Source of the DNA: Bacteroidia bacterium
GTDB taxonomy: Bacteria; Bacteroidota; Bacteroidia; UKL13-3
Direction of reading: 5' to 3'
Assembly: GCA_041665785.1 (NCBI GenBank)
Contig: JBAYIE010000006.1
Coordinates: forward strand, 38,021-102,020
Length of the DNA: 64,000 nt
How positions within the stretch are numbered: position 1 is the first letter of the stretch; each line of letters starts with the position of its first letter. Below are positions 1-64,000 of this stretch, one piece after another. A model generated the notes under the pieces. That model was not told the origin of the DNA and did not search any database. It saw only the letters and a list, made by a program, of their open reading frames with translations. The position numbers and the translations under genes were made by a program.

Positions 1-52
1 TCCGGTAGCAAAAGAAAAATGGACTGCGCCTTTAACATCTCTTTCCGTTGCG

Positions 53-1357
53 TTGCAGGAACAATTGAGTTCAACCAATATGGAGTTTCATCAGGATGGC
101 AATTCCCTGTATATTGTAGGAGGATATGGTTACAACGCTTCAACAGCGAGTCGTAAAACATTTGCTAATTTAACGGCGATCAACGTACCCGCAGTAATAA
201 ATGCTGTAATTGCAGGGACTTCCTTTGCTTCGTATTTCCGGCAACTCACTGATGTACAATTTGCGGTAACGGGTGGACACCTGAAAAAAATAAACAATAC
301 CTTTTACCTCGTTGGTGGCAACAAGTTTGACGGCGATTACAATCCCATGGGCAACCCAACCTACACACAGGTTTACACCAATGCCATCCGCAAATTTAAT
401 ATCGTTGATAACGGAAACACCATTACCATTTCACATTTACCCACCATTACTGATGCAGTAAATTTGCATCGGCGGGATTACAATGCCGTGCAACAAATTA
501 TGCCAAACGGAGCCGAAGGAATTACCGCATTTTCGGGAGTGTTTCAGCCAACCGTTAACCTGCCCTATTTAAACGCAGTGAATATCGATAGCACTGGCCA
601 TTCGGTAAACAATGCATTTCAGCAATTTTACAATCATTACCATTGCGCTGTATTGCCTCTGTATTCGGCGGTTCACAATCAGATGCACAATGTGTTTTTT
701 GGAGGCATTGCACAATACTACGACAGTGGTGGAATATTAGTACAGGACAACAATGTTCCTTTTGTTAAAACCATCGCCCGTGTTACCCGCGATGCTAATG
801 GAACAATGGCCGAATACAAATTACCTGTTGAAATGCCGGGTTTGCTGGGTTCCGGAGCCGAATTTATACCCATCACCAGCGTGCCTCACTTTGCAAACGA
901 AATAATTAAACTGGATGATCTGACTGCAGACAGCACTCTGGTAGGCTATATTTATGGTGGTATAAGCAGTACAGCTGCAAATATCTTTACCACCAATACC
1001 GGAACTCAAAGCAGCGCCAGCAGCCAGATTTTTAAAGTTTATGTAATTACCAACTCGCTGGTGGGAATGCATGAACTCAATGTGCAAAGCATAGGAACAT
1101 TGAAAATGCAAGTGTTTCCAAATCCCAACAGTGGCAGCTTCCAGATCCGTTTTAATCTGAACAAATTGGCTGAAACTAAACTCTCATTGTATAATAAAGA
1201 AGGTAAGCTTGTTGAACAACGTATGTTAACACAGTTACAGGTTGGCGAAAATACCATTCAACAAAACCTGCAATCTATTGTGCCCGGTGAGACTTATCTG
1301 CTTACACTCGAAACTCCTTATGAAAAAGCGACACAGAAAATAATCATTAAGCACTAA
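53..1357 (+). CDS. Secreted protein with a T9SS (Por) C-terminal sorting domain; function unknown. Starts at TTG and may be 5' truncated.
   Basis: The C-terminus (VFPNPNSGSFQIRF...GETYLLTLETPYEKATQKIIIKH) is typical of a T9SS C-terminal domain. The ORF begins at a TTG 53 nt from the window edge, so the true start may lie upstream. Confidence 0.55.
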   Translation: MQEQLSSTNMEFHQDGNSLYIVGGYGYNASTASRKTFANLTAINVPAVINAVIAGTSFASYFRQLTDVQFAVTGGHLKKINNTFYLVGGNKFDGDYNPMGNPTYTQVYTNAIRKFNIVDNGNTITISHLPTITDAVNLHRRDYNAVQQIMPNGAEGITAFSGVFQPTVNLPYLNAVNIDSTGHSVNNAFQQFYNHYHCAVLPLYSAVHNQMHNVFFGGIAQYYDSGGILVQDNNVPFVKTIARVTRDANGTMAEYKLPVEMPGLLGSGAEFIPITSVPHFANEIIKLDDLTADSTLVGYIYGGISSTAANIFTTNTGTQSSASSQIFKVYVITNSLVGMHELNVQSIGTLKMQVFPNPNSGSFQIRFNLNKLAETKLSLYNKEGKLVEQRMLTQLQVGENTIQQNLQSIVPGETYLLTLETPYEKATQKIIIKH

Positions 1358-1526
1358 AATTAAATAAACCGGCAGTAGGTAGCCTGACCTTATAAACGAC
1401 TTCGTGTACTTCGCATTTAATACGTAAAGCCTTTTTTGAATCACCTGTTTCGCTCATGACTGAAATTGGAATCCCGCGATAATTTAACATCCGCCTTACC
1501 TTACTTTTAGTACAAATACGCTAAAC

Positions 1527-4073
1527 TTGTTCATCAATCACATGAACATGAAAAAATGGATCGCCCTTGGCTTTAGTATATATTCAACCTTCCTGCAAGC
1601 CCAAACATCTCTGCCTGCAGCCTGGAATTTTTCATCGCCCGGCATTACATCGCCACCCATAGGCTGGACGCTTGACAACAGCCGCGCCGGTGGCACGGGA
1701 GGACAAACCTATGCATTCGGTACCGGAGATAATTTATCCTGTCGCTTTGATGCCGCCGGTGAAAACCTGATCGTATTTTTCGCCGATAAACCCGGACCCC
1801 TGAGTTATTATGTGAGTCCGCAAAATGCCGGAAATCCCTGGTCAGGTTTGTTTGAAGTACAGGAAAGCGCCGATGGAAATTCCTGGTCAAACCTGCGCAC
1901 GTTTACCAGTCAGGCTACTACCACTACCAATTTTACAAACGGCAAACGCAGCGACAATCTTTCTGCAACTACACGCTATGTGCGATTTGTGTTTACTACC
2001 AAAACAAGCGGAAACTTTGCGCTCGACAGCGTACTCATACAACAGGCACCACCACCGTTAAACGCCAGCATTCAAATCAAACAAAACGGGAATGTAATAG
2101 TAGGTGGTTCTACTTTTATACTTGGCAATGCATCGGCCACAACCTTTACTATCGAAAACAAAGGCACCGGACAAACCCTGCACCTCGATTCGGTTTCGTT
2201 TAGCGGAACAACGCCCAATGATTATTCGGTGAGCAACTTTCCGGACTCCATTATTGCAAACGGTAATGCGACTTTTACCCTGAATTTTTCAGCAGCTCAA
2301 AACGGAAGTCGTAAAGCCGCTATGAATATTTACAGCAATGATGCCGATCGACCCAAATACACCATCAACGTTTACGGAATAGGCGGAAACTATGCTACCG
2401 AACCCGCTCAGCCTCCGGTGTTAAACACAAGCAATGTGATGACTTACGGATTTGATGCGACCTTGTTGGCGCCTGTGCAGGTACCCGAGCATTATATTGT
2501 GCTCTTGTATAAAAATGGTGCCGGCGACGACAAACCGATGGATGGTGTAACCTACAAACGCGGCGATTATATTGGCGCAGCGCAGGTGCTGTATGTGGGC
2601 GATAGTGCAAGCCTGATAAAACCTACCCATATACTATCAAATACAGGTTATGCAATGAATGCCTTTTCGTTTAATGGTCCAGCCGGTTTTGAAAATTACT
2701 ACACCACCAATTCGGCCTTTCGCGGATTGATCACTCCCGGTAAAAAACCGGGTACGTATTATAGCGGAATCAACTCGGGCGCACCCAATTTTGTAAGCAC
2801 CCTGTCGCAAAAAATCAATCCGCACGATACCATTTATTATAGCCAATACATTTCACGCTTTATTCAACCTTACCTGACACGCGATACGATTGGGGGCAAA
2901 AAAATAATGAATTGCGTTTATACAACACTTCCTTATGTGTACACCGAACCCTTCCTGTTCTGGAATGGCACAAACGGAGCTACCCTAACCCGCGAACATA
3001 CCTATCCGCAAAGCTGGATGCCAACCCGCAGCCTGCCTACCTGGCCCAATGATGCAAATGGTAAAGAACTGCCTGAATACAACGATTTGCATCATTTGTT
3101 TCCGGCCGATCAGGCGTATGGAAATGGCGTACGCTCAAATTATCCGTTGGGAGAAGTAGTAACCAACCCACAACCTTCTCCGAGTGGTTTGGGTGTATTG
3201 GGAAAAGACCTCAACGGTAATACCGTGTACGAACCCACCGATGCACATAAAGGCGATGCAGCACGGGCCATCTTTTATATGTGTACGGCATACAACGGCA
3301 TCAGCGGAAACAATTGGTCCATTCCTTCATCGCAGGATCAGGATGTATTGAAGAAATGGCATTTTCAGGACTTGCCGGATAATTGGGAAATTGCCCGTCA
3401 TGAATTTATTTATTCCATTCAACACAACCGCAACCCGTTTATCGATAGCATCAATTTTGCATGCCGCATTGACTTCCGCAACATGACCTGGATAGCGAAC
3501 CCGGGCAGTTGTGGTATCGACGAGCGCCGGGTAACTGTGCTGACCCCAAATGGCGGACAAGATCTTAAAAGTGGTACCATTACCCTGGTAATGTGGGATA
3601 GCTATGCCATAGATTCTGTAAAAATAGAACTCTACCACGCCGACACCTTCTTTGCCTATTTAGGAAAAGAAGAAGCAGCACGCGAAAAGTTTTTCTGGAA
3701 AGTAGGATACCATACCGAAACCCTGAAATCCAGCGATTTTAAAATTCGCGTAACAGATCTCCATTCTCCTGCCTTTGACCTAAGTGACGATTATTTCAAA
3801 ATCGAATTCCTCCTCAATGCTCTGGACGAAATAAATAATACATACGATCTTCAGGTTTACCCTAACCCAACCTCGGGCACAGTATATCTGCAAGCTTTAA
3901 ACGGACTACAAATCCAATCCATTCGTGTATTGGATTTGCTGGGAAAAACACATTATGAAAATTCAATCCATGCAGATAATCTTGCCCAAATTCAATTGGA
4001 TAAAAAAGGAATGTATTTGGTTGAAGTAGTAACAGATCGGGGAGTGGTGAGGAAAAGGGTGGTGAGGGAATGA
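1527..4073 (+). CDS. Extracellular endonuclease I family nuclease with N-terminal beta-sandwich domains and a T9SS C-terminal domain.
   Basis: Signal peptide MKKWIALGFSIYSTFLQAQ. Endonuclease I motifs REHTYPQSW, LHHLFPADQAYGNGVRSNYPLGEV, DAHKGDAARAIFYMCTAYNG and HNRNPFIDSINFACRID. C-terminal VYPNPTSGTVYLQ...VVTDRGVVRKRVV looks like a T9SS sorting domain. Confidence 0.75.
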   Translation: MFINHMNMKKWIALGFSIYSTFLQAQTSLPAAWNFSSPGITSPPIGWTLDNSRAGGTGGQTYAFGTGDNLSCRFDAAGENLIVFFADKPGPLSYYVSPQNAGNPWSGLFEVQESADGNSWSNLRTFTSQATTTTNFTNGKRSDNLSATTRYVRFVFTTKTSGNFALDSVLIQQAPPPLNASIQIKQNGNVIVGGSTFILGNASATTFTIENKGTGQTLHLDSVSFSGTTPNDYSVSNFPDSIIANGNATFTLNFSAAQNGSRKAAMNIYSNDADRPKYTINVYGIGGNYATEPAQPPVLNTSNVMTYGFDATLLAPVQVPEHYIVLLYKNGAGDDKPMDGVTYKRGDYIGAAQVLYVGDSASLIKPTHILSNTGYAMNAFSFNGPAGFENYYTTNSAFRGLITPGKKPGTYYSGINSGAPNFVSTLSQKINPHDTIYYSQYISRFIQPYLTRDTIGGKKIMNCVYTTLPYVYTEPFLFWNGTNGATLTREHTYPQSWMPTRSLPTWPNDANGKELPEYNDLHHLFPADQAYGNGVRSNYPLGEVVTNPQPSPSGLGVLGKDLNGNTVYEPTDAHKGDAARAIFYMCTAYNGISGNNWSIPSSQDQDVLKKWHFQDLPDNWEIARHEFIYSIQHNRNPFIDSINFACRIDFRNMTWIANPGSCGIDERRVTVLTPNGGQDLKSGTITLVMWDSYAIDSVKIELYHADTFFAYLGKEEAAREKFFWKVGYHTETLKSSDFKIRVTDLHSPAFDLSDDYFKIEFLLNALDEINNTYDLQVYPNPTSGTVYLQALNGLQIQSIRVLDLLGKTHYENSIHADNLAQIQLDKKGMYLVEVVTDRGVVRKRVVRE

Positions 4074-4118
4074 GGAGGTATGTTGAGTAGCGCATATAAT
4101 TAAGTTAGTGGCAATTTT

Positions 4119-4709
4119 ATGAAAACTCTCATAAAGACATTTATTCTAATTTTAACTCTTGGCTTTACTGCACAAGGACAGACCAAGGATGTTCCTCTAT
4201 TTGACGACTATTCAATTATTAATAGGACTGTTGACAGTTTACTGAAGATCGGAACTAAAGAAATAGTCGTTTTTCAAACAACAAGACCATTCAAATATTT
4301 AAAAAGTTCGGACAGCATACTAACATTTATTTGTTGGCAAATCGCTGACAATTCTATCGTACAAATCGTTACTGATAAAATTGTTTACTCACCTCTTGAC
4401 TTTAATGGCAAAGAGATATTCACCTACAAAGACAAAATTAAAACACTAGTAACAGAGAAGGAAGAGAGCCAATGTACCTTGCAAATGATTGCTCCTGTTA
4501 TCAGCGGTAACGTCTTGTTTTATTATAGCAAAGAGCTCATTGGATACTTTGAGCACCCAGAGTCAAATAGTCCAACTAGGTATAAGCCACAGGTTGACAA
4601 AGAAAAATACCGATCTACTTGGTACAACTTAATCTATAATGTACTGACAAAAGAAAACTTTAATTTCAAAGGCCTTCCTAATTACGACAGAAGTGCCGGC
4701 TATAAGTGA
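4119..4709 (+). CDS. Hypothetical secreted protein or lipoprotein in an AT-rich islet.
   Basis: Signal peptide MKTLIKTFILILTLGFTAQGQ. GC is about 35%, well below the flanks. I recognise no domain. Confidence 0.5.
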   Translation: MKTLIKTFILILTLGFTAQGQTKDVPLFDDYSIINRTVDSLLKIGTKEIVVFQTTRPFKYLKSSDSILTFICWQIADNSIVQIVTDKIVYSPLDFNGKEIFTYKDKIKTLVTEKEESQCTLQMIAPVISGNVLFYYSKELIGYFEHPESNSPTRYKPQVDKEKYRSTWYNLIYNVLTKENFNFKGLPNYDRSAGYK

Positions 4710-4864
4710 AGAATCAAAACCAGCCACTAACAGCGCCCTTGCGTCAGTTGGGTTTAATCCTTAATTTGTACATTCGTTTCACTTGCTAGCTTTTCGCTCG
4801 GACGACTGTGACTGCGTCGCGTCATCCAACAGAATGCAAAGCCGCAAAACGTTCAGGTAATTAT

Positions 4865-5800
4865 ATGAGGACAGCCATAATATTAATCATATTATTCTCG
4901 AGAGTTTGTGCTACTGCTCAAGCGCCAATACTTTTTGAAACTCCTATTAACGTAACGATAAAAGGTTATTCCCGGAACTACTTAGCTGCGGCCATTTACA
5001 AGAAAAAAGAACCGTGGCAACAGACATCAAAAGTTGAATTTTGGTTTAATTCTAGGGGTTTAATAATACAATCAAGATTTTGGGGTAAACAACATAATTC
5101 AAATCTGAAGCTTCTAAATAAAATTACACAATACGAATACGACTCTAATGAATTAAGAATATCTAGTCAAGAATGGGAAAATTCATACCTAGATTCCATC
5201 AAGTTAAGTAACAAGACATTATATACATACGACAACTATAAAAGACTAATAAAAAAACAAATATTTTCACCTAATGAAAACAATCCTTCCTCCACAGTTG
5301 AACACATATATACTGGTGTAAAAGGTGAGGGTTTATTTACCACAATTAGTGGGGGAACAAAATACATTTATGTTTATGACAGTTTAAATCGCCTTAAATC
5401 TAGAAAACAATTTTATGGATCTAATTTGGACAAACTTAACTGGATAGAAACCTATTTTTATTTAGATGACACAACAATATGCATTACCAATGTGTTTTAT
5501 GGAGATTCTATCTTACAATATTCAAAGCAAAATATCACGATTTATAATTTGAATAAAAAGGAAATCGCCATCATTGAAGACTATCTTCCTCCAAAAGAAT
5601 CGTTCCCAGATAAAACAGAGTTTGAATACGATAAACAAGGACTGATTCTATCAATTAAAAGATACCTAAGGCTCAGTTTTAAAAGTGAATATATCCTAAC
5701 TTCATTTATTAAATACTCATATAGGCGCCCAAAATATATTGGCCAAAAATCAATTGAAAAAATTAATCAGTCACTTATAAATTTAGACAGCGGAGAATAA
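4865..5800 (+). CDS. Hypothetical secreted protein with YD-repeat-like motifs in an AT-rich islet.
   Basis: Probable start at MRTAIILIILFSRVCATAQA (the ORF track begins earlier, at 4808). Motifs YTYDNYKRLI, YVYDSLNRLKS and EFEYDKQGLILS resemble the Y.YD..(G/R)L repeat of RHS/YD proteins. Low GC. Confidence 0.5.
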   Translation: MRTAIILIILFSRVCATAQAPILFETPINVTIKGYSRNYLAAAIYKKKEPWQQTSKVEFWFNSRGLIIQSRFWGKQHNSNLKLLNKITQYEYDSNELRISSQEWENSYLDSIKLSNKTLYTYDNYKRLIKKQIFSPNENNPSSTVEHIYTGVKGEGLFTTISGGTKYIYVYDSLNRLKSRKQFYGSNLDKLNWIETYFYLDDTTICITNVFYGDSILQYSKQNITIYNLNKKEIAIIEDYLPPKESFPDKTEFEYDKQGLILSIKRYLRLSFKSEYILTSFIKYSYRRPKYIGQKSIEKINQSLINLDSGE

Positions 5801-6045
5801 CTACCACTAACTATAATGAAGATTTCTTGAGCATACAAAAATGATCGAAAAGAATATTTCAATCTATCCAAATAGTTTATTTCTTTGAACGAACAAGTAG
5901 TTGCCCGACTGACTTTGTCTGATTTATAAACTAAGACTATTGAAAATTCACCAGATATCAGGAATAAACTCCTGATCTCAGCATTTGTTCTCTCCGTTTA
6001 TTTTCCTTAGCTTCACCCCTCCTCCGCTTTTGCCTTAAAGGATTT

Positions 6046-6657
6046 TTGACCCCGCGTATTTCATTCACATCCATAAATTTGATTCCTATGCTGGAAATAT
6101 TCTCAACCCTCGACCCTTTGCTCAAAACCTTTTGGTTTGTGGCTATACCGGCTTCGCTGATTTTTATTATTCAAACCATCCTGACTTTTATGGGTGCCGA
6201 TGCTTCCGATGGATTAGAAGCCGACTTCGACGGTGATTTCAGCGGCGGCGACGAATCCTTTCAGGTGTTCTCCCTGCGCAACCTGATCAATTTTTTGCTG
6301 GGTTTCAGCTGGACCGGCATTTCGTTTTATACCACCATCTCCAATCCGCTTGGTTTAATTTTGTTTTCACTGATAGTCGGTGCATTGTTTGTATACGTAT
6401 TTTTCATCATCATCAGACAAGTACAAAAACTGGCTGAAGATAATTCATTCAAACTGATCAATACACTCAACCAATCGGCTGAAGTTTACCTCACCATTCC
6501 CGAACATAAAAGCGGAAAAGGCAAAATCATGATCAGCGTAAAAGGCGCTTTTCACGAGCTCGAAGCCATGACCGATCAGGATCGCATTCCATCCGGTGCA
6601 ACCGTTAAAGTGGTACGCATTGAGAACAACAATGTATTAATTGTAGAAAAAATTTAA
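6046..6657 (+). CDS. YqiJ / NfeD-like inner membrane protein, partner of the downstream flotillin.
   Basis: N-terminal transmembrane helices, an acidic stretch DASDGLEADFDGDFSGGDES, and a C-terminal beta-rich tail KGKIMISVKGAFHELEAM...VKVVRIENNNVLIVEKI resembling an NfeD OB-fold. It lies 10 nt upstream of a flotillin gene, as in E. coli yqiJK. The real start may be the internal MLEIFS. Confidence 0.55.
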   Translation: MTPRISFTSINLIPMLEIFSTLDPLLKTFWFVAIPASLIFIIQTILTFMGADASDGLEADFDGDFSGGDESFQVFSLRNLINFLLGFSWTGISFYTTISNPLGLILFSLIVGALFVYVFFIIIRQVQKLAEDNSFKLINTLNQSAEVYLTIPEHKSGKGKIMISVKGAFHELEAMTDQDRIPSGATVKVVRIENNNVLIVEKI

Positions 6658-6667
6658 CCCAAACCAT

Positions 6668-8185
6668 ATGAGTCCTATTATCCTTATTGTCGTAGCGGCA
6701 GTTGTCATCTTTGTTACCATCTCTGCACTGGTTTCCCGTTATAAACGTTGTCCTTCCGATAAAATATTGGTTATATACGGACGTACCGGCGGAACCTCTG
6801 CCAAATGTGTGCACGGAGGCGGAGCATTTATCTGGCCTGTAATACAGGATTATGCATTCCTTGATCTGAAACCCCTTTCCATTGAAGCCAACCTCACCAA
6901 TGCATTGAGTCGTCAGAATATTCGTGTGGATGTTCCCTGCCGTTTTACGATTGCCATCTCTACCGAAGCAGATAGTATGAATACAGCGGCCGAACGTTTG
7001 CTCGGACTTACATCGGAACAGATTCAGGAACTGGCCAAAGATATTTTGTTTGGTCAGTTGCGTTTGGTAATTGCTACCATGACCATCGAAGAAATCAATT
7101 CTGATCGCGATAAATTTCTCGACAATATTTCGAAAAACGTAGACAGTGAACTCAAGAAAATCGGATTAAAGTTGATCAACGTTAACGTAACAGATATCAA
7201 GGATGAGTCGGGGTATATTGAAGCATTGGGTAAAGAAGCCGCAGCCAAAGCGATCAACGAAGCTAAAATCAGCGTAGCCGAACAGGAGAAAATCGGAGAA
7301 ACCGGAAAAGCAATGGCAGATCGCGAAAAGGATACACAGATTGCAGAAACGCATCGTGATCGCGACGTAAAAATTGCCATCACCCAAAAAGATAAAGAGA
7401 TCAGCATTGCCACCGCCGTAAAAGACGAAACTATCGGTAAAGCAGAAGCCGAACGCGATACGCGTGTAAAAACTTCGGAAGCAAATGCCATTGCCATTCA
7501 GGGCGAAAACGAAGCGAAAATTTCCATTGCCAAATCAGATGCTAACCGTCGCGAAAAAGAAGCGGAATCGCTGCGCATTGCACTGGCTTCTGAAAAAGTA
7601 CAACAAGCCAAAGCGCTGGAAGAATCTTATGTAGCCGAACAAAAAGCCGAACTGGCACGATCCGAACGCGAACGTTCCACCCAGATCGCCAATATTGTAG
7701 TTCCTGCCGAAATAGCCAAACAACGCGCCATCATCGAAGCGCAAGCCATGGCCGAAACCATTCGCGAAAATGCAAAAGGTGAAGCCGATGCCATCTTTGC
7801 AAAAATGGAAGCCGAAGCAAAAGGATTGTTTGAAATCCTCACCAAGCAAGCCGAAGGTTACAAAGAAGTAGTAGCTGCAGCCGGTGGCGATCCTACAAAA
7901 GCTTTCCAATTGCTCCTGCTCGAAAAATTACCGGAACTGGTGCGCACACAGGTTGAAGCGGTTAAAAATATCAAGATCGATAAAATCACCGTATGGGATT
8001 CAGGCAATGGAAACAACGAAAACGGAAATTCTTCCACCGCAAATTTTGTTTCAGGTATGATGAAGACGGTTCCTCCATTGAACGACCTTTTCAATATGGC
8101 CGGGCTCAATCTACCGAATTACCTCAAGGGAAATGATGCTCCTGCGGAAGAGGATGATAAAAAAGAAAGCGGGAAGAAAGAATAA
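6668..8185 (+). CDS. Flotillin family protein (SPFH/band 7, YqiK/FloA-like).
   Basis: N-terminal transmembrane segment, then an SPFH region (ILVIYGRTGG...IRVDVPCRFTIAIS). A long EA-rich coiled coil with repeated AEQKAELARSERE / EAEAK units follows, as is typical of flotillins. Confidence 0.85.
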   Translation: MSPIILIVVAAVVIFVTISALVSRYKRCPSDKILVIYGRTGGTSAKCVHGGGAFIWPVIQDYAFLDLKPLSIEANLTNALSRQNIRVDVPCRFTIAISTEADSMNTAAERLLGLTSEQIQELAKDILFGQLRLVIATMTIEEINSDRDKFLDNISKNVDSELKKIGLKLINVNVTDIKDESGYIEALGKEAAAKAINEAKISVAEQEKIGETGKAMADREKDTQIAETHRDRDVKIAITQKDKEISIATAVKDETIGKAEAERDTRVKTSEANAIAIQGENEAKISIAKSDANRREKEAESLRIALASEKVQQAKALEESYVAEQKAELARSERERSTQIANIVVPAEIAKQRAIIEAQAMAETIRENAKGEADAIFAKMEAEAKGLFEILTKQAEGYKEVVAAAGGDPTKAFQLLLLEKLPELVRTQVEAVKNIKIDKITVWDSGNGNNENGNSSTANFVSGMMKTVPPLNDLFNMAGLNLPNYLKGNDAPAEEDDKKESGKKE

Positions 8186-8247
8186 GGTTGTTTCAAACAG
8201 TTGCTCTTTTTGTTCAACCATTTATTAGTTGAATGTATCCATAAAGG

Positions 8248-8952
8248 CTACCCAAACCTCTTCTCCACCAGCGACTGCAATTCTTTTGCCAGATCATGAT
8301 CGCTGTCCCAGCTGTACTGATGTTTCAGTTCGGTAAACAAACGCATCGCTTCATCGATATTCAACGACGAATTCAAACGGTCGATGGCCTTGGTATACTC
8401 CACTGTATTTTCATTGAACAATACATTCACAAAAGCAATTTTCTTGTTGAGCGAGATGGCTGACTTCAGGCTTTCTACCTTACCCTGCATCATTTCTGTT
8501 TTGGGGTTATTTTGTGAAATGCGTTCATGCAACAAAGGTTCTTCGTTTTGCGTTTTACTCGTACGCGAAAGGATATCCTGTAAAATAGGTTGCTCTTTAT
8601 GGGGAGGATTATTCGTTAATGGTGTATCCGTTATTGGGTTATTCGTTGGAGGTGGAATGGTTTCTTCGGGTTGAATTTCAGGTATGGCAGGTGGTGTTGG
8701 CGTTAAAACAGATTCTGCAACAATTTCAGGTGCATTGATCTGCTGATCAATCAGAGGCTTTATTTCCTCTATACTTTGCTTCACAGGATCAGGCATCTCT
8801 ATTGCCAAAGGAACTAAAATCTGAATATGCTCATACAACTCCACGCATTTGCTTTTCAGCAAAGCAATTTCCAGAGTATTGGTGGGGTGCTGACTCTTCC
8901 CGATCGCATCGGCCAGTTCCTTCACTTTTTGCATTACTTCCTGTTGATTCAT
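8248..8952 (-). CDS. Hypothetical protein with a central proline-rich linker.
   Basis: ORF with a Pro/Thr-rich stretch (TPTPPAIPEIQPEETIPPPTNNPITDTPLTNNPP). No recognisable catalytic motif. Confidence 0.45.
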   Translation of the reverse strand: MNQQEVMQKVKELADAIGKSQHPTNTLEIALLKSKCVELYEHIQILVPLAIEMPDPVKQSIEEIKPLIDQQINAPEIVAESVLTPTPPAIPEIQPEETIPPPTNNPITDTPLTNNPPHKEQPILQDILSRTSKTQNEEPLLHERISQNNPKTEMMQGKVESLKSAISLNKKIAFVNVLFNENTVEYTKAIDRLNSSLNIDEAMRLFTELKHQYSWDSDHDLAKELQSLVEKRFG

Positions 8953-9017
8953 ATAGATTTCCCTTTTTACAAAGGTCTAAAAGAAAAGGATTCAAAAAAG
9001 CATGTATTTTTACACAG

Positions 9018-9605
9018 ATGTTTTTAGAGCCCCACTTAACACAAAATCGTAAAAAAGGTTGGATCGAAGTGATTTGTGGCTCCATGTTTTCGGGCAAAAC
9101 AGAAGAGTTGATCCGCCGCCTCAAGCGCGCACGCATCGCCCATCTGAAAGTCGAAATTTTCAAACCCGGTGTCGATACCCGCTACCACGAATCAGAAATC
9201 GTTTCACACAACGCAACGGCCATTCCTTCAACTCCTGTTGAATCTTCCCTAAATATCCTGCTCATGCACAAAGATGCCGATGTAATCGGAATCGATGAGG
9301 CGCAGTTCTTCGACGATGAAATTGTCTATGTATGTGAAACGCTCGCTTCAAAAGGCATTCGTGTTGTGGTGGCCGGCCTCGATATGGATTACCTGGGCAA
9401 ACCCTTTGGACCCATGCCCAAACTCATGGCTGTGGCCGAATATGTTACAAAAGTAAACGCTGTTTGTATGGTATGCGGTGATCTGGCAACACACACCTTT
9501 CGTAAAACCAAAAACGATGCGTTGGTAATGCTCGGAGAACACGATGATTACGAGGCCCGTTGCCGTACATGTTTTTTGGAAGGGATGAAAATGCAATCAA
9601 CCTAA
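9018..9605 (+). CDS. tdk: Thymidine kinase.
   Basis: GWIEVICGSMFSGKTEELIRR P-loop and a C-terminal zinc ribbon (CMVCGD...ARCRTCF). Start chosen at MFLEPH. The ORF track extends upstream to 8802, across the divergent gene. Confidence 0.85.
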   Translation: MFLEPHLTQNRKKGWIEVICGSMFSGKTEELIRRLKRARIAHLKVEIFKPGVDTRYHESEIVSHNATAIPSTPVESSLNILLMHKDADVIGIDEAQFFDDEIVYVCETLASKGIRVVVAGLDMDYLGKPFGPMPKLMAVAEYVTKVNAVCMVCGDLATHTFRKTKNDALVMLGEHDDYEARCRTCFLEGMKMQST

Positions 9606-9646
9606 CCGATTAACGCAATAACCAATAACTTAATAACGAGTAACAA

Positions 9647-10597
9647 CTAACTCAATTGTCCCGGCTGTGCCAGATTCTCCAGCATCTCTTTCGTCATGGC
9701 ATCCAGGTCGAAACGCGGTTTCCATCCCCAATGTGCCCTTGCTTCTGCATCGTTGATGCTACGCGGCCAGCTGTCGGCAATGGCCTGACGGAAATCGGGA
9801 TTGTATTGGATTGTAAAGTCGGGAATGAATTTCTGAATGCTGGCTGCTATGCCTTTGGGATCGAAACTGATTCCTGCTACATTATAACTGCTGCGGATCC
9901 TAACTTTTTCAGCAGGCGCTTCCATCAGTTCCAGCGTTGCACGTATAGCATCGGGCATAAACATCATCGGCAACTCAGTATGTTCGCTCAGGAAGCTGGT
10001 ATACGTTTTATTTTTTAATGCTTCATGGTAAATGTGTACGGCATAATCGGTGGTTCCTCCACCCGGCGCCGACTTGTAACCGATCAATCCGGGATAACGG
10101 ATGCTGCGCACATCCACACCGAATTTCTGATGATAGTATTCGCAAAAACGTTCACCGGCTTGTTTGCTGATTCCGTAAATGGTATTCGGTTCCATAACGG
10201 TGTATTGTGGCGTATGATCGCGCGGGGTTGTCGGACCAAATACAGCTATGGAACTGGGCCAGTATACTTTTTTGATGATTCCTTCTTTGGCTGCATCCAA
10301 TACATGAAACAAGCCTTCCATATTCAGATCCCAGGCTAACTTTGGTTTTTGCTCGGCCGTTGCCGACAATAAAGCAGCCAGCAAATACACCTGAGTGATC
10401 TGGTGCTTTTTCATGATCTCATACATGGATTGTTTGTCCATCACATCCAGTTTTTCGAAAATCCCCACCTGATTTTCCAACGGACGAATATCCGAAGTGA
10501 TCACATTGTTTTCTCCGTAAACCGTTCTGCAGGTCTCAGCCAGTTCAAGGCCGATCTGGCCATTGGCGCCCATGATGAGTATTTTTTCCGTCGACAT
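9647..10597 (-). CDS. NAD-dependent epimerase/dehydratase family protein, L-threonine 3-dehydrogenase-like (extended SDR).
   Basis: GANGQIG Rossmann motif and a YxxxK-type segment (IYGISKQAGERF). Overall length and sequence resemble the UDP-glucose-epimerase-like TDH family. Confidence 0.65.
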   Translation of the reverse strand: MSTEKILIMGANGQIGLELAETCRTVYGENNVITSDIRPLENQVGIFEKLDVMDKQSMYEIMKKHQITQVYLLAALLSATAEQKPKLAWDLNMEGLFHVLDAAKEGIIKKVYWPSSIAVFGPTTPRDHTPQYTVMEPNTIYGISKQAGERFCEYYHQKFGVDVRSIRYPGLIGYKSAPGGGTTDYAVHIYHEALKNKTYTSFLSEHTELPMMFMPDAIRATLELMEAPAEKVRIRSSYNVAGISFDPKGIAASIQKFIPDFTIQYNPDFRQAIADSWPRSINDAEARAHWGWKPRFDLDAMTKEMLENLAQPGQLS

Positions 10598-10689
10598 CTA
10601 TGCTGTTATTTGGTTCGCGATATTAAAATAAACTTTTTACAAGTCGACTCAAAAGTAGTGAATGTTCATTGAATTTAATTTGAGGGAAC

Positions 10690-10975
10690 GCAATAGTGCA
10701 TCTCCGCATGATGCAGCACAACTCCGAACGATGTAGCGCATCTCCGAATGCGCGATTCCTTTCACTACAATGTTGTAGGTGTATCATTTCTCTCCCCACG
10801 TCGCGATGTTCAACCGCGTTGCGGTTTTTTGAGGAGGGGGTGTCACGTGCGGGTTATGGAGGTTGAACCGCGTTGCGGTTATGGGTTTGTTGTTGAGTGT
10901 AAGGTTAGCCCGCCTTCGCCAAAATCTTCGGCGAGGCAATGCATTCTTCATTCTTCATTCTTCATTTTAAACCCA
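10690..10975. repeat. Composite intergenic repeat locus 1: paired GCATCTCCG hairpins, two AACCGC-GTT-GCGGTT hairpin boxes and a (CATTCTT)n microsatellite box.
   Basis: gcatctccgcatgatgc and gcgcatctccgaatgcgc hairpins. tgttcaaccgcgttgcggtt and atggaggttgaaccgcgttgcggtt boxes. ggcgaggcaatgcattcttcattcttcattcttcatttt box. The same boxes recur at three other loci in the window. Confidence 0.7.
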
Positions 10976-12630
10976 TCCTCCAAACGATTCGTTCTCCACT
11001 GCAGATTCGGATCCAAAATAGATGTACAAGGTATTTCTGCATCCCAGCATTGTGCATTACCCTCCGGCATCATCACGTATCCGCCCAGAGGCAAAGGCAC
11101 ACGCTGCATGGTGTTAGTTCCATATGGAAGCAGGGTTATCAGGTTGCGTTGGAATCGGTCTGCGGGCAAATATAATTTTGTAAAAAATATACCACCGGCT
11201 ATTAATAAAACCATGCCCCCAAACATTACCCAGCGGGCTTGAAAAAGGTGATTGAAGCGAGAAATAGTAAATCGGTGCTGAAACATCCAGGCAATGTAAA
11301 ACACGAGGTATCCAAAAATAAAACGCGTAGCGGGTGCATTCATAAACCACACCGGCATAGCCAATGCAATAGTGATTAGCAACAAAGCGGAATGCTCTTT
11401 GCGAATGATTTCCTTCCAACGTTTTCTGCTCCGGCGAATCAACAAGGCAATCATCAGAAACAAGGCATCAACCACAAACAAAGCCAACAGAAATTTACTG
11501 AACAGATCCAGATGCTTAATCCATTGCACAAACCATTGGGTGAAGGGCATCTGCTTTACCGTTTCCAAATCCACACCCGGTACACGCTCGTTCGCTATAT
11601 TGATGGCGCGTTCGTATTGCAAGGTTTCTGCACGCATTTTCCAGTCTACATCAAACAAGTCCAATTGATCCACCGGATAAAGCAGGTAACCCGATTTCAA
11701 TACATTGGTTTGCAACCAGGGTGTAAACAGCAGCAGGCAAAATAAAGTCAATACTGTAATACCTTTCCGTAACACATCCAGCTTCTGCATCAACAGCCAA
11801 CCTACAGGAATAAACAATAACGTAATGGCAGATAATTTAAATGTAACCATTGTTAAAAATACCAGCAAAAGGGGTGCCCGCTTTCTCCAATCGGAAACAG
11901 GTTGTTGAATCCATTCGGTAAATGTGATCAGTGTTAATATGGTGATCGCATAATCGTTGGTAACTGCACCCACATATTTTCGGTAGGCCATCAAAATCAG
12001 ATACAAAAAGATGACGCCCTTTAAAATGAAATTCGGATCGTTTTTGCGTGGAATAAAATACACGGTAGAAACAATCAGCAATAAAGCATTGAGTACATAA
12101 ACCGATTTCAATCCGAAGAATCCCATGCCGAAATAAGCATGCAGCAAAAACCAATTTGAATTATTGCCCAACTGCCTGCGCAAATTCCCTAAACCCTTCA
12201 CTACCGGAAATTGTTCGTCCCAACGAATGGCCTGCAAATGATAATCTCCAATATCTCCAACTCCTGCTCTGCCGGCCAGATTGAGGATAGCCGCACAAAA
12301 CACAACCATAAAAAAAATCACGTGCAAGGGCGATCCAAAACAATCCTGTTTGAGCTGTGTCAGGTATTTATTCCATTCTGCTTTAACCGGCAAAACCAAA
12401 GCAGTTAGCACCATCAATATCAGCAGGTGCACCATCCATCCCATGGGCAAAAACAAGTGCAGGATTTGTAACAGCAGGGCATCCAGACATAGACCCGGAA
12501 CCAGCAAAAAAAGTGCATGTGAAACTGTGAATTCGGTTCTGAGCAATTTCGAGAAAAGGTGTAAACAAACGATGCCGGAAACCCAGGCAACCAGAAAAGC
12601 ATAGATCAGAAATATTGCAGCGGACAGCAC
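10948..12630 (-). CDS. Polytopic integral membrane protein of unknown function.
   Basis: 560 aa with a dozen or more hydrophobic helices. The last seven codons (KMKNEE-stop) are encoded by the CATTCTTCATT repeat box. Confidence 0.55.
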   Translation of the reverse strand: MLSAAIFLIYAFLVAWVSGIVCLHLFSKLLRTEFTVSHALFLLVPGLCLDALLLQILHLFLPMGWMVHLLILMVLTALVLPVKAEWNKYLTQLKQDCFGSPLHVIFFMVVFCAAILNLAGRAGVGDIGDYHLQAIRWDEQFPVVKGLGNLRRQLGNNSNWFLLHAYFGMGFFGLKSVYVLNALLLIVSTVYFIPRKNDPNFILKGVIFLYLILMAYRKYVGAVTNDYAITILTLITFTEWIQQPVSDWRKRAPLLLVFLTMVTFKLSAITLLFIPVGWLLMQKLDVLRKGITVLTLFCLLLFTPWLQTNVLKSGYLLYPVDQLDLFDVDWKMRAETLQYERAINIANERVPGVDLETVKQMPFTQWFVQWIKHLDLFSKFLLALFVVDALFLMIALLIRRSRKRWKEIIRKEHSALLLITIALAMPVWFMNAPATRFIFGYLVFYIAWMFQHRFTISRFNHLFQARWVMFGGMVLLIAGGIFFTKLYLPADRFQRNLITLLPYGTNTMQRVPLPLGGYVMMPEGNAQCWDAEIPCTSILDPNLQWRTNRLEDGFKMKNEE

Positions 12631-12639
12631 GAAGTTAAA

Positions 12640-13803
12640 TTAAGCCAGTACCTGTTTTAAATCCTCCAGCAAATCTTCTACATCTTCTACACCTACACTG
12701 AGACGCAACAAACTATCCACCACACCAGCCTTTTCGCGCTCTGCTTTGGGAATGGAAGCATGGGTCATTGTAGCCGGATGATTTACCAGCGACTCCACAC
12801 CTCCCAAACTTTCGGCCAGTGCGAATACTTTAAATCGGGAAGCGATCCGGAACGTTTCGTTGAGGTCAGCACCTTTTAACACAATGGAAATCATCCCTCC
12901 GAAATCACGCATTTGTTTTTTGGCAATTTCGTGGTTAGGATGATCTGTGAAACCCGGCCAGTAAACTTTTTCAATTTTCGGATGTGTTTTCAAATACTGT
13001 GCAATCTGCCTTCCGTTTTCGCAATGTGCTTTCATGCGCAGGTGCAACGTTTTCAATCCGCGCAATACCAGAAAACTGTCTTGCGGACCAGGAGTAGCCC
13101 CACACGAATTATGAATAAAGGCTAGTTGCTCGTGAAGGTTATCATTGTTGGTGAGCAAAGCACCCATGATCACGTCACTGTGTCCGCCTAAATATTTGGT
13201 AACACTATGCATCACAATATCGGCACCCAGATCAAGTGGGTTTTGCAGGTATGGCGATGCAAAAGTATTATCGACTGCCAGAGTAATGGAATGCTTCTTC
13301 GCTATTGCCGCGCATGCCGCAATGTCCACAATCTGCATGGTAGGGTTAGTCGGCGTTTCAATCCAGATCAGTTTGGTATTGGGATTTATGTATGCAGAAA
13401 TATTGTTCGCATCATTCATATCGATGAAATGAAATTTGATGCCAAAATTTGCAAATACCTTGGTAAACATGCGGTATGTTCCACCGTATAAATCGTTGCC
13501 GGTAATCACTTCATCACCCGGACGCAACAGTTTGATTACTGCGTCGGTGGCTCCCATACCACTACTGAAACACAATCCGTATTTTGCATTTTCCAAAGCT
13601 GCCAGGCATTTTTCGAGGGCTGTGCGCGTCGGATTTTTTCCGCGTGCATAGGCATATCCTTTGTGTTTACCCGGACTTTCCTGCCAGAAGGTAGAAGTCT
13701 GGTAAATAGGTGTCATAACCGCTCCTGTGGTTGGATCGGGCTCTTGTCCGGCATGAATGGCTTTTGTTCCGAATTTCATATTGCGTGATTTTACTGTTGG
13801 CAA
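12640..13803 (-). CDS. PLP-dependent Cys/Met metabolism enzyme (cystathionine gamma-synthase / beta-lyase / methionine gamma-lyase family).
   Basis: GTKAIHAGQ, YARGKNPTR and the SVTKYLGGHSD lysine-site motif characteristic of this family. The real start may be the internal MKFGTK (13779). Confidence 0.8.
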   Translation of the reverse strand: MPTVKSRNMKFGTKAIHAGQEPDPTTGAVMTPIYQTSTFWQESPGKHKGYAYARGKNPTRTALEKCLAALENAKYGLCFSSGMGATDAVIKLLRPGDEVITGNDLYGGTYRMFTKVFANFGIKFHFIDMNDANNISAYINPNTKLIWIETPTNPTMQIVDIAACAAIAKKHSITLAVDNTFASPYLQNPLDLGADIVMHSVTKYLGGHSDVIMGALLTNNDNLHEQLAFIHNSCGATPGPQDSFLVLRGLKTLHLRMKAHCENGRQIAQYLKTHPKIEKVYWPGFTDHPNHEIAKKQMRDFGGMISIVLKGADLNETFRIASRFKVFALAESLGGVESLVNHPATMTHASIPKAEREKAGVVDSLLRLSVGVEDVEDLLEDLKQVLA

Positions 13804-13829
13804 ACTTAAGGCAAATCTGATTGAAGAAT

Positions 13830-13940
13830 GAATAATGAAAAATTAAGAATGAAAAGTTAAATTTCTTCATTCTTCTCACCGTCGCTTCGCTTTGGCGACA
13901 CAAAGCATTCTTCATTCTTAAATTTCTCATTCTTCATTTT
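13830..13940. repeat. Composite intergenic repeat locus 2: GGCGAC-CATTCTTCATTCTT microsatellite box.
   Basis: tcgcttcgctttggcgacacaaagcattcttcattcttaaatttctcattcttcattttt, plus reverse-orientation gaatgaa runs. Lies upstream of the PLP enzyme gene. Confidence 0.6.
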
Positions 13941-14143
13941 TAATTTATTTCCTTCAAAAACAGTCCTCTGCGAACATTTGCTTCCAAATATCATTTCCAT
14001 CTGTACTTTCGCCGCTTGTACAGCGTTTTAAGCAACGTAGCTATGGTTTTGAAATTTAATGCGATTCCATTTGCATACATTGTTTTAAACCTTAACTTTC
14101 AGAACGAAACAAAACCATTGATTACTTTCAAATAAAATAGCGC

Positions 14144-14509
14144 ATGCCTACCCAGTTTATAAAGAAGATGAACAAAACCGAAGCCGGTTTTCACCTGTTG
14201 ATGATGCTTTCTATGGCCGATGATCATATTCACCATACCGAACACGATGTCATTATTGATTTTCTGAACGATCATTTCAACGACAATATCGACCTGATCA
14301 AAGAACAAGCCTTTTTGAAAGCACTTCCAGCATCAGAGCAGGAAAGCCATTTTATGGAGACGGCAGAGCATTTGTTTGCTATCAGCAACGCCGATGAACG
14401 CCACACCATAACCCGTTTTGCCATGGATGTGGTAATGGCCGACGAAACCATGCAGCATCACGAAAATAAGCTGATCAACAAGCTGTATGATTGCTGGGAT
14501 ATCGAATAA
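14144..14509 (+). CDS. TerB-like (tellurite-resistance TerB / DjlA N-terminal-like) small protein.
   Basis: 121 aa, acidic and helical (GFHLLMMLSMADDHIHHTEHDVIIDFL...). Resembles the TerB family. Weak call. Confidence 0.4.
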   Translation: MPTQFIKKMNKTEAGFHLLMMLSMADDHIHHTEHDVIIDFLNDHFNDNIDLIKEQAFLKALPASEQESHFMETAEHLFAISNADERHTITRFAMDVVMADETMQHHENKLINKLYDCWDIE

Positions 14510-14555
14510 TCCCGGGATCAAACCTTCCCCTTTTACCCATAATTTCTGGTTTTCG

Positions 14556-15029
14556 ATGCGTGCCGGCCTTATTCTGCTGGTTGTTTTTATTCCTGTAACT
14601 TCGCTCCGGGCGCAGGATTGTGTGAATCAGGCTCTCGTAAATTCAACGTATTTCTGTCCCAATCCCGAGTTTTACCCCGTATGCGGTTGCGATGGCAAAA
14701 CTTACCGCAATTTGTGCGAAGCCCAGATGCGTAATGGCATACAATACTATACCGATGGCCCCTGCACTGGTTTTGAATTCGATATTCTACCCAATATTAC
14801 CGCTACCTACCTGGAATTTACCCTGGTTCAATCGGTTAACCCCAGTTTTGTAAAAATGATCATTATGGATGCCTGGGGCAAATTTCTGGTGATTGAGAAT
14901 GTTAGCATTACACCGCGATTTTACCGCAGCATTGATGTTTCCTGGTTGATGCAGGGAGTTTATTTTATACTTGTATACGATTCCAACGACAATTACCGGT
15001 TCCGCAGGTTCGTGAAATACAACCCATAA
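14556..15029 (+). CDS. Kazal-type serine protease inhibitor domain protein with a T9SS C-terminal domain.
   Basis: Signal peptide MRAGLILLVVFIPVTSLRAQ. Kazal signature CPNPEFYPVCGCDGKTYRNLCEAQ...GPC. The C-terminal ~90 aa resemble a Por sorting domain. Confidence 0.6.
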   Translation: MRAGLILLVVFIPVTSLRAQDCVNQALVNSTYFCPNPEFYPVCGCDGKTYRNLCEAQMRNGIQYYTDGPCTGFEFDILPNITATYLEFTLVQSVNPSFVKMIIMDAWGKFLVIENVSITPRFYRSIDVSWLMQGVYFILVYDSNDNYRFRRFVKYNP

Positions 15030-15093
15030 GCCTAAACCGGTTGATATCAAAACCTTTTTTTCACATTTTGTTGTGAATTAAGAATTCCTGCCC

Positions 15094-15101
15094 TATTTTT
15101 G
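15094..15101 (+). promoter_or_regulatory. Candidate Bacteroidetes -7 box (TAnnTTTG) for the rplM-rpsI operon.
   Basis: tatttttg lies about 37 nt upstream of the rplM start, with TTG-containing sequence about 20-25 nt further upstream. Confidence 0.3.
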
Positions 15102-15138
15102 CCACCCCTTATCAGAAAAGTATAAAAATTATTTTATC

Positions 15139-15582
15139 GTGGATACATTAAGTTATAAAACAAAGTCAGCCAACAAAGCTTCCGTTAAAAAGGATTGGTT
15201 TATTGTTGATGCTGAAGGCCAGACTCTGGGCCGTTTTGCAAGCAAAGTTGCCAATATTTTAAGAGGCAAACACAAAACCAGCTTTACCCCGCATGTGGAT
15301 TGTGGTGATAATGTGATCATTATCAACGCAGAAAAGATCCGCTTTACCGGAAACAAGCTGAACGACAAAGATTACGTATTCTATTCCGGTTTCCCGGGTG
15401 GACAGCGTTTCGAGTCGGCCAAAGTGATGCTCGAGAAAAAACCAACCTACGTTGTAGAGCATGCCATCGACGGTATGTTGCCCAACAACAAGCTGGGTCG
15501 CGAAATTTTCAGAAACCTATTTGTGTATGCAGGTACAGAACATCCGCACGCAGCACAACAACCTAAAACCTTAACCTTCTAA
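15139..15582 (+). CDS. rplM: 50S ribosomal protein L13.
   Basis: DWFIVDAEGQTLGRFASKVANILRGKHK is typical of L13. Confidence 0.9.
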   Translation: MDTLSYKTKSANKASVKKDWFIVDAEGQTLGRFASKVANILRGKHKTSFTPHVDCGDNVIIINAEKIRFTGNKLNDKDYVFYSGFPGGQRFESAKVMLEKKPTYVVEHAIDGMLPNNKLGREIFRNLFVYAGTEHPHAAQQPKTLTF

Positions 15583-15590
15583 ATCAGCTA

Positions 15591-15977
15591 ATGGAAATTA
15601 TAAACGCCATAGGAAGAAGAAAAACCGCAGTTGCCCGTGTATACCTCTCAGCAGGTACCGGAAACGTAACTGTTAACGGTAAAGATGTGAAAATATTTTT
15701 TCCGTCTGTTCTCTTACAACACGCCGTAAGCAAACCGTTTGATGTATCGAATACTGCCGGTCAGTTCGACGTTAAATGCAATGTAGATGGTGGTGGAATT
15801 ACCGGACAAGCCGATGCCATTAAACTGGCTATAGCCCGTGCCCTCGTAAAACACAATACCGAATTGAAGCCTTTGCTCAAAGCCGATGGCCTGATGACGC
15901 GCGATCCACGTATGGTGGAACGTAAGAAACCGGGACAGAAAAAGGCACGCAAACGTTTCCAGTTCGTAAAACGTTAA
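15591..15977 (+). CDS. rpsI: 30S ribosomal protein S9.
   Basis: GRRKTAVARVYL...GGGITGQADAIKLAIARAL...KKARKRFQFVKR. Confidence 0.9.
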   Translation: MEIINAIGRRKTAVARVYLSAGTGNVTVNGKDVKIFFPSVLLQHAVSKPFDVSNTAGQFDVKCNVDGGGITGQADAIKLAIARALVKHNTELKPLLKADGLMTRDPRMVERKKPGQKKARKRFQFVKR

Positions 15978-16002
15978 TCAGAATCCTTTTCAATTATAAA
16001 TT

Positions 16003-16743
16003 ATGTCAAAATTCACTCAGGAAGAGTTGTTGGAAGCGGGAGTGCACTTCGGTCACTTAACCCGCAAATGGAACCCCAAGATGGCCCCATATATTTTTAT
16101 GGAGAAAAACGGGATCCACCTCATCGATCTTAACAAGACAGCCCACAAGCTGGATGAGGCCTCTAGCGCCATTAAAAACATCGTAAAATCGGGTCGTAAG
16201 ATTTTGTTCGTGGCTACCAAAAAACAAGCCAAAGAAATCATCGAAACCGAAGCGAACAAGGTAAACATGCCCTTTGTAACCGAGCGTTGGCTGGGTGGTA
16301 TGTTAACCAACTTCACTACCGTTCGTAAATCCATCAAGAAACTCCAGAATCTGGATAAGATGGCCCAGGACGGTACTTACGCAAACATCAACAAGAAAGA
16401 ACGCCTCATGGTTGAGCGCGAGAAAATCAAGTTGACCCGCTTGCTCGGAGGTATTGCCGATTTAAACCGTTTGCCTGCTGCTCTGTTTATTGTGGACGTT
16501 AAACGCGAACACATTGCTGTGGCCGAAGCGCAAAAACTGAATATTCCAACGTTTGCCCTGGTAGATACGAATTCGGATCCTACAGTTGTAGATTTCCCGA
16601 TTCCTGCCAACGACGATGCCGCTAAATCCATAGCCCTGATCGCGAAAGTAATGACCGAAGCAATTGCTGAAGGACTTGCCGAACGCAAAAAGGATAAGGA
16701 AGAAAGCGACAAAGAAGCCGTTCCTTCAACTGAAGAAGCATAA
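16003..16743 (+). CDS. rpsB: 30S ribosomal protein S2.
   Basis: [24 protein letters not shown]...[22 protein letters not shown]. Confidence 0.9.
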
Positions 16744-16749
16744 CAAGGA

Positions 16750-16785
16750 AAATCGGCTACCAAAAAATAGCCGATTTTTTTTAAG
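16750..16785 (+). terminator. Stem-loop plus T-run between rpsB and tsf (terminator or attenuator).
   Basis: aatcggctaccaaaaaatagccgatttttttt. Confidence 0.5.
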
Positions 16786-16823
16786 GAATTATTTCAATCA
16801 CATTTATTTAAGGAGAGAAAAAC

Positions 16824-17657
16824 ATGAGTACAATTAGTGCAGGTGATGTAAACAAATTGCGCCAAATGACCGGCGCCGGAATGATGGATTGCAAAAAAGC
16901 GTTGACTGAAACCAACGGAGATTTTGAAGCCGCTGTAGATTATTTACGTAAAAAAGGTGCTAAGGTATCGGCCGCCCGTGCCGATCGCGAAGCCAAAGAA
17001 GGTGCAGTGATTGCCAAAACCACTGCCGATAAGAAAACCGGAGTGATCATTCAACTGAGTTGCGAAACTGATTTCGTGGCCAAAAACGACGACTTCGTAA
17101 AATTCGCCCATGCCGTTGCTGATCTGGCCCTGGCCAACAAACCGGCTACCGCTGAAGAACTGAAGGCATTGCCTTTTGAAGGCCTGACCCTGGGTGATAA
17201 AATCACTGAACAGGTAGGTAAGATCGGAGAAAAAATTGACGTGGTACGTTACGAACTGATGAATGGCGAGAATATCGTTCCTTATATCCATGGCGCTAAC
17301 CGTCTGGGTGTATTGGTTTCATTAAGCAGCCAGCCTACCGATGCCAATTTTGTTGCCGGTAAAGATGTAGCCATGCAGGTGGCTGCCCTGAATCCGGTGG
17401 CTTTGGATAAAGATGATGTAGATTCAGCCGTTGTAGCCCGCGAAATCGAAATCGGAAAAGAACAGGCTCGTGCCGAAGGAAAACCGGAAGCCATGCTGGA
17501 AAAAATTGCTCAGGGTAAATTGGGTAAATTCTACAAAGAATCAACCCTCATGAACCAGGAGTTTGTAAAAGACAATTCCAAAACCATCGCTCAAATGCTG
17601 GATGGCGTTGAGAAAGGCCTTACTGTGAAAGCCTTCAAACGCATAGCCTTAGGTTAA
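16824..17657 (+). CDS. tsf: Elongation factor Ts.
   Basis: VNKLRQMTGAGMMDCKKALTETNGDFEAAVDYLRKKG UBA-like N-terminus. Confidence 0.9.
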   Translation: MSTISAGDVNKLRQMTGAGMMDCKKALTETNGDFEAAVDYLRKKGAKVSAARADREAKEGAVIAKTTADKKTGVIIQLSCETDFVAKNDDFVKFAHAVADLALANKPATAEELKALPFEGLTLGDKITEQVGKIGEKIDVVRYELMNGENIVPYIHGANRLGVLVSLSSQPTDANFVAGKDVAMQVAALNPVALDKDDVDSAVVAREIEIGKEQARAEGKPEAMLEKIAQGKLGKFYKESTLMNQEFVKDNSKTIAQMLDGVEKGLTVKAFKRIALG

Positions 17658-17675
17658 TCCAATAGTATTTTAATA

Positions 17676-17735
17676 AAAAAGCGACTCCAAATTGGGGTCG
17701 CTTTTTTTATGCCCGCTCTCGCGGACTTTCAGTCC
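17676..17735. terminator. Bidirectional terminator cluster between convergent tsf (+) and a T9SS protein gene (-).
   Basis: aagcgactccaaattggggtcgctttttttat hairpin with a T-run, followed by the ctcgcggactttcagtccgtgag hairpin. Confidence 0.6.
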
Positions 17736-17798
17736 GTGAGAAGCCCTCAATAATGATTAAGTAATAGCAATTGGTTAAGTTCTCCTAGAACCATTTAA

Positions 17799-19112
17799 CT
17801 ATTCAACCACCAATTTGCGCGTTGTGGCCAGATCTCCCGCTACAATTTGCATGAAATAAATTCCGGGCTTTATATCGTGTAAGGATACCTCATGTTTCGA
17901 TGCGGCTGACTTAATTCCCCAGGTTTGAACAGACTTTCCTAACTGATCGAACAATTCCAGTTGAACCGCTGCTGCGGTGCTCAAAAGTAAGCATACACTC
18001 TGCTGAGCAGGATTGGGAAATAATTCCATGGTTGACAGCTTAATCGATTCGTCTACACCAATCACAGCACCCGGACCTCTGCCATAAAAACGCAAATTGT
18101 AATTGTCATTCGCTATAAGATAATCATCATTTACAAAAACAGCGCTGGTTCCTCCTGTACTCAACTTGCCGAGAAATCGCAAGTTGGATGGATTGGTAAC
18201 GTCGAACAGGGCAACACCAAGTGAAGTGCCAACATAGAGTGTATCTTTATACAAAAATAATCCGGAATGACCCGATGGATCAAATCCCGGAACCTGCAGG
18301 TAATTGAATGAATCCAGCTGTGCATTGTTGTTCATATTGACAGAATAAACAAAAGCTTGTGATGATGTGCTTGAGGCAGTATAAAGTATTTTATTCGGGG
18401 CATCGTACAGCATTTGATCCGGATCACCAAACAGAGCTGTCAGGGTTGTTTTGGTAACCGTTGGAGCAGCCGAAACATCCATGATATTTACATTGTATCC
18501 ATCACTCGCAATTATTTTATCAGCACTCAAACGTTGTACACTTCCGCTGTTGATCCCTGAATAACTCTTCTCCGCAATTTTTGTCAGATTGTTCAAGTCA
18601 CTCAGATCGATCAGGTAATAATTGGATCCGCTATAATGCAATTTGCTTCCTTCAATCAGAAGCGAGGCCGTCATGTATCCGATATTCTTGGTTGCAATAC
18701 CATCTTTAAAGGTATTTATTTTGCGTGTCCATACCGGATTGGCCGGTGTTGACGCATTGATAATTTGTATTCCTTTGCTTCCTATAGCATAGATATCCGA
18801 ACCGCGAAACACAAAATCAGTAACACCAAACGAATCGGTTTGAATGCCCATGCGCTTCAACCGTTTAACAGAATCAATCAGAGTGATATCGTATGTATCA
18901 AAGAATCCTTTGTACGATAAATTTACATGCTGAGCACCTGCATAAATAATGTTTGGATTCGAAGGATGAGCCTTGATGACCTTCGCATACAACCCCTCAC
19001 TTGAATACGAAAATGTAGCAACCGGGTGGTAGCTTTGAGCCTGCATGTTATTCACCAGGTAAGTCAAAACAAGGAAGAAAAGAACTTTTTTCATAATGTG
19101 TGTTGAAATCAA
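17799..19112 (-). CDS. Secreted protein with a T9SS C-terminal sorting domain; function unknown.
   Basis: Signal peptide MKKVLFFLVLTYLVNNMQAQ. C-terminal MELFPNPAQQSV...GIYFMQIVAGDLATTRKLVVE. Confidence 0.6.
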   Translation of the reverse strand: MISTHIMKKVLFFLVLTYLVNNMQAQSYHPVATFSYSSEGLYAKVIKAHPSNPNIIYAGAQHVNLSYKGFFDTYDITLIDSVKRLKRMGIQTDSFGVTDFVFRGSDIYAIGSKGIQIINASTPANPVWTRKINTFKDGIATKNIGYMTASLLIEGSKLHYSGSNYYLIDLSDLNNLTKIAEKSYSGINSGSVQRLSADKIIASDGYNVNIMDVSAAPTVTKTTLTALFGDPDQMLYDAPNKILYTASSTSSQAFVYSVNMNNNAQLDSFNYLQVPGFDPSGHSGLFLYKDTLYVGTSLGVALFDVTNPSNLRFLGKLSTGGTSAVFVNDDYLIANDNYNLRFYGRGPGAVIGVDESIKLSTMELFPNPAQQSVCLLLSTAAAVQLELFDQLGKSVQTWGIKSAASKHEVSLHDIKPGIYFMQIVAGDLATTRKLVVE

Positions 19113-19260
19113 ATATACCCTTATTCACGACATTACATCGGGATAACAGAAAGTAGCAATCTGTAACCTGCTTAGTTCCGCCTTTTATAAGATGAACTTT
19201 TTAAACGGTTGCGATGCTGATTTGCCACTTTTATTTTGCATCAATCAAAGATTTGAATGG

Positions 19261-19983
19261 TTAACCGATAGGTATACTGCCTGCGCCTTTGCCGTTGGAT
19301 ATTTTTCTTAAAAATGCGGTAACCAGTTTATGCGGAACTTCCGGTGTCGAATTATCCTGCGGTACAAAAAGTGTTGCAATAAAAAAGGGATGTTTCTCCA
19401 ACTCCAGGATGCGTGCTTCGTTCATGGAATCGGTGCCTACAATTTTAAACCCGTTTGTATGCAGATGATTTTGATACTCCGGATTGAGGCCAAAATTGCA
19501 ATAATATTTCTCCTTGATTTTGCCCTGCCCAAATACTTCAAAGGTTTGTGATTTTCTGTATATAAGTTCAATCTCCAGCGTTTGACCGGCTAATGAACAA
19601 CTCAGTGGATTGATCACCAATTTAGAAGCATAGGGATCGTATTCGGCATGCTCAGCATCCTTTATACGCAGTACATTCCGGGCATATTCAATCACCATGT
19701 GCTGAAATCCGCCACAAGTGCCTAAGACCGGTAATTTATTTTCGCGTGCAAATTGAATAACCCTCAAAGCTCCGGCCATACTTTTATAAGGACTTCCCGG
19801 TGCAATCCAGAAACCGCTATAGGTTGATACGATCCGATCAAAATCACGCTGTGCCGTATCGGTAGGGATCCAGTCATATTGGAGTGGAATAGCAAATTTT
19901 ACCATAGCATGTCCAATCGCTTCATTCGTTGCCCGGTGAGGCCTGAATCCTTCCTGAAAATCTCCTATGATGGCAAGTTTCAT
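19261..19983 (-). CDS. Class I glutamine amidotransferase-like protein (CTP synthase C-terminal region-related).
   Basis: GTCGGFQHMVIEYARN catalytic Cys motif, followed by His/Glu. The protein is stand-alone. Confidence 0.65.
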   Translation of the reverse strand: MKLAIIGDFQEGFRPHRATNEAIGHAMVKFAIPLQYDWIPTDTAQRDFDRIVSTYSGFWIAPGSPYKSMAGALRVIQFARENKLPVLGTCGGFQHMVIEYARNVLRIKDAEHAEYDPYASKLVINPLSCSLAGQTLEIELIYRKSQTFEVFGQGKIKEKYYCNFGLNPEYQNHLHTNGFKIVGTDSMNEARILELEKHPFFIATLFVPQDNSTPEVPHKLVTAFLRKISNGKGAGSIPIG

Positions 19984-20064
19984 CGTGTATGAAGTTTTAA
20001 TTTGTTATTTCTCCTTCTCTCATTGTTGCACCAAATGGCACGAATACAATTGAAACATAATTTA

Positions 20065-20511
20065 TCATTTAACTTTTCCTTTCCCCTTAACTTTTAAGAT
20101 AGTCAGACCAAAAGGTGCCTTCAACTCTTTGTAATCATACATATTCAGGTATAAAGTCAGTGTATCAAAGGTATCTTCCCAGGTAACCTTGTACATATCC
20201 AGTAAAGCCATGCCATCAAATCCATGTTGGCTTTTTACCGGACAACAACTGCCCGCTCTGAAATAGCTTACTTTTTCGCCATGCGGACCAGCCAATGCAT
20301 TAAAAAATCTTCGCTGGTTTAACGGACCTTCATTTTTGGATGCACCTCCCACTTCTATTGGGTTTTTCTCTGAATATCCATACGTATTATCCGTAGATAT
20401 TTCAGTCAGCAAAACGGTTTGTTCGTTAAGCAGCCTTGGTTTTGCTGCATGCCGCGAAGCGGAACAGGAAAACACCATCGTCGAAATCCAGATGAAAATG
20501 AAATGCTTCAT
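20065..20511 (-). CDS. Hypothetical secreted protein or lipoprotein.
   Basis: Probable start at MKHFIFIWISTMVFSCSA (lipoprotein-like). The ORF track extends 21 codons further upstream. Confidence 0.45.
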   Translation of the reverse strand: MKHFIFIWISTMVFSCSASRHAAKPRLLNEQTVLLTEISTDNTYGYSEKNPIEVGGASKNEGPLNQRRFFNALAGPHGEKVSYFRAGSCCPVKSQHGFDGMALLDMYKVTWEDTFDTLTLYLNMYDYKELKAPFGLTILKVKGKGKVK

Positions 20512-20723
20512 TAGATTTTCTTTACGAATGAGAACAAAACCAACATATCCAAAGCGATTTAACGCTTTAGTCATACTTCTCCTGAAGGGTTCTTTAAAGG
20601 TACAAAGCTTTCAGGTGAAGGCAAATTAAATTGATGGCCATTTGCAAATCTGAATTAGAAAAATGACCATTTACGGATATTGCACCATCGTATTTAACGG
20701 TCTATTGATTACATACATTTGTA

Positions 20724-21782
20724 TTAACGCCTGCCATACATAGCCTCGTAATACTGCTGATATGTTCCATTGGTAATATCATCCAGCCAATCCTGATTGT
20801 TTAAATACCAATCTACCGTCAATTCCAATCCCTGTTCCGGTTGAACAGTCGGCTTCCAGCCCAATTCCGCAGTAATCTTTTGTGCATCGATAGCATAGCG
20901 CAAATCGTGTCCGGCACGGTCGGTTACGAAGGTGATTAATTTTTCTGCTGTCCCCGATTCGTTGTTGAACCTGGTATCCATGATCCTGCAAAGCATCCGA
21001 ATCAGGTCGATATTCCGCGTTTCGTTATTTCCACCAACGTTATAGGTTTCACCAATTCGACCGCTGTGAAAAATAAGGTCGATGGCCTGCGCATGATCTT
21101 TTACAAAAAGCCAGTCGCGTATGTTTTCGCCTTTGCCATAAACAGGCAGGGGAATGCTTTTGCGAATATTGTGAATGCACAAGGGAATCAACTTCTCGGG
21201 AAACTGGTTGGGACCGTAGTTATTGGAACAGTGGCTCAACACAACGGGCAACCTATACGTATTGTGATAGGCTCGTACAAAATGGTCGGATCCGGCTTTG
21301 GATGCTGAATAAGGCGATTGCGGATCGTATGGAGTGTTTTCAGAAAATAAACCATCTGTACCTAAACTGCCATAAACTTCATCGGTTGAAACGTGATAAA
21401 AGAGTTTACCTGCATAATTTCCATTCCAGTTTTCGCGGCAAGCATTCAACAGATTTACAGTTCCGATAATATTGGTAAGCACAAAATCCATTGGACTTTC
21501 AATCGACCGGTCTACATGCGTTTCAGCTGCCAGATGAATCACACTGTCAAATGCGTGTTTTGCAAAAAGTGCATTTACCATTTCAGCATCGGTTATATCT
21601 CCTTTGATGAATTGATAATTGGACCGGCCTTCCAAATCGCTCAGGTTCTCGAGATTACCAGCATAGGTAAGTTTATCTAAGTTGAAGATCTTCGCATCCG
21701 GGTAATTGTTCACAAACAGGCGTACCACATGCGAACCAATAAATCCGGCACCTCCCGTTATAAGTATTTTTCTATTTCCCAT
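20724..21782 (-). CDS. rfbB: dTDP-glucose 4,6-dehydratase.
   Basis: ILITGGAGFIGSH..., catalytic TDEVYG and YSASKAGSDHFVRAY motifs. Confidence 0.9.
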   Translation of the reverse strand: MGNRKILITGGAGFIGSHVVRLFVNNYPDAKIFNLDKLTYAGNLENLSDLEGRSNYQFIKGDITDAEMVNALFAKHAFDSVIHLAAETHVDRSIESPMDFVLTNIIGTVNLLNACRENWNGNYAGKLFYHVSTDEVYGSLGTDGLFSENTPYDPQSPYSASKAGSDHFVRAYHNTYRLPVVLSHCSNNYGPNQFPEKLIPLCIHNIRKSIPLPVYGKGENIRDWLFVKDHAQAIDLIFHSGRIGETYNVGGNNETRNIDLIRMLCRIMDTRFNNESGTAEKLITFVTDRAGHDLRYAIDAQKITAELGWKPTVQPEQGLELTVDWYLNNQDWLDDITNGTYQQYYEAMYGRR

Positions 21783-21860
21783 GAATGTTTTCCCTGAAAT
21801 TATGGATCACTAAGTTAACGCATAAGCGGGAAATTCCTGTATGCAGGTTACAATCAATCG

Positions 21861-22883
21861 TTACCCGTTATTTCCGGCACCGGCTTGTTCCCATTTCCAG
21901 GCGCTGCGCAACATATCCTCTATGCCGTATTTGGCCTTCCAATTGAGTTCCCGTGCAGCCAGTGAGGTGTCTGCGTATACCGCACCTACATCACCTTCGC
22001 GCCTTCCGGTAAGTATATAAGGAATGGCAATCCCACTTACTTTCCCAAATGCATTGATGAGGTCGAGTACCGAATAACCAACACCGGTTCCAATATTGAA
22101 GATTTCGAATTTCTTTTTATTCTGGCCTTTTATCAGCCTTTCCAAAGCCGCAATATGCGCTGTGGCCACGTCCACCACATGAATATAATCCCGGACGCAG
22201 GTGCCGTCAGCAGTATGATAATCACTGCCAAAAACATTCAGGTGCGCTCTTTTGCCTAAAGCGGTTTCGGTTATATACGGCACCAGATGATGGGGAGGAC
22301 CGTGTTGTACTTCGCCAATCAATGCCGTTTCATGTGCCCCGATCGGATTGAAATAGCGCAAGGCTAAGGCTTCAATGGGTTTGGTTTTACTGGTATGCTC
22401 CAGAATCTCTTCGCCCATTTGCTTTGTATTGCCATAGGTAGATTCAGCTTTCTTAACCGGCTCCATTTCAGTAACGGGCAAGGTGTTTGGATTACCATAA
22501 ACCGTACACGAAGAACTGAACACAATATGTTTCACTCCATGTTCCACCATAGCCTTGAGCAGGTTGATCTGCGAAAAAAGGTTATTGTGGTAGTATTTTA
22601 ATGGTTCTGCAACCGATTCATCCACCAGCAGAATTGCAGCAAAATGAATTACTGCCTTAATTTGAGGTTCGTCGCGAAACAATTGTTCCACTTCTGAAAA
22701 GTTGCATAATTCAGTTTGGTAAAATGAAGGTCGCTTTCCGGTAATCTGCTCAATGCGGTCCAGTACTTCGATGCGCGAATTCGACAGATTATCAGCAATT
22801 ACAACATCGTATCCAGCCTGAATCAGCTCAACTACAGTGTGTGAACCGATATAGCCGGTACCCCCGGTAACAAGGATTTTCAT
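21861..22883 (-). CDS. galE: UDP-glucose 4-epimerase.
   Basis: MKILVTGGTGYIGSHTVVEL, YGNTKQMGEEIL (YxxxK), RYFNPIGAH. Confidence 0.9.
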   Translation of the reverse strand: MKILVTGGTGYIGSHTVVELIQAGYDVVIADNLSNSRIEVLDRIEQITGKRPSFYQTELCNFSEVEQLFRDEPQIKAVIHFAAILLVDESVAEPLKYYHNNLFSQINLLKAMVEHGVKHIVFSSSCTVYGNPNTLPVTEMEPVKKAESTYGNTKQMGEEILEHTSKTKPIEALALRYFNPIGAHETALIGEVQHGPPHHLVPYITETALGKRAHLNVFGSDYHTADGTCVRDYIHVVDVATAHIAALERLIKGQNKKKFEIFNIGTGVGYSVLDLINAFGKVSGIAIPYILTGRREGDVGAVYADTSLAARELNWKAKYGIEDMLRSAWKWEQAGAGNNG

Positions 22884-22888
22884 ACCAA

Positions 22889-23242
22889 TCAGGCTTGTTC
22901 AGCAGTTTCTTCCCCTTCGGTTTCTTCTTCTTCGCGGGTAGTGCCTTCCATCAGGTGACGGATATCGATTAATTCGTCTTTGTTGTACTTATTCTGGTAA
23001 TCCAACAACAGATCCAGGAAATAATCCAGATTCGCTTTTCCGTCTTCTTCTTCCAGGTATAAAAAAGTATAATCGCCGTTTGCTTCAATATTCTCATAAG
23101 CCAGACGGATCATGCGTACATATCCGGGCTCATTCAGGTTGCTCTTAAACCATTCGCGCAGTGCTTTCAGCTGTTCTATCGCCTTTACTCCAACCCCTTC
23201 ATTAGCCAATGTATTTTTCAGCGCTTCCAACAAGTTTTTCAT
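22889..23242 (-). CDS. Hypothetical acidic protein.
   Basis: 117 aa with an acidic C-terminus (TTREEEETEGEETAEQA). Only 5 nt downstream of galE, so probably co-transcribed. Confidence 0.45.
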   Translation of the reverse strand: MKNLLEALKNTLANEGVGVKAIEQLKALREWFKSNLNEPGYVRMIRLAYENIEANGDYTFLYLEEEDGKANLDYFLDLLLDYQNKYNKDELIDIRHLMEGTTREEEETEGEETAEQA

Positions 23243-23305
23243 CTTTATTTGAGTTTTGTTTTGGCAACGAAACTAAACAATTTAAATATTGTAAAAAACT
23301 CAAAT

Positions 23306-23677
23306 ATGAAAGCGATCTCAACCATAGGCCTGCTGGTAGTTTCCAACCTCTTTATGACATTTGCCTGGTATGGCCATTTACAGTTTCAGAAAATAGGCTG
23401 GTTTAAAGGTACGGGGTTGATTGGAATCATCCTGATCAGCTGGTTTATCGCCTTGCTTGAATATGCTTTTCAGGTGCCGGCCAATCGCATAGGTTTTTCA
23501 AACAACGGTGGACCTTTTTCTATGGTTGAACTCAAAACCATTCAGGAAGCTATTTCTATTTTGGTCTTTATCCTGGTCAATGTGTTCATTTTTCGTGAAG
23601 GCCCTGTTCAATGGAATCATGCCCTTGGATTTATCCTCATCATTTTGGCGGTTTATATTATCTTTAAAAAGTGGTAA
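23306..23677 (+). CDS. Small DMT-superfamily membrane protein (DUF486-like).
   Basis: Four predicted transmembrane helices and AWYGHLQFQ / FQVPANRIGF motifs. Start taken at MKAIST. Confidence 0.55.
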   Translation: MKAISTIGLLVVSNLFMTFAWYGHLQFQKIGWFKGTGLIGIILISWFIALLEYAFQVPANRIGFSNNGGPFSMVELKTIQEAISILVFILVNVFIFREGPVQWNHALGFILIILAVYIIFKKW

Positions 23678-24285
23678 ACAAGATGCATCCCCGCGCAGCA
23701 CAGGCTCTATCGGTTGTTTTTCACCCGGTTTTTGTAAACAGTTTTTCGCTTCTGCTGTTGTTTCTGCTTTTTCCTTCACTGCGGTATGGAGTACATCCGG
23801 CGATGAAAGTTTTTTACTGGTCCGTTATTTTCATTTCTACCGGAATTGTTCCCATGGCCTGGGTAGGTGTGTCACGCCTGTTGGGCAAAATCGATTCTAT
23901 CCTGTTGCCCAACAGCGACGACCGCAACCTGCCTTATATTCTTACAGCCAGTTTGTACATGCTCGATTTTTACCTGGCCGGACAATGGGGTGCTTCTTCT
24001 CTTTTCAGAGCCTATTTGCTGGCTTGCAGCAGCGTGGTTGTTTCTGTGTTAATCATCAATCAATTTACTAAAATAAGTATCCATGCTGCCAGTTTAGGAG
24101 CTCTGGCCGCCGTTATTCACCAATCGGCATTGGTAGCGGGTTTTGATGTGCGTTACCTGATGATTGCTGCATTGGTGATTTCAGGTTTGGTACTTTCTGC
24201 TCGTCTTTGGGCTGAATCACACACATCAACTCAAGTGTATTTAGGTTTCTTGGTTGGTTTCTTATGGATGGTACTAATGTTATAA
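23671..24285 (+). CDS. Integral membrane protein, possibly PAP2-like.
   Basis: Multiple transmembrane helices. KISIHAAS and ARLWAESH only partially match PAP2 motifs 2 and 3. Low confidence. Confidence 0.45.
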   Translation: MVNKMHPRAAQALSVVFHPVFVNSFSLLLLFLLFPSLRYGVHPAMKVFYWSVIFISTGIVPMAWVGVSRLLGKIDSILLPNSDDRNLPYILTASLYMLDFYLAGQWGASSLFRAYLLACSSVVVSVLIINQFTKISIHAASLGALAAVIHQSALVAGFDVRYLMIAALVISGLVLSARLWAESHTSTQVYLGFLVGFLWMVLML

Positions 24286-24339
24286 CGAATTGCTGAATTT
24301 GTCCTATTGCTCAACTATATTCATTACAAAGCCCTACAG

Positions 24340-24850
24340 GAAATGCATTCTTCATTTTTCCCGCCGCCGCTGCGCTATGGCGAGGCGAGGCATTTTTCAT
24401 TCTTCATTTCATGTCCCGACAGCAGGGCTAGTCAGTCTTCGTTAAAGCTACTACCGGTCAAGTTCGCTATAGCTATGGCGAGACAAGGCATTTTCTCACC
24501 TCGCGTTGTTCAACCGCGTTGCGGTTGTGGGGTCTTTTCTTCGCATAGAGTTATGGAGGTTGAACCGCGTTGCGGTTTGTCGGGGCATGATCTGAATTTA
24601 AAGGGATAACATAACGCATTAACGAATATGCGATTCATATTGCCCAACATCGTTTTGGTGAGATGAGTCAGTCTTCGCTATAGCTTCGACAGAACAAATC
24701 CATCTACGATAAAGCTACGGCGAGGCAACGCATTCTTCATTCTTCCCGCCGCCGCTAAGGCTTTGGCGAGACAAGGCATTTTTCCCTCCTACGCTAATGC
24801 TACTGTGGACAATGCATTCCTCATTTTTAATTCTTCATTTTTAATTTTAA
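24340..24850. repeat. Composite intergenic repeat locus 3: two CATTCTTCATT + CCCGCCGCCGCT + GGCGAG boxes flanking two AACCGC-GTT-GCGGTT hairpin boxes.
   Basis: gcattcttcatttttcccgccgccgctgcgctatggcgaggcgaggcattttt. tgttcaaccgcgttgcggttgtgg. atggaggttgaaccgcgttgcggtttg. gcattcttcattcttcccgccgccgctaaggctttggcgagacaaggcattttt. Confidence 0.7.
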
Positions 24851-24863
24851 TTATCTTCCCGCC

Positions 24864-25646
24864 ATGAGTTACGAAACCATTTTATATGAAGTAAACGACG
24901 GTATAGCTACCCTCACGCTGAACCGTCCGGATGTATTCAATGCCTTTAACGAACAGCAGAGTTTTGATGTGCTGGACGCATTGAAAAAAACCGAAAAAGA
25001 TAAATCCATCCGTGTACTGATTATCACAGGAGCAGGCAAAGCGTTTTGTTCGGGTCAGGACCTGAAAAGTATAGCCGGAAGCCAGAATCGTTCCTTGAGC
25101 GATTCGTTGTACAAACGTTACAATCCCATGATCCGTGCATTGCGCAACATACCCATACCGGTTATATGCAAACTCAACGGTGTGGCTGCAGGCGCCGGAT
25201 GCTCGCTAGCACTGGCCTGCGATTTTATTGTAGCGTCAGAGGTTGCAACGTTAATTGAAGTGTTTATACATGTTGGTCTGGTACTTGATTCCGGATCTTC
25301 ATACTTCCTTCCGCGTATAGTTGGATCCAACCGTGCATTTGAACTCAGTACCATGGGTGGAAAAGTTTCGGCTATGCAGGCACTCGAATGGGGAATGGTA
25401 AACCGTCTAGTGAAACATGAAGAACTGGATGCAGAGACGCAAAAAATTGCAGCCTTTTATGCGCAAGCTCCTACCAAGGCAATTGCATTGATCAAAAAAA
25501 TGCTGAATAAATCTTCTCACTCAGATCTCGATACCATGTTGCAGTACGAAGCCTATTGCCAGGAAATTGCAGGTCGCAGCGATGATTACAAAGAGGGCGT
25601 TAGTGCTTTCAACGAAAAACGTAAAGCAGCATTCAAAGGTTCATAA
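24864..25646 (+). CDS. Enoyl-CoA hydratase/isomerase (crotonase) family protein.
   Basis: LTLNRPDVFNAFN, ITGAGKAFCSGQDLK, VICKLNGVAAGAGCSLALACDF. Confidence 0.85.
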   Translation: MSYETILYEVNDGIATLTLNRPDVFNAFNEQQSFDVLDALKKTEKDKSIRVLIITGAGKAFCSGQDLKSIAGSQNRSLSDSLYKRYNPMIRALRNIPIPVICKLNGVAAGAGCSLALACDFIVASEVATLIEVFIHVGLVLDSGSSYFLPRIVGSNRAFELSTMGGKVSAMQALEWGMVNRLVKHEELDAETQKIAAFYAQAPTKAIALIKKMLNKSSHSDLDTMLQYEAYCQEIAGRSDDYKEGVSAFNEKRKAAFKGS

Positions 25647-25655
25647 TCCAGGCGT

Positions 25656-26054
25656 ATGAAAACAACCGATATCCACCAAACACTCACCTTCCCAACCACT
25701 CCGCTTGATCTGTATCAATGCCTGATGGATGAACGAAAGCACAGTTCATTCACCGGATCTCCTGCAGTGATTGAAGACAAAGAAGACACATCCTTCACAA
25801 CATATGATGGATATATTGAAGGTAAAAATATTGTACTGGAACGCGGAAAGAAAATTGTGCAAACCTGGAAAGCCAACGAAGAAGAATGGCCGGAAAATCA
25901 CTTTTCGGAAGTGGTTTTTTCGCTGAGTGCGTCGCCTGAAGGTTGCCTGCTTGAATTTTATCATACTGCCGTTCCGGAGACTTTGGCTAAGGATATAGAG
26001 GCAGGCTGGGCCCAATATTACTGGGATCCATTGCGGTATTACCTGAACCGGTAA
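25656..26054 (+). CDS. SRPBCC superfamily protein (AHSA1 / activator of Hsp90 ATPase-like).
   Basis: 132 aa with a start and length consistent with an AHSA1-type domain. Confidence 0.6.
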   Translation: MKTTDIHQTLTFPTTPLDLYQCLMDERKHSSFTGSPAVIEDKEDTSFTTYDGYIEGKNIVLERGKKIVQTWKANEEEWPENHFSEVVFSLSASPEGCLLEFYHTAVPETLAKDIEAGWAQYYWDPLRYYLNR

Positions 26055-26159
26055 GTTTATCGGTGTGCGGTTTTTGTAACTCTTAAACTAGTTGCACCAA
26101 CTTGTCCTGCAATCTTCCTTTATTGATTTTACTGGTTAGTCATCACTTAACTTCGACCT

Positions 26160-26715
26160 ACAGGTACGTCGCGATGTACAACCGCGTTGCGGTTGGATGT
26201 CACGTCAGCTGCCTACGCCATCTGTTATTGAGGTGAAACCGCGTTGCGGTTAGTTGCTGCTGGCTATGGTTTCAGCTATTGGGTGAGATATAGCATTACG
26301 ATCAGTTGCTTGCTATCTTTGGCTTCGGTTATTGAGGTGTAACCGCGTTGCGGTTAGTTGCGGTTAGTTGCTGCTGGCTATGGTTTCCGTAAGCAGAGTG
26401 ATATTGCGTTACGATTAGTTGCTCGCTTACTTTGGCTTCGGTTATTGAGGGGTAACCGCGTTGCGGTTTGTTGAGGTTAGTTGCTGCTGGCTATGGTTTC
26501 CGTTAGCAGAGTGATATTGCGTTGCAATTAGTTGCTTGCTGTCCTTAGCTTTTGTTATTGAGGTGTAACCGCATTGCGGTTAGTTGCATCGTTGCATAAT
26601 GATAGATTATGAATCGTTTCCTTCCCCTGCACTTCGGTGAGGCGATGCATTCTTCCCGCCGCCGCTAAAGCTACCGCGGGCAATGCATTTTTCATTCTTC
26701 ATTCTTCATTTTCTC
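26160..26715. repeat. Composite intergenic repeat locus 4, including a ~3.4-copy tandem array of ~105-119 bp units (26223..26590). Each unit carries the AACCGC-GTT-GCGGTT hairpin. The locus ends with CCCGCCGCCGCT and (CATTCTT)n boxes.
   Basis: Units begin gttattgagg(t/g)g(t/a)aaccgcgttgcggttagttgc...gctgctggctatggtttc...gatattgcgtt(a/g)c(g/a)attagttgct...ctttggcttcg. Terminal gatgcattcttcccgccgccgctaaagctaccgcgggcaatgcatttttcattcttcattcttcatttt. Confidence 0.75.
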
Positions 26716-27105
26716 CCCCACCCATTCCCGTATATAATCAACAATCTCATGGGTATTGGCGCCCGGAAGAAACAATTTTCCAACGCCTGCTTTTGTGAGT
26801 GTTTTTAAATCTTCGTCCGGAATAATTCCACCACCTGTAAGCAGAATATCGCTGAGGCCTTCCTGCTTCATCAATTCGAGTAACCTTGGAAATACAGTAT
26901 TGTGTGCCCCTGATAAGATACTCACACCGATTACATCCACATCTTCCTGGAGGGCTGATTTAACAACCATTTCAGGTGTCTGACGCAATCCGGTGTAAAT
27001 AACTTCCATGCCGGCATCGCGCAGTGCGGTGGCAATTACTTTGGCTCCGCGGTCGTGGCCATCGAGGCCAACTTTTGCTACCAGTACGCGTATAGGTCTA
27101 TTCAT
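26692..27105 (-). CDS. Cobalamin (B12)-binding domain protein, similar to the methylmalonyl-CoA mutase C-terminal domain.
   Basis: [33 protein letters not shown]...[14 protein letters not shown]12-binding Rossmann signature (DxHxxG). The final KMKNEE-stop is encoded by the CATTCTTCATT repeat box. Confidence 0.8.
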
Positions 27106-27749
27106 TTTTTCTGAGATACAGGATCTATAGGTTCAAAACGAATCGTATTCTTATTCCCCACTTCCCGTTTGAAATAGCGAAGCAATTGTGCTTCATTCAT
27201 TTGATAAAAAACGACGGAATCTTTCTTCCCCTCCGGAATTTTACTCAGCAATTTTAGCATGGTAACATCTTTGGCATACACCTCCCGATAATTCATTTGA
27301 TCCTTATTGCGTGTAAGCAAAGTAAGCTGAAGGTAATTTTTAAGCCGGTCTTTTTGTAAAGCTTTATCGGATGCATTGATGGACGAAAACCGAATTTCAT
27401 CTCCTGCTTTCCAGCAAATATTCGAATTCCAGAATTGCGGTTCCTGATCATCCTTTTTCGAGATGAAATATAAATTTTGATACTGGCTCAACATGGACGA
27501 GGAATCTATTTTAAATTCTGTTTTCCATCCCGATTCTTCCAACGATTCAATGCGATCAGCAAAGATCCGGATGCGAACAGAATCCAATTTTTTGTGTTGA
27601 AAGAATCCCTGAAATCCACCAACCATCCAATGGTATTCACCTTGCAATTCTTTTGGAAATTCCGGAACCGGTTGACCCGGAAAGCGATCAAGACGACTTA
27701 CTGTACAAGCCGATAAAACGATCAGGAAGAAAAGAATGAGTCGGTTCAT
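27102..27749 (-). CDS. Hypothetical lipoprotein.
   Basis: Likely start at [17 protein letters not shown] (lipobox). The ORF track extends further upstream, into the gltX 3' end. Confidence 0.45.
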
Positions 27750-29278
27750 GCGTGTAACGCTTTCAATGCATTTTGCAAACGCAATATCGTATTTTCTTTT
27801 CCAAACAAAGCACACATTTCGAAGATAGGTGGTCCGCCGGCTACGCCTGTTAAACACACGCGCAACAATTGCAGGAAATCTTTGTTGGAAACTTCGTTTT
27901 GGTTTAATGCATCGTTATATGATTGTTCTACTACAACTGCATCAAAAGTAGTAGCCTGCTTCAAGCCATTGATTAAACTATTCAATACTGCCGGCGATTT
28001 TTCATTCCACCGTTTACTTACCACTCCCTGATCATATTCCGAAGGAACTACAAACAAATAATTTCCCATTTCCCACAATTCCCTGGTGAAGGAAATTTTT
28101 TCCTTAATCAGTTCGGTTGCTTTGGCAATGTATGCATCATCCACCTGCAATTGATGCGCCAACACCTGCTTTTTCATTTCTGCAACCAAAAGCGCTGTAT
28201 CTGAATGTCTGACGTATTGCTGATTGTACCACCGTGCCTTATTCTGATCAAACTTTGCACCTGATTTACTTACCCGGTCGAGCGAAAATGCGGCAACCAA
28301 TTCTTCCTTTGAATAAATTTCCTGGTTGGTCCCCGGATTCCATCCCAAAAATGCCAATAGGTTCACCACAGCTTCAGGCATATATCCGGTTTCGCGGTAA
28401 CCGCTCGAAATTTCGCCACTCGTTGGGTCTTTCCATTCCAGAGGGAAAACCGGGAATCCCAAACGATCGCCATCTCGTTTGCTGAGCTTTCCGTTACCTT
28501 CCGGTTTCAGCAACAAAGGCAGATGCGCAAACTTCGGCATTACTTCTTCCCATCCTAAAAAACGGTACAATAAAACATGTAAAGGTGCAGATGGCAACCA
28601 TTCTTCACCACGGATCACATGGGTAATTTGCATCAAATAATCATCCACCACATTCGCCATATGATACGTAGGCATTCCATCGCTTTTATACAATACCTTA
28701 TCGTCCATTTGCGAAGTATTGAAACTCACCCATCCTCGGATCTCATCGTGAAATTTCACTTCCTCCTTGCGCGGCAACTTTATGCGCACCACATACGGCA
28801 GACCTTGCTCCAGCCGGCGCTTCACTTCATCCTCGGGCAGCGTGGTAGAATTGTTCATGGCACTGCGCGTAATAGCATCGTACTTGGCATCCACATTCGA
28901 TGCTTTCAACCGTTCGCGCATCGCATCCAATTCTTCCGGTGTATCAAAAGCATAATAAGCATGACCGGCTTCTATAAGCTGATCCACATATTTTTTATAC
29001 ATGGGTTTGCGATCACTCTGGCGGTAAGGTGCATGTGGACCATCGCCAAACCCTATTCCTTCGTTGGGTTCAATCCCCAGCCAACGCAACGATTCAATGA
29101 TATACTGTTCTGCTCCCGGTACAAAGCGTGTCTGATCAGTATCTTCAATACGGAGTATAAAATCTCCTCCGTGTTTTTTAGCCAGTAAATAATTATACAA
29201 GGCAGTGCGCACACCACCAATGTGCAAAGGCCCCGTAGGACTGGGGGCAAATCGTACCCTAACTCTTCTGTCTGTCAT
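27746..29278 (-). CDS. gltX: Glutamate--tRNA ligase.
   Basis: RFAPSPTGPLHIGGVRTALYNY (HIGH motif) and GNGKLSKRDG (KMSKS motif). Confidence 0.9.
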   Translation of the reverse strand: MTDRRVRVRFAPSPTGPLHIGGVRTALYNYLLAKKHGGDFILRIEDTDQTRFVPGAEQYIIESLRWLGIEPNEGIGFGDGPHAPYRQSDRKPMYKKYVDQLIEAGHAYYAFDTPEELDAMRERLKASNVDAKYDAITRSAMNNSTTLPEDEVKRRLEQGLPYVVRIKLPRKEEVKFHDEIRGWVSFNTSQMDDKVLYKSDGMPTYHMANVVDDYLMQITHVIRGEEWLPSAPLHVLLYRFLGWEEVMPKFAHLPLLLKPEGNGKLSKRDGDRLGFPVFPLEWKDPTSGEISSGYRETGYMPEAVVNLLAFLGWNPGTNQEIYSKEELVAAFSLDRVSKSGAKFDQNKARWYNQQYVRHSDTALLVAEMKKQVLAHQLQVDDAYIAKATELIKEKISFTRELWEMGNYLFVVPSEYDQGVVSKRWNEKSPAVLNSLINGLKQATTFDAVVVEQSYNDALNQNEVSNKDFLQLLRVCLTGVAGGPPIFEMCALFGKENTILRLQNALKALHA

Positions 29279-29363
29279 AAGAGCGGCAAAGATAGCAATT
29301 GTACCCTTTGCACCAAACCATGAAATCCTTCGCGAATAGCTGTGAATTCAATACCTTTGGCCC

Positions 29364-29666
29364 ATGATAAAGCATATCGTATTCTGGAAACTGAAAGAGG
29401 AGGCACACGGTTTGGGAAAGGCCGATAATGCCCGCATGATCAAATCAAAATTGGAAAGCTTAAACGGTCAGATTCCGGGCCTGATCAAAGTAGAAGTGGG
29501 TATCGATTTTTTGCATTCGCCCGAATCGGCCGATCTGGTCTTATACAGTGAATTTGAAAGTCGCGAAGCTTTGCAGGTTTATGCTTCACATCCGTTGCAT
29601 ACTGCCATCATGCCTTATATCGCAGAAGCCCGAAGCGAACGAAGGGTGGTAGATTACGAGGATTGA
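29364..29666 (+). CDS. Dabb family stress-responsive A/B-barrel protein.
   Basis: MIKHIVFWKLKEEA...GLIKVEVGIDF...HPLHTAIMPYI is typical of the Dabb domain. Confidence 0.7.
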   Translation: MIKHIVFWKLKEEAHGLGKADNARMIKSKLESLNGQIPGLIKVEVGIDFLHSPESADLVLYSEFESREALQVYASHPLHTAIMPYIAEARSERRVVDYED

Positions 29667-30428
29667 TTAAGGCGTATTCAAATGCAATACCATGCGTATA
29701 CTTCCTGAATTCTGAATGGAAGTATATCCTGCATCCAATGGATTTTCTAATCCTTTTGGCAACCGGTTCTCATCGAAACGGATCCATTCGCCGGCTTTGA
29801 TCCAATAGGTGCGGGGTGGAATTTCTGTTTCCGCAACAAATCCAACTGCTTTAAATCCCTGGCCTGTACTCCAGTCCTTATCAATATAGGTCATAACGTG
29901 AGCCGGATGGACTTCAGCAATAAAAAAAGCCAGTAGTTTGGCTAGTCCTCCGCGAATGGCCAAATCACCGGCCGTGGCAAAGCGTTCCCATTCATACGAC
30001 CGATAAGGCACCACTTTATTTTGCATAATCCGTGCTTTGCTAAAAGTGGCTACAGCGATCAGCTCTTCGCCTGCAAACATCCCGATTTTATAGTAAGCGC
30101 CTGTTGATCCCTGCAAATGATAGGTGTCTAAAAAAGCAGCAGCAATTGGTTTGTCAATACGCTTTACATGCATATTGCGGGCATGCAAACGACGGCTTAA
30201 ACCCAATAGGGAACGTAGACGCGCCTGCACAATTTCCTGCTTAACCAACCATTGATCTTCCCAGATATGCAATGCGTGCTGAGCCCCTTTACCAAACCGA
30301 AAAACAGTAACCCTTCCCGGTTTTGAAATACTGTGTAATTGTAGATGCAACGAAATTGGTAATGCTGATTCATCTACACCCAACTCACGGATAAAATCAA
30401 TAATTTCTTTTGAAAAATCGGATTTCAT
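29667..30428 (-). CDS. Hypothetical protein.
   Basis: 253-aa ORF with reasonable codon usage. No motif I can name confidently. Confidence 0.45.
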   Translation of the reverse strand: MKSDFSKEIIDFIRELGVDESALPISLHLQLHSISKPGRVTVFRFGKGAQHALHIWEDQWLVKQEIVQARLRSLLGLSRRLHARNMHVKRIDKPIAAAFLDTYHLQGSTGAYYKIGMFAGEELIAVATFSKARIMQNKVVPYRSYEWERFATAGDLAIRGGLAKLLAFFIAEVHPAHVMTYIDKDWSTGQGFKAVGFVAETEIPPRTYWIKAGEWIRFDENRLPKGLENPLDAGYTSIQNSGSIRMVLHLNTP

Positions 30429-30494
30429 TTACTGTTTGCGCACAAAAAAAGCATGACCGCAAAGATCATGCTTTCCTTGTTGTTTGACTAATCC

Positions 30495-31511
30495 TTACTG
30501 AATAGGAAATGCGATTTCAGTCAACCATTTTGAGGTATCTTTTTCCATACCCGGATCGGTCACATAAATTTCCATCGGCGCACCTGCGCTTTGCATGCCG
30601 TTTTTAGCCATGTATGCAAATGCTTCGTTGTAAACCGGACCGGTTTTGGTATAATCTCCATAGTATTTTACCACCAATGCCTTAGTAGCCGGCATTTCGT
30701 GACATTTCACATTGCCATCGTCTTTCATTTTGGCAGTTACAGGAACTGCTGCTTCCATATCGGTAGACACACTGTCGTAACTATAATAAATAGACACTGG
30801 TGATCCTGCATATTGTACGTTGGCCTTATGCATTGCCTCACCAATTGCTGCATACCAGGCGCCAAATTTAGCACTGGTCAGATCACTCAAATTTACTTTT
30901 TCACGAATGCCTGCTACCAAAGTAGCCGGTAACTGACGCTCTTCAAATTGACAACCGGCAATGGTTTCTGCTGCCAGTGGGGCTTTCTCTGATAACTCTT
31001 TCAAATTGGCTAATCCTTTTTCATAATCAGGCCCGATAAATTTATCCATCATCAACCCGAAAAATTTCGCAATCGGATTCATTCCCATATCCGAATCCAT
31101 GGTCCATGTTACTTTAACACCCTCGGTGGTAGCCTCAAAATTAAACTCAGCATAAGCCGGATCCATTCCTTCAAAATCCATTTGCGTTTTGATATGTGCA
31201 GGAGCATGTGATTCCACAATCGAAAGTTTGCCGTTTCCTACCTGATCATGCTTGCTTTTCCACTCGTAAAAGGCACCTGAACCTGCAGTTATATCGCTGT
31301 AAGTAATGGTCATTTCAGGGTCAATTTTATGCCATGGCGACCATTGTTCCCAGGCCTTTAATTCATTCACCAAGGCAAATACAGTTTCCGGAGTTGCCTT
31401 CATTTCAAGCGAACGCTCCACATGCACTTTACGGGGTAAAAAGAATGACACCACCAATAATAACAGTATTATTACCAGCAGTATGATTCCAATCTTTTTT
31501 AAAATTTTCAT
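30495..31511 (-). CDS. SRPBCC-domain (START/Bet v1-like) protein fused to a GyrI-like small-molecule-binding domain, N-terminally membrane anchored.
   Basis: N-terminal transmembrane helix, then ATPETVFALVNELKAWEQWSPW (SRPBCC). The C-terminal half resembles a GyrI-like effector-binding domain. Confidence 0.55.
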   Translation of the reverse strand: MKILKKIGIILLVIILLLLVVSFFLPRKVHVERSLEMKATPETVFALVNELKAWEQWSPWHKIDPEMTITYSDITAGSGAFYEWKSKHDQVGNGKLSIVESHAPAHIKTQMDFEGMDPAYAEFNFEATTEGVKVTWTMDSDMGMNPIAKFFGLMMDKFIGPDYEKGLANLKELSEKAPLAAETIAGCQFEERQLPATLVAGIREKVNLSDLTSAKFGAWYAAIGEAMHKANVQYAGSPVSIYYSYDSVSTDMEAAVPVTAKMKDDGNVKCHEMPATKALVVKYYGDYTKTGPVYNEAFAYMAKNGMQSAGAPMEIYVTDPGMEKDTSKWLTEIAFPIQ

Positions 31512-31549
31512 ATTTGTATAGGATTAGAAGGGTAAATTTAAAAATAAAA

Positions 31550-32572
31550 ATGTCAAAAACAATTAAAAACACTGCTACCGTTCAACACATTTTAATGCCG
31601 GTTATTTATATCTTTTTATGCTTAGTATTTGCATTCCTGTTGAACAGCGGCAGTTTAAATGAAGACGAAAAAAACCGGAGCGACTTTGAGGAACATTACC
31701 GTATTCATAGTTTACCATTACCGGCAAGTGTGAGTTTTGCAGGTGAGTCCATATCACTCGAAGATCCGGATAATCTCGAGCGGTATGATAAAGAATTACT
31801 GACCAATATATACTGGCAATCGCAAACCTTGTTGTTTATCAAAAGGGCACATAAATATTTTCCGGTTATCGAAAAAATTCTGCGTGAACAAAATATTCCC
31901 GACGACTTCAAATACCTCGCTGTAGCCGAAAGTGGATTGCAATATGCCGTGGTTTCACCATCTAACGCAACAGGAGTATGGCAATTTCTGGATGGAACAG
32001 GTAAACGCTATGGCTTAACAATCAATGAGGAAGTGGACGAACGTTATCATCTCGAAAAAGCGACCCTTGCTGCATGCGCCTATTTCAGAGAAGCTTACAA
32101 CGAATTTAACAGTTGGGCTCTCGTGGCTGCATCGTACAATATGGGAATTGTAGGAGTGCGAAAACAACTGGAAATGCAACAAACAAGTTCCTTTCACAAT
32201 TTGTACCTGAACAGCGAAACTTCCAGGTATTTATTTCGCATCATCGCATTAAAAAATATACTCAACAAACCGGAGCAATTTGGTTTTCATGTACCCGTAG
32301 CACAGCATTATAAAATGCCGGAAAGTATAGTTGTTCATGTAAATTCAAGCTTGCCTGATCTTGCTGTATTTGCCAATCAGAATAATTCGGGATACCGATG
32401 GTTAAAGCTCCTCAATCCATGGTTGCGCAAAAACACCCTGACCATAAAAGATGGCCGGGATTACTATATCCGTCTTCCCAAACAATCAAGTTTACTGAGT
32501 GGATTCAGAGATAAAATTGTAGGTGATACTATTGAGTTGGCGGCAACCAATTACAACCCAACTGTAAAATAA
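31550..32572 (+). CDS. Lytic transglycosylase (SLT domain) protein.
   Basis: YLAVAESGLQYAVVSPSNATGVWQFLDGTGKRYGL...VAASYNMG. SLT catalytic E-S motif. Confidence 0.7.
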   Translation: MSKTIKNTATVQHILMPVIYIFLCLVFAFLLNSGSLNEDEKNRSDFEEHYRIHSLPLPASVSFAGESISLEDPDNLERYDKELLTNIYWQSQTLLFIKRAHKYFPVIEKILREQNIPDDFKYLAVAESGLQYAVVSPSNATGVWQFLDGTGKRYGLTINEEVDERYHLEKATLAACAYFREAYNEFNSWALVAASYNMGIVGVRKQLEMQQTSSFHNLYLNSETSRYLFRIIALKNILNKPEQFGFHVPVAQHYKMPESIVVHVNSSLPDLAVFANQNNSGYRWLKLLNPWLRKNTLTIKDGRDYYIRLPKQSSLLSGFRDKIVGDTIELAATNYNPTVK

Positions 32573-32603
32573 AAGCACAGCAAAATTTTACGCTTGTATC
32601 AGG

Positions 32604-33179
32604 TTATTTATACAACCGATGTGCTTCGATGAATTCCTCTACTTTTTCAGGCACCAGATATTTGATGGATTTGCCGGCCTGTATGGTTTCGCGGATATAG
32701 GTGGATGAAATATTCAGCAAAGGAACTTCAAACACATGTATTGCGGGATGATTGGACAGCAATGGATTTTCATGATATCCTGCACGCCGGTAAACATATA
32801 CCTGATGTTCTTGCAGGATCTCTTCATAATTCTTCCACAAATGAAAAGTTTGCAGGTTATCGCCTCCGATGATCGGAAAAAAAGCATCTTCCGGAAATTG
32901 TGTGCGCAGAAACTTCAGGGTATTCGCTGTGTAAGATGGGCGCGTCATGGCAAACTCCACTTCACTCGCTGCAAAACGTGTATCGTGCCCGATGGCCAGG
33001 TTGATCATCTCAAGCCGCATGTTTTCATCTACCAATACATCGTTTTCTTTAAACGGATTTTGCGGCGAAAGCACAAACCAGATCTTATCCAATCCGCCAA
33101 ACTCAATGAAATAATTGGCAATGAGCAAATGCCCTGTATGAATCGGATTAAACGAACCAAAAAACAAACCGATCTTCAT
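32604..33179 (-). CDS. nadD: Nicotinate-nucleotide adenylyltransferase.
   Basis: MKIGLFFGSFNPIHTGHL (HxGH nucleotidyltransferase motif) and ISSTYIR. Confidence 0.85.
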   Translation of the reverse strand: MKIGLFFGSFNPIHTGHLLIANYFIEFGGLDKIWFVLSPQNPFKENDVLVDENMRLEMINLAIGHDTRFAASEVEFAMTRPSYTANTLKFLRTQFPEDAFFPIIGGDNLQTFHLWKNYEEILQEHQVYVYRRAGYHENPLLSNHPAIHVFEVPLLNISSTYIRETIQAGKSIKYLVPEKVEEFIEAHRLYK

Positions 33180-33736
33180 TTCAAAAATGCATTAACCAGA
33201 TGTTCCGCTTCGCTCAGCGCATCTTCGAGTATCACATTGTGAATTACCTTTTCGAATTTGTCTTCGTAAGCCAGTTCATGAATGGCTTTATCTATACGCA
33301 TACGCAAGGTTTCTTCAGTCTCGGTTGATCGGTATCGCAAACGTTCTTCCAGCACTTTTATACCCGGTGGTTTAACAAATATTACCAATGCTTTATCGCC
33401 GAAATACTGCTTAATGTTCAAGCCTCCTTCCACATCAACATCAAATATGACGGTCTTCCCCAGATTCCAGATCCGAACCACTTCCGACTTCAGCGTACCG
33501 TAATAATTCCCTCCGTATACTTCTTCGTATTCCAGAAACTCATCGCGGGCAATGCGTTCCTTAAATTCTTCTAACGTAAAAAAATAATAATCTTTGCCAT
33601 GCACTTCGCTGGGTCTTTTCGGACGTGTACAGGCACTTACAGAAAAAGCCAGACGCTCGTCGAGCGACAACAGATGCTTTACAATGGTGGTTTTACCCGA
33701 CCCCGACGGAGCACAAAATACGATTGCTTTACCCAA
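33176..33736 (-). CDS. gmk: Guanylate kinase.
   Basis: IVFCAPSGSGKTT P-loop. Overlaps nadD by 4 bp. Confidence 0.9.
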   Translation of the reverse strand: MGKAIVFCAPSGSGKTTIVKHLLSLDERLAFSVSACTRPKRPSEVHGKDYYFFTLEEFKERIARDEFLEYEEVYGGNYYGTLKSEVVRIWNLGKTVIFDVDVEGGLNIKQYFGDKALVIFVKPPGIKVLEERLRYRSTETEETLRMRIDKAIHELAYEDKFEKVIHNVILEDALSEAEHLVNAFLK

Positions 33737-33828
33737 AATTATGTGGTTGAATTGGGGTACGAATTACGGGGTCAACGAGCCGAATTACAAGCGATGAATG
33801 AGAACTTCGGAAATTTATTTAGAAATAA

Positions 33829-34262
33829 TTACGAATGACGAAGTACAAAGTACGAAGTAGCTAAGCCTGGAACTTGTCCTTAATTTAGATCTATCTCTTA
33901 CCAGAGGACTATCATAATTACGAATTACAAATTACGAAGTACGAAGTGGCTAAGCCTGGAACTTGCCCTTAATATAGATCTTTCTCTTATTAGAGGATTA
34001 TCATAATTACGAAGTACAGATTACGAAGTACGAAGTGGTTAAGCCTAGAACTTGTCCTTAATTTAGATCTTTCTCTTACCAGAGGATTATCATAATTACA
34101 TAATTACGAAGTACAGATTACGAAGTACGAAGTGGCTAAGCCTGGAACTTGTCCTTAATTTAGATCTTTCTCTTATCAGAGGATTATCACAATTACATAA
34201 TTACCAAGTACGATGTGGTCACATCCGGAAACTTGGTCTCATTTTCGATTTATCTCTTACAA
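33829..34262. repeat. Tandem direct repeat array: 4 good copies plus 1 degenerate copy of an ~85-98 bp unit containing TACGAAGTACGAAGTGGCTAAGCCTGGAACTTG.
   Basis: Units acgaagtacgaagtggctaagcctggaacttgtccttaatttagatctttctcttaccagaggattatcataattac repeat with a few substitutions. Sits between gmk and a four-helix-bundle gene. Confidence 0.8.
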
Positions 34263-34270
34263 ACTGAGAA

Positions 34271-34639
34271 TCACTGCTGTTTGTTTCTACTTTTTCGAAT
34301 GGATTGAATGGATTTTACAACAATTGCCAAAAACTCTTCATACGCTTTTGTAAGCTCAACGATTGAGGATTCTAATGCGGGAAACCTTGCTTTCAAAATG
34401 AAAAGAAAATGGATCGTTTCATCGGCTTCCTCCTCAACAATTTTATACTTATTAAGAAAATCAGCCTTAGATTTCGCTCTGCGTGTAGCCCGGAAATTGG
34501 AAGCAACAGAATTTGATGATCGCGTTATTTGCTTTACTATTTCATTATCTGATGTCCGGAAAGGGATATGATCCGTTAGCTCCATTACCTGCAATGCAAG
34601 GTTTCGGGTAAGGTCCATCCATTCATTTATGGTTCTCAC
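34271..34639 (-). CDS. Four-helix-bundle protein of the 23S rRNA intervening-sequence protein / Avd family.
   Basis: 122 aa, all-helical (EWMDLTRNLALQVMELTDHIP...SNSVASNFRATRRAKSKADFLNKYKIVEEEADETIHFLFILK). Closely resembles the TIGR02436-type four-helix-bundle proteins. Confidence 0.7.
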   Translation of the reverse strand: MRTINEWMDLTRNLALQVMELTDHIPFRTSDNEIVKQITRSSNSVASNFRATRRAKSKADFLNKYKIVEEEADETIHFLFILKARFPALESSIVELTKAYEEFLAIVVKSIQSIRKSRNKQQ

Positions 34640-34754
34640 AGGCTTTAATAAATTACTAAATAACCTGATTAACCCTACTCTTCAAAACGAATATTAGAGT
34701 TCCCGACTATCCATTCACAAATAACATAATTAACTGATTTCTTACTCTCGCAAC

Positions 34755-35130
34755 TCCACTTTCCACTTCGTAATTTGTACTTCGTAATTCCAAACCCTTC
34801 CCCGTGACCAAAAGGCCCTAACTTAGCACCCATTCATTAGCGGGCCCACTTCGTAATTGGTAATTGGGTTAGTAGTTATTTTGTTATTTAATTCAGGCAT
34901 TCTGGTAAGCCACTTCGTAATTTGTACTTCGTACTACTTAGTTCGTACTTCCATTCCCGTGACCAAAAGCCTCTAACCTTTGCACTCATCCACATGCGTA
35001 CCCACTTCGTACTTCGTAATCCGTCATTCGTACTTATATTCCCGTGACCAAAAGTCCCTAACTTAGCACCCATTCGTTAGCGAGCCCACTTCGTACTTCG
35101 TAATCTGTACTTCGTACTTTTTAATCCGTA
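34755..35130. repeat. Tandem repeat array of 3 copies: TTCCCGTGACCAAAAG(G/T)CCCTAACTTAGCACCCATTC(A/G)TTAGCG(G/A)GCCCACTTCGTA(A/C)TT. Shares the CTTCGTACTTCGTA motif in inverted orientation with the 33829..34262 array.
   Basis: Three copies keyed on cccgtgaccaaaag. taagccacttcgtaatttgtacttcgta is the reverse complement of tacgaagtacgaagtggcttag in the other array. Confidence 0.75.
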
Positions 35131-35133
35131 CTT

Positions 35134-36003
35134 CTAAATTACATTATTTATCTGTTCCTTAATCTTCTCCAACTCATCCTTCATCTCCACCACCCGTTGC
35201 TGAATTTTAAAATGATTGGCTTTAGAACCCATGGTATTGATTTCGCGGCCCATTTCCTGTGCAATAAATCCGAGCTTTTTACCCGATGATTTCATACGCA
35301 TGGTTTCCAGAAAATACTGGCAATGCTGGATCAGGCGTGTACGCTCTTCGGTTACATCAAACTTCTCAATATAGTAGAGCAGTTCCTGTTCGAAACGGTT
35401 TTTATCATAAGAAGCTTCGCTGATCTGTTGCAGCTCCTGATCAATTTTGGTGCGCAATGCATCGATACGTTCCGGTTCCAATACTTCTACTTCTTTCACA
35501 AGTTGGATAATTGCCTGAGTCATACGGTTCAGTTCATCCGACAACATCTCCCCTTCTTTGATTCTGAACTTTTCAAATTCTACAAAGGCTTTGTTCAACA
35601 CATCCATCAGTATTTTCATGTCCTCTTCGCGGTTCTCATCCACCGTTTGTTGAAACAGGTTGGGAAGACTCATGATGTTTTGTACAATATTTTCCGTTCC
35701 CAGGTTAAATTCCTTCACCACATTGGTCAATTCATTGAGGTAGTAACGGGCTACATCTTTGTTGAGCGGTAATACTTTGTCTTCGGCCAGTTTGAACACC
35801 ACATTTACGTTAACCTGACAAGATCCGCGTTCCACAAGGCGATTCAACTCCTTACGCACCTCGGTCTCCTTGTTTTGCCAACCTTTGGGAAGGCGCAGGT
35901 TCAGTTCCAGAAATTTGTTGTTCAGGGACTTGAATTCCACTTTAACGGCAAACCTTTCGGTTTCCAGTTCGGCTTGTCCAAAGCCGGTCATCGATCGTAG
36001 CAT
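35134..36003 (-). CDS. yicC: YicC family stress-induced protein (YicC/RNase AM family).
   Basis: MLRSMTGFGQAE...KSLNNKFLELNLRLP N-terminal signature, plus a C-terminal DUF1732-like helical region. Confidence 0.85.
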   Translation of the reverse strand: MLRSMTGFGQAELETERFAVKVEFKSLNNKFLELNLRLPKGWQNKETEVRKELNRLVERGSCQVNVNVVFKLAEDKVLPLNKDVARYYLNELTNVVKEFNLGTENIVQNIMSLPNLFQQTVDENREEDMKILMDVLNKAFVEFEKFRIKEGEMLSDELNRMTQAIIQLVKEVEVLEPERIDALRTKIDQELQQISEASYDKNRFEQELLYYIEKFDVTEERTRLIQHCQYFLETMRMKSSGKKLGFIAQEMGREINTMGSKANHFKIQQRVVEMKDELEKIKEQINNVI

Positions 36004-36083
36004 GTGTCAGTATTTTAAACAAATGTAGGGGAAAGGTCAGAATGTTTACCAGTAATTTCAGGCAAGAATGAAGCGGAAATTTT

Positions 36084-36644
36084 TCAAAACGCATACCCGA
36101 TCCGGATATTCAACAGAATATCGTATTTCAACAACCGGTCTCCATCCGGAAACAAGGTAGTTTTGCCGACGGATGAAGGCAATGCACCCGTTTCGCGAAT
36201 CAAGAGATAGTGCACATAGCCATACGAAAATTCAGCCAGAAAACCGGAACGCGTTACCAATTGGTAACCCATCTTTAACCCTATGCCAAATGCATTGTTG
36301 GTAAAGTTACTGCTGGCAATGGCTTCGTAATGATAATAGCGACTACGTGCCATGGCTCCAATAAAGGTACCGCCCAGTGGTTGTTTATGATCGGCAAAAT
36401 AATAGCGGTAACCCAAATCCGATTTCAGGATGAGGGGATAATCCGTCAGACCCTTCACGCGCATGGTCAACGTCCAGGATTGCTTTTCGTAAAAAGACTG
36501 CTCGTATTGGAGGGAGACATAATTGATCAGGTCGACAGAAATGGCATGGGTCAGGCTTTCACGACCGGCTGCCTCATCGGACTGTGCTATGGCTGTCCCG
36601 GCTAGTCCCGTCAGCAGTGTTAAAAAACAAACAACCGCTTTCAT
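36084..36644 (-). CDS. Outer-membrane beta-barrel (porin-family) protein, hypothetical.
   Basis: Signal peptide MKAVVCFLTLLTGLAGTAIAQ. Alternating hydrophobic beta-strand pattern ending in an aromatic residue (RIGYAF). Confidence 0.5.
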   Translation of the reverse strand: MKAVVCFLTLLTGLAGTAIAQSDEAAGRESLTHAISVDLINYVSLQYEQSFYEKQSWTLTMRVKGLTDYPLILKSDLGYRYYFADHKQPLGGTFIGAMARSRYYHYEAIASSNFTNNAFGIGLKMGYQLVTRSGFLAEFSYGYVHYLLIRETGALPSSVGKTTLFPDGDRLLKYDILLNIRIGYAF

Positions 36645-36794
36645 GCCATCAAAGATATACACAAAATATCGGAGAAAGGGAAAGAAATACAGGAAATAAA
36701 GTTTGCGGGGATGAGTGGTTTGGGATGAGGGTTTCGGTTAAATGAATTTCAATATTTTTTTTCGACAAGCAGAAATATTATGACAGGTAAACCT

Positions 36795-37700
36795 TCATGC
36801 AGTTTTTGTAATTGCAGCCCTTGAGGCTTTCCAATTCACCAAAAACACTCCCCCGAAAATAACGGCGATGTCGAGCACCTTCTCCAGCGTGAGCGCATCT
36901 TTGCCCAGAATGAGCGCAATAACCACGGCCATTACCGGTTGCAGATAAATATACGAACCTACAAGGGATGAAGTGGCATGACGCAGTGCATACGCATTCA
37001 ACACATAGGTCATAAACGTGGTACCTATGGTTACAAAAGCGATACTCCACCAAACGATGGGAGTAAAACTTTGCCAGTCGGTTTGCACAAAATCGGAAAT
37101 GCCAAAAGGCAATACCACAAAGAATCCGAAAAAGAAGGACCACAGGGTAACAGTTAAGGGGTGGTATTTGTGCATCAGCGATTTGGCATATACCAGGTAA
37201 AACGCATAGATGATGGCATTGAGCATGATAAAAACATCGCCCCATACCTTATCGCTATCAAAACGGAAGCGGGTACCGCCCATCAGCATCAGGGCACCGA
37301 ATGCAGCAATCAGAATTCCGAGGACTTTTTGTACAGAAAGTTTTTCTTTGAGCAAAAGTGCCGCAAATACCACGACAAAAATGGGTGTATTCAACATCAG
37401 CACAGCTCCATTAATAGGTGTAGTAATCGACAATCCCTTAAAGAATAAAAGCATATTGAAGGCTACACCAAACAAAGCACTGATGAACAATTTACGGTAG
37501 TCTTTGCGGTCGTGAATTTTTTGTTTTACCACTACCGCATGAAAAATAAAAATGCAAACCAACGCAACAGTAACCCGCATCAGAATAAAAGCGGAAGGCT
37601 GTACAAATTCCGGCATAACAATTTTGGCAATGGAAAAAGTGGCCGCATACAACAAAGCAACTACGAATAAGGCCAGATGTATTTTCAAGGTTCGGTTCAT
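36795..37700 (-). CDS. DMT family (EamA-like) transporter.
   Basis: Ten predicted transmembrane helices in two EamA-like halves. Confidence 0.75.
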   Translation of the reverse strand: MNRTLKIHLALFVVALLYAATFSIAKIVMPEFVQPSAFILMRVTVALVCIFIFHAVVVKQKIHDRKDYRKLFISALFGVAFNMLLFFKGLSITTPINGAVLMLNTPIFVVVFAALLLKEKLSVQKVLGILIAAFGALMLMGGTRFRFDSDKVWGDVFIMLNAIIYAFYLVYAKSLMHKYHPLTVTLWSFFFGFFVVLPFGISDFVQTDWQSFTPIVWWSIAFVTIGTTFMTYVLNAYALRHATSSLVGSYIYLQPVMAVVIALILGKDALTLEKVLDIAVIFGGVFLVNWKASRAAITKTA

Positions 37701-39085
37701 GCTTTATCAATCAATTGCGAAAATTTTTCCTGCTCTTCGGCCGGGAAATTAAATGCCCGCGATTCTTTGATAAAACGAATGGATAAAAAGATAGCCGAGA
37801 AAGTAAGTCCGAGCGATAAACCAAACCAGATTCCATATAACTCCCATCCCAATGCACTGGCCATCCACCAGCCCGCAGGTATGCCCACTACCCAATAGGC
37901 AATAATGGTGATCAAAGTTGGAATGCGCGTATCGGCCAAACCACGGAGAATACCCAGACTCACACATTGCACTCCATCGCTGAGCTGAAACAAGGCCGCA
38001 ATCAGCAGCAGGTTGGCAGCTAAATCCGATACCATAGGATCGGGCGTGTAAAAATAAACCAACATGCGGTTGGCCAAAGCAAACACAATGGCAGTAGCTG
38101 CCATAAACAATACACTCATGATAAGCGCTGCTCTGCCCGAAAACATCATGTCCTTTTTATTTTTTCGTCCCCATGCATCACCCACCACAATGGATCCACC
38201 TACCGAAAGTCCGGTGGCCACCATATAAGTAACCGATGCCAGATTGATAGCGATCTGATGTGCCGCTAACTGGTTCTTACCAAACCATCCAATCATAACA
38301 GCTGCAAAGGCAAATGCACCCACTTCAAAAAAGTATTGAAAACCAGATGGCACACCCACTTTAAAAATCAATTTCAACAATTGCAGGTTTCCGATCCGTT
38401 CTTTCACATGCAGAAACTGATGGTAGATCGGATTTCGTAAAACAAAGGCAATCATAACTACAGCCATCAGCAGTCGTGTGATCGAAGTAGCATAGCCGGC
38501 TCCGTTCAATCCATAGGCCGGAAAACCCAGTTTACCAAAAATCAAAATCCAGTTGAGCAATACATTGAGCAATAAACCGGCAATGGTAATCACCGCTGCA
38601 GGTTTGGTATACGAAAGTCCGTCGCTGAATTGCTTGGCTGCCATAAACAACAGCATAAAAACGGTTCCGGCATTCAGGATATGCAGGTAGGGTTTGGTAA
38701 GCTCCGTTACTTCTTCATCCTGACCAAGCCAATGCAGATTCAGAGTAAACATATAAAGCAGCAAACAAATGAAAAAACTCAGGATCAGGCTGGCCCAGAT
38801 TCCCTGACGAAAAAACAACGCTACTTCGTTTGTATGTCCACCACCGCGTGATTTTGCAACCAGCGGTGAAATGGCGGTAAGGGTTCCAATACCAAGGATG
38901 GTTACAAAAAAGAAAACGGAATTGGCCAGTCCGGCTGCAGCCAGGTTGGTGGCATCCAGACGCCCGATCATTACAATATCAGCTACACCCATCAATACGA
39001 TACCGATTTGTCCGATGATAATCGGATAACTCAGTCGCAGGATAGGACCAAAATAAGGCTGATATTTCTTAAAAATGTGGAACAC
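37697..39085 (-). CDS. MATE family efflux transporter.
   Basis: 12 transmembrane helices. N-terminal LRLSYPIIIGQIGIVLMGVADIVMIGRL is typical of NorM-like MATE proteins. Overlaps the EamA gene by 4 bp. Confidence 0.85.
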   Translation of the reverse strand: MFHIFKKYQPYFGPILRLSYPIIIGQIGIVLMGVADIVMIGRLDATNLAAAGLANSVFFFVTILGIGTLTAISPLVAKSRGGGHTNEVALFFRQGIWASLILSFFICLLLYMFTLNLHWLGQDEEVTELTKPYLHILNAGTVFMLLFMAAKQFSDGLSYTKPAAVITIAGLLLNVLLNWILIFGKLGFPAYGLNGAGYATSITRLLMAVVMIAFVLRNPIYHQFLHVKERIGNLQLLKLIFKVGVPSGFQYFFEVGAFAFAAVMIGWFGKNQLAAHQIAINLASVTYMVATGLSVGGSIVVGDAWGRKNKKDMMFSGRAALIMSVLFMAATAIVFALANRMLVYFYTPDPMVSDLAANLLLIAALFQLSDGVQCVSLGILRGLADTRIPTLITIIAYWVVGIPAGWWMASALGWELYGIWFGLSLGLTFSAIFLSIRFIKESRAFNFPAEEQEKFSQLIDKA

Positions 39086-39384
39086 GTTGTCGGAAAAAAG
39101 GGTTGCGAAAATACGATAATTTGTCGGGCCTCAAACAGAGAGAAGCGGAATTTTATTGCAAAAACTTTATTGTTAATCGCTGAAATAACAATCGTATAAA
39201 CATAGCTGTTTCGGTGGTTTGAATGCAGGTTTATAATGGTCATATTTTGCACATCTTTGCTGAGAATGGTTTCCTCATTGAATCATTTTTGATTGCCAGA
39301 CCTTCTTAAAAAAACCTATAAAACCATTAACAGTGGATCAGTTAATGAATAAAATCCGGGATAAAAAATTGCTATATTCGAATA

Positions 39385-39567
39385 ATGGACAAAGTTCTCA
39401 AAATAGTTAACCTCAAAGCAAAGCAATCAGACTATGCTTATTGGATAACGAAAGACATCCGGGAAAGACTTGAGGCCATTGAACTTTTGAGACAACAATA
39501 CATAAATTTCAGAAAGGATGTTCAACCAAGACTTCAAAGAGTTTGTAGAATTACTCATCAGAAATAA
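39385..39567 (+). CDS. Small hypothetical ORF overlapping the start of the next gene; part of an AT-rich cassette.
   Basis: 60 aa, overlaps the downstream ORF by 50 nt in another frame. Low GC. Uncertain whether it is real. Confidence 0.3.
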   Translation: MDKVLKIVNLKAKQSDYAYWITKDIRERLEAIELLRQQYINFRKDVQPRLQRVCRITHQK

Positions 39568-39955
39568 GGCAGAGTATCTTATCGTTGGGGGTTATGCGGT
39601 AGGCGTTCACGGGCATCCCAGATATACAGGAGATCTCGATATTTGGCTGAATCCGACACCTGAAAATGCCGAGAAGATTTTAAAGTGTGTCAACGAGTTT
39701 GGGTTTTCTTCTTATGGATTGACAAAGTCAGATTTTATGAAAGAGGGCAATGTGATCCAGTTGGGTTATCCTCCTCTGCGCATTGATCTTTTGAGTCAAA
39801 TTGATGGTGTTGTTTTTAGTGAGTGCTTTAAAAATCGCATGGAGGTTGAAATTGACTCACTTGTTGTAAATTTTATAGGATACGCAGATTTATTAAAGAA
39901 TAAAAAGGAATCTGGCAGACTAAGGGATATGGATGATCTGGATCATTTGAAATGA
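39518..39955 (+). CDS. Nucleotidyltransferase-fold (Pol-beta superfamily-like) protein, hypothetical.
   Basis: GGYAVGVHGHPRYTGDLDIWL resembles the G-x-x...D-x-D nucleotidyltransferase motif. AT-rich relative to the flanks. Confidence 0.5.
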   Translation: MFNQDFKEFVELLIRNKAEYLIVGGYAVGVHGHPRYTGDLDIWLNPTPENAEKILKCVNEFGFSSYGLTKSDFMKEGNVIQLGYPPLRIDLLSQIDGVVFSECFKNRMEVEIDSLVVNFIGYADLLKNKKESGRLRDMDDLDHLK

Positions 39956-40246
39956 ATATGCCAGACGCTCCAAAGTTAAAAAGGTACATGATTTGCTACT
40001 GAATTCGCTTTTTTTACGCTAATACTTCAATGATACCACAATGCCGGCATAGGGGGCGAAGCGGCATCCCATGCAGGTAAGCAGGAATAAACTAAAAAAT
40101 GAGCAGAATTAATCTTGCGCAACCTGCATGGATACAGCGGAGCACCCGACCCTGAGGGTGAGCCGGTGAATGTTAATGGCCTGGTGAATATTCCGTAGCG
40201 AAACCGGAAGGGGATGCCCCAAATAATAAAATGAAATCAGTTTGCT

Positions 40247-40924
40247 TTATCCTTTGACCGGCAGAGCAATTGCACATACACTGATTTTGCAGGTAGCAGG
40301 CAAACATTTAATCAAAGCTTCCAGCGTAGCACCGGTGGTAATTACATCGTCGCATACCAACAGATGTTTGTTTTCAAGCACTGCTGCATCTTTTACAGTA
40401 AACACTTCGCTTACATTCATCCAGCGTTCAAAACGCGATTTGCGGGTTTGGGTTTCGGTAGCCGTTTTCTTCCCTACGGCATGCGATAAATCGGCGATGG
40501 ATAAGGCTTCGGCAATACCTTGTGCAAAGCAGGCACTTTGGTTGTAACCGCGTTTGCACAATTTGCTCTTGTGCAACGGAACAGCCACGACGGCATCTGG
40601 AAGCAATTCCAATTCCTTCAACTGGTTGCCATATGTTTTACCCAAAAATGTAGCGAGTTCCTGGTTGCCTTTATACTTGAGCTGATGCAGAATTTTTTGT
40701 CCGATGCCTTCCTTCTTGAAATAGATATACGCATAAGCGCGCTCAACAGAACATCTTCCCCAGAAAATCTTTTCAACCGGATTTTCGCGCACGCGGTGAA
40801 AATGCGTTTGCGGTAAATGATACAAACAAGAAGTACACAGGTGCTGTTCGTGTGCCTGCAAACCCTGATTGCACCCGATGCACAGGTGCGGATACAAGAG
40901 GTCGATCAGGGACTTGAGAAACAC
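40247..40924 (-). CDS. ComF family protein (phosphoribosyltransferase domain).
   Basis: N-terminal Cys4 (CIGCNQGL...CTSCL) and a C-terminal PRTase motif LLVCDDVITTGATL. Confidence 0.8.
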   Translation of the reverse strand: MFLKSLIDLLYPHLCIGCNQGLQAHEQHLCTSCLYHLPQTHFHRVRENPVEKIFWGRCSVERAYAYIYFKKEGIGQKILHQLKYKGNQELATFLGKTYGNQLKELELLPDAVVAVPLHKSKLCKRGYNQSACFAQGIAEALSIADLSHAVGKKTATETQTRKSRFERWMNVSEVFTVKDAAVLENKHLLVCDDVITTGATLEALIKCLPATCKISVCAIALPVKG

Positions 40925-43284
40925 TACTCCGCTTTGATCACGCGTATGGTTTTCTTTTCGCCTCCCAGTTCCATTTGTAAAAAGTATACACCCGGTTTTT
41001 GGTGCGTAAATGCATCAAGCAATAACGTTTGTTTTCCTGCCAGATAGAGTTGCTCCGGAATGTTTGCTACTTCTTCCCCGATCAGGTTAAACAGTGTAAA
41101 ACGCATAGGCATATTGCGCGACAATTGAACCGACAATTTCAAATCGCCTGTATATGGATTCGGATAAACGTCCAGACCGGTATACTGCGGTTGATTTTCT
41201 TCCAGCGCGGTTGGGAATGCATACGTTTCGCCATAAGCAGTGTCGGCGCAACCGTAATTGTTGAATGCAACCAGTTTGTAACGGAACATACCACTGTCGG
41301 GAACCGTAACATCATTCAATGATTCGGAAGAGCTGGTATACGAGGTAGATCCGATATTGTATTGCCATTGGATGAAACTGGTGCCGGATGAAGTATTGGT
41401 GGCTGATAATTTATTTCCGATCTGAACCAGACTGAATGATGCAGTTGGTGAAGGATAAACCTGAATGTTGCTGCTGAATGAATCGCTTGCTACACCCAGG
41501 GTATCATATACGGTAAGTGTTACCACATAGGTTCCTGGATTTTCATACACCAGTTCAGGATTGAGTTCGGTAGTACTGATTTGTCCGTTGCCAAAATCCC
41601 ATTTGAAAGAAGAGGCGGACGTAGAGCTGTTTTCCAAACTAATGCTTAGAGGGGCACAGCCTGAAATCCGGCTTGGGGTAAAAGCTGCAGCCGGTTGTGA
41701 ACTGAACTTGAACGTAATGGAACTATCGGGGTTCAGGGTAATATTGGTAATGAAGATATTGGATGAAGCATAGGTTACCTGATGGTTGGTGCTGGGCTTT
41801 GTAAAAGGCGTAATGTTTTTGTTATTTGTAGTTCCGGGAAACAGGTCGCCTGCATTTCCGTTGTTGATATTCCTTTCCATTTCACGGTTGCCATCGGCTT
41901 GCAGCAAATGAACACCCAGATTGGCCGTATCGTTGTTTACATTATTGCCCGACTGAGATAAACGTCCGGCATAATTGGTATTGATTTGCCATACAGCAAG
42001 TCCTTTCGATGGTACAAATTTATCAAAGCCTTTGTTCTGACGGTTTTCAAGCAGGAAAAACTCATTCGACTTTTTGGTATTGATGCGGTATGCAAAATTA
42101 CTATCGGCTACCGCTTTTGGAATGGTATAGGTGCCAATATCTGTAATGGTAACAGTAGTACCCCAGTTCATGGCATAGCGCGACCATGCATCAAGTATAG
42201 AGGGCGTCTTCTGGTAATTTAACCAGGTACCTGCTGCCATGATTGTATAATTACCGCAACCGGCATTGTTGTATTGAGTAGAATATAAATCGGGCAAATC
42301 CAGAATATGGCCGAACTCATGTGCTATCACTCCTATTCCGACAATGATATTGGATCCGCCGTTGTACAATTTCTCCGGGAACATGCAATAAGCACTGAAC
42401 TTCTTTCCGTCTTTGGTAGGAGTTTGTGTTGAGCCTAAAGTAGAACGGAATGAATGAATATAATTTCCATAATTCGGTGCACTTTGTTCTTCGGCACCAA
42501 TTCCGGAGTGAATCAGAATTACTGCATCAACATATCCGTCGCTATCGCTGTCGTATTGCGAAAAATCGACTACCGAATCGGCGTCGTTGATAGCGCCGAG
42601 CAACAATTTACGCGTGGCTGAACCATACGACGGACTGCTTGTTTTGCCGTAATATTTATATCCGCTATCGGAAGTAAACCATCCATACACATCGCAATTG
42701 ATGCGTAAACGTCCTTTGGTAGCCTGCATATAATAATCGCGGAAACTTCCGGTTGGGTGATTGTCCTGATTCAACAATACTTCAAAATTTGAGGTTGGAA
42801 TGGTAGCCGGTAAGTCGGTATACTGAACCATCAGAATCAACACCTTGCGATCTCCGGCCGAAGGAAAAACATTGGCCCCGGCTTTACCCATTTCCTGTTC
42901 CATGGCGGCTTGTTGCTGAAAATATTGCATCAATACCGACTGCTGGGCAGCACTATACCGTAAATGTGGAGTTAACAAGCTTGTTTTTTGCATGTTACGA
43001 TCGGCAGCATCCGATGCTACGGCTCCGCTTAAGGTCAGGTTTCCGCTGGCATCCGGTGTAGCATATTCGTAATTACCGGTTGATTTATTAAAAAGAACGG
43101 TATAGCCGCTGCTTGTTTCTAAGTAACTAATGGCTTCATTACCATAAGGATACAATGTAATGGAGGAACCATCGGCCTGCACTTGCGTATTGTGCTGAGG
43201 GTTTACACCGCAATTGGAACGCTGAGCCAGAGTGGCAAAAGAAACAAAAAACAACAACAGAAATGCTGAAAAGGGTTTGTTCAT
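40924..43284 (-). CDS. Secreted M6-like (immune inhibitor A-type) zinc metalloprotease with PKD-like domains and a T9SS C-terminal sorting domain.
   Basis: Signal peptide MNKPFSAFLLLFFVSFATLAQ. HEFGHILDLPDLY zinc-binding HExxH motif. PKD-like region (FKWDFGNGQ...YVVTLTVYD). C-terminal VYPNPYTGDLKL...GVYFLQMELGGEKKTIRVIKAE. Confidence 0.75.
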   Translation of the reverse strand: MNKPFSAFLLLFFVSFATLAQRSNCGVNPQHNTQVQADGSSITLYPYGNEAISYLETSSGYTVLFNKSTGNYEYATPDASGNLTLSGAVASDAADRNMQKTSLLTPHLRYSAAQQSVLMQYFQQQAAMEQEMGKAGANVFPSAGDRKVLILMVQYTDLPATIPTSNFEVLLNQDNHPTGSFRDYYMQATKGRLRINCDVYGWFTSDSGYKYYGKTSSPSYGSATRKLLLGAINDADSVVDFSQYDSDSDGYVDAVILIHSGIGAEEQSAPNYGNYIHSFRSTLGSTQTPTKDGKKFSAYCMFPEKLYNGGSNIIVGIGVIAHEFGHILDLPDLYSTQYNNAGCGNYTIMAAGTWLNYQKTPSILDAWSRYAMNWGTTVTITDIGTYTIPKAVADSNFAYRINTKKSNEFFLLENRQNKGFDKFVPSKGLAVWQINTNYAGRLSQSGNNVNNDTANLGVHLLQADGNREMERNINNGNAGDLFPGTTNNKNITPFTKPSTNHQVTYASSNIFITNITLNPDSSITFKFSSQPAAAFTPSRISGCAPLSISLENSSTSASSFKWDFGNGQISTTELNPELVYENPGTYVVTLTVYDTLGVASDSFSSNIQVYPSPTASFSLVQIGNKLSATNTSSGTSFIQWQYNIGSTSYTSSSESLNDVTVPDSGMFRYKLVAFNNYGCADTAYGETYAFPTALEENQPQYTGLDVYPNPYTGDLKLSVQLSRNMPMRFTLFNLIGEEVANIPEQLYLAGKQTLLLDAFTHQKPGVYFLQMELGGEKKTIRVIKAE

Positions 43285-43448
43285 CTTTAGATTAGTTATA
43301 ACTGGTTTGGGTCGCAAAATAATGAAAATCACGTATTAAACACTTGATCGAGGCAATAGATTCCAAAAGATGCAAAAAAGATGCCTCAGTTATTCAAAGA
43401 CACGCTATTTCATTATGAATCAAGATAAAATCCTGACTGTGGGGAAGG

Positions 43449-44525
43449 TTATTCTTCCGTTTTGGATAAGTAGAGCGTTTGGCTTGGAAAAGCAAACTCA
43501 AGTCCTTTTTCCTTTACAGCCAGCATAATCTGAAGGTTGATTTCTTCTTTCACCCGCAACATGTACTCATATTCGTTGCTGTTTACAAAATAGAGGACTA
43601 AAATATCAAGTGAGCTTGATCCGAAACCAAAGAAATGAACCGTACAATTCGGCAGGGTATCAGGGTGTTCGCTGATAATACGTTTTAATTCCTCTGTCAT
43701 TTCACGCATCTGTTCAGCCGTTGTTTGATAGGTAAGATTTAACATGAATTTTACCCGCCTCATTTCCGTTGAGGTAATATTGTTTAGGATTGAATCTGCA
43801 ATCTTTTTGTTGGGAACAATTTGAAGCGATTTATGGAAGGTCCGGATGCGGGTACTTCTGAATCCAACATGTTCTACCGTACCTGAAGTATCTCCAAATT
43901 CAATGGTATCTCCGGGTTTAAAGGGACTATCGAGGTAAATAATAAACGAGCCTAACAGGTTAGCCAGTGTATCCTGAGCTGCCAGTGCAACCGCCAGTCC
44001 GCCTATACCCAGAGAAGCCACCAAGGCAGTAATATTCACATTGAAGATAAAGCGTAATCCTGCAAAAAGAGCCAGGGTCATCAATACTATCTTGATCAGT
44101 TCGCGTACAAATACGATTAACCCGGGACTCGTTTCCTCTTGCCTGTTTTTTACAACCAGCGCGGCAAAATCAATGCCTTTGAGCATGATTTTAACAACCA
44201 CCACCAATACGGCGATCTTAAATACCACCAGGATAAACCAGCGCATTCCGTACTGAGAAGCGGGAACCAAATCCCACGATTCCGGAAAATGGAGCCGGTT
44301 AAAGGCGAGGTACAGAATGATCAGGGTGAAAAGTTGCTCAATGGGTTTGCGAAGAAGTTGAACAAACTCATCGGACAATAAATTCTGAGATACCTTTTTA
44401 AAGAAAACATAGGTGGTTTTGCTCACCAGTTTGGCAGCAAAACGTTTCAATACAAATCCGGTCAGCAGAATTCCAACAAACCACAACCAGTTGATCCATT
44501 CGTTATTCGAAAGCAATTCTTCCAT
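43449..44525 (-). CDS. Mechanosensitive ion channel (MscS family) protein.
   Basis: Transmembrane region, then PGDTIEFGDTSGTVEHVGFRSTRIRTFHKSLQIVPN (MscS beta-domain signature). Confidence 0.85.
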   Translation of the reverse strand: MEELLSNNEWINWLWFVGILLTGFVLKRFAAKLVSKTTYVFFKKVSQNLLSDEFVQLLRKPIEQLFTLIILYLAFNRLHFPESWDLVPASQYGMRWFILVVFKIAVLVVVVKIMLKGIDFAALVVKNRQEETSPGLIVFVRELIKIVLMTLALFAGLRFIFNVNITALVASLGIGGLAVALAAQDTLANLLGSFIIYLDSPFKPGDTIEFGDTSGTVEHVGFRSTRIRTFHKSLQIVPNKKIADSILNNITSTEMRRVKFMLNLTYQTTAEQMREMTEELKRIISEHPDTLPNCTVHFFGFGSSSLDILVLYFVNSNEYEYMLRVKEEINLQIMLAVKEKGLEFAFPSQTLYLSKTEE

Positions 44526-44539
44526 TCAGGGTCTCGGGT

Positions 44540-45046
44540 TTAAAAACCGATGCGTTTACGTCCGTGCTCTACGATTTCAGCCTTCTTAAGCACATCGTCC
44601 TTCATGGTATCTTTATATTTTTGGAGAGCATGACTCAACTTGACATCATGCGTGGCTAAAATTTGTGCAGCAAGCAGTCCTGCATTTTTCGCATTGTTGA
44701 TGGCTACAGTTGCCACCGGTACCCCTCCGGGCATTTGCACTATCGACAACAGGGAATCCAGTCCGTCCATGGCTTTGAGCTTAACCGGTACACCAATAAC
44801 GGGCAAGATCGTGATGGATGCTACCATACCCGGAAGATGGGCTGCACCACCTGCACCGGCAATGATAACCTTCAATCCTCTTTCGCGTGCCGATTTCGCA
44901 TATTCAAACATACGGTCGGGTGTGCGGTGCGCTGATACCACCGTGATCTCGTAGGCTATATTAAATTCTTCGAGCACTTTAGCCGCTTCGTTCATGATTT
45001 CCAGATCGGAATCCGATCCCATTATTATTCCTACTAAAATTGTCAT
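44540..45046 (-). CDS. purE: 5-(carboxyamino)imidazole ribonucleotide mutase.
   Basis: [11 protein letters not shown]...[13 protein letters not shown]. Start taken at MTILVG. Confidence 0.85.
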
Positions 45047-45095
45047 GGCTGCATTTTTATCTGCCACGAAAGTACGTAACATCCATTTGAAATCA

Positions 45096-46076
45096 TCAAT
45101 TTAACTGGTAATACACCACCATTGCAATAACTGCATAAATCACGATCTCCTTTAACCAGAAGCGTTTACTGCTGATCAGATAGTAACCTGTTACTATACT
45201 AAGTGGTATGCTGATAAAGCCAACCGAATACAACATATTGTTGCGTTCGGTGATAAGTGCGAAAGTTCCAAACAGGGTAAAAATGGCAATGCTTTGAATG
45301 ATACGTCTTGTTTTTACTTTGTTGCGGAAAAAATTCTGCTGCAAATGAAATGCTCCTATGGCTGCAAGCGGCAAAAGCAATAACCATGGAGCCAGTTGTT
45401 CCAGAGAGTGAATTACAGGGTGAATACTCAATACATACAAATCAGACTCCCATAATGCTTGTAATTCGGAGAGCCGGTTAGTCATGTAATAAAAAATAAA
45501 TACAAAATACATAGGCAATAAAATGCCCATTAACGAGATGATAATATACCTCAGATTGAAGGAAGTAAATACCACTACACTGATTAATATAAAAGGCAAA
45601 AAGAGTATGAGATAATAATTGAACATGATGCCTACACCCAGGTACATACCGGAATCGAATACCAATAGCAAAGGTTTGGGTGATTCATATAAGTAACATA
45701 AGCGTTGAAAAAGCAGGATGATAAAAGTATTGGACAATAATTGCGGAGTGAGTTGAAACTGTTCGGCATACAGGCTATTCAGCAAAACAAACATGAAACC
45801 CGGCAGATAGGTGTCTTTGTATAAAATTTCGTGCCTGCTCACCGTATAATTCAACATCAGTGCCTGAGCAACCACCAATACAAACGCAGCTATATATCCA
45901 ATAAGGTGTGGATTGTTCAATGTCTTCAAAAAATCGAAAAGGATATTGGATAAAAAAGCCGAATACATCAATTCGTAGGGTTGCGGATCCAGAAAGAACT
46001 GAATGCGAAATAAAGCTGCCAGAACTATAAGTGAAATTGCAGCCAGCAACGAATTATGTCGGAAAATATTTAACAA
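45096..46076 (-). CDS. Polytopic membrane protein of unknown function.
   Basis: 326 aa with about 9 hydrophobic helices. Confidence 0.5.
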
Positions 46077-46087
46077 TTGCTTCGCAT

Positions 46088-47566
46088 TTAATAGGTCACT
46101 TTCATGATGCTGAATTTACGGTCTTTCATGGCACAAATGAGCGTACTGTTAGCCGAGATCTGACGCGATTCTGGTGGCATCAGCGACACATAATAACTCA
46201 TCGCTTTGATCAGAATGCGCGTATCAATTTCACCCTTCGGACTAATGGTGCTGATCATAATATCGGACTCGGCAGATGCATCCATGCTGTAAATCAAAGC
46301 GACCGAACTGTTGGTATTGAGTGTAACAAAAGAAGAATAATATCCGCCATCATTTACACTCGATTGCCTCTTTTTGATAACGTCGTTGAATTGCATTTTG
46401 CCTTCGGTATCCAGCGAAAATACCATCACTTCATCGTAATTGTAAACCGTTCGTGAAGATGTTTGCTGAAACCCATTGACAAAATACGTATACACCTGTT
46501 TGGTCTCATAACTTTTTTCGGCAATAACCATACAACCTCCATCGCTCCTGGGTATAATTTTACGAATTAAAAGATCACTCAATCCGGGAGAGTTTTCGTT
46601 GGTGAGCACAGAAGTTGATTTATGCACCAAAGATTTGTCGAAAGGATATGACCTGCGAACCCGGTAAGACAAGGTACGGATATCAATACTGCACATGAAA
46701 ATACCATCAAGTGAGTTCTCAGTTGTTTTATCGCGGTAAAATCCCGAAACCGTTACACTTTGATGGTAGTTGTTTACAACCAAACCGAGGTCTACAATTT
46801 CCGTTGAGTCATTTCCCAATTCAAATTCGGTCAGATCGTTTTGCGTTGCGCTGATGGCATACAGGAAAAACTTTCGTTGCGATTCCCCCCTCTTCTTTAC
46901 CGGCGAATCCGGAAAATCAATCAACACAAAAGCATTATCGCTATCGTCGCATTCAAATCCGGTGATGAATACGTCTTCAACCGGATAATTTAACGGATAG
47001 TACTTTGAAAACAAAGGAGCCAACTCGTTGGTAAAAGCCTGTACTGCTAGTATGGATGCTTCTCCGTCTTTGGCTTTCATCAGATACATGATATAATATT
47101 TTGATTTGTCGATCGACTGTTTGATGTAAAAAGCATGTTTGTCTTTTATCGCAGAAGCATCTACCTGAAACAAAGTTTGAGCTGTACCTGCTGTAGCCAG
47201 TTGGTCATCTGCCCTCCAATACAGGAAATCATATTTATCCTGCACATTGTTGCGTGTAAGTCCAAATGCAATCAATCCGGTGTGTTGCAACATTACTTTT
47301 TCAATAATAGAACCCGGAGGCTGCCAAAGTTCTTTTGAAATATCAAGGGCTAAATTGCTTTTATAGCGTTCCAGAATTAATTCACGCGTAAATTCATTGT
47401 CTTTGGATCGCAGCAAAAAATATCCGGCCGGATTAGACCCCAGGATCAGGGTATAATTGCTGCGCGACTTTACCTTCTGCTGGTTTGACCATTCTACGGT
47501 TTGAGCCTTCAATGCATCGGGTACATTGAACAAAAGAAGTAAAATCCAAATTCGAAAATTTTTCAC
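46088..47566 (-). CDS. Hypothetical secreted protein.
   Basis: Signal peptide MKNFRIWILLLLFNVPDALKAQ. No recognisable motifs. Confidence 0.5.
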   Translation of the reverse strand: MKNFRIWILLLLFNVPDALKAQTVEWSNQQKVKSRSNYTLILGSNPAGYFLLRSKDNEFTRELILERYKSNLALDISKELWQPPGSIIEKVMLQHTGLIAFGLTRNNVQDKYDFLYWRADDQLATAGTAQTLFQVDASAIKDKHAFYIKQSIDKSKYYIMYLMKAKDGEASILAVQAFTNELAPLFSKYYPLNYPVEDVFITGFECDDSDNAFVLIDFPDSPVKKRGESQRKFFLYAISATQNDLTEFELGNDSTEIVDLGLVVNNYHQSVTVSGFYRDKTTENSLDGIFMCSIDIRTLSYRVRRSYPFDKSLVHKSTSVLTNENSPGLSDLLIRKIIPRSDGGCMVIAEKSYETKQVYTYFVNGFQQTSSRTVYNYDEVMVFSLDTEGKMQFNDVIKKRQSSVNDGGYYSSFVTLNTNSSVALIYSMDASAESDIMISTISPKGEIDTRILIKAMSYYVSLMPPESRQISANSTLICAMKDRKFSIMKVTY

Positions 47567-47589
47567 GCATACAAATTAATTTAATTTCC

Positions 47590-47626
47590 ATAAAAAAAGC
47601 GGGCATTTCGCCCGCTTTTCATATTT
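47590..47626 (-). terminator. Rho-independent terminator downstream of the giant repeat-protein gene.
   Basis: The minus strand reads gaaaagcgggcgaaatgcccgcttttttt: an 8-bp GC-rich stem followed by a T-run. Confidence 0.7.
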
Positions 47627-47639
47627 GGTATCAAAAGAA

Positions 47640-50600
47640 CTACCGGTTGATGACGATCCGTTTGTTGGTTACCGAGTTATCTATTCTCAAATTGATCCAG
47701 TAAACTCCCGACGACTGACCTGATAAATCAAGGTTGAAGGAGCCGGCATTCAGTTCCTTCTCTCCTTTATAAATCACTTTACCCAAAACATCGACCACCT
47801 CTATGCTTACCCGGAATGCAGCTATATCTTGTAACGATACGGTTACATGACCATCTCCGCTTGGGTTTGGATAAATCCTGGCTGCATTCAAAAGATCTAA
47901 ATCCATCAATCCGCTCTTGATGAAATTGAATGCATCGCTGATGCTTTTGCAATTGGAGGCATTTCCTGTTTCCACCGAATAATTACCATTTTGCGTGGCA
48001 ATCAGATTTTTTGAATTTGCACCACTTATGTTGTTGCCATTCAACTTCCACTGATAGGTTGCGGCAGTAACCGAACACACTAATGTATCGCTGCTGCCAT
48101 TGCGTGTAACAACCGGTTTAACCGGAAGTACATCAATTGTAACAGTTAGCGAAGCTGTTGTATCGGTGGAACAACCGGTATGCACAAGCGCCCTGTATTG
48201 ACGGGAAACAAATGCCGAAACAGTGGTGTTGGTATGTGTATACATTTCATTCGCACTTCCTGCAATAGGTATCCAACTACCCGCATTGTCTTTGAAAATC
48301 CAACCGGTTACAACTCCTCCGTTGATAAAACCACTTGCAGTAACTGCAATGGAATTTCCAGTACAATAAATTGTTGCAGTCGAAGTTGGAACCACGCTGT
48401 TCGCATTCCCCTGCAATTGGGGGTTGATGGTTATCTGCAATGTTCCGGTTGTATCGTAACTGCAGTTAGCGGTATTGAATATAATGGCCCGGTATTCACG
48501 CACCTTGGTATACGAAACATTGGTTGAAGTATGATAGAGAGTGAAGCCGTTATCGTTTATCGCAGTCCAGAAGTTCGCAACGCTGTCGCGGAACAACCAC
48601 TTTACAACACTGCCCGAAAATCCACTTACATTAATGATGGCCGGGGTACCTGCACAAATTGAAGTGTTGTTGCTGGCCGGCATAATAGCGAGATTACTTC
48701 CGTTGGTTATAATATTGATATTTACCGTTACCACTCCAGAACTATCGATGCTACAACCTGAAGTATTGTTCAACAAGGTGCGGTATTCACGGATTATATT
48801 GCTACTTACCTGTGTATTGAAATCATTGATTGATGCAGCGCTACCGGCATTCAGGTATTGCCATTCTTCTCCGGTATTCCGGAACAACCATTGCTGAATG
48901 GTATACCCAACAGGAGTATTGATAAATACATTCACCGGGTTGCCTGAACAAACAGTCAGCTGAGATGCCTGAGCCGTTGTGGCATTCACTCCATTTTGTA
49001 TCGGGTTGATGGTAACAGTGGCCGGTGCAGTGGTATCAAAACTGCATCCGGAAGAATTGATTACCAGAGCTCGGTATTGACGCACAAGCAATGAAGAAGT
49101 CTGGGTATTTACATCACTCCACGATGAAGAAGTAATATTTAAGATTTGCCAGTTATCGGTTGGATTATCGCGGTACATCCAGTATTTCACAGATGATCCG
49201 TTGAATGATCCCAGGGTGATGGTAACCAGTGCACCTGAACATACATTACTATTAGATAAAGCAGGAACAACAGTATTTTGGTTACCATATCCAATCGCAC
49301 TAACATTCACTCCAACGGATGCAGAGGTATCGGTGGGACAACCTGCACCTTTAACAACTACCACTTTATATTGGCGGGTAAATCCAGTGCTGGTTTGTGT
49401 AGCATAATCGTTGAGCGAAGTGGCTGATGTAATGGCCAGATTTGTCCAGCCTCCATTGTCTGTATTCTGCATCCAGCGTTGAATGGAATTGCCACTTCCC
49501 GGATTAACGCTGAGGTTAATCGTAGCACCTGAACATATGGACGTGCTGGCCACTGCAGGAACTATCGTATTATCGATCCCGATTGTACGCGGATTGATGG
49601 ATACGGTCTTAACGGCACTGCTGTCCATACTACAACTGTTATTGTTTTTTATGATAATACGGTACGCTCTTGTTACCGGTGCACTCACAGTAGTATTGTA
49701 ATCCGTTAAAGTTGTCGCACTTCCTGAGTACAAAGTCATCCATGGACCATTGTTGTTGCTGTATAACCAGGATTGTACCGTATGACTTCCTAGACCTGAG
49801 GTTCCTAAAATTACCGGAGTACCGGTACAATATGATCCACCATTTGAAGTCACCATGATATTGGTATCTGTGCCGAGCATACGGGGAGAAATAAAGGCTG
49901 TATCGTTGATGGAAGTTGTATCATACCGGCAACTTGCTGATTTGTAAATCAACAATGCATATTGCCGGTTAATGGCATTTGTCGTATTGGTATTGTAATC
50001 GGTTATGCTGATGGAGTACCTGTGCATATTGTTCCATGCTCCGCTGTATCCATCGCGGTACAGCCAGGTGTTTAATTGTACACCACTCAATCCATATGCA
50101 TCTACATCAATGAAGGAGCCGGTACAAACTCCCTTATTGCCATTGATTGCTGTGCTCGAAAACGTATCGGTTCCGTATATTAATGGATTGATATATACTG
50201 ACACTTCACCGGAAGTATCAAGCGTACAGGAGTTGCTCTTGCTTATTATTGCACGGTACCTGCGGTTCACCAGACTCACCGTATTTACAGACTGTATGAT
50301 GCCCGACAAAGAACTATACATAGGAATCCATGGACCTAAATCTTCACTGTATAACCAGTATTGTACAAAATTGCCCGATCCGGCATTTATATTGATATTG
50401 AATGAATTCCCTGAACAAACATTAGACCCTGATTGTGAAGTTGGAACAATGCTGTTGTCGTTTCCGTATGTTTTCGGATTAATGGTAATTACAGATGCCG
50501 CGGTGGTATCGATCCGGCAATTGCCCGCTTTATACAAAATAGCGCGATAACCCATTGTATAGGAGTTTTGTTGTGAAGCAGCAAACTCACCAAATTGATA

Positions 50601-53600
50601 ATTGGTGACCGGAGTAATATATCCTCTGTCTATCCAGTTTCCTCCGTTAAAATTATACAACATTCGGATAACAGTGGTATCCGATGCAACATTCATCGAA
50701 ACAGTATAATTCATGCCCATACAGGTTGATAGTGGTACTACCGGCGATCTTGCATTGTTATTTCCCAATACAACAGGATTGATGGTTACGGTAAGTTTTG
50801 CAGTTGTATCTAAACGGCATGTGGAATTGTTGTTGATGATGGCTACATAATCGCGTGTAACGGTTGTTCCTACATAGGTGTTGTAATCTGAAATATTGTT
50901 GGAATTGCCATTCAATAATACCGTCCACGATTTATTGTTATCGCGCGAGAGCCATCGTACAATTGAATTGCCACTTCCTGCTGTAACTGCAATGCTTTGA
51001 ACAGGTGAGCCGGCACAAACATTTACAGAGGTAGCGGTTGGAACTTTTGAAATATCCGTACCTGCAATTTTTGGAGAAATGGTAATGGTTACAGCATTCG
51101 TAGTGTCGTAGCTGCAATTCTTTAAGAGTATTACTTTGTATTGCCGGGTGGTTACATTGCTGAAATAGGTATTGTTATCGTTGATACTGGATGCTGAGGT
51201 AACAGAATGCGTAAACCATTCACCATTATTATCCTTGTATAACCAGCGTTGAATGGTAGAACCCGCTACACTTAAACTGATACCAGCGGTATTTCCGGCA
51301 CAGATCGACGCGTTCGTTGTAGTAGGTGTTGCTGCGCTTAATCCTCCGGTATAATTACGTAAGAATACACTATCCATTCGAGTTGAATCAGAAATACAGG
51401 AGCTCGTCGAAACAACAATGGCTCTGTAAAAACGCCAGGTGGAAGAGGCAACTGCTGTATTGGTATGGTTAAAGAATGATGTACTGCTTGAAGGTATTAC
51501 CTGCCAGCTCATTTTATTGTCATCACTGAAGAGCCACCGTTCGATGTAAAAGGAGGTGCTGACGCTCATACTTACAGTGTTTCCGGCACAAACAGTATCT
51601 GCTGAATTCACAAATGCAGCCAATCCGCTAATTCCATAAGTTTTATTTTTAATAAAAACATCTTTTACGCGATTTAGAGTGTCGTAACTGCAGGTGGCTC
51701 CTTTCAATACAATCGCTGTATAGCTCTTAATGGTTCCCGGAGGATATAAGGTCGTATTATCGGTGATACTGGAGGACTGGGTGGAGGAAGTGAAATTCTG
51801 CCAATTGCTTTTGTTAATGGCATACAACCATTTCCAAACAGAATTTCCATTGCCTGGTGATAAACTCAGACCTAAGTTGGTTCCTGCACATATGGTATCG
51901 AAAGCTGATATGCTGATACTGGAATCATTTCCGTAACTGATCGCTTTGATAATTACAGCTACCGCTTGTGTGCTGTCAAAATCACAGGAACTGGTATCAC
52001 TGATAATAGCCCGGTACAACCGCGTAACGGAATTGGAAACTTGCGTTAAATTATGGGTATAAGCATGTACATCTGAATTGTACGCATTCACCCAGGGACC
52101 GGTTACCCCATTGTCGCTGTATGTCCAGCGTTGCACTGTATACACACTGGAAGTTGGTACACTCAGGGAAACCGTAGATCCTGAACACATGGATGTCTTG
52201 TTTGTTGTTGGCAAAATAGCACGGTTACTGATATTCGAACCCTGAGGTTGAATCAATAGGGTTAATGCTGAAGTGGTGTCAGCCTGACACGTATTCGTAT
52301 TGTTTACAATGGTGCGGTATGAGCGGCTGACAGGTTCTGCGACCCATGAATTCAAATCGGTTATTGTACTGTTGGTATTGTTGTTTGTGAACATGTTTCT
52401 CCATTCGCCGTTATTATCGGTAGTGATCCACTTTGCAATCGTGTAACCCGAAGAAATATTTTTCAGTGCAATATCAACGGGTGTTCTGTAACACCAGATG
52501 TTTCGGGTGCTCGAAGGCTGCAAACTGCTGATATTACCACGTACCAATGGACTGATGAGTATATTAACTGCATTGGACGTATCGATGGAACAAGCTACCG
52601 GGTTCGTGATAATGGCACGATAAGCCCGGTTAACCGGACTACTTCCGTTGATATTGTATTCTATAATACTGCTTGCATTCGTTGTATAACCAAAATCTTC
52701 CCAATCGCCATTGTTGGAACTCATCACCCATTTCAAAACCGTTCCGGTATAGGTGCCTGAATTGAGGTAAATTTGCGGCGTTGTACTGCGGTTACATACC
52801 GATGAAACACTGGAGAGAGGCGTTACGGAAACTTGTCCGCGAACACTTGGATTGATAGTCACGCTGTATGCTGTCGATGAATCATAACTGCAAGCATTGG
52901 TATTGTCAACAATCACGCGGTACGACCGGGTAGTTGTAACAGGAACATAGGTATTGGTATGAGAATAAGAATTGGTTGCCGATGATGGAATTTCATTCCA
53001 GGCCCCATTCAGGTTGTCGCGGTAGATCCATCTGCGAACACTGCCTGCAGTTGGCAGCGTATTGGAAATAACATTCACTCCAACCGGTGATGTACTGCAG
53101 AAAATACCGGAAGCAGAAGTAATGGCTACTGCACCAGCGTTTCCTTTTGTGCGTGCATTGATTTGCACGGATACTGCAGCTGTAGTGTCATATGAACAAC
53201 CATTGGTATAAGTAATAGCGCGGTACGACCTTGACGTGTTGGCCAAAACCTGCGTATTGGATTCATAAAAATTGGTTGTTGAACTGGAACTGCTTATTTC
53301 TAACCATGGTCCGGTTTGGTTATTGCGATAAATCCATTTTTGAATATTGTTGCCAACTAAAGAAACATTGAATGTATTGCCACTGCAAATACTTACTGTG
53401 TTAGCAGTAGGTTGCAAAGCCGGAGCATTACCGTAACCATAAGGTTTGAGTTGTACCGACAAAATCTGCGTTGTATCTATGCTACAGGTTCCCTGTCTTA
53501 CCAAAAAAGCACGGTAATCACGATTAGTAGCTGAATTCACATAGGATTTGTTATCATATAAATAGGTTGATGCAGTTGAGCTCGCAAATTCTGACCAGTT

Positions 53601-56141
53601 ACCACCATTGTCGCGATACATCCATTTTTGCACAGACCCTGAATAGTTGTTGAGGTAAACCGTTAAGGTTGAACCTGAACAATTCACTGTTGAATTGGTA
53701 ATTGGAGTGTGCGAACTTGTTGTTCCATTCATCAAGGGTGATAATACCACTGTAACAGCGTTGGAGGTGTCTGTTGTACAGGTATTATTGTTGTTGATTA
53801 CAACTTTATATTCCCGATTGGTTTGAGTCAATACACGTGTTCCTGCCGTGCTTTCGGTGTATGTAAAAGAGGTGCCGGTCAAATTTTTCCAATCACCTCC
53901 ATTGTCGCGCGACATCCACCTAACCACACTAAATCCGCTCAGAGAAGCACAGGTAATTTGCAAACTTGTTCCACTGCATATGGCATTTGAACTGGCTGTA
54001 GGTAAGATATTGGGATTGTTTTGCCCCACACGTTGATTTACCATTAGGGTTATCGATTGCGTAGTATCGTATTTGCACATTCCCTGATTGTAAAGAATTA
54101 CACGGTATGTTTTACTGGGATTATTTGTGCTGGTATAATCACTTGGATTGGTGGAGTTATACCCGAATGCATACCAGTTTTGAGAAGCTAATTCTCTTCC
54201 AATCCAATTGCTTACCGTATACCCGGTTGGCGGTACAATTCCCAGTTGCGTATTGTTTCCATTGCAAATGTCCGACTGCGTGGAGTAGGGAGTTACAGCC
54301 AATGAACCTCTGATTAACGGATTGATCTCCACATGTACTTCATTGGAAGTATCCAGGCGAAGTGTTTCCAGATTTTTTATCAAGGCACGGTAACTGCGTA
54401 TGGTTTGTGAATTCAGGCTTCCTGTATTATTGTCGTAAAAGGTTGTATTGGTTTGTGCAGATAACACATTCCAGTCGCCGGTTTTATTATCGCGATAAAT
54501 CCAACGGCCAATCAACATACCTGTTGGCAGCGAAATGTATCCGCTTACCTGTGCACCAACACAATAGGCTGGTTGGTTGATGATGGGTGTAATATCTGCC
54601 AATCCTCCGGGTGCAGGCAATTTGATCAAAACCTGAACTGCCGGTGTTGTATCTATACGGCATTGAATGGTATTGTTGAGCAATACCCGGTAAGCACGTT
54701 GTGTATTGCTGCTCATGTTGGTATTGTTGTCGGTGTAGGTATATCCTGAACCCAGCTGTACCCAATTGCCGGTATTGTTATTACGGTATATCCAATAGCT
54801 AACCGGTGTACCATCGCTAATCTGCAATTTTACCTGTGCCCCTGCACATACTTCTGTTAATGAGGTTGCGGGAATGGCCTTGTTTGTAATTCCTCTCCGG
54901 TTAGCTCTTACGGTGTAAAAAACCGAAGCTGAAGTATCATAACTGCAATTCAAAGAAGCATTGTTCACCACAGCACGCACTTCACGCGTAAGATCATTTA
55001 AAATATTGCTGTTGCTGGTAAGTGATGCGGTAGTGCTATTGCTGAAATTCGTCCACGGCCCGGTTGCGCTATCTCTGTAATACCATGATCGGGATGATGG
55101 CCCCTGCATTTGAAATGTTTGGTTACTCCCGGCACAAACATCAATCAAACTGCCTGTAATCTGAGGTACCATATTCAACAGATAGCGGCGTTGTGCCGCC
55201 TGAATAAACAAGGAAACTTCATCCGATGTATCAGCACTGCAGGTATTGGAATTCAGGAGTACTACTTTATAACTACGGTTGATTGACGCAGAAACTGCCG
55301 TGTTATAATCGATTGCAGTAGTGGTGGCTGAACTAAAAACATTCCATGAGGTAGCACTTCCATCCCGGTACAACCAGTTGCCGATCTCCATGGGCCATTC
55401 CAATTGTAAACTCACACTGCTTCCCCCGCATATTTGCTGTTGTGTCAAAATCGGTTTAATATTTACATTGTTTCCGGCAACCACCGGATTTATTTGTATA
55501 GCTACGCTTGCTGAAGAATCCAGTTCACATGTAGCCGGATCCTTTACCATAACCCTGAATTCGCGCAGGGTATTGATATTCACATAAGGCATTTGTATGT
55601 TGAGTGATTGGCTGCTGCTGTTGATATACACCATCCAGCTTCCTCCATTATCGCGGTAAATCCATTGCGTTATCTGTGTACCCGCATTCATGATTCTCAA
55701 TGTCACAGTGCTTCCGCCACATGCCTGATAAGCAGAAGCCGATAATGAAATTCCATCGTTGTTTCCATAAGATGGAGGTACCACATTTACATCGACTCCA
55801 TCTGTAGTATCACTTGCACATGAAGCGGTTGTTACAATCGCTCTGAATGTGCGTACGGTTGGCACCGTTTGCGACATATAAAAATTGATATTGTCGCTGT
55901 TGGTATTGTACGCAATCCAACTACCGGTATTATTATCGCGGTAAACCCAACGGGTAACCGGTAAACCAGTAGCATACACGTATACGGTATTGCCCGAACA
56001 AATAGTTTCGTTTGATACGGTTGGTTTATAATTCGCCACTGCTCCACACTGTGCCCACGACGTTCCATAATTGGTCAACAGCAAACCAAAAATCAGCAGG
56101 AAAGAATACACAGATTTAAAAAGGATGTCGAAGTTTTTCAT
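47640..56141 (-). CDS. Giant (2833 aa) T9SS-secreted protein composed of about 27 divergent tandem ~100-aa repeats; probable adhesin or surface protein.
   Basis: Signal peptide MKNFDILFKSVYSFLLIFGLLLTNYGTSWAQ. Each repeat carries W(L/I)YRDN.G.W, R.YRA(I/V) and C..DTS..V.V.I.P motifs (for example WIYRDNKTGDW, WLYKDNNGEW, WMYRDNGGNW). C-terminal IYPNPSGDGHVTVSL...GVYWINLRIDN sorting domain. Confidence 0.8.
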   Translation of the reverse strand: MKNFDILFKSVYSFLLIFGLLLTNYGTSWAQCGAVANYKPTVSNETICSGNTVYVYATGLPVTRWVYRDNNTGSWIAYNTNSDNINFYMSQTVPTVRTFRAIVTTASCASDTTDGVDVNVVPPSYGNNDGISLSASAYQACGGSTVTLRIMNAGTQITQWIYRDNGGSWMVYINSSSQSLNIQMPYVNINTLREFRVMVKDPATCELDSSASVAIQINPVVAGNNVNIKPILTQQQICGGSSVSLQLEWPMEIGNWLYRDGSATSWNVFSSATTTAIDYNTAVSASINRSYKVVLLNSNTCSADTSDEVSLFIQAAQRRYLLNMVPQITGSLIDVCAGSNQTFQMQGPSSRSWYYRDSATGPWTNFSNSTTASLTSNSNILNDLTREVRAVVNNASLNCSYDTSASVFYTVRANRRGITNKAIPATSLTEVCAGAQVKLQISDGTPVSYWIYRNNNTGNWVQLGSGYTYTDNNTNMSSNTQRAYRVLLNNTIQCRIDTTPAVQVLIKLPAPGGLADITPIINQPAYCVGAQVSGYISLPTGMLIGRWIYRDNKTGDWNVLSAQTNTTFYDNNTGSLNSQTIRSYRALIKNLETLRLDTSNEVHVEINPLIRGSLAVTPYSTQSDICNGNNTQLGIVPPTGYTVSNWIGRELASQNWYAFGYNSTNPSDYTSTNNPSKTYRVILYNQGMCKYDTTQSITLMVNQRVGQNNPNILPTASSNAICSGTSLQITCASLSGFSVVRWMSRDNGGDWKNLTGTSFTYTESTAGTRVLTQTNREYKVVINNNNTCTTDTSNAVTVVLSPLMNGTTSSHTPITNSTVNCSGSTLTVYLNNYSGSVQKWMYRDNGGNWSEFASSTASTYLYDNKSYVNSATNRDYRAFLVRQGTCSIDTTQILSVQLKPYGYGNAPALQPTANTVSICSGNTFNVSLVGNNIQKWIYRNNQTGPWLEISSSSSTTNFYESNTQVLANTSRSYRAITYTNGCSYDTTAAVSVQINARTKGNAGAVAITSASGIFCSTSPVGVNVISNTLPTAGSVRRWIYRDNLNGAWNEIPSSATNSYSHTNTYVPVTTTRSYRVIVDNTNACSYDSSTAYSVTINPSVRGQVSVTPLSSVSSVCNRSTTPQIYLNSGTYTGTVLKWVMSSNNGDWEDFGYTTNASSIIEYNINGSSPVNRAYRAIITNPVACSIDTSNAVNILISPLVRGNISSLQPSSTRNIWCYRTPVDIALKNISSGYTIAKWITTDNNGEWRNMFTNNNTNSTITDLNSWVAEPVSRSYRTIVNNTNTCQADTTSALTLLIQPQGSNISNRAILPTTNKTSMCSGSTVSLSVPTSSVYTVQRWTYSDNGVTGPWVNAYNSDVHAYTHNLTQVSNSVTRLYRAIISDTSSCDFDSTQAVAVIIKAISYGNDSSISISAFDTICAGTNLGLSLSPGNGNSVWKWLYAINKSNWQNFTSSTQSSSITDNTTLYPPGTIKSYTAIVLKGATCSYDTLNRVKDVFIKNKTYGISGLAAFVNSADTVCAGNTVSMSVSTSFYIERWLFSDDNKMSWQVIPSSSTSFFNHTNTAVASSTWRFYRAIVVSTSSCISDSTRMDSVFLRNYTGGLSAATPTTTNASICAGNTAGISLSVAGSTIQRWLYKDNNGEWFTHSVTSASSINDNNTYFSNVTTRQYKVILLKNCSYDTTNAVTITISPKIAGTDISKVPTATSVNVCAGSPVQSIAVTAGSGNSIVRWLSRDNNKSWTVLLNGNSNNISDYNTYVGTTVTRDYVAIINNNSTCRLDTTAKLTVTINPVVLGNNNARSPVVPLSTCMGMNYTVSMNVASDTTVIRMLYNFNGGNWIDRGYITPVTNYQFGEFAASQQNSYTMGYRAILYKAGNCRIDTTAASVITINPKTYGNDNSIVPTSQSGSNVCSGNSFNININAGSGNFVQYWLYSEDLGPWIPMYSSLSGIIQSVNTVSLVNRRYRAIISKSNSCTLDTSGEVSVYINPLIYGTDTFSSTAINGNKGVCTGSFIDVDAYGLSGVQLNTWLYRDGYSGAWNNMHRYSISITDYNTNTTNAINRQYALLIYKSASCRYDTTSINDTAFISPRMLGTDTNIMVTSNGGSYCTGTPVILGTSGLGSHTVQSWLYSNNNGPWMTLYSGSATTLTDYNTTVSAPVTRAYRIIIKNNNSCSMDSSAVKTVSINPRTIGIDNTIVPAVASTSICSGATINLSVNPGSGNSIQRWMQNTDNGGWTNLAITSATSLNDYATQTSTGFTRQYKVVVVKGAGCPTDTSASVGVNVSAIGYGNQNTVVPALSNSNVCSGALVTITLGSFNGSSVKYWMYRDNPTDNWQILNITSSSWSDVNTQTSSLLVRQYRALVINSSGCSFDTTAPATVTINPIQNGVNATTAQASQLTVCSGNPVNVFINTPVGYTIQQWLFRNTGEEWQYLNAGSAASINDFNTQVSSNIIREYRTLLNNTSGCSIDSSGVVTVNINIITNGSNLAIMPASNNTSICAGTPAIINVSGFSGSVVKWLFRDSVANFWTAINDNGFTLYHTSTNVSYTKVREYRAIIFNTANCSYDTTGTLQITINPQLQGNANSVVPTSTATIYCTGNSIAVTASGFINGGVVTGWIFKDNAGSWIPIAGSANEMYTHTNTTVSAFVSRQYRALVHTGCSTDTTASLTVTIDVLPVKPVVTRNGSSDTLVCSVTAATYQWKLNGNNISGANSKNLIATQNGNYSVETGNASNCKSISDAFNFIKSGLMDLDLLNAARIYPNPSGDGHVTVSLQDIAAFRVSIEVVDVLGKVIYKGEKELNAGSFNLDLSGQSSGVYWINLRIDNSVTNKRIVINR

Positions 56142-56177
56142 AAAGTCAGCATTTAAATTTGAATGGGGTCAGTTAAT

Positions 56178-56185
56178 CAAATCTA
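56178..56185 (-). promoter_or_regulatory. Candidate -7 box (TAGATTTG on the minus strand) about 40 nt upstream of the giant gene start.
   Basis: The minus strand reads tatagatttgattaactgacc...atg, matching the Bacteroidetes TAnnTTTG consensus. Confidence 0.3.
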
Positions 56186-56297
56186 TATGATTTCTTACGG
56201 AAAAAGGTTCACACCAGCTGAAGAATTAAGAAAGTGGCTTCCTTTTTTATGTATAAGGTATGGAATGCGTATGAGGCAACGACATTCCGTATAAACT

Positions 56298-57608
56298 TCA
56301 TTTACCCAAGGCCTTTTTGTAAACCATCATACAACGTTCACGGGCAGCAACATGATTTACGATAGGTTCCGGGTAATCCGGAGTATTTAATTCAGGCAGC
56401 CATTTGCGGATAAATTCAAATCCCGGGTCAAATTTCTTTTGTTGGCTTTCGGGATTGAAAATCCGGAAATACGGTGCTGCATCATTTCCACAACCTGCCA
56501 CCCATTGCCAGCCTCCGTTATTGGCGCTAAAATCGAAATCGAGGAGCTGCTGTGCAAACCAGGCCTCACCCCATCGCCAGTCGATCAGCAAATGTTTTAC
56601 CAGAAAACTGGCTGCTACCATGCGTACGCGGTTGTGCATGAAACCGGTTTGAAGGAGTTCACGCATTCCGGCATCAACCAGCGGATAACCGGTTTTGCCT
56701 GCACGCCATCGGGCAAATTGCATTTCATCGTTGATCCATAAAATCTGATCGTAATGCGCTTTAAACGATTTGCCTTCTCCCACTTGCGGAAATTGATCGA
56801 GGATCATGAAATAAAAATCGCGCCAGATCAGCTCGTTTAAAAATGCAGATGAATTTGCTTGTGCCTGCCTCACCAGTTCACGGATACTGATGGTGCCAAA
56901 ACGTAAATGCACGCCTAATCGTGTAGTGCCTTGCAGGGCTGGATAATTTCTGTTCGCTGCATAATTCAGTAACATTTTTTCGTCGAAAACAGTTGGAGGA
57001 ATTTCTGCTGTGCAATTTTTAAAACCCAGTTGTTCCAGTGTAAGAAAAGGCAAACCTGATATTTTATACAACGCTGAAGTATGATCCTGGCTTGGATATT
57101 CCGCCACACCGGCTTCTTTCAAATGAAGCAACCATTTTTTGGAATAAGGTGTAAAAACAGTAAAGGGTTGCCCATTGTCTTTGGCTATTTCCAACCCTTC
57201 GAACAGGCATTGATCTTTGTAGACATGAAAGGATGCCCCATTCGTTTGGGCCAGATGCTCAATGTGTCTGTCGCGCTCCTTGGCATAAGGTTCATAATCA
57301 CGATTAAGAAAAATATGTTTGATCGGATATTGCTCAAACAAACTTTTCCATACTTCCCGCGGGGATCCATGCAACACCAATAAATCGCTTCCCAATGCAT
57401 TCAGTTCAGATTTTAAAAGTTGCAATTGACGGTGAATAAACACTATCCTTCTATCGCTTTTATTTTCTATCGCATCCAGAATTTCTGTATCAAAAATAAA
57501 AACGGGCAATACCGGCAATCCGCTCTTCAATGCATGGTAAAGTCCATGATTGTCGTGCAAACGCAAATCGCGTCGAAACCAAAAAACAGAAATGGGGGGA
57601 GTTTGCAT
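56298..57608 (-). CDS. Deoxyribodipyrimidine photo-lyase / cryptochrome family protein.
   Basis: VFWFRRDLRLHDNHGLYHAL N-terminus and a C-terminal FAD-binding region (WREFY-like RDFYFMILDQFP...GGWQWVAGCGNDAAPYFRIFNP). Confidence 0.85.
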   Translation of the reverse strand: MQTPPISVFWFRRDLRLHDNHGLYHALKSGLPVLPVFIFDTEILDAIENKSDRRIVFIHRQLQLLKSELNALGSDLLVLHGSPREVWKSLFEQYPIKHIFLNRDYEPYAKERDRHIEHLAQTNGASFHVYKDQCLFEGLEIAKDNGQPFTVFTPYSKKWLLHLKEAGVAEYPSQDHTSALYKISGLPFLTLEQLGFKNCTAEIPPTVFDEKMLLNYAANRNYPALQGTTRLGVHLRFGTISIRELVRQAQANSSAFLNELIWRDFYFMILDQFPQVGEGKSFKAHYDQILWINDEMQFARWRAGKTGYPLVDAGMRELLQTGFMHNRVRMVAASFLVKHLLIDWRWGEAWFAQQLLDFDFSANNGGWQWVAGCGNDAAPYFRIFNPESQQKKFDPGFEFIRKWLPELNTPDYPEPIVNHVAARERCMMVYKKALGK

Positions 57609-57645
57609 GCCGGGTTAGAATTAAACAATAGCGGCTGCTAAATGT

Positions 57646-58143
57646 TTATCCTACCGAACGGATTTTCTTTTCGATCGAAGTAGTGGAATACCCGGGAAGA
57701 AAATCTATGGTTTTTACTTCGCCGCCTTTAGCCACAACTATATCGTATCCTACTATATCTTCGGGCTTGTAATCACTTCCTTTTACCAAAACATCCGGTT
57801 GCACCACACGAATCAATTCGTAGGGCGTTTCTTCGTCAAATAATATTACCGCATCTACAAATGTCAGGGATGCCATAATAAAGAGGCGCGAATCTTCATT
57901 CTGTATAGGGCGGCCGGGTCCTTTAAGACGGCTCACCGAATGATCTGTATTGAGTGCTACAATCAGTTTATCGCCGAGGTCGGCTGCCTGCGAAAGATAA
58001 TCGACATGGCCTTTGTGCAACAAATCGAAACACCCGTTGGTAAAAACCACTTTGGCATGTTCGCGGTTCCAGAGTTCAAGTCGTTGCAACAATACTTCCC
58101 GGCTCTGACAAATCTTTGATTCAATATAGGCTTTATGCTTCAT
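57646..58143 (-). CDS. D-glycero-beta-D-manno-heptose 1-phosphate adenylyltransferase-like cytidylyltransferase (RfaE domain II family).
   Basis: VVFTNGCFDLLHKGHVDYL (HxGH). A 165-aa stand-alone domain. Confidence 0.75.
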   Translation of the reverse strand: MKHKAYIESKICQSREVLLQRLELWNREHAKVVFTNGCFDLLHKGHVDYLSQAADLGDKLIVALNTDHSVSRLKGPGRPIQNEDSRLFIMASLTFVDAVILFDEETPYELIRVVQPDVLVKGSDYKPEDIVGYDIVVAKGGEVKTIDFLPGYSTTSIEKKIRSVG

Positions 58144-59153
58144 GCTTCTTTGCTCAGCTGTTTGCGCTCTTGTATGAACGTGTAAATTAAGGAAAAAGTT
58201 CCGACTGCCAGAATCATGAGCATTTGCATGCCGTGTGAAACAAAACCAAAAACCCCGCCCCCCAGCGAACTTACTCCGTATAAGGCCAGTCCTTTAGCTA
58301 CAAAAATATGGTAAGCTCCGATACCGCCTGAAACCGGGGCTGCAAAACCAAATGTACCCACTACCAATATGCTCATTGCAGCCGAAATTCCAATGTGCGA
58401 CGTTTCATCGATGGCCATCAGGTAGCAATAGGTATTCAGAAAATACAATCCCCAAATCAATGCGGTTTGCAAAAAAAACATTCCCGGAGATTTCAATTTA
58501 AACACCGAAGCAAACCCATTTCCAAATCCCCGAATCAGGTTAACTATTTTTGCAATGAGGGTCATTTGCAACAGATGCACTCTACTCCGGTAAACCAAAT
58601 AACCAACCAACAGTAAAATCAGTAAAGCTATAACTCCATATGCAGCCGGGAATCCGGCAATTTTCTCTTCCAGGGGAGTAAAAAATGTTTCCGAAAAAAA
58701 ACTATACAAAGTGTCAAATTCGATCACCAATACACCGGCAGTCAATGCAAGCAAAATCAACATATCAAAGACCCGCTCCACCACAACGGTACCCAGCGAT
58801 TCATGCATGGGAATGCGATCGGTACGGTTTAAAATACCACAACGGCTCACCTCACCCATCCGGGGAATGGCAAAATTGAAGAGGTATCCGATCATCACGG
58901 CATTGAAAGCGTTCATGCCTGATGGTTTTTTGCCGAGTGGCTCCAGCATCAGGTTCCAGCGCAGGGCGCGCACCAGATGACTCGACAGGGAAACTGTAAC
59001 GGCCATGAAGATCCAGAAATAATTGGCATTGCGGAATCCGTCGAGCAGGGCTTCGTAATTAAGGTTGAGGTTTACGAATGCCAATACCAGCAGGCCCACA
59101 CCGAGGCCAAAAAAGAGGAGGAACTTAGCTATGGATTTAAGTTTTCCGGTCAA
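58140..59153 (-). CDS. Lysylphosphatidylglycerol-synthase-like transmembrane domain (UPF0104, flippase-like) protein.
   Basis: [29 protein letters not shown]...[26 protein letters not shown] is typical of UPF0104. Confidence 0.7.
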
Positions 59154-59500
59154 ACCGAAAGGCGGTTATTGTTATCGGGATATACAGCAACAGGCTTATA
59201 TTGTTTGGCTTCTTCGAAATCCATGGTGGCGTATGAAATGATAATGAGGTGATCTCCCACAAAGCCTTTACGGGCGGCAGGACCATTGAGGCAGATAATG
59301 CCTGAATTGCGCTCTCCCTTGATGATATAGGTTTCGAGGCGTTCGCCGTTGTTTACGTTCACTACCTGTACCTTCTCGTTTTCGATCATATTGGCTGCCT
59401 CCATCAATGCTTCATCGATGGTAATGCTACCCACGTAGTGCAACTCCGTTTCGGTAAGTTTGGCGCGGTGTATCTTGGATTTGAGTACTTCTATTTGCAT
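59150..59500 (-). CDS. panD: Aspartate 1-decarboxylase.
   Basis: [29 protein letters not shown] with the pyruvoyl-forming G-S cleavage site. Start chosen at MQIEV. The ORF track extends 29 codons further upstream. Confidence 0.85.
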
Positions 59501-59607
59501 AAAATCGGTGCAAATGTAGGAGTAATATTTGATATTGCCTCGAAGCGAAACTATGAGTACCTTCGTCCCCTTGTATAAACTCACCATCTACGAGGTTATA
59601 CAAACTA

Positions 59608-59694
59608 CGGAGAGTTGTCAGAGTGGCCGAACGAGCGCGCTTGGAAAGCGCGTATACTGTAACAGGTATCGAGGGTTCGAATCCCTCACTCTCC
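59608..59694 (+). tRNA. tRNA-Ser (anticodon GGA), type II with a long variable arm.
   Basis: ggagagt acceptor stem pairs with actctcc. Anticodon stem gcgcgc / gcgcgt with loop ttGGAaa. TTCGAAT T-loop. Near-identical in architecture to E. coli tRNA-Ser(GGA). Confidence 0.85.
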
Positions 59695-59701
59695 GCAAAC
59701 C

Positions 59702-59730
59702 CAAAATCCCGCTTTTGCGGGATTTTGTAC
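59702..59730 (+). terminator. Hairpin immediately after tRNA-Ser.
   Basis: aaaatcccgcttttgcgggatttt: a 10-bp stem with a 4-nt loop. Confidence 0.55.
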
Positions 59731-59736
59731 GTTAAC

Positions 59737-60003
59737 GAGCACTGCGTCAAAAGCCCCAAAGCTTTTGTAAGCAGGGCGAAGTGAACGTACAACAAATTCC
59801 CGCCTAGGGAATTTGGGTTTGTTTCTCCCCCCAACGGGATCGCGCGCCAGCGCAATCTTTCCTGATTAGTTAGTTTCCGATAGCACTGCGTCAAAAGCCC
59901 CAAAGCTTTTGTAAGCAGGGCGAAGTGAACGTACAACAAATTCCCGTCTAGGGAATTTGGGTTTGTTTCTCCACCCAATGGGATCGCGCGTTAGCGCAAT
60001 CTT
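59737..60003. repeat. Two tandem direct copies of a ~122-bp element (59737..59859 and 59882..60003) downstream of tRNA-Ser.
   Basis: agcactgcgtcaaaagccccaaagcttttgtaagcagggcgaagtgaacgtacaacaaattcccg(c/t)ctagggaatttgggtttgtttctcc(c/a)ccca(ac/at)gggatcgcgcg(cc/tt)agcgcaatctt. Copies differ at about 6 positions. Each contains aattcccgNctagggaatt and aaagc..gcttt hairpins. Confidence 0.8.
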
Positions 60004-60102
60004 AAAGTATTATTTATATGTAAAATGCAATTCTTTTGAAGGATTCCCAAAAATATGCACCACCCATATTTCAATTTAAATTTGAATAAATCCAATATAG
60101 TT

Positions 60103-60501
60103 TCACTTTACCCGGAATCCTAATTCATAACAACTATTATCAGTGGGATTATAATTAAAAGTGCAACCTGAATTCTCCCGATTATTCTTTTTTAGTTTTG
60201 ACTCATCATTATATTTATTTACAGTGTCATAACACTTTCGATTTGAATAAACCATAAAGTAATAAAAAGTAAAGAAGCCGAGATAAGCCAGAGCCAAAAA
60301 AAAAATTATATAATCTCTTTCTACCTGATTGATCGTTTTTATTGAGATCAAAGTCATACCTATTGTTATACTCCAAAGAATAGTAATTATTGTCATAAGA
60401 TTTAGTGCTCCCCAGTGATGCCTATCGTTTTTTAGAAATCGAAAGAAGTCATAACATCTATAATAAAATATATTTAACAATGTCTTCATTTTACCCTTCA
60501 A
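60103..60501 (-). CDS. Small membrane protein (2 transmembrane helices), translationally coupled to the upstream Fic gene.
   Basis: 132 aa with hydrophobic segments LMTIITILWSITIGMTLISI and IIFFLALAYLGFFTFYYFMVY. Overlaps the Fic gene by 4 bp. AT-rich. Confidence 0.5.
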   Translation of the reverse strand: MKGKMKTLLNIFYYRCYDFFRFLKNDRHHWGALNLMTIITILWSITIGMTLISIKTINQVERDYIIFFLALAYLGFFTFYYFMVYSNRKCYDTVNKYNDESKLKKNNRENSGCTFNYNPTDNSCYELGFRVK

Positions 60502-61580
60502 CCAGCTTTTAACAGATTAAACAAATCAATATTGATATACAACATATCTCTACCCACCTTTTCACCTTTCAAAACACCGATCTTCTCAAGGTCTTTCAGG
60601 TATTTGCTTGCCGTAAAGCGTGTGATGCCGAGTTGATCTTCCAATGCCGATATCCTCGCGTAGGGTTGATGAAACAGCACTTCTACCAGTTCTTTGGAAT
60701 AAATCTTTGGCCGCTTCAACTTTACTTTCTCAATTGTTTTTTCTAACAATAACTTAATTCCCCGGATAGTTTTGATCGTATCCGTTGCAGAATATGCTAC
60801 CGATTCCAGCATATATACAATCCATTCTTCCCAATTTCTATTTTGACGAACATTATTCAACCCTTTATAATATTGCTTCTTCTGTTTAATTATAAATGAA
60901 CTTAGGTATAAAATAGGCAACTCAAGCAATCCTTCATGAATGAGATAAAGAACATTTAAAATACGCCCGGTTCTGCCATTTCCATCATAAAATGGATGTA
61001 TAGATTCAAACTGATAATGCATTATTCCCATCCTAATCAATGGATCCATATCCTCGTTCGTTCCATTTATATATTCTTCCAGATTCTTCAGTTTATCCTG
61101 AATAATATCTTTCCCAAACGGGGGGGTATAAATTACTTTACCAGTTCGGACTTGCTTTAAAGCAGTTCCGGGCTGATTTCTTATCCCGGCATTATTCCCC
61201 ATCAGGCATTCCTGAATCTTCATCAACTCTCGGGTCGTTATAAGTTTTTTCTTTTTGATCAACTCATATCCCAGCCACATCGCTTGCTTATAATTCAGAA
61301 CCTCTTTAACAGCAGCATTCAAATCCGTATTACCAACCGAATATGCCTTATAAAGCTCATCCTGTGTGGTTACAATATTTTCAATCGCTGAACTATCTCT
61401 GGCTTCACGCAGTACCAGACTGTCTAAAATGATTACCGGGTTTGGGATCAGACCGGTCATTCCTTTGAGTTCGGCCAAGGCTTTATTCGCTTGAATCGCT
61501 TTATTATAAACCTTGGGTGTCAATGTTAACTTTGGCGGTAATAACGGAAGTTTATTATATGGTTTATCTGGGCTGTACAT
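60498..61580 (-). CDS. Fic/DOC family protein (class II, N-terminal inhibitory motif, C-terminal winged-helix).
   Basis: Fic motif HPFYDGNGRTGR. Inhibitory S-SAI-E-N motif near the N-terminus. C-terminal HTH-like region (ISALEDQLGITRFTASKYLKDLEKIGVL). AT-rich. Confidence 0.85.
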   Translation of the reverse strand: MYSPDKPYNKLPLLPPKLTLTPKVYNKAIQANKALAELKGMTGLIPNPVIILDSLVLREARDSSAIENIVTTQDELYKAYSVGNTDLNAAVKEVLNYKQAMWLGYELIKKKKLITTRELMKIQECLMGNNAGIRNQPGTALKQVRTGKVIYTPPFGKDIIQDKLKNLEEYINGTNEDMDPLIRMGIMHYQFESIHPFYDGNGRTGRILNVLYLIHEGLLELPILYLSSFIIKQKKQYYKGLNNVRQNRNWEEWIVYMLESVAYSATDTIKTIRGIKLLLEKTIEKVKLKRPKIYSKELVEVLFHQPYARISALEDQLGITRFTASKYLKDLEKIGVLKGEKVGRDMLYINIDLFNLLKAG

Positions 61581-61589
61581 TATCTGGCC

Positions 61590-61745
61590 ATTTTTGATAT
61601 GTTAATTTTTTCACGTTTTTTCAACATATCTCAAAAATACGTGAATTGCTTTAACATATCCAAACAATATGTTTAAAGTATTGGGTTATTTCAACATATT
61701 GCAAAAATGGGTGCGTTCCTTTAACATATCCCCTCCCCAAAAAAC
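61590..61745. promoter_or_regulatory. Upstream region of the Fic gene with six reiterated TT(C/T)AACATAT(C/T) motifs in both orientations, arranged as two ~45-bp direct repeats.
   Basis: atatgttaa, ttcaacatatctc, tttaacatatcc, caatatgtttaa, ttcaacatattgc, tttaacatatccc. Units ttcaacatatctcaaaaatacgtgaattgctttaacatatcc and ttcaacatattgcaaaaatgggtgcgttcctttaacatatcc. Confidence 0.5.
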
Positions 61746-61798
61746 CCTTCAATGATTTTGTGCCCTGATTCCTCACACACTCACCCACTCACTCATAC

Positions 61799-63985
61799 TC
61801 ATTCTCCTTTCCTCTTCCCAAAATACTCCTTCGCCTTTTCCTTATAGTAAGGCTGCATTTCGGCCGGAATGGTTTGCAGCAATTCCTGCTCTTTTTGTTT
61901 TTGTTTCTGGTACTGCTCAAAAGAAGGGGGCGCTGCGCGCGGCTTTTCTTTCGCCTGTTCCGATTCGCGTTTCTTGTCTTCTTCCTGCTTGCGCTCGGCT
62001 TTCTCGCTTTCCAGCAGGCGTGTCATGATTTCTTCCTGGCGCTGCAACATTTGACGCGTGAGGTTTTTGTTGAAGAGTTCCTTTTCGGTTTGTTCCATCA
62101 AACGTTGCAATTCCTGCAGTTTGGCATTGCCTCCAAGCTGCTCCTTTTCTTTTGCCCCTAACTCGTTCAACATTTTTTGCATTTGCTGTCGGATGGCCAT
62201 TTGCTGAGCTGCCATGCGTGCATATTCCTGACTGCCCATTCCGGGTTTTTCGCCCGGCTTGTTGCCCTTACCTTCCTGTTTGTTCAACCCTTCGCGCAAT
62301 TGTTTGTTCAGCTCTTCCTGCATTTTCTTCATGGTCGACATGCTCTTGCTTTTTCCTTTACCCTTGCCTTTTCCTTGTCCCTTCTTTTGTTGCTTACCTT
62401 TTTCGCCGCTGCTCTTGGCTTGCATTTGCTCCTGCAATTGCTTGAGCACTTCACTCAACAGCACCCCGAGGTTGTTGGCATTCATCATGGCTTGTTGCTG
62501 ATTCAACCGGATCTGACCAATATTACGCGAACCATAACCCTCGATGCTTTTATCCAGGTTGGCATTCAGTTTCGATACTTCACGGTTGATGAAGGTACTT
62601 ATTTCAGGAATGCGCTTGCTTAAGGCCACCAGCGAATCTTCAATGATGCGGGCATTGTCTTTGATGTTTTTCTGCCTGCGTGCCATATCCACGTATTGCG
62701 GATTGTAATTGTTGACCCGTTTAAATTCTTCCATCAATTGCTCCTGATCCGTACTCAGCTGTATCGTATTCTCTAAAATTTCCCGCAAGGCTTCAGCATT
62801 GATTTCATCTTCCTTTTGCTCTTCGGCATCCAGTTCCTTCTTCAACTTATCGTTCAGCTCCTTCATTTTTTTAGCCGCCTTCTTCTGACTTTCAGCCGCG
62901 TTTTTTGGATCTTCTTTTTCCAGCTGCTCTTCACTTTGTTTTTGATCCTGCTCTATTTCCTGTTGCTCCTTTTCAGTGTTCCCCAATTCCTTGGGCTCTT
63001 CCAGTTCTTTGTTTTTTTCCTGTATATCTTTCAGCTCTTCTTTCAGGTCTTTAAATTCCCCGGAAAGCTTTTCTTGCTCCAATTGGATCTCTCGAAGGCC
63101 TTTCTTTCCCTCTTCTTTCTCGGCGCCGGCAGGCTTATCTTTACCGGAACATTTTTTCGCTAAATCTTCCTGCTTTTGGGTAAGCTCATCGAGTTGGCGT
63201 ATGGCTTCTTCGCGCTTCTTTTCCAGTTCCAGTTGTTTAAACTGCTCTAGCATGCGATCCAGTTCTTTCTCTACATCTTTATTGTTCATCTGCAGCTTTT
63301 CCATCTCATCTTTCACCGCGTCTTTGTTTTGTCGCTGCATCATTTCTTCCAGTTGCTGCATGAGTTTTTTCATCTCATCGCTCATCACCTCATTAAACAA
63401 CTTGTTGATTTGCTCCTGCTTTTCCATCAAAGCATCCTGCTGCTTCCTGAATTCCTGTTCCTGCCGTGTTAATTCCTTTTGCTTGTTTTTGATTTGTTCG
63501 ATATCGCGGTTCAGTTCCTGTTGGCGTTGCAGAATTTTCTCCAGCTTCTTTTTCTCTTCCCAGGTAAATTCACGGTTCTCGTGCATTTTGTTTTCGATGG
63601 CTTTCAATTCCTTCTGCAGATTTCGTGCTTCACGGATCGCTTCTTCCATTTGTTGCTTCAATGATTCGCTTCCACTTTCGTGATTTTTTTCGAGTTCATT
63701 TACCGATGGTGCTTTATATACCATCACCTTTGAACGTGTAGATTTAGCTCCAAAAACCCCATCGTTATCCCACACTTCAAAATAATATTCTACCTGATCC
63801 GACGGACTGATCCCTATTTCGCTGAGGTTAATCTGATAACTGAAACGCGCCGTACGCGAAACGGCATCCATCGAAACCGGCAAACGGTGCAAACCGGATT
63901 TTATTTTTTCTTCCTGTTCCGATGTGGTGTATCTGTAATTAAAGGTCAATCGCGTTAAACCATGATCGTCTTCTGCATCTCCCAT
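61799..63985 (-). CDS. Long coiled-coil protein, K/E/Q-rich; N-terminus probably beyond the window edge.
   Basis: More than 700 aa of heptad-like EK-rich sequence (LQKELKAIENKMHEN..., EKEQLGGNAKLQELQRLMEQ...) with a GKGKGKGKSKS stretch. The ORF runs to the window end. Confidence 0.55.
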   Translation of the reverse strand: MGDAEDDHGLTRLTFNYRYTTSEQEEKIKSGLHRLPVSMDAVSRTARFSYQINLSEIGISPSDQVEYYFEVWDNDGVFGAKSTRSKVMVYKAPSVNELEKNHESGSESLKQQMEEAIREARNLQKELKAIENKMHENREFTWEEKKKLEKILQRQQELNRDIEQIKNKQKELTRQEQEFRKQQDALMEKQEQINKLFNEVMSDEMKKLMQQLEEMMQRQNKDAVKDEMEKLQMNNKDVEKELDRMLEQFKQLELEKKREEAIRQLDELTQKQEDLAKKCSGKDKPAGAEKEEGKKGLREIQLEQEKLSGEFKDLKEELKDIQEKNKELEEPKELGNTEKEQQEIEQDQKQSEEQLEKEDPKNAAESQKKAAKKMKELNDKLKKELDAEEQKEDEINAEALREILENTIQLSTDQEQLMEEFKRVNNYNPQYVDMARRQKNIKDNARIIEDSLVALSKRIPEISTFINREVSKLNANLDKSIEGYGSRNIGQIRLNQQQAMMNANNLGVLLSEVLKQLQEQMQAKSSGEKGKQQKKGQGKGKGKGKSKSMSTMKKMQEELNKQLREGLNKQEGKGNKPGEKPGMGSQEYARMAAQQMAIRQQMQKMLNELGAKEKEQLGGNAKLQELQRLMEQTEKELFNKNLTRQMLQRQEEIMTRLLESEKAERKQEEDKKRESEQAKEKPRAAPPSFEQYQKQKQKEQELLQTIPAEMQPYYKEKAKEYFGKRKGE

Positions 63986-64000
63986 AAAATACCGCTGAGC

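Follow-up and report, generated by a model that had tools for sequence, protein, structure and literature searches.

Fic AMP-transferases are toxic when deregulated, and their control in bacteria is partly understood. In Yersinia pseudotuberculosis, CccR is a class II Fic protein with a C-terminal HTH that acts as a T6SS effector; its footprint, AGATAATCAT-N26-ATGATAATCT, consists of spaced inverted 10-bp repeats lying over its own -35/-10 elements, and the protein represses its own promoter 3.3-fold in a manner that requires the dimer (PMC9755527, 2022). SoFic (SO_4266, mloA) of Shewanella oneidensis is an AMP-transferase whose target is EF-Tu, and the part of a preprint available on it (bioRxiv 10.64898/2026.07.09.737422) reports specific binding of the SoFic dimer to the 100 bp immediately ahead of its own gene, DNA binding being dependent on the dimer; within that part the site is left undefined and transcriptional regulation is not analysed. 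CbFic2 of Coxiella burnetii, with a Fic_N-Fic-wHTH arrangement, likewise couples DNA binding to dimerisation, yet it binds DNA without sequence specificity, and DNA switches it between AMPylase and deAMPylase (PMC10628234). Specific DNA binding is therefore not universal among wHTH-Fic proteins.

The gene considered here lies in a 64-kb stretch of Bacteroidota DNA (the window), on the minus strand at 60498-61580, and encodes a Fic protein of 360 amino acids. Pfam recognised Fic_N (7e-27), Fic (1e-16) and the wHTH domain SoFic-like_C (1.4e-28), the last of these (PF21248) being matched over its full 76 positions by residues 278-353 (60522-60749, minus strand). The Fic motif HPFYDGNGRTGR is intact at residues 195-206, and H195, P196, D199, G200, N201, G202, R203 and R206 are invariant among 41 relatives. 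Also intact is the N-terminal class II inhibitory-helix motif, SSAIEN at residues 63-68, which fits (S/T)xxxE(G/N) and in which S63, S64, E67 and N68 are invariant among relatives. Sequence matches in the PDB led to SoFic over the full length (~1e-81), and an AlphaFold2 model (pLDDT 84) superposed on SoFic 3zcn with a TM score of 0.96 and an rmsd of 1.5 Å. Judged by its Fic motif, inhibitory helix, wHTH and modelled fold alike, the protein is a SoFic-type class II enzyme. The wHTH of the model comprises helices at residues 296-301, 310-317 and 321-333, a strand at 307-309 and a wing at 337-350. Its recognition helix H3, RFTASKYLKDLEK (residues 321-333 with boundaries taken from the model; 60582-60620, minus strand), opens with R321-F322; R321 is invariant among relatives, and F322 occupies the position whose residue changes together with the variable bases of the DNA repeats described below.

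Upstream of this gene, the original prediction had noted six copies of TT(C/T)AACATAT(C/T), in both orientations, packed close to the Fic start. The packing stood up to closer analysis: the AACATAT core occurs six times, in both orientations, within 133 bp (61597-61729), compared with 15 times in the other ~63.9 kb of the window. The strict pattern did not, as it fits just four of the six copies, one copy being one base off and another having N=A. Exact matches to TTNAACATAT number five in the 64-kb window against 1.5 expected, and all of them fall inside 61620-61729; they include one inverted copy with N=A (TTAAACATAT, 61667-61676), and the sixth copy (61596-61605) differs from TTNAACATAT by one base, its minus-strand reading being aTTAACATATC. 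When the 218-bp intergenic region was shuffled 20,000 times with its dinucleotides preserved, no more than three copies of the core arose, and in none of 3,000 shuffles of that region did any 7-mer reach six, so that the frequency of the motif is above chance for local DNA of this composition. A search of the 64-kb window for further clusters of the motif found none outside the Fic upstream region. The two direct repeats of ~42-45 bp that had been described likewise exist, and they proved to be part of a longer duplication (repeat family D1) of 65 nt with 75% identity, at 61597-61661 and 61667-61731, spaced 70 bp apart. When the two units were compared, the motif cores and a CAAAAAT box were identical and the spacers had diverged.

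The motifs are held in an intergenic gap of 218 bp between the Fic start and the stop codon of the preceding gene on the same strand (61799-63985). Read along the minus strand, on which Fic is encoded, the array spans 16-150 bp upstream of the Fic start codon. Alignment of 47 half-sites from six close loci gave the half-site consensus RATATGTTGAAA. Read in the direction of the gene, with F denoting a forward and R an inverted half-site, F-N13-R and F-N3-R pairs alternate, giving spacers of 3 bp and 13 bp. Six half-sites (F1, F2, R2, F3, F4 and R4) are intact in the window out of eight expected, and the two decayed ones are both R partners of the 3-bp-spaced pairs. In the distal predicted operator unit (61667-61731), F1 (ATATGTTAAA, 61720-61729, minus strand) has lost its 3-bp-spaced partner (61709-61716). 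It is followed by a -7-like box, CATTTTTG (61702-61709, minus strand), an imperfect match to TAnnTTTG that is conserved between both units, and then by the 13-bp-spaced pair whose left arm is F2 (ATATGTTGAA, 61690-61699, minus strand; inverted repeat I2) and whose right arm is R2 (ATATGTTTAA, 61667-61676, plus strand). In and beside the promoter-proximal predicted unit (61597-61661), a -33-like TTTG (61661-61664, minus strand) is placed 21 nt upstream of a predicted -7 promoter box, TATTTTTG (61632-61639, minus strand), a perfect TAnnTTTG match situated at the proximal decayed R; a spacing of 21-22 nt is also found in loci L096 and L098. Half-site F3 (ATATGTTAAA, 61650-61659, minus strand) sits between the -33 and -7 elements. 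Its degenerate partner reads TTCACGTAT on the minus strand (61637-61646), and comparison with L096, L098, L095, L106 and L001 shows an intact (T/A)(T/A)CAACATAT fused to the -7 box at this position in the orthologues. F4 (ATATGTTGAA, 61620-61629, minus strand) begins 2 nt after the -7 box and so covers the expected transcription start; across a 13-bp spacer it is paired with R4 (GATATGTTAA, 61596-61605, plus strand; inverted repeats I3 and I5), which ends 15 nt before the Fic start codon. A three-codon upstream ORF (ATG GCC AGA TAA, 61580-61591, minus strand), the stop codon of which overlaps the Fic start (TAATG), is absent from L096. At the other end of the gap, the array is separated from the stop codon of the preceding ORF by a (CTCA)6-like tract and a C-rich stretch (61772-61795).

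The -7 promoter consensus of Bacteroidota is TAnnTTTG. A sigma-70 promoter scan of the region gave three weak matches; the model behind that scan does not cover Bacteroidota promoters, and a TAnnTTTG scan was therefore used. A TAT(C/T)TTTG box was found at -44 to -59 in six of the seven loci of the close subgroup, where it is fused to the R half-site of a 3-bp pair and followed 2 nt later by the next F. The inverted pairs thus flank and overlap both the TAnnTTTG box and the expected start site of a promoter that is predicted from the consensus alone.

Set beside the described systems, the window locus resembles that of CccR in that a Fic protein carries its own C-terminal DNA-binding domain and inverted repeats overlap its own promoter, which in the window is a predicted one. 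It differs in that CccR has one pair of half-sites, whereas the window array comprises 6-8 half-sites, paired across 3- and 13-bp spacers and grouped into two 70-bp units. CccR is also distant, with 29% identity over 45% coverage to SoFic, and it is a T6SS effector, whereas nothing suggests secretion of the window Fic. Superposition of the window model on PDB 7xux, which we take to be CccR from its title and release date, gave TM scores of 0.57-0.60. SoFic has the same three domains and the same fold at 42% identity, but its half-site, taken from an orthologue, is ATGTCGAT with an R-Q helix rather than ATATGTTGAA with an R-F helix, and sigma-70-type promoters are expected in its host in place of the Bacteroidota type of the window. 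For CbFic2, whose fold matches the window model with a TM score of ~0.6, no operator or autoregulation is described. Type II toxin-antitoxin operators, such as those of class I FicT/FicA, share the proposed logic of negative feedback on a potentially toxic enzyme at palindromic promoter operators; here, however, there is no separate antitoxin gene, and the inhibitory helix and the DNA-binding domain reside in one polypeptide.

The array was present upstream of Fic in all close orthologues for which upstream DNA was at hand. These share 63-80% identity with the window protein: L095 80%, L098 76%, L096 and L097 74%, L099 67%, L001 66% and L106 63%. Their neighbourhoods are unrelated, comprising a TPR protein and a DEAD helicase in L095, a TonB-dependent receptor in L096, DHDPS and cytidylate kinase in L098, genes different from those of the other loci in L106 and again different, unannotated ORFs in L001; hence the array travels with the Fic gene. 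In every close locus Fic is a solo gene, with 5-10 motif copies in the 260 bp upstream, and matches to ATATGTTGAA with one mismatch are concentrated in those 260 bp, against 0-3 elsewhere per locus of 5-9 kb. In L096, which has the most intact array, successive half-site centres are spaced 21, 19, 11, 19, 21, 19, 11, 19 and 21 bp apart, and the 70-bp period that results (21+19+11+19) recurs in L096, L098 and L001; the same pair spacings were read by eye in L106. The orientation of the array relative to Fic is identical in all seven close loci. A metagenome scan with the single Fic protein returned relatives of 44-55% identity and none of the close subgroup, and among the matches listed in a plasmid search, relatives were below 60% identity and the window subgroup was absent. 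An isolated ATATGTTGAA-N13-TTCAACATTT pair was also observed in L106 (4501-4533), in another intergenic region 0.9 kb downstream of Fic and between two genes without a Pfam match. This pair may be a further target or a remnant.

The comparison was extended to ~100 related loci, including ~50%-identical relatives drawn from many phyla. Allowing one mismatch, the top 8-mer was present in at least five copies in 36 of 89 upstream regions compared with 4 of 89 coding controls, and the best ATGTNNN in at least three copies in 16 of 89 upstream regions compared with 0 of 89 controls. Because ATGTNNN counting under-calls arrays whose copies vary, ATGTNN counts and direct reading of the sequences took its place. 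The repeats of the subgroups have an ATGT core in common, and the bases that follow it vary with the residue after the invariant Arg of helix H3. In raw counts, which ignore shared ancestry, an R-F helix went with ATGTT(G/A)A in 7 of 7 loci; R-Q with ATGTCGA in 5 of 8; R-R with ATGTACA in 6 of 10, with one more having GC; and R-I or R-V with (TC)ATGTA(T/A)A in 9 of 12. This co-variation of helix and half-site spans Bacteroidota and Gammaproteobacteria. The ATGT-core triplet was not found in many R-K, R-N, R-L and R-E loci. The R-K subgroup (L009-L054; helix ERKAASRYL), the largest Bacteroidota subgroup of SoFic-like proteins, lacks the ATGT core and has instead a single highly conserved pair, TTTGTACCAAA-N8-9-TTTGGTACAAA (e.g., in the upstream 40 bp of L022), which encloses a TATTTTTG -7 box ~10 bp before the start codon. 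Pairs with a 3-bp spacer were seen again in both the R-I/V and the SoFic subgroups, and pairs with a 13-bp spacer in the former, which is consistent with a common protein architecture that reads different bases. Two cases bear on the predictive use of the helix. P0080 is 58% identical to the window Fic and 44% identical to SoFic, yet in its R-Q helix and its CGACAT repeats it agrees with SoFic, suggesting that the helix residue predicts the repeats better than overall similarity does. L106, which was picked for its R-F helix at 63% identity, had a full ATATGTTGAA array, as predicted.

The sites upstream of SoFic orthologues were likewise the outcome expected from the R-Q rule. An orthologue with 99% identity to SoFic (L102, from a Shewanella sp. 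other than MR-1) carries, in the 100 bp ahead of the gene, the counterpart of the fragment bound by SoFic, three ATGTCGAT half-sites, arranged as ACATGTCGAT-tga-ATCGACAT, a 3-bp-spaced inverted pair with the geometry of the window, plus a further ATGTCGAT; three more copies of the half-site follow in the next 50 bp. The ATGTCGAT motif is also present at a Photorhabdus SoFic orthologue. In L102 (1-5119) the SoFic gene interrupts a type I restriction-modification locus, with hsdR on one side and hsdM/hsdS on the other, and in L101 a related Fic gene adjoins a phage-type integrase and an HSDR_N fragment; these contexts suggest a link to defence or mobile islands.

A scan of viral contigs with DNA alone, for ATATGTTGAA-N12-14-TTCAACATAT, yielded 11 matches, nine of which were probably coincidences within coding sequence (one phage lineage and very AT-rich DNA); the others were L114 and L117. 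L117 (IMGVR_UViG_3300011933_000077, 1779-2960) encodes a SoFic-like Fic with 44% identity and an R-F helix (SRFTAAKYL), so that a search starting from DNA led independently to a protein with this helix. Two tandem ATATGTTGAA-N13-TTCAACAT pairs begin at the stop codon of this Fic gene, none being found upstream of it, and a 394-aa gene follows them at a distance of ~230 bp, so the L117 Fic may regulate its downstream neighbour. In the phage lineage (L107, L108, L111, L112, L113, L115 and L116) a 32-bp palindrome, ATATGTTGAA-N12-TTCAACATAT, is found near the 3′ terminus of a conserved ORF of 202 aa. A Fic gene is absent from the fetched loci of that lineage, and the palindrome is probably a coding coincidence inherited once.

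In the window, Fic and its array are part of a low-GC islet (60000-61750; 28-40% GC compared with 44-51% in the flanks) that adjoins a tRNA-Ser gene and contains, besides these two, a 132-aa ORF only, without an integrase. The islet looks like a horizontally acquired insert. Directly 3′ of the tRNA-Ser(GGA) gene (59609-59696) are two tandem copies of an element of ~135-144 bp (59738-60016) that are 92-96% identical, each ending in GGGAATTTGGGTTTG, which is complementary to the 3′ flank of the tRNA; the element has no further copy in the window and no Rfam match. The 132-aa ORF (60103-60501, minus strand) encodes a hydrophobic product, begins with TTG and is in a 4-nt overlap with the Fic stop codon. 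Pfam gave weak hints only (DUF3169), and the ORF was rejected as a conserved partner or antitoxin, as no homologue was found beside any other fetched Fic locus. On the far side of the array, the 728-aa ORF (61799-63985) that shares the strand of Fic is rich in Lys and Glu, has no Pfam match and probably encodes a coiled-coil protein. Because it is on the same strand as Fic and no terminator was found, read-through transcription could bypass an operator located in the gap.

We think it likely, from the sequence and from the analogy with CccR and SoFic, that the array is an autoregulatory operator, bound by dimers through the wHTH of Fic itself and blocking the promoter embedded in it, with negative feedback as the result. 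The region 61596-61731 would then be the promoter-operator of the Fic gene, in which each 70-bp unit is built from four half-sites, one 3-bp-spaced and one 13-bp-spaced inverted pair. Dimers of the window Fic would bind these pairs via the recognition helix that starts with R321-F322, and transcription would start near the -7 box. With half-sites positioned between the -33 and -7 elements, directly against the -7 box and across the predicted start and leader, bound dimers should keep RNA polymerase out. The regulation is presumably repressive, by analogy with CccR and from the positions of the sites, and such feedback would keep a potentially toxic, auto-inhibited AMP-transferase low and buffered. 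The original prediction had named an operator as one architecture and, as one option, autoregulation by the Fic C-terminal wHTH; the conserved array, the helix co-variation, the overlap with the -7 box and the precedents of CccR and SoFic all support this. Several findings count against it: the decay of two out of eight expected half-sites in the window, the position of the L117 array, which follows the Fic stop codon instead of preceding the gene, the possible read-through from the upstream ORF, the unspecific DNA binding of CbFic2, and the many R-K, R-N, R-L and R-E loci that lack an ATGT-core triplet.

Other explanations of the array were weighed. The motifs might be operators of a different, host-encoded transcription factor with Fic as merely one of its targets. 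Such a regulator, or further targets, could lie elsewhere in the genome, the 64-kb window being all that was in view, and the isolated pair in another intergenic region of L106 is of the kind that this explanation would call for. However, the array stays with Fic in different hosts and in neighbourhoods that are unrelated and share no conserved regulator, and the window contains no second cluster. The half-site changes with a residue of Fic's own helix, in Bacteroidota as well as Gammaproteobacteria, and this co-variation makes another repressor unlikely. We give even less credence to an action at the RNA level, in which an F4/R4 hairpin in the 5′ leader would control translation or mRNA stability. 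The leader does fold into a 10-bp hairpin (-8.3 kcal/mol, z = -2.95), and the whole region has z = -2.8, but such a fold arises from any inverted DNA repeat, and most copies are upstream of the predicted -7 box and hence not transcribed from it. Mismatches between the arms are not compensated (TTAACATAT vs ATATGTTGAA; TTCAACGTAT in L096 and L001), the half-sites hold a sequence consensus beyond mere pairing, and an RNA mechanism does not explain why they vary with a residue of a protein helix. An Rfam search of 59000-62200 returned a tRNA only, and thus no known RNA element in the array.

Sites of rearrangement or replication, whether an invertible promoter, recombinase arm sites beside the tRNA-Ser gene or iterons, appear extremely improbable. 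Bacteroidales are known for invertible promoters, the -7 box is flanked by inverted repeats, and the low-GC islet lies next to tRNA-Ser. Against this, no recombinase- or Rep-like ORF stands out between 57.6 and 64.0 kb (from the ORF list, three ORFs of which were scanned with Pfam), and the same architecture occurs where neither a tRNA nor an integrase is nearby. An invertible promoter of the Bacteroidales type was rejected given the single orientation of the array in seven loci, the mere 45 bp between the inverted-repeat arms and the lack of an evident recombinase-like ORF in that interval. The alternative label of iteron-like architecture, which had been attached to the repeats at the outset, had to be dropped: the sites are mainly inverted pairs, no Rep-like ORF stood out among the listed neighbours, and the array moves with Fic in chromosomal contexts.

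Autoregulation by Fic itself admits a bolder extension, which we regard as possible though rather doubtful: that SoFic-like Fic genes across phyla are self-contained, mobile, autoregulated cassettes with a recognition code, the arrays of which also serve as catalytic platforms. Under such a code, the invariant Arg and the residue next to it would set bases 5-7 of the ATGT-core half-site, with F specifying TGA, Q CGA, I or V A(T/A)A and R ACA. In the window subgroup the operator would have expanded to 8-12 half-sites phased at 70 bp, an array that could accommodate several dimers. Since DNA binding is coupled to dimerisation in SoFic (so far as the available part of the preprint goes) and CbFic2, and dimerisation to catalysis, the array could also set the balance between AMPylation and deAMPylation.

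Self-repression by wHTH-Fic proteins is a known mechanism, represented by CccR and, on the evidence of the available part of the preprint, by promoter binding of SoFic, and the window most likely adds a clear new example rather than a new principle. Relative to the literature searched, three features deduced from sequence comparison appear to be new: the definition of a half-site and of its pair geometry in the SoFic-type group, an array of several 70-bp units in this Bacteroidota subgroup, and the specificity pattern tied to a single residue. A concrete, predicted operator consensus with fixed geometry, RATATGTTGAAA, is now available, as is a predicted SoFic operator, ATGTCGAT-N3-ATCGACAT, and the one-residue specificity rule can be addressed by a single point mutation, F322Q. 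The main value of the locus is as a well-defined, testable example of Fic self-control, in which the gene and its predicted control region move together as one unit.
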